DNA of 63,883 bases, filler included, from Reclinomonas americana ATCC 50394 (Eukaryota): NCBI GenBank assembly GCA_048213135.1. It is 5 parts of 2 records of this genome, joined end to end, with 100 filler letters (N's around TTAATTAATTAA, not from the genome) between each part and the next. Parts side by side here need not be neighbours in the genome. Positions count along the whole stretch, not along the records: positions 60,294 to 63,883 come from PS015093.1; 4 more parts are not named here. One strand, 5' to 3'. The notes below the pieces were generated by a model. The model was not told the DNA's origin. It made no database searches and saw nothing but the letters and a program-made list of their open reading frames with translations. The stretch's first letter is position 1, and the number at the start of each line of letters is the position of its first letter. A program made the position numbers and the translations under genes. Of the stretch, positions 1-63,883 are shown piece after piece.

Positions 1-37015: not shown

Positions 37016-37920
37016 TCACCGTGCAAAGTTGGAGCACGCCGACGACAGGAACTCTGCGGCGAGGGAACGATCAGCACACGCACTTGGTTTATCCTTGCAT
37101 CAACACAACGTACCACGCCACGTGATCTTCGAGTCGCCGTCCTTGTCGACGAAGCCCATGAACGCCTGATACTCGGCATCGGCGATCGGTCGCCGCTCAA
37201 ACTCCTCCATGATCTGGCGCACCTCGCTGCCGGAGATCGTCCCGTTGCCGTCGCGATCGTACTTGTTGAACACTTGACGAATGGCCGCAGCATCGGCAAG
37301 GACTGCGTACAGAGAGAGACAGATGAGTGCGATGCATTGGTGGCCAAAGGATGCTGAACGCAACAGGCCACAGAGAACAACTTGTCGAATCCTGTACGCA
37401 GTGGTGAGCGTGTGTGTGCGGGGGAGGAGGCGTATAACGAAGCTCACTGACCAGCGAGGAACTCATGGAAGTTGCTGCGTTATCATACCACCACAGAGCA
37501 CAGTGAGTGAGCGCGAGTGAGAGACAACAGAGCACGTTCGTTCGCAACACTGTGTACAGTCATGATGATGAGCACAGTGTTCTGAGAGGAGACAAACAGC
37601 GTTTTCTTATGTAACTGTCATTGCTTCCGTCGACATCGACGGCCTCCATCAGTGCAGCGACTTGATCGGCGGAGAGGGTGACACCGAACTCGACGAGGAA
37701 GCTGTCAGAGAGACAAGAGTGAGTGACAGAGAGTAATGAGAGTGTGAGAGAGAGAGGAGAACCTTTGCAGTTCATCGCGAGAGAGCTTCCCGTCGCCGTT
37801 CGAGTCAAAGGCAGCGTATACCTGAGAGAGAGAAGATGAGTGAGTGAGTGAGAGATAACGCTCTTGTCTTTCTCTCTCTTGCTCTCTCAAAGGCCTGTGC
37901 ACAGACAAAGACATCTGTTG

Positions 37921-37953
<33 letters not shown>

Positions 37954-38535
37954 TCTCTATCTCTCTCTCTCTCTATCTCTCGCACTCTCTGTCTGTCTCT
38001 CAGTTTTCAGTCATCTTTGTCTCTCACTCATTTTCCCTCGCTCTCATTCTCTCGCTCTCTCAAAAGCCTGTGCGTTGACAAAGACAGAAGTTACTCTCTC
38101 TCTCTCTCTCTCTCTCTCTTCCTTCCTCATACTGTCGGNNNNNNNNNNNNNNNNNNNNNNNNNNNNNNNNNNNNNNNNNNNNNNNNNNNNNNNNNNNNNN
38201 NNNNNNNNNNNNNNNNNNNNNNNNNNNNNNNNNNNNNNNNNNNNNNNNNNNNNNNNNNNNNNNNNNNNNNNNNNNNNNNNNNNNNNNNNNNNNNNNNNNN
38301 NNNNNNNNNNNNNNNNNNNNNNNNNNNNNNNNNNNNNNNNNNNNNNNNNNNNNNNNNNNNNNNNNNNNNNNNNNNNNNNNNNNNNNNNNNNNNNNNNNNN
38401 NNNNNNNNNNNNNNNNNNNNNNNNNNNNNNNNNNNNNNNNNNNNNNNNNNNNNNNNNNNNNNNNNNNNNNNNNNNNNNNNNNNNNNNNNNNNTCTCGCTC
38501 TCTCAAAGACCTGTGCGTTGACAAGACAGAAGTTA

Positions 38536-38568
<33 letters not shown>

Positions 38569-38700
38569 TCATACTGTCGGAGAAATCGCATATTCACTCT
38601 CCCTCTTTCACTCACTGCCTCTCACTCTCCTCTCCCTTTCTACTCTCCTCTGTCACTCAACTTGCGCAATGACCTCGCTCTGCTCTTGCGTGAACACCAT
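37016..38700 (-). CDS. Calmodulin-like EF-hand protein (4 EF-hands)
   Basis: MVFTQEQSEVIAQ-VYAAFDSNGDGKLSRDEL, then DVDGSND, DRDGNGTISGSE and DKDGDSKITWRE loops, stop at 37016-37018. Confidence 0.88.
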
Positions 38701-38780
38701 TTGTGAAACTTGTCCTGCGCGCAAGTTCGTGACTTTAAGCTTCCCTCTTCAGCATATCACCGCAGTCTGCTGTGTATTCA

Positions 38781-39480
38781 GTGCTCATGTCGCTGCTGGA
38801 GAAGGATCAGCGCGAGGAACACTGTGTGCGCAAAGTTAGCTCGAAATTTGTGTGTGAAGTTGATCAAAAGGCGTCTCCTCGATGTAAAGCGCGAAAGAGA
38901 AGCTGTGGTGTACATTGTAGAGACGACGAGACTTGCGTGCACGTGCTCAAACCGCTGCTGGAGATGGAGCAGCATGAGCGACAACCTGCGAAGTTGTGGA
39001 CGTGAAGTTGACCGTAATTCCTCTCCTCACCGCAGAGGGAGACAGAGAAGCTGTGGGAATCACTGTGGCAGGCAGCAAGGCTAGCGTACGTGTGCTGAAG
39101 TCGCTGCTGGACGAGCATCTGCAGGAGGAAAAGTGTGCGAAGTCGTCCACATGTGTGAAGTTGATCGTAATTCCCCTCCGCATCCAATAGGCAGTAGACA
39201 AGCTGTGATATGCATTGTGCCAGCATCAAGGCAAGCGTACATCTGCTAAAGTCCCTGCTGGACGAGCATCTGCAGGAGATAAAGTGTGCGAAGTTGTTTC
39301 CGGATCCGGATCCACGTGTGAAGTTGATCGTAATTCCCCTCCGTATCACAGTGGACAGCCTACAAGCTGTAGTGTGCATTGAAGTAGCAATGAGGCATAT
39401 GCACACATGCTCAAGTCGCTACTGGGCATGGAACAGCACGAGAAACAATTTGCGAAGTTGTCTCCATGTGTGAAGTCGAC
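38781..39480. repeat. Degenerate intergenic tandem repeat, 5 units of about 149-164 bp
   Basis: Unit start TGCT(C/G/A)AAGTCGCTGCTGGA-like at 38781, 38943, 39092, 39243 and 39407, each followed by GCGAAGTTGT...GTGAAGTTGA(T/C)C. Confidence 0.85.
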
Positions 39481-39607
39481 CTTGCGCAGCGTTTTCCTCA
39501 ACACGCTGAGCAATACAAAAGCTCCCTTTCCAACATACACACTGCAGCAGCCACCAGATCCGACGCAGGACAGCTCCATTCTCTTTTTTTATTCTGTTTC
39601 GCGCGCA

Positions 39608-41657
39608 ATGGCACTCGTGTTTCGTTGGGAGTTCTCTCCGCAGTCTGTGGAGAACATTCGACTCAAGCTGGAGAGTCGACTGAATGCCGAGGATAACGCA
39701 CTGGCCACGGATGTGCTGGGCGCAGTCAGCATTCTCAAGTTGGAGCCCGGGAGCACGGTGAGTGAGAGAGAGAGAGAGAGAGAGGAGGAGAGAGAGAAGA
39801 AGAGAGAGAGAGAGAGAGGAGGAGGGAGGAGGAGAGNNNNNNNNNNNNNNNNNNNNNNNNNNNNNNNNNNNNNNNNNNNNNNNNNNNNNNNNNNNNNNNN
39901 NNNNNNNNNNNNNNNNNNNNNNNNNNNNNNNNNNNNNNNNNNNNNNNNNNNNNNNNNNNNNNNNNNNNNNNNNNNNNNNNNNNNNNNNNNNNNNNNNNNN
40001 NNNNNNNNNNNNNNNNNNNNNNNNNNNNNNNNNNNNNNNNNNNNNNNNNNNNNNNNNNNNNNNNNNNNNNNNNNNNNNNNNNNNNNNNNNNNNNNNNNNN
40101 NNNNNNNNNNNNNNNNNNNNNNNNNNNNNNNNNNNNNNNNNNNNNNNNNNNNNNNNNNNNNNNNNNNNNNNNNNNNNNNNNNNNNNNNNNNNNNNNNNNN
40201 NNNNNNNNNNNNNNNNNNNNNNNNNNNNNNNNNNNNNNNNNNNNNNNNNNNNNNNNNNNNNNNNNNNNNNNNNNNNNNNNNNNNNNNNNNNNNNNNNNNN
40301 NNNNNNNNGAGAGAGAGAGAGAGAGAGGGAGAGGGGGGAAGGAGAGTAAATGCATCTCTCCTCCTCTTCTCTGTTCTTCTTCTTCGTCTTCTCCTGCTTC
40401 TTCTTGTTCTTCTTGTTCTCTGTGTTCTTCTTCTTGTTTCTTCTCCCTCTTCTTCTTCTCCTGCTCTATCTTCTTCTTCCTCTCCTTCTCCTTCTCTATC
40501 TTCTTCCTTCTTGTCATTCTTATCCTTTTCTTGTTCCTCTTCTCCGTGTTCTTGTTGTTGCTGTTGTTGCTGTTCTCCTTCCTCTTCTTCGTCTTCTCCT
40601 CCTCCTCCGTGTTATTCTTGTTCTTCTTCTTCTTTATTCTTCTTCTTCTCCCGCTTCTTCTTCTTCTCCTCCTCTATCTTCTTTCTTATCCTTATCTGCG
40701 TCTTCGTCTTGTTGCTGCTGCTGTTGTTGTCTTCTTCCTCTTCTTGTTCTTCGTCAGCATCAAAATCATCATCTTCTTCTTCGTCGTCTCCTTCTCCTCG
40801 TTATCCTCCTTCCCATCCCCCTCCCCCTCTCCCTTTCCCTTCACTGATCTGCGCCTTCTTTCTTCGCACGCAGCCTCCCCTGGTGCATATCAGCGGGGCC
40901 GACGGAAACGCGGATCACGTTCTCAAGGTGTATCGCTTCGCGTATCGCGGAGATGCGCTGCTGTCACTGCGCGCCAATGTCATGGTCTATTGCACTTGGC
41001 TTCCACTGTGCTCTCATCGTGTGCGTGCTCATTCTGCTCTGCCAGGTCAACTTTATTCGCCCGTCGCTCTCGCGCGCGCAGGGCATGGTGCTCTCGCACG
41101 CAGGTGCTGCGTTTTGTGGGCGACCGCTTGTGTTGCCGTTGACGCTGACGGTTTCCAATGTTCGCATCAAGGGTGGGAGTTCTTTCGTTCAATCTCCCCA
41201 GCTGGGCAAAGTGGGCTCACGTGTCTGCGTTTACAGGGTCAATTTCGGTGGCGTTCAAGCAAAAGGGATTGTTCTCGTTGCCGGCAGAAGGCGACGACAC
41301 CGTGGACGATCAGACCATGGATGACGGTGAGTTGTCTTGTGTGCATGCGTTGTTTGCTGTTGCTCATCGTGTTGTGCTGCAGATGACATGAGTGCTGTTC
41401 TGGGTGAAGCGAGGTGTGTGGCTTACTGCGCATGTCACCCATTGCTCCTCTCTCTTCGTGTTTCCATTCTTCATTTGTTTTTTCTCTCGCATTCCAATAT
41501 AATCTTGTCTCGTCTTTCATCACTTCTTCTCTTTTCCTCCACTGCTTCCGTCTTCTCACCTCTCCCGACACACTGCAACTGTCTCTGCCTTGTTTCTGTT
41601 GTTCACTCTCTTCATTCTCTCCTCACTTTCCTCCACCCATTTTCTCTGACTCCCTTC

Positions 41658-41724
<67 letters not shown>

Positions 41725-42396
41725 NNNNNNNNNNNNNNNNNNNNGTTTGCCTATCTATCTCTTCCTATCTGCGTCTCTCCCTCCCCTTTCCTCCTTCCCT
41801 CTCTCTCAGCTCCTTCCGCCTATTTCCCCCTTCTCCTCTTTTGCAGCGGTCGCACCTCCCCCGTCGACCCACGCCTGGCCGCCGCCAAACTAGCCGCCGC
41901 CCGTGCCGCCGCGAGTGGCGCCAGTGCCGGCCTGGCAAGAACTCAGTCCGGCAGTGTCGACGGCAGTGCCACCGCCGCCACCGCAGCAGCAGCGGGCAGC
42001 ACCACCGCGACCGCCGCGGCAGCCGAGGACGACGCACCGCACCTCGAGATTCAACTGCTGTCGGATCCGTTGCAGGTGCAACTTGCCTCTCATTTTCGTC
42101 TCTCTTCGTCCTCTTCTCTCATTCAGCATCAGGACTTCAACCTGCAATCATCGCTGGACTGGATCCCGCAAATCAACGGCATGCTAAAGATGCGTGTGTA
42201 CGAGGCCATCAAACTGTCGATCGACATGGCGATCGAGAAACCCATTTGCATTCCCGTGGACGACCCCTTGGCCGCGATGTTGGCCGACATTGACAGGCAG
42301 CAAGGTGGAGGCAGTGGTGGCGGTGGAGCACGTGGTGGTGGTGGTGGAGGAGGACATGGCGAAGGCTCTGCCGCCGACGGCTTCATTGACGACTGA
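39608..42396 (+). CDS. MDM34: ERMES subunit Mdm34 (SMP/TULIP lipid-transfer domain)
   Basis: MALVFRWEFS...LESRLN...VSILKLEPGST-PPLVHI...FAYRGDALLSLRANVM-VNFI...PLVLPLTLTVSNVRIKG and LLSDPLQ-DFNLQSSLDWIPQINGML follow the Mdm34 pattern (F.W, G..PP, Y.GDA, DPL....SS.D.IP). Confidence 0.75.
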
Positions 42397-42445
42397 GACG
42401 ACGAGGGAGAGCGCGATATTAACTATAGTTTTTGTCTAGAATGGT

Positions 42446-45523
<3,078 letters not shown>

Positions 45524-46038
45524 GCGCTCACAGACTGCTGACAATGCAATGAAGTCCTCTATGCCTCGTCGACGTTCTCCTCTTCTACCTCTTTTCTCCT
45601 TCATGTACCACACTGTTATTATGTACCCTTCTCTTCAACTTGTCTCCTGCACTTTGACACTTTGGCCATTCGTACGCGTCGCATTATATTATTATTGCAA
45701 TGTGGTGAGTGTTTTGTTGTTTTCTTTGCCTCCTGAAAGGGAAGATGGCTGTTGGAGAAGAGTAATTGTGTCTTGTATACGTATACTGTTGGTGTATTAT
45801 TGTCGGCAAGGGATTGTCGCACTTGCAATGGGGTTTTGTTTTGTTTTCGAGTCTGCTCCCTTCTTGCCACGCTTGCCCTTCTGTTCCCCTGCTCTCCCTC
45901 ACTCACACTGTCAGACTGTTCATCATGCACGACTGGTAGACGAAGCGGCTTGATCGCGCATTCGAGCGACGTTGCAGACAAGTTGCCAGGCACTGCAACA
46001 CAACACAAGCAAAATCAGCAATGGGTGCTCCTTTGTTT

Positions 46039-49000
46039 TCAAGCGTGCAGACGTAACGAGTCGGCCAGTGGTGGTATGCTGCGTGGCGATGGCTGCAGTT
46101 GCAGATCGACGAGCATGTTTTCGCAGAGGATCGGGTGCAGCGGTGGCATGGTGGCTTCGAGGTGGCACACCAGATCGCAGACGTGTGTGCGGGTGACCAT
46201 GTCGATGTGGTCGCCGAGAAAGAGCGCGGCTTTCTCGTCGTCGTCTGCAGTAGGGAGGAGTCAGGAGCGTATCGCGCAAGGGGGACAGGGAGAGATGCAA
46301 CTCTGTGGGTGGCTGAGGGGCGTCGATCGCTGACGAGCTCGCAGTTGTACGAGCGCGTCTGCGATCTCCAGCAGGCTGGCAAATGCCCCGAGAGCGTCGG
46401 CAATGGGATACTGATCCAGCACGAGAGCCACCTGCGCACCTCGCGTGAGAATCGATGAGTGGGCAGAGAAATGAGGCACAAGAGTATATGCCTGCTGCAC
46501 AAACGTGGTCGCCGCCGAGCCATCCACGGAATCAGCCGCACGCACGGCCGCCGCCAAGGCACCGTAGTCGACTTGCGACAGAAAACGAGCTTGCAAGGCG
46601 GCATTGCGTGCAGCGGCCTCATCGACGCAGCCATACACGGCCGTGCGCCATGCACGCAATCCAGCCCACGCGTCGTCCATTGACACCGTCTCCTTCTCGT
46701 CCTTCTCCTTCTCCTCGGTATCGCTCTCCGCCAGAGTCCTGGCATCGGCCAGATCCCACAGCGTCCATCGCGGATCGTGATGGTCACGCAATGTGGCCAG
46801 CCCCGGAGGCAGCGTAGAGAGTGGCTGGCGGAGCAGTACCTGTCGCTCGCTCTGCAGCACCTCGCGACACTCGTGGTCGACAAAGTCGTCCACCAGCGCA
46901 GCCAGCACCTGTGCCCGCTGATCGTCTCCCATGCCTGTGCACAAGCCGTGCATGATGGCGGAGACACGCTGGCGTTGCGTCTGCAAGGCGCCGTGCAGCG
47001 AGACTGTGCGTGGACATGAGCACTTGATGCACAGATTTCAGCGCTCCAAGTCAATCACTCACCACCGGCCGGTGCATTGAGCGACATGCTATCCAGCGTG
47101 TCTGCAAAGGCACACACCACCTCGCACATGTCGGTCACCGCGCCGGCAAGTTCGCGGGATTGCGCCAGCACCTCGACGACTTCCTGGCAGACAAGTGAGC
47201 ACAGCTGCAGTAGCATCACTGAGTGCGGCAAAGACACTCACCGGCGCAATCGCGCTGCATCGCTGGAGACAGCGCGACAACAGGCGAGCGCCCAATTGCA
47301 CCGACAGCTGCGTAGCAGAGTGAGATGGATTACATAAAGATCACGCCAAGTTAGAGAAACAAACCAACTCGGCGCGATGGGCGACGTGAAACACGAGGTA
47401 GTGGCACGTGTGAAACAGACGCTCGCACGCGAGCATGTGGTCGAATGACAGCAGCGGGTGGTGTGTTCCGGTTCCCTGACCGTGCACTCTGTCTGCGGAC
47501 CACGCACGAATCTCCGATCGCACTGCCTCCTCGCGGGTCCACCATGCAGCAACCGGCAGCACCAACAGCGGATGCGAGAGAGTCTTGTACGCGTCTGGAG
47601 AGAACCAGAACTCCAGCGCTTCGCGATAGCCATGTGAGTCGCCAGGTCAACGGGAAGAAAAGCTGGCAGATCGACTCACCAGCCTCGCGGTCAAGAAAGT
47701 CGGCCGCCAGAGCATCTGCACGTCAGATCAGTAAAATGAACCCCCAAAACGAGTGCAAGCACGCATTCACACACACCAGCAGCCACCACACGTGCGACCA
47801 CAGTGGCAGAGAGTGGTCTCGCCAGGGCAAGCGCGTGCTTCCATTTCTCGCGACTCATCGCCTCCTCCACGGCCACATCCATAGCAGGTGGCCAGTCGAC
47901 AGCCGTCAGCGGTCGCAGCTCGTCTTCCATTGCTGTCACCTCTTCCAGCTCGCGCTATAGTAGGGAGTCTGGTAAGTGCACAGCTCAAGAGCAGACAGAC
48001 AGGAACAACGACTCACCAAGTACTGCGCGGCCTCGCTCAGCAACTTCTCCGAGGCCGATTGCCACAGGTGCCGCGCCAAGAAGCGATGCTGCCACAGCCA
48101 CACACGTTGCTGAGCTGCAAATGCAGCGGCCAGTCGCCGTCGAGTGCGCAGGTGAAGACGCGCACGCGCTCGTTGCCTCGACGCCGACACAGTCTCCAGT
48201 GCCCACCTGCAGCTACAGTCAGCACGTCGGATACGAACATAGGAGTAGAGGAGAACAGAATGACAGAGAGTATAACGAGTAAGTGAGGGGGAGAGAGAGA
48301 CGGAAAGGGTGAGTGATACAGACAAGTACAGCACCTGGACGTGTTCAGCCGTTGCATGCGCGCTGCACGGCGTCGTTCGTACTCCTCCAGGCTGCTGGCC
48401 AGTTGGCGGGTGCGCTCTGCCTGGCGCTCAATCAGCCAGGTCACCTCCTCCTCGGCCTCGCGAGGAAGTGAGTGCACATCTGTCACTGCTGAGGAGGTGT
48501 GAGAGGTGAACGAAATCAGCATTGTTTCCACGACTTTAGTCACCTTCTCCATCGCCAGCTAGAGGCCCGCTATAGTCCATCACGATCTCAACGTGTACAT
48601 CGACGACATCCTGGAAACTGCCCGCGTAAGCCATCGCTACTATCGTCACGCAGTGAATCGCAACTCACCCGGTTCTCAGTCGCGAGCTTCTCCGCCAGTG
48701 ACAAATACTGCTTCTCGGTAACATGGTTGGCCGCTGCCAGCACCCGCAGCGCCTCATGGCGCCGTTGTACATCGAACTCCTCCTGCAGCAAGGTGGTGAG
48801 TGCCGACAAGGAAGAGACGATGACAAGATGACAAAGGAATGAACCTGCAACGCGTCATGCAACTCCTGCAGGGCACGACGACAATGACGATGGAGGAAAA
48901 CAATGGCGACGAGGAACCAGCGAGGCAAACCTGCTCCGATGTTCGAGTGAATCGACGACTGGCCACAGCCGCGTGTCCTGACGGCGCTTGCTCCACAAGT

Positions 49001-52000
49001 GCAACAAGCTGTGAACAAAATGCATCAATAACACGATCACCCATCCAAGGCACGGTTGCAGTCACGCCGCAACTGCCGCGCCCACTCCAAGCCACTGCTC
49101 CCGAGCCCACCGACACAGCTCAGCATCCTCGAGATGACCAACCGGCTGCGTGACCAGCCGCCGAGCTGCCGCAAACAGTTGCCGCTGGACGGGCGTCGGT
49201 GCTTGCATGGAGGACACAGCAGCGGGACACCATGCATGTCGCAACACGCAGAGAGAAAGGCAGCAGCGCAGCATGGCCGAGGGCGACACGAGATGCACAG
49301 CACTGCATAAGAATGGGGAATCAGCTCAAGACACTCAGATGACGCCTCGGACAGCAGCAGGTCGCACTTCAAGTCTTCAACCAGCTGCTGGAGTCGATGG
49401 TGCAGTGATTCTACCACTGCAGCTTCTGGTTCTTGCTCTCGGTCGGCCCACAGAGCTGCGCAGGCCGCCATCTCGGCTTCCAGCTCGCGCAGTCGGCTCT
49501 TCCATTCAACAAACTCTAAATCGCGCGCCTTTGCCGTACGCGACTGCAGATCCACTGTCGATGCGATGAGGGAATTGAAACAGAAACAAGAGAGCTGCGT
49601 CGGCGACCACAATACGTACTCCACAAGCGAGCCAAACAAGCATCTACAGCCGCGTCATCGTCCACCGCACAACCAGCAAAGCTGCGAGCGAACCACGTCT
49701 CGGCATCCGTCGCATGAAAACTGAGCATCAGCAAACGGAGAGCACTTCCAACAGCACAGGCATTCGGCAGTTCCGACCTTCCCATCCACTGCATCACAGA
49801 GTAGTGGGTGAATGCAACACACCTTGTAGAAGGACTCCAGAACCCCACTGACCGCTGCCGCCTGCTGTCCCAGGATCTCGAGCCGATGAGCTCCCTGCGC
49901 ATCCTGTTCATGATTCGCGTCCATAAATGTCTCCCCATCAGGGAGAGCACACATGCAAAGAGCCGTTCGCCACTGTTCAAATGCGGCGTACTCGGCACGT
50001 TCCCTTGCATCCCATCGAGCGCACAACTGCGACCATGATGTAATCGGAGCAGCAGTGTCCTTGTCTGCCTCCTTTTCCTCCCTTCTCTCCAGATCGTCCA
50101 CAAACCAGTCGTGCCAGGCAACAGGCGACTCAGCCAGTGCATCGCACACACCAACGGCACATTGCGCACTCTCCTCCACCACATCTCCGTGCATTTGCAC
50201 AAGTGCTGAGAGCTGGAAGAGAAATGTCCACAGCGCAGCCTTCTTCTCCCATGACGCAGGGGGCAGAAATGTGCATCGCGCCATCACCAACCATCCGTGC
50301 GCCACGCACTCAAACACCGACGCCTCATGCACCCACTGCACGAAACACGCGACCGCCGACTCCATCGAGAGGAATTGTGCAAAGCGCGCCACACGCGACA
50401 CATCAAAGGAGGGATACAGTGCCGAACAAAACTGGGCGCGACAAAGGTGAGTGCCATGACTACCCTCTCGTCTCCATTCCTATTCCCCCACCTCAAAAAC
50501 GCGCCAGACAGAAGGCCACCCGTGCGACGACAATGGTGGCCTCGGTTGCCAGACGGTGCACGACGACGCCCACTGGGACACCAGGGCACGCATGCGATCC
50601 AGATTGTCGGCCATTCGCGCGAGACGAGCAGGAGCACTGCACACGAGTGAGAATGGTGGAAAAGCAGTCCAAAAAACGTGTGCCGTAACTTGGTCGCCTG
50701 CAACGAGACAACCGATGCCTCACGTAACGCCTCACCCAAGCCGCTCTCCTCGGCAGTCTCCACCACATGCTCAACTGCAATCGCCAGTGAGTGCATGGCA
50801 GCAGTTGGAAAGGGAGACGTACGCGAGCCGCAACAGCACTGCATGGTCGTGTAGATTCGCTGCGTCCACCGGCTCGCCAACATGCCAGTCAGCCGTTCGA
50901 CAGCTGCACGACCCTCAGTAACATGACACTGCATGAAGAAGGCAGGCAACGAGATTCAAACCATCTTCTGCAAGCGGCGCATTGTGCACTTCGTCATTCG
51001 CGATCCACGCCCGATGTCGTGCTGCCTCCCGTTGCCGAAATGCCGCGAACCACTCACTGTGCGAGAGCAAGTCCGAGCGACGCAGCATCGCCTGACGCAC
51101 ACTGGGCCATGCTGTCAAAGAGGGTTTAGAAAACGCAAGCACTGCGGTGCACACGTCACAGACTCACCCTTGGCCTGCGCCGAGGACACGTCCTTCAGCA
51201 GCGAGTCACTGCGAAGTGCAACGGCACGCGCGCGAGACTGCACAGATTGCTGAATGCGCGGTCTCAGCAAACGCGCTCCAGGGCGAGACTCCTGCTTGGC
51301 CGACCGTTTTCGGCGATCGGTCAGCAGCGCCGGCAGTGCGGCACGAAAACGACCCATCACACTGGCAGCCACGGCATTTGTCGGTGGCGCCGGCACATCA
51401 GGCAGAAACATGCTCACTGTCTGCAAGGCGACACCAGGAGCCGCTGCCTGTGCGGCGGTGAGCGCACGGGCGTGCTTGCGCACACATATGCCTCGCGACG
51501 TAACTCTGGCCTGCGACACGCACGCACCGCGTGCCACTCGCTCACGAATGCGCGCGACGACGTACTGTTGCAGATCGGACGACGTCACACCGAGATCGCC
51601 ACTGTGCGGCACAGTCAACCTTTGGGGGAATTAGAAGAGGACAAGGGCAGCTAACCTCTGCCAATGCGCCAACTCCGTGTCGAGCACCGACTGCAGCAAC
51701 TCCTTCAACGGCGGCTCATCGGTGTCGACCACCTTTCTTTCCACCTCTGCAGCATCCGTCGCCGGCTTGTTCAGCGACTGCAACAGAGACAACAAACCGA
51801 TCGCTCCACTGCCCCGAGGCAGCTGCGACAGGCGATCCATCAGCCGTTGTCTCTCGGCATCGGAAGTGTCTCCATCTCCGACATCTGGGATGGGAGGATG
51901 AGCAGCAACGAGGGCTCGTCAGAGAGGCAAGCACGGACCTTGCACAACCTCCACCTGGCGCGCTACACTTATAGAGGAGCTCTGCGGGGGCGGCCACAGC

Positions 52001-52819
52001 AACACACGATCCGCCAGCGGCGACGCCGACGACGACGAGACGAGACGACGGCGAAACAAGTGCCTCCGCAACGACGCAGCATACACAGTGACCGCTGCAC
52101 GACCACTCGTCAGGCATCAACCCCTCGACACCATGCCACAAGACGAGACACACACCAGGCGACAAGCACGCCATCGCCGCCTCCACAGGAGCCAACCACT
52201 TGTGCACGACATGCCGCTCCCTGCTCACCTCGATCAGCAGCACCTCCTTCTCGACCTTTGCTGCATACACCGCTCCCACGCAACTTGTCCTCTGCCTCCT
52301 GCCACTCCACCACCGCCCGTCGCGCCCACCGCTGCCACTGCGCCGCCTTGTGCACTCCCAATCGACCGCCCACAAACTCCTGCAACCACTCCGGCGCCTC
52401 CGACGCACTCGCAAACCACTCTCGCCACTGTCGCCGCTCACTAGCACACAACTGCACAGCGTAATGAGCAAGTGATCGCGCGCGAAAAAAACAACAATGC
52501 GCGAAACTCGTCTGACGTGCACGACAAAGAGCCACTCGAGGCACTCCGACGCCGCCAGTCGATGTCGACGCTGCCACCACCACAGTCGACATCGATCGGT
52601 GAGCAGTGCATCGACGACGCGACGTACTCGTCGTTCCATGAGACAAAGAAGAGGACACACAGAGGACGACGATTGAATGCAGCAGCAGCGTGTGTTGATT
52701 GTGTGCTTGGCAGTGGTGGCGGTGGTGGTGCTGAGTGTGGGCACAATGACACCAGTGGCCGAGGCCACGCGCGGTGTTGATGTCGCCGGATCGTACTCGG
52801 TCTCCAATGTGCGTTGAAT

Positions 52820-52873
<54 letters not shown>

Positions 52874-52973
52874 NNNNNNNNNNNNNNNNNNNNNNNNNNN
52901 NNNNNNNNNNNNNNNNNTTAATTAATTAANNNNNNNNNNNNNNNNNNNNNNNNNNNNNNNNNNNNNNNNNNNN

Positions 52974-53014
<41 letters not shown>

Positions 53015-53403
53015 CTGTCTGTCTGTCCCTCTCATTCTCTCTCTCTCTCCCTCTCATTCTCTCTCTCTCCCTCTCATTCTCTCTCTCTCTCTCTGTCTGT
53101 CTCTCTCACTCTCATTCTTCCTCCTGGTTCTCCCTTCCCTCCCTTTCTCGCCCTTCCTTCTCTCCACACACACACTTCTATGTCTTCTCTCTCTTCTCTG
53201 TCTTCTCTCTCTTCTCTCTCTCTCTCTCTTCTCTCTCTTCTCTCTCTTCTCTCTCTTCTCTCTCTCTCTTTCTTCTCTCTCACCAACTGTGACGCCTGCG
53301 TGAGTTTCCTCTTGTTTGTGTCATCTTCAGGTGGAGGTGCTGCACTAGCGCCTCCGACTTGTTGTCGCAGTCGTGCAAGTGCGCCTTGCAAACCGCGACT
53401 CAT
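46039..53403 (-). CDS. Large multi-exon uncharacterised alpha-helical protein
   Basis: A continuous chain of short-intron-separated open exons on - (ORF pieces 46261-46986, 49655-50401, 51115-51618, 52110-52658). Putative first exon MSRGLQGALARLRQQ at 53403 and stop at 46039. No family recognised. Confidence 0.55.
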
Positions 53404-54376
53404 GCGTTTGCCTTGCTATGCGAGTGACCGGGAAATGCTTGGTTGATTGGCGTGGGCGGTGGAAAGGAAAGAGAGATTGAGGTGTTTGTGGGCGTGTGAG
53501 TGGAATGGCATAAGGAACTTGTGGTGGAGGAGGAGGAGGGGGAAAGGAATTCTACGCAGCATGAAAGCTGCAGCCGATTTCGAAATTTTCGATATTCGTA
53601 CCAGTTTTGCGCATGCAGTTGCAAGCCGCAGTGCAGCTCAAAAGAGACGAGAGATTGAGCTGGAGCGCAGTACATGCCAGCTACTGTCCTCCTAAGAAAG
53701 TTACGATGCTGTCTTCGATGGCAAATATGCGAACCGGCCAAGAACAATTCATTCGAATTCACCAACAAACATGCAACAGCTGTCTTGATGACCAAGTCCA
53801 GTACACGTGGCTGAACAGTGGATCTGAGGTCGACCGGATTTGACGCTGTTGTGAAAGCCAAGCGCAAGGGGCCAAGAAAGGTCACAGGCTAGCTCACCTC
53901 TAACGATCGCTCAGNNNNNNNNNNNNNNNNNNNNNNNNNNNNNNNNNNNNNNNNNNNNNNNNNNNNNNNNNNNNNNNNNNNNNNNNNNNNNNNNNNNNNN
54001 NNNNNNNNNNNNNNNNNNNNNNNNNNNNNNNNNNNNNNNNNNNNNNNNNNNNNNNNNNNNNNNNNNNNNNNNNNNNNNNNNNNNNNNNNNNNNNNNNNNN
54101 NNNNNNNNNNNNNNNNNNNNNNNNNNNNNNNNNNNNNNNNNNNNNNNNNNNNNNNNNNNNNNNNNNNNNNNNNNNNNNNNNNNNNNNNNNNNNNNNNNNN
54201 NNNNNNNNNNNNNNNNNNNNNNNNNNNNNNNNNNNNNNNNNNNNNNNNNNNNNNNNNNNNNNNNNNNNNNNNNNNNNNNNNNNNNNNNNNNNNNNNNNNN
54301 NNNNNNNNNNNNNNNNNNNNNNNNNNNNNNNNNNNNNNNNNNNNNNNNNNNNNNNNNNNNNNNNNNNNNNNNNNNN

Positions 54377-57300
54377 GAAGACCCCATCCTGAGGTGCACG
54401 TTTGACGGTGTTCAAGAGTACGCGGTGGAACGCCCGAGTGTGGTGTATATATATATATATACCCTGACAGCATGTCCCGTTTCGTCCGGAAAATGTATGG
54501 TCAAACCATGAGCGCTACTGGTCAGAACGTGGAAGGAGATTGGTCACTTCCGTAAGCCAAGAACGTAAAATTGACGGTGACCGACAAGCACTTGTCTGCA
54601 CAACACGCCACCTGCATGGTGGTGCTCAGCAAGGCCCCCCAGTCACGCCGCAGTGAAAAAACACAGTTTAGTTTCGCGACCATGCGGTGTATGGTAAACA
54701 TATGGTAGAACCATAGTCTGTGGTCAGAAGTGTGGTAAATTCCAGGTCTTATGGAAACTCTGTGGTCAGCGCACCATTCTTCTTACCATCTCTTGACCAT
54801 ACGCGAACAACACCTGCTGAGTGTGTGGTGGTCGATCCCCACAAGCACAGTTCTATGAATACCAACGCTTTCGAGTGCGTACACTCGTTTTCTATGCATC
54901 ACAAGTGCAACTCGGCAAAGGAGACAATCGCGACTGCGCGCGCTGCGGTCGGCGTCACGCATGCATCGAGTGGGGCACCACCGGCTACTCCACCTCAGCT
55001 CCACGCGCCTCTGGGAGCCAGGCAGCCACGTGCACAGCACACGAATGCTATCGGCAAACAGCGAGACTCCTAGAGTGGTGTGAGTATGCTAAGTCGACAT
55101 CGACTGTGGACTGTGCAGACAACATGCACACGCACAACTCGTTCCACGGGATACTGCCGCCAAGTGAGGAACGCACGGCTGCGACGTGGCACAAACAAGG
55201 CTTGCATCACTGCGTGGGTGAAGCCAACAAAACAAGCCATGTCGTGAGTTGCATACTCACACACACGCACTCACACACGCAAGCGTGCACATAGATACAC
55301 ACAGCAACACGTGTGAACGCACCAACACACACACACAGATGCACCGTGTGTGTCAAGCACAGCGCTATTGACATTGTTCCGATGTGCATGCGTCATGCAT
55401 CATCTCTGCGTGCGTGACGCAGCGGCGTTGCAGTGTGTGGCAGAGTTGACACGGCTACTGTCGCATGCTGCGAAGGATACCAGCACTCGATGCGTCACCG
55501 CTCGGCTAGCTATCAACGAAGAGCTGTGAGGCCTGAAGGATCAGTCGGCTGGCTGGAAACTCGTCAAAGTTGATCACACTTGCTTGCAGCGGCTTGAGCG
55601 CGTTCTGCATGCTGTTAGCAGCTGCCTGCTCACTCGCTCCCTTGCCTGTCGTGGTGGTGGTGGTGAGAACACTCCACCATGATCACACTCGCTGCGCGAG
55701 TGATCGCACCACTGCCGATCGGAAAAATCGACGGCTCTCGTGTGTGACACCAAGGGCGACCAGCGATCACTCACGCACGCTGCCACGCCGCTCACTCTCT
55801 ACCCTCCCCCACTGGCGACTGTCAGCGGTGTTGCGCTGCAGCGGCATCGACTCGGCGACGCAGTTCGCAGTGCACACACACCGACAACACACGCGGTGGG
55901 CCATCGTCACGCGCACGCAGGCGATCGTGCAGCGCCGTGCTGTGGGATAGACACGGTTGCCTGGATGAGCGCCCCACTCAAAAGCGATCGACGTGCGTGG
56001 AACAGTACTTGCACCAGTGCCAGTGCGCCGCGGCGAGAGCGTCGCCACATCGCACACACTCACTTGCACACGAAACCACACGGAGAAGCGAGAGGAGAGT
56101 TACTGCGCTGCCAGTGCACGAACGTGCGCTGGTCGTGCCGCTGCGTGTCTTGCACAGTGCGATCGCTCGTCCGACGGCTGATCGACGGCGTGGACGGTGA
56201 ACTGCGACGGCTATGGAGGCCGACGACGACTTCGGAGGGCAGCCCAGGCCTCTGGAAGGCCGGCCAACTCGAGCCAAGCGAAGCCAGATGAAGGAAAAGT
56301 GTGCATGGCACCTAACAGAAAGTTCCTCGGACCTTCCAACGAGCAGAAAACGAACGGAGCTGATTTTGAGGGCAAACAGCTTGACAAGTGCTTGGACTTC
56401 GAGTTGATTTTCCGAAAGATTTTTTGTTTGCGAAGTGTGCGTTTCTGCGTGGTCCGTTAAGCATTTTGAGCTGATTAGGCGAGAGAACACACCTTTGGCT
56501 ACTGATGGCCGCTCACTTTGGCTCAAGGAAACATCTTGGTAGTGAGCTAGGGCTTCTAGGACGCAGCTGGAAGTTGCCCGAAGTCGGAGGACAGTCAAGT
56601 TTTGCGTGTTGCCGAGGCGCCGCCGCCACGCCACAGTGCGCTGACACTGCGCTCTGTGCGTCAGAGGGTGTGCCAACATGTTCCGCAGTGGGGCACCGTG
56701 TTTTTTCGGGGCGTGCACGCAACGGTGCGTTTTGTTCCCAGTGGACACTGTTTCCTGATGTCTGCTGTGGCCCGCCTCTGTGTGCACTGCACTCCAGTGA
56801 GGGCAGAAGGTGTTGAGGTATGCATATGCACTGATGTTGACCGCAAGTACCACCATCACGCACGCAACCCACGTGTTGGGCATCGCAAACACACGATTTC
56901 GCAGTGTTTGCGCGACTGCACACGCATCTTTCGTGTTCTCGCGTTCCAACATGGTGTACCGTGTAGGCCAGACCATGCCCTCCAAGGATATGCAGCGCGC
57001 CTCAAGGGTCTCGTGTTTTGCTCGACGAGTGCGTGTCTGCGAAGGGTCTGATTTTCACGCTGATGGGCGTGTGCGTTCCACTGTGCTGCACTGCAGTGGG
57101 TTTCGCTGGGAAACCATGGGTGGGTAGTCATCCTACTCGGTGGCGCTGAGTGTGCACAAGCTGTGCCTCTGCGACAGACTTTGCGTGTGAGTGGGAGTGG
57201 CGGTATCTCGTTCTGTTGTCTGATTCAACATGTGTTCTTGCGCTGTACGCTGTCTGTGTCAATGTTGCACGCCGCCGCAGTGAGGGTGTTGGACGCATTG

Positions 57301-58572
57301 TCGCGCTCGTCACACTGATTGTCGCGCGCTCACTGGCGACCACGAGCAGCACGCACAAGCGCTGTGCCAAGTCGTCCGTGTCACTTTTGTTCGATTGTCG
57401 TATTCTGTCTCTTGGCAAGCGCCGCCACCTTGCCTGGCCTTGCACGCGGACTGTGTATGCTGCACACAACTGGAGTGCACAGTCGACAGCGCCAGGCACT
57501 GCAGCGCACACGCAGCAGGCACACACACACGCAGAGTCTGTCTGTCTAGATCTGCATGTCCGGATCAATAATCCGCACTGAGATGTCTGTCGTTGCCACT
57601 CCGCCTTGACGCTGCGTGTGCCCACCATCAATGCCACTCACTCCAGTCAACTGCGCAGCATGCAGCATCGGCGGCCGCGGCGGAGGTGGTGGCATCTCCC
57701 GCACTCACGTTCCGTTTCGTCGGATATCTTCTCACATACATTTCTTCATATGTCTGCGTGAGCGGAGGTTGCCCTCAGCTTCTCTCGGTTGCTACCATCG
57801 GCGCCATGGCCTCCACTCTTATGTGCGCATGAGGTCTTCGCTGCTCTTGTTGCCAGGCAGGCTCAGCATCACAGCCACCTCCGATGGTTGTTTCTCCGAC
57901 AACTGTCTCCCAAGTGAGTGCCTCTTGCTCGTAAGTGAGTGCCTCTTGCTCGTGCTCTTGTCTCTCTGCGTGCCCCACTCTGTGGTTGGCTGTCGTCTGT
58001 GTGCCATTGAGGCGCGTGCGTGCGTGCGTGCGTGCGCGCGTGTGTGTTCCTTGTTGTGCAACATGCGTGACATGCGCGGAACATGTTTCCTGTTCCTCCG
58101 CCACTCCCTTTCTCACTCTCCTCTCTGCCACAGTAGCTCCAGCTTCGTCTGTGTTGACTGCGCTCTCCTCTGCTGCCATCAACTCGGCACAAGGAGCGCG
58201 AGAGTGAAAGGTGAGTTTGCGCGCGCTTTGGCGTTTTGTGCGGTGGGGTTTGCTTTACTGTTTGTGCGGGAAAAGACTTGGTCATTTTTCCGACCTCCTT
58301 CTCACTCACTGACTCGAGCAGGCGCCACCACCAACACGGGCTTGCTCATGCAACTGGTGGTGCACACCGCTGACACGGCAACAGTGGCCGGTGCAGCAGC
58401 GGCGACGAAGGTGGCGTGAACACCGGTACCGTCCACCACGACGCCATCGTAAAGGTGCGATAGCCTCGCGTACGCGCATGTGTGTGTGCGCGCGCGTGTG
58501 TGAGAGAGAGAGAGAGAAGCGAGCGATCACACAGAGAATGCATGATCATCAATCATCATCATCTCTCTCTTC

Positions 58573-58630
<58 letters not shown>

Positions 58631-60669
58631 ACAGTGTTCAAGCCAATGAACTTGCTGACTGCGGCGTCTGTGCACAGGTGTATCGCCGGTGACGAGAAGC
58701 AACCTTGCAAAGGTTAGAACCTGCGCGCGTCCCTTGTGTGTGGTGCTGTGATATGTGTGCTGACATCACTGCCTGATAAACGCAGCCGGGTTGACGCGGC
58801 AGCTGCTGCATGTTCAGCTGTCCCTATGCCGGGTTTCTGCTGGCAGCAGTGGATGTAGTTACACTGCCAACATTCTGTCTTCCTCTCTCCCGCTGCATTT
58901 GTGTTTTTACTCTCAGAATCACGAGCTGGGCGAGGGAACCTACTTCTCCAGTTCGTGTGCCACGCGTACGCTATCCACGCACCGGCAAGGCATGTGGCCT
59001 GCTGGGGCAGATCAACCTCACGGGGGGACCTGCTCGTCGGCGCTGTCGACGTCGCAGGGTCAGGCGGTGGTGGTGATCGACAAGGTGAGGAGTATTGAGA
59101 CAGAGCCTGCCAGCGAGGAAACACTGGAGGAGGAGGAGAGCTAGGTATAGCAGCGTGTGGCTGCGCGCTGTCGCGCGCGTGTGCGTGTGCATCTGCTGCT
59201 TGTTCGTGTTGTATCAGCAGTCATTGAAGCGCTTTCTGTATGCTGTACGCGTATCCGGGTGGGTGATATGGGCTCTGCACTGGGTTGTGAGGCAGTAGTG
59301 GTGGGCGCTGCTGCTGTGGGCAGCCAAGCGCAGTCGCGGCGCGGCGCGGCGCACCTGGGCAAGTTATGGTAATCTCTGTGGAAATCAACTGGTCGAGGCC
59401 GTAGCTCACCGTAATCCTGACCACAAACTGGCCAGAGTCAGACCAGTGCGAAGATATGGCTGTTCTCTGGTAACTACCATTGGCTTTCCATTGATTTACC
59501 ATACGCTGACCATTCGCTCCACCCTCCGCAGACCATAGTTTGCCTGTATTTTTACCTTCCGCAAGTCCGGAAAGTCGGTGTGGTAAGCACCATAGGTATG
59601 GAAATCACGCTGTGGACACCTATGGACACGTCCACAAGTATGGAATTTACCATACTTTCCATACTTTCTGATCCACAAGATGTTGGTAACTCCACTGAGG
59701 TCAAACAATGGACTTTTCCAGGAAGGGAGTGGAAAAATGATGGCAATTCCATGGAATTACCACACTGCGAACTATGGACGAAACGGGACATGCTGTCAGG
59801 GTATTACGTCGGCCAGGGTGCCGAGCGAGTGGAGATCACGGAGAGCTCCAAGCTGTTCAAGACGATCAAAAAGAACAACCAACAGAAGATCAAGGACAGC
59901 TGGAAGAAGCAGAAGTACACGGGTCACTGCCTCGACGTGTCTGGAGAGGAGAAGGCCAGTGGTTACTTCTTCAAGCGCGCGACTGGAGTGTCTGCAAAGG
60001 CGCTCAAGACGGCCATCCTGGTGCGCACCGACACACTGCCGACTGCCGCCAGAGTGCACGCGTACAGGCCTGCGGTCTCCAAGTACTGCCGACTGTGTGG
60101 TCTTCAACAGTCGGAGACGCCCATGCACGTCCTCAACAGCTGTCCAGCTCACGAGTGCGGATTGACGGTCAATGGTAATGAGATGCCGGCCGANNNNNNN
60201 NNNNNNNNNNNNNNNNNNNNNNNNNNNNNNNNNNNNNTTAATTAATTAANNNNNNNNNNNNNNNNNNNNNNNNNNNNNNNNNNNNNNNNNNNNAAAGTAC
60301 CTACGCCTCGCTCAAGCCGTTCAGGAGCGTACTGGCAAGCGAGTGGTGTTCGTACCGTTGGTCTTTGGCACTGGTGGCATTGTGTCGACACTGACGGCCA
60401 ATGGTCTGGCCGATTTGGTGCACAAGCATTCTGCCAGCCAGCGACGCAGTGACGATGAGACTGAGCGCCTGCTGCGCAGGTGCTGTGCGTCTGTCGCCCG
60501 ACATGATCATGTCATTTGGGCGGCACACGTGGCTGCCAGTATTCGCGTCACCTCTGCACGGCAGTAACTGCTGACACGTACTGGCTCTGCTTTCACGCAA
60601 CCAGCATGTCTTGCACGTTCTTCCCCTCCACCGCCATCACTGTACATAACGACGACGACAACAACAACA
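54377..60669 (+). mobile_element. 5'-truncated RLE-type (R2/NeSL/R4-like) non-LTR retrotransposon, interrupted by a DNA transposon and a gap
   Basis: 59802-60193 encodes W..Q..TG, ILVRTDTLPT and the zinc knuckle CRLCG...ETPMHVLNSC. 60294-60567 encodes the RLE end KYLRLA...FVPLVFGTGG. 54377-54448 is in frame with 59802 once the insert is removed. A (GAC/AAC)n tail lies at about 60648-60669. Confidence 0.85.
54462..59801. mobile_element. 5,340-bp TIR DNA transposon, probably CMC/EnSpm-like, with decayed internal genes
   Basis: Perfect 26-bp TIRs CCCTGACAGCATGTCCCGTTTCGTCC at 54462-54487 and its reverse complement at 59776-59801. TA on both sides. Dense TGG(T/A)(A/C)A-type subterminal repeats in both orientations over about 350-450 bp at each end. 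The superfamily call is inferred from the ends only. Confidence 0.9.
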
Positions 60670-61523
60670 TTGTGTCTGTGGTCAACGTCGTCTTCAACCC
60701 TCAGTCCTCTGGTTTTCTCACTGTGCGGCCACCGGTCAGTGGCTGTCACAGTGGTTGAAATCACTGATGCGACAACAATGACAACAACAACAACAACAAC
60801 AACAACTGCGCCCACCACCAGCNNNNNNNNNNNNNNNNNNNNTTGTTGTCCTTGACAGCGGGGGGATCGCACTGCCAACACGGAGCATCCAGCGCGACTG
60901 CCACCACCGATCTACTTGTTCCACTTGCCGCAGCTCGCGTTCCACGTCGCTGCATACATGCATGCGATGTGAGGGCGACAGAGCTCGAGGTGATCATGAT
61001 CATGAGGTTTCTCGTGTCAATTGCAATACATACCTCATGATCACAGTCCGCTGCAGAGCCACTCGCAGCACGTGCGCAGTGACGAGCGCCGTGGTCAGTG
61101 CCGCGTCAGTGGGAGGCGCAGTGACGGTGGTCGGTGTGGGAAGACGCGCGAGTGCCTCTTGCAGCAGGTTGCGCATGCGAATTCGAAGTCGCTCTGCTTG
61201 CAGTGCGCATGCTGTGTTGTTGTTGGGGGCGATTGCAGGAGTGGTGAGCGATGAAGATGAGTTGCAGGAAGCGGCGGAACGCGTCACCCATGCCACACGA
61301 TCTGCCACATCGACGCGGCGACACGAACGAGAGGAGGCATCGACGTTCGCGTATCTGCGCCGTTGTCTCACAGTGCTCTCTTCTCTCGTGCACACGCGAC
61401 ATATAAGCACTCGAGTCTCTCGTGATGCTGTGAGCGGAAGTGTGGCGTGAGCTTGTACCAACTTCCGCTGTCATTTCCGGCAAAGTCCGGCCAATCTTGT
61501 CCTCAACAAACTCACGCGATGCG

Positions 61524-63016
61524 ATGACGAACGGACCAGAGTACGACTTGTTGCGTTCGCCGTGTCGCTTTCACACGTGACTGCGCTGACTCATTCCCTT
61601 GACAGCATTCCTGACCGCGAAGGCTTGTCCACTCATGCCTTTTTCACACGCCACGAATGTTGCTGACCGTCTCGCCCGCAGTGACGGAGACTCTGCTGTT
61701 CTCAGAGGAAGACTCTCGCCAGCCTCCTGGTCTGCGCATGGTGTACACTGCTGGTGCGTGTACCTCGTCGTGTGCGACTCTTCGCATGATCTGTTGATCA
61801 TGACAGTGGCCACTTGCGCATGCGCAGCGAATGCATGTGTTGTGAGGTGGAAGATTGATGGCTTTTGGCAAGACACAGAGCCTCCCGTGTCGCCCATTAT
61901 TGAGTGCGCAGGCTGCAAGTGGTGCTTGGCAACCTCGATCGAAACCATATGATGCTGCGCCCTCTCACTCCGCTGCCCTCCCTCCGTGCAGGCGCCTTCT
62001 CGCGTTCCCTCACGGCTGGGAGACCAGCGGCTGTTTATCTCTCTTTCTCGAATCATACGACATGGCGGACTTGGCTGCGAGAATGTCAAATTGGGGGACG
62101 CGCGTGGTAAATCTGTTCGTCAATAATGCTGCGCATGCGGCCTACGTTTTTCCACCTGACGTTCGATGAACTAAAACTCTATGTGCGTACGCGTGGCCGA
62201 CTGCCTGCAGCAAACGCGTCTTTCTTCCCGCAACTCCCAATGCAGAGTTTGCTGTGGCTGTTGTCAGTCAGCTTCCTGGACTGGGACGTCGACATCCGTC
62301 AAAATTTGCAAGTTGTGTTGACTCTATCAGCTTGGTGCGTGCTGTGCCTGCGTGGTTCTCACTCGTATCGAAAAGTATCGAAAAAGCGGTTCCATGTCAA
62401 TTTGGATGACTGGTGCTCGGGAGTGCAACAGTTGATGTCACACGAAGATTTGCAACGCGATGGCTTGTTGCGTCGCGTGGAGTCGAAACACGTCGCGTCA
62501 TCTCGATGCTGACAGTGCTGCTGGTGATGGCAGTGTTGTCGACGACACGGTGGTGGTGGAATTGCAGCTCTTTGCCTGGCAATGGAAGGATACATACCAC
62601 TATCCTGATGCTCCGGATTCTGGTACGTGGTCAACAATGTCTGCGCTATCGATATCGTCCCTGGTCCTCATGTTGACGGTTATCTTTTCTCCGCCAGGAT
62701 TTCTGGGGCCAGCACCGGTGGGTCACACCTAAGCACCATCCTCTCTCCCGGTCATGCACGGACAAATGCTCACAAAGTGTGCTTGTACTGGCAGACCGAG
62801 GATGATGGCTACATGCTTGACAATCTGGACCACCTCATGGAAGTGCGTCGTGCGTTGGCCGCTCCACAGCATGCGGCACAAATGGAGCTCGAGGCCGCCC
62901 GACGTGCATCGGAGGCCGTTCTGGCACTCGATGACTCAGACTGGTGCCTCGTAGATGTGGTGATGCGGTGCTGCATGGTTTGCGAGGCAGAGATAGTCTT
63001 GTTCCGCTTGTCTTGA
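61524..63016 (+). CDS. MATH/TRAF-domain protein with a C-terminal helical box shared with the WD40 gene
   Basis: Spliced MATH motifs VVRWKIDGF...SPIIECAGCKW-RLLAFPHG...CLSLFLE, FAVAVVSQ, KRFHVNLDDWCSG..LMSHEDL..DGF-VVDDTVVVEL, with stop TGA 63014-63016. Confidence 0.82.
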
Positions 63017-63093
63017 ATTGTGGACATGATGCAGTATATATTAAAATCTCTCTCAGTTTGCTATTGCATTCTCGACGTAGCAGCCGACGAGGT

Positions 63094-63709
63094 TTACAAA
63101 GGACTCTCGCGTCCCATGAAAGGTACAATTCGAGAACTCGCAGCGAGATCGAGATCACGACGTCGCGTACGATTCTCGACCGATTCGTACGTAATCACGA
63201 TATCGATGGCCGCGATTGTGTTGCGTGCTCCCCTGAGTCGCTGCAACAACATCCTGCACCGACTCATTACCTTCACCCATGCAGTCATCCGGAGCCGAGA
63301 AAGAGCGTCGGTTCGTCACACGCACACGCATACCCTCTCGCTGCGACGTCGACGTCGTCATCTCCTCTCCACCAGCTTGCAAGGTCCAGATCCACCGGCA
63401 CAGCCCAGACTTTCTCCCCCAACTCTAACCTTCTCACCACCACGCACCGCACCTTCCATCTCTCTTGCTGTCCCACACACTCGAATTTTGGCGCGAAAAA
63501 CCGCAAAGTACAGAATGGCCTCGTTTGGCGGCGCCTCTCTCGCCTCCTCCTCCTCGACGGCCTCCTCCTCCTCGCCCTCGCTCGCACAAGGCGCGCCAAG
63601 TGTGCCTCTGGTGCACCACGCAGCGCAGCAGGATGCACAGTCAATGGTCTCCTCGGCCTTCTCACTGATGCCCGTGGATGAGCCTTCGTCGTTTCTCTCA
63701 TCGGCGCAG
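63094..63709 (-). CDS. 3' exons of an uncharacterised acidic protein (5' end unresolved)
   Basis: Open exon-like segments EEEEAVEEEEAREAPPNEAILYFA, LELGEKVWAVPVDLDLASWW and TIAAIDIVITYESVENR...SPL*, separated by intron-like spacers. Confidence 0.4.
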
Positions 63710-63841
63710 GTGTGTGTGTGTGAGAGGAGAAGGGAGAGAAGAGAGAGGGAGAAGAGCGAGGGAAAGAGAATGAATCTTGTGTTTAGTCTCTCTCACTCAC
63801 TCACTCTCTCTCACGCACTCTCTCGCACACACGGGCAGCAG

Positions 63842-63883
<42 letters not shown>

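What the first reader, a model, noticed from the sequence alone, without database searches (positions are those of the whole stretch)
62864..63016. Unnamed C-terminal 'box' shared by a MATH protein and a WD40 protein: candidate lineage-specific ubiquitin-ligase adaptor family
SEEN: two otherwise unrelated genes about 46 kb apart end in the same motif. WD40 (17166-17002, -): PCGLAQQELHAARSAMLAV-linker-CLPEMVLRCFIVEEAEVVVHR. MATH (62864-63007, +): PQHAAQMELEAARRASEAV-linker-CLVDVVMRCCMVCEAEIVLFR. I count 11/19 and 11/21 identities in two ungapped blocks, each within a few residues of the stop. KNOWN: WD40 and MATH are classic substrate-binding domains of cullin-RING adaptors. SOCS/VHL boxes and poxviral PRANC F-boxes are C-terminal helical modules of about 40-50 aa, and LPEMVLRCFI resembles the F-box LP.E.L..I pattern. 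INFERENCE: a modular system of variable recognition domain plus constant terminal box that recruits Skp1/Elongin-cullin. Two copies in 64 kb hint at a large expanded family, possibly for intracellular defence.
Basis: partly seen in the sequence, partly recalled or inferred. Interest (0 to 1): 0.82.

Follow-up and report, generated by a model that had tools for sequence, protein, structure and literature searches.

The report
Shared C-terminal helical tail in jakobid proteins
Two unrelated genes in this protist scaffold, a WD40 propeller and a MATH-like protein, really do end in the same 60-residue helical tail, but it matches no known ubiquitin-ligase box and only two further copies turned up in public data.

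Summary
The two tails share 11/19 and 11/21 residues. They are the best non-local protein match in the window (34.7 bits).

An exhaustive profile search of 1.84 billion proteins found two more real copies. One is a Reclinomonas americana EST protein; the other is a 394-aa WD40 protein from an unnamed assembly. In 4 of 4 members the box sits at the very C-terminus.

The box is therefore a real, uncatalogued module of jakobid-like eukaryotes. It lies behind three WD40 propellers and one MATH-like domain.

- No member matches the Pfam F-box, SOCS-box or PRANC models.
- The isolated box is predicted as a two-helix hairpin (pLDDT 77), with only generic structural matches.
- Partner binding could not be tested.
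- Nothing indicates a large family or a defence role.
- No tool confirms the "MATH" label. It rests on motifs that appear after removing short GT-AG introns.
- The WD40 copy carries an in-frame TGA.

Best reading: a docking or assembly handle, with a cullin-RING adaptor the leading but unproven partner. Interest is moderate to low.

The parts
62864..63016 (+). C-terminal box of the MATH-like gene: helix-1 block, short linker, helix-2 block, then LS and the TGA stop
   Evidence: It matches the P0002 box independently (23/62 identities, E 6e-7).
16972..17166 (-). C-terminal box of the WD40 gene, starting right after the seventh WD repeat (..RVWSTP..) and ending SFADPEMHL plus TGA
   Evidence: The box is 82% identical to the box of P0001; the overall alignment with P0001 is 75% identical over 115 aa.
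16972..18066 (-). WD40 gene: ATG at 18066, seven 42-residue WD repeats, then the box. An in-frame TGA lies at 17650-17652, where four sister repeats have Arg, one Lys and one Val (CGA in two of them).
   Evidence: Pfam WD40 E 1.4e-44 and 9.7e-38 for the two ORF halves. Translation and DNA.
61800..63016 (+). Proposed MATH-like gene, 256-308 aa depending on intron 2. Exons: 61800-61921, 61992-62145 (or -62160), 62246 (or 62387)-62466, 62534-62626, 62698-63016.
   Evidence: In-frame GT-AG combinations were enumerated and joined in a script. Each model gives one open frame from ATG to TGA. There is no RNA evidence. The MATH-like motifs were judged by eye against a recalled consensus, and Pfam gives no MATH hit.
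61922..61991 (+). Proposed intron 1 (70 nt, GTGCTT..GTGCAG). Its removal creates ..CAGCKW|RLLAFPHGWETSGCLSLFLE.., the most MATH-like stretch.
62467..62533 (+). Proposed intron 3 (67 nt, GTTGCGTC..GGCAG). Its removal gives ..LQRDG|FVVDDTVVVELQLF..
   Evidence: The same donor octamer, GTTGCGTC, starts a 63-nt insert (31977-32039) between the Pre-PUA and PUA matches of another gene in the window.
62627..62697 (+). Proposed intron 4 (71 nt, GTGGTC..pyrimidine tract..CGCCAG). It joins the MATH-like part in frame to the last exon, which carries the box.

Best explanation
The box is a real, previously uncatalogued module of about 60 residues at the C-terminus. It consists of a Pro-capped helix with an Ala/Leu stripe, a variable acidic or polar linker, and a second, very hydrophobic helix carrying an invariant V-x-R-C.

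It occurs in eukaryotes of the jakobid (Reclinomonas) lineage, behind at least three different WD40 propellers and one MATH-like domain.

I read it as a docking handle. It would attach different target-recognition domains to one common partner, most plausibly an adaptor or scaffold of a cullin-RING ubiquitin ligase. That would be analogous to WD40+SOCS-box or MATH+BTB proteins without being homologous to them.

Shown: homology, C-terminal position, two kinds of upstream domain, helical propensity, and absence from known family libraries.

Inferred: that it binds a common partner, and that this partner belongs to the ubiquitin system.
For: Homology beyond chance is shown.

Two independent further members came from a profile search of 1,835,955,588 proteins: P0001 (E 7.7e-27) and P0002 (E 6.4e-7). 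Both carry the box at the very end. P0001 is a transcribed R. americana sequence.

The box is better kept than the domain it follows. Between P0002 and the window's WD40 protein the box is 44% identical, while the three propeller segments that BLASTP reports apart from the box are 25-28% identical.

Fifteen columns are invariant in 4 sequences. In helix 1 they are spaced 3-4 apart: A8, E11, L12, A15, A18, A21, V22. Only 9 of 22 shared residues keep the same codon, which fits long-term selection on the protein.

The isolated box is predicted as two long helices, 4-28 and 35-61, at pLDDT 77.

Passages of a review state that WD40 and MATH-type receptors dock to cullin adaptors through short 'box' domains: F-box, VHL/SOCS-box and H-box (PMC4403949).

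A USP-type deubiquitinase gene fragment lies directly upstream of the WD40 gene. This is only weak context.
Against: There is no sequence kinship to any known adaptor box. No member (0 of 4) matches F-box, F-box-like, SOCS_box or PRANC in Pfam at E<=10. The PDB profile search gave only 9 chance hits, all light-harvesting proteins, with best E 0.25.

Fold searches return only generic helical hairpins. Foldseek gave 0 hits at E<=1e-3. The best VIA Z was 8.8, below the noise level the tool states for helical models.

In the full-length P0002 model the box region has pLDDT of only 34-55, so the hairpin fold is not secure.

WD40 and MATH domains also work outside ubiquitin ligases. No partner was tested.

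The family looks small. In addition, the window's WD40 copy has an in-frame stop, and the MATH-like gene needs four unverified introns.
Confidence: 0.38

Rival explanations
1. The box is a self-association module. The helical hairpin would pair with a second copy to form a four-helix bundle or coiled coil, producing homo-oligomers or mixed oligomers of the WD40 and MATH-like proteins. Coronins carry a C-terminal coiled coil behind their propeller, and TRAF proteins carry one beside the MATH domain (both comparisons recalled).
For: Two long helices are predicted, and the invariant small or hydrophobic residues in helix 1 are spaced like a heptad repeat. Helix 2 is more hydrophobic than a lone hairpin needs (sequence). 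The structural neighbours include designed and natural helical-bundle oligomers such as ROP and DHD designs, but only at generic scores.
Against: Generic coiled coils do not usually keep 37-45% identity and invariant P, D, R-C and R positions across otherwise unrelated proteins. That pattern suits recognition of a specific surface, although mixed assembly among family members could also explain it. No tool result supports self-binding.
Confidence: 0.3
2. The box is a true but very diverged member of the F-box/PRANC or SOCS/VHL-box families. It would bind Skp1 or Elongin C.
For: L-P-E-hydrophobic-hydrophobic-x-x-x-hydrophobic in the two WD40 copies resembles the start of an F-box, and h-x-x-x-C resembles a BC box (both consensus patterns recalled). 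The C-terminal position matches SOCS and PRANC boxes. The domain pairings are analogous: WD40+SOCS in WSB proteins (title and abstract of PMC12816127).
Against: No member (0 of 4) hits any of these Pfam models at E<=10. L-P is present in only 2 of 4 members. The BC-box Leu position holds M, V, M and V, and no LPxP Cul-box follows (consensus recalled). Only 23-29 residues follow the L-P/L-V position, and two helices, not three, are predicted.
Confidence: 0.08
3. The box is a regulatory or targeting tail. It might be a localisation signal, an autoinhibitory lid, or a docking site for a non-ligase partner such as the neighbouring USP-type deubiquitinase.
For: Terminal position and short length. 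USP/UCH fragments lie next to the WD40 gene at 18334-19666 on the - strand. MATH and WD40 domains both partner with USP enzymes in other eukaryotes (recalled: the MATH domain of USP7, and WDR48 with USP1/12/46).
Against: Gene adjacency in one 64-kb window is weak evidence. Nothing in the sequence resembles a known targeting signal (no Pfam hit). The full-length model does not dock the tail confidently on the propeller (pLDDT 34-55).
Confidence: 0.15
4. There is no current function. The similarity would be a relic shared by decaying gene copies or an assembly artefact.
For: The window's WD40 copy has an in-frame TGA. The MATH-like gene is not open in one frame. The scaffold has 27 runs of N.
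Against: A 75%-identical copy is transcribed and open to the stop in R. americana. P0002 is an intact 394-aa protein. Protein identity exceeds what the diverged codons would give by drift. All four frame changes in the MATH-like gene can be bridged by short GT-AG introns, including a donor octamer (GTTGCGTC) that recurs in another gene.
Confidence: 0.07

Closest known systems
WSB1/WSB2 (WD40 repeat plus C-terminal SOCS box; CRL5 receptors)
   Same: A WD40 propeller is followed directly by a short helical module at the extreme C-terminus. This is the nearest analogue in architecture (WSB2 described as a Cul5 substrate receptor in the abstract of PMC12816127).
   Different: No SOCS_box Pfam match in any of the 4 members. 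There is no BC-box Leu and no LPxP Cul box (consensus recalled). Two long helices are predicted, not three short ones.
SPOP-type MATH-BTB proteins (CRL3 receptors)
   Same: A MATH-type recognition domain is followed by a C-terminal module that would link it to a scaffold.
   Different: A BTB domain has about 100 or more residues and its own fold, whereas this tail has about 60 residues and no BTB match. The MATH identity of the window gene is itself unconfirmed.
F-box and the poxviral C-terminal truncated F-box (PRANC)
   Same: Terminal position (PRANC), short length, and an L-P followed by a hydrophobic helix in 2 of 4 members.
   Different: No Pfam F-box, F-box-like or PRANC hit. L-P is replaced by L-V in the other 2 members. 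A conserved first helix precedes the L-P block, which an F-box does not have (recalled).
H-box / helix-loop-helix of DCAF receptors (DDB1 docking)
   Same: A short helical element attached to WD40 receptors docks them to an adaptor (passages of PMC4403949). A helix-linker-helix shape is predicted here.
   Different: The DCAF element is N-terminal to the propeller and shorter (recalled). None of the seven repeats ends in the WDxR motif typical of DCAFs (sequence; motif recalled). Membership could not be tested because no model was available.
Coronin C-terminal coiled coil and TRAF coiled coil
   Same: A propeller or a MATH domain is combined with a short helical oligomerisation segment.
   Different: Those segments are ordinary coiled coils without a conserved signature shared between the WD40 and MATH families. 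Here 15 columns are invariant across both architectures.

Membership tests
F-box (PF00646 / PF12937) and PRANC (PF09372) | Sequence match to the family profile | tested here: not met
   hmmscan of all 4 box sequences against Pfam-A at E<=10 gave 0 of 4 with any F-box, F-box-like or PRANC hit. The only rows were LCE6A (E 0.061) and CATIP_N (E 0.11) for one member. HMMER filters drop most matches above E about 0.1.
F-box (PF00646 / PF12937) and PRANC (PF09372) | Conserved L-P at the start of helix 1 and about 40 residues forming three helices (recalled definition) | tested here: inconclusive
   L-P is present in 2 of 4 members and L-V in the other 2. Only 23-29 residues follow it. AlphaFold2 on a 4-sequence alignment gives two long helices, but confidence drops to pLDDT 34-55 in the full-length context.
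F-box (PF00646 / PF12937) and PRANC (PF09372) | Binds Skp1 | not testable with these tools
SOCS box / VHL box (PF07525) | Sequence match to the family profile | tested here: not met
   0 of 4 members matched.
SOCS box / VHL box (PF07525) | BC box (S/T/P)-L-x-x-x-C-x-x-x-hydrophobic, followed by a Cul box with LPxP (recalled consensus) | tested here: not met
   The Cys is present in 4 of 4, but the Leu position holds M, V, M and V, and the preceding residue is E, D, E and D. No LPxP follows in any of the 4.
SOCS box / VHL box (PF07525) | Binds Elongin B/C and Cul2/5 | not testable with these tools
   No partner sequences were available.
DCAF H-box | Short helical motif that docks into DDB1; often WDxR in the repeats (passages of PMC4403949; WDxR recalled) | not testable with these tools
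   There is no family model and no DDB1 sequence. By eye, none of the 7 WD repeats ends in WDxR.
MATH/TRAF domain (PF00917), for the + strand gene | Sequence match to the family profile | tested here: not met
   No MATH hit for any single-frame ORF piece of 60845-63013 or for the proposed exons taken one by one. phmmer against PDB sequences gave 0 hits at E<=10 for two pieces. The spliced protein could not be submitted to any library.
MATH/TRAF domain (PF00917), for the + strand gene | Ordered core motifs of the beta-sandwich: h-x-W-x-I..F, G-x-x-W-x-L-x-x-x-P-x-G, LSLaL, D-W-G/C.., DD-x-h-x-h-E (recalled consensus) | tested here: inconclusive
   After removing the proposed introns the order is VVRWKIDGF, CKW|RLLAFPHG, CLSLFLE, DDWCSG, VVDDTVVVELQL. 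This was judged by eye only.
WD40 repeat propeller (PF00400), for the - strand gene | Sequence match to the family profile; seven repeats | tested here: met
   E 1.4e-44 and 9.7e-38. Seven 42-residue repeats are seen in the translation.

The most novel reading that the evidence does not exclude
The tail is a new class of receptor 'box', independent of F-box, SOCS/VHL-box, BTB and H-box. Jakobid flagellates would use it to plug WD40 and MATH substrate receptors into a cullin-RING ligase. It could equally be a shared assembly platform that mixes the two receptor types.
Probability: 0.2. Interest if true: 0.6.

Novelty: new variant of a known kind. Interest (0 to 1): 0.35.

Why it matters
Short terminal 'boxes' are how eukaryotes connect interchangeable target-recognition domains to ubiquitin-ligase scaffolds. 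All the well-known classes were defined in animals, fungi, plants and their viruses.

Jakobids are a deep-branching and poorly studied lineage. A box of their own, shared by propeller and MATH-type receptors, would show that such modular adaptors arose more than once. It would also provide a handle for finding the partner scaffold in these organisms.

As it stands the family is tiny (four known members) and its function is untested. The present value is a clean, searchable domain definition, not a discovery about mechanism.

Tried and rejected
- Whole-genome search: no genome is held for this window, so the family could not be counted in its own genome.
- Word-indexed protein searches. The box region at near lengths gave 3 candidates and none at E<=10. 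The 4-box profile against longer proteins returned only P0002 among 8000 scored. The whole WD40 ORF gave 1174 hits at E<=1e-10, of which 120 were listed; 0 of those 120 carry the box when scanned locally with the A3 profile (best 4.2 bits).
- P0003, the third hit of the exhaustive search, is rejected. It is a 1745-aa repeat protein whose score is the sum of many weak matches (each 2.6 bits or less) to an Ala/Ser-rich repeat.
- Metagenome scan: the one locus found, L001, is rejected. It matches only the fished nonamer CLPDVVLRC (12.7 bits), has no helix 1, is not at an ORF end, and has GC 44%.
- Viral contigs and prokaryote genome contigs: no relative.
- ESM Atlas: no usable hit for the box or for an ORF piece of the MATH-like gene.
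- PDB by sequence: only chance hits of helix 1 to the E-L-x-x-G-R-x-A motif of light-harvesting proteins, best E 0.25.
- Complex prediction with two copies of the box: no verdict.
- Sequencing runs: none was listed and no RNA holder was listed, so splicing and the TGA could not be checked against reads.
- Earlier findings of this scan: nothing to show.
- Reading TGA as a sense codon was considered and rejected. Both genes also end at TGA, and the internal TGA replaces CGA of sister repeats.
- Treating the frame changes in the MATH-like gene as sequencing frameshifts was considered. It was set aside once short GT-AG introns were found for all four, but it is not excluded.
- Literature. Three full-text searches listed nothing on this motif or on jakobid ubiquitin adaptors. 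In one search, none of the 10 listed papers contained 'Reclinomonas'.

Full report
WHAT THE WINDOW IS

The 63,883-base window is a gap-rich scaffold with 27 runs of N. It comes from an intron-bearing eukaryote: Pfam domains are split over neighbouring ORFs, for example Pre-PUA/PUA, ABC1 and UCH. No whole genome is held for it.

[quoted passage not shown] The window is therefore from that organism or a relative.

THE OBSERVATION

- The two ungapped blocks share 11/19 and 11/21 residues.
- None of 200,000 composition-preserving shuffles reached 22/40 (maximum 16).
- Only 9 of the 22 shared residues use the same codon, and nucleotide identity is 69/120. This is protein-level conservation, not a recent DNA copy (DNA alignment).
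- BLASTP gives 23/60 identities, 32.3 bits, E 3e-8 for the pair.

The pair (34.7 bits, E 7e-5) is the best match between distant places. Every stronger pair is between neighbours (WD40 repeats and three local repeats), and the next distant pair scores 29.3 bits. A profile of the two found no third copy in the window; the next best score was 8.0 bits.

The MATH-like copy ends 2 residues after the second block. The WD40 copy ends 9 residues after it.

THE TWO GENES

The - strand gene (18066-16972) encodes seven regular 42-residue WD repeats (Pfam WD40 E 1.4e-44 and 9.7e-38). The box follows immediately. The gene has an in-frame TGA at 17650-17652. At that position four sister repeats have Arg, one Lys and one Val, and two of them use CGA. 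This is a nonsense change or a sequence error, not a recoded codon, because both genes also terminate at TGA.

The + strand gene is not open in one frame. Pfam finds no MATH domain in any frame piece or proposed exon. phmmer against PDB sequences finds nothing, and the Atlas gives no usable hit.

All four frame changes can, however, be bridged by short GT-AG introns. Joining the exons in a script gives a single open frame from an ATG at 61800 to the TGA at 63016, 256-308 aa long depending on the second intron.

Two observations support these introns:
- Three of them are 67-71 nt long, and in the two models with the shorter second intron all four end in CAG.
- The donor octamer of intron 3 (GTTGCGTC) also begins a 63-nt pyrimidine-rich insert lying exactly between the Pre-PUA and PUA matches of another gene in the window.

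After splicing, the order of motifs is VVRWKIDGF, CKW|RLLAFPHG, CLSLFLE, DDWCSG, VVDDTVVVELQL. This is the order I recall for the MATH/TRAF sandwich. That is a resemblance judged by eye against a recalled consensus, not a test. I put MATH identity at roughly two in three. No RNA data could be found.

IS THE BOX A FAMILY?

An exhaustive HMMER search with the two-sequence profile against 1,835,955,588 representative proteins gave three hits at E<=1e-3:
- P0001: 116 aa, E 7.7e-27. It is the R. americana EST protein, consisting of a WD repeat plus the box at its end.
- P0002: 394 aa, E 6.4e-7. It comes from an unnamed assembly and is an atypical WD40 propeller with the box at residues 328-391 of 394.
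- P0003: a 1745-aa repeat protein. I reject it because its score is a sum of many matches of 2.6 bits or less to an Ala/Ser repeat.

P0002 also matches the MATH-like gene's box on its own (23/62 identities, E 6e-7, box only). Between P0002 and the window's WD40 protein, the three propeller segments that BLASTP reports apart from the box are 25-28% identical, while the box is 44% identical.

The four boxes align with 15 invariant columns: P4, A8, E11, L12, A15, A18, A21, V22, D35, L39, V43, R45, C46, A52 and R58. In 4 of 4 the box is at the extreme C-terminus.

Further searches added nothing:
- Word-indexed searches.
- The 120 listed WD40 hits, of which 0 carry the box.
- Viral and prokaryotic contigs.
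- One metagenome locus that matches only the fished nonamer.

The accession number of P0001 implies that the EST-derived set holds at least about 5,800 proteins, of which one carries the box. That fits a small family, not a large expansion (inference). Clustering at 50% identity could hide close paralogues.

WHAT KIND OF MODULE IS IT?

No Pfam family matches any of the 4 boxes at E<=10. In particular there is no F-box, F-box-like, SOCS_box or PRANC hit. A profile search of PDB sequences gave 9 rows, all light-harvesting proteins, with best E 0.25.

AlphaFold2 on the 4-sequence alignment predicts two long helices (residues 4-28 and 35-61) at mean pLDDT 77 and pTM 0.58. Foldseek against the PDB gave 0 matches at E<=1e-3. 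VIA-align against 48,161 chains gave a best Z of 8.8, and the listed rows were generic hairpins such as ABC-transporter helices, F-BAR and ROP. That is below the level the tool itself calls unspecific for helical models.

In a full-length model of P0002 the propeller is confident (mostly pLDDT above 90), but the tail is not (pLDDT 34-55; helices 332-344 and 381-393). The hairpin is therefore a reasonable but unsecured prediction, and the tail is not confidently docked onto the propeller.

The invariant small and hydrophobic residues of helix 1 are spaced 3-4 apart, as in a packed helix pair. Helix 2 is unusually hydrophobic (..MVLRCFIV....VVV..). This suggests a second surface for a partner or for another copy (inference).

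COMPARISON WITH KNOWN BOXES

Review passages state that cullin-RING receptors dock through F-box, VHL/SOCS-box or H-box elements (PMC4403949). SOCS boxes sit at the C-terminus behind repeat domains and carry BC-box and Cullin-box motifs (figure legends of PMC3779351).

The architecture here is analogous to WD40+SOCS (WSB) and MATH+BTB (SPOP). Membership fails where it could be tested:
- There are no profile matches.
- L-P is present in only 2 of 4.
- The BC-box Leu is M, V, M and V, and no LPxP follows (consensus recalled).
- Two helices are predicted where these boxes have three.

Binding to Skp1, Elongin C or DDB1 could not be tested, because no partner sequence was available.

VERDICT

The modular 'recognition domain plus constant tail' idea is supported for two domain types, with the caveat that one of the two domain labels is unverified.

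The ubiquitin-adaptor function is a reasonable analogy without direct evidence. Kinship to F-box or SOCS is unlikely. A large family and a defence role are unsupported.

My best reading is a docking handle for a common partner, most plausibly in a cullin-RING ligase (0.38). Self- or mixed assembly is a close rival (0.30). Three full-text literature searches listed nothing on this motif.

Noticed in passing
window 17650-17652 (- strand): In-frame TGA inside the fourth WD repeat unit. At the same position four sister repeats have Arg, one Lys and one Val (CGA in two of them). It could be pseudogenisation, a strain polymorphism or an assembly error.
   Followed up: partly
window 18334-19666 (-) and 19979-20392 (+): Fragments of a USP/UCH deubiquitinase lie directly upstream of the WD40 gene: a His-box region on the - strand (E 2.6e-4, below the Pfam cut-off) and a Cys-box region on the + strand beyond a 20-N gap (E 2.2e-7). 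The strand switch across the gap suggests a misoriented contig in the scaffold.
   Followed up: no
window 31977-32039 and 32242-32296 (+): Short inserts (63 and 55 nt) in the MCTS1-like Pre-PUA/PUA gene start with GTTGCGT and end in CAG. A much longer intron (about 0.95 kb, GTGTGT.. donor, microsatellite-rich) precedes them. The organism seems to use GT(G/T) donors that differ from the usual GTAAGT.
   Followed up: partly
window 15362-16465 (-): ORF pieces match the 'Predicted AAA-ATPase' family PF09820 (E 9.2e-12 and 3.5e-4) just downstream of the WD40 gene. The family is mostly prokaryotic, with scattered eukaryotic members (recalled).
   Followed up: no
window 59421-60191 (+): Weak match to zf-RVT (E 1.6e-4, below cut-off), possibly a retroelement relic about 1.6 kb upstream of the MATH-like gene.
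   Followed up: no
window 38707-39693 (+) and 22848-23570: Local tandem protein-level repeats (up to 49.7 bits between neighbouring ORF pieces) appeared in the all-against-all comparison.
   Followed up: no
whole window: Dinucleotide microsatellites (CA, GA and TC runs, read as THTH.., SLSL.., RERE..) are very abundant between and within genes. GC swings from 33% to 62% in 2-kb steps.
   Followed up: no
window 35911-36852 (+), 37103-37462 (-), 43904-44512 (-): Other recognisable gene pieces: SH3 (E 4.9e-6), an EF-hand pair (E 2e-10) and an ABC1 atypical kinase (E 1.3e-19).
   Followed up: no
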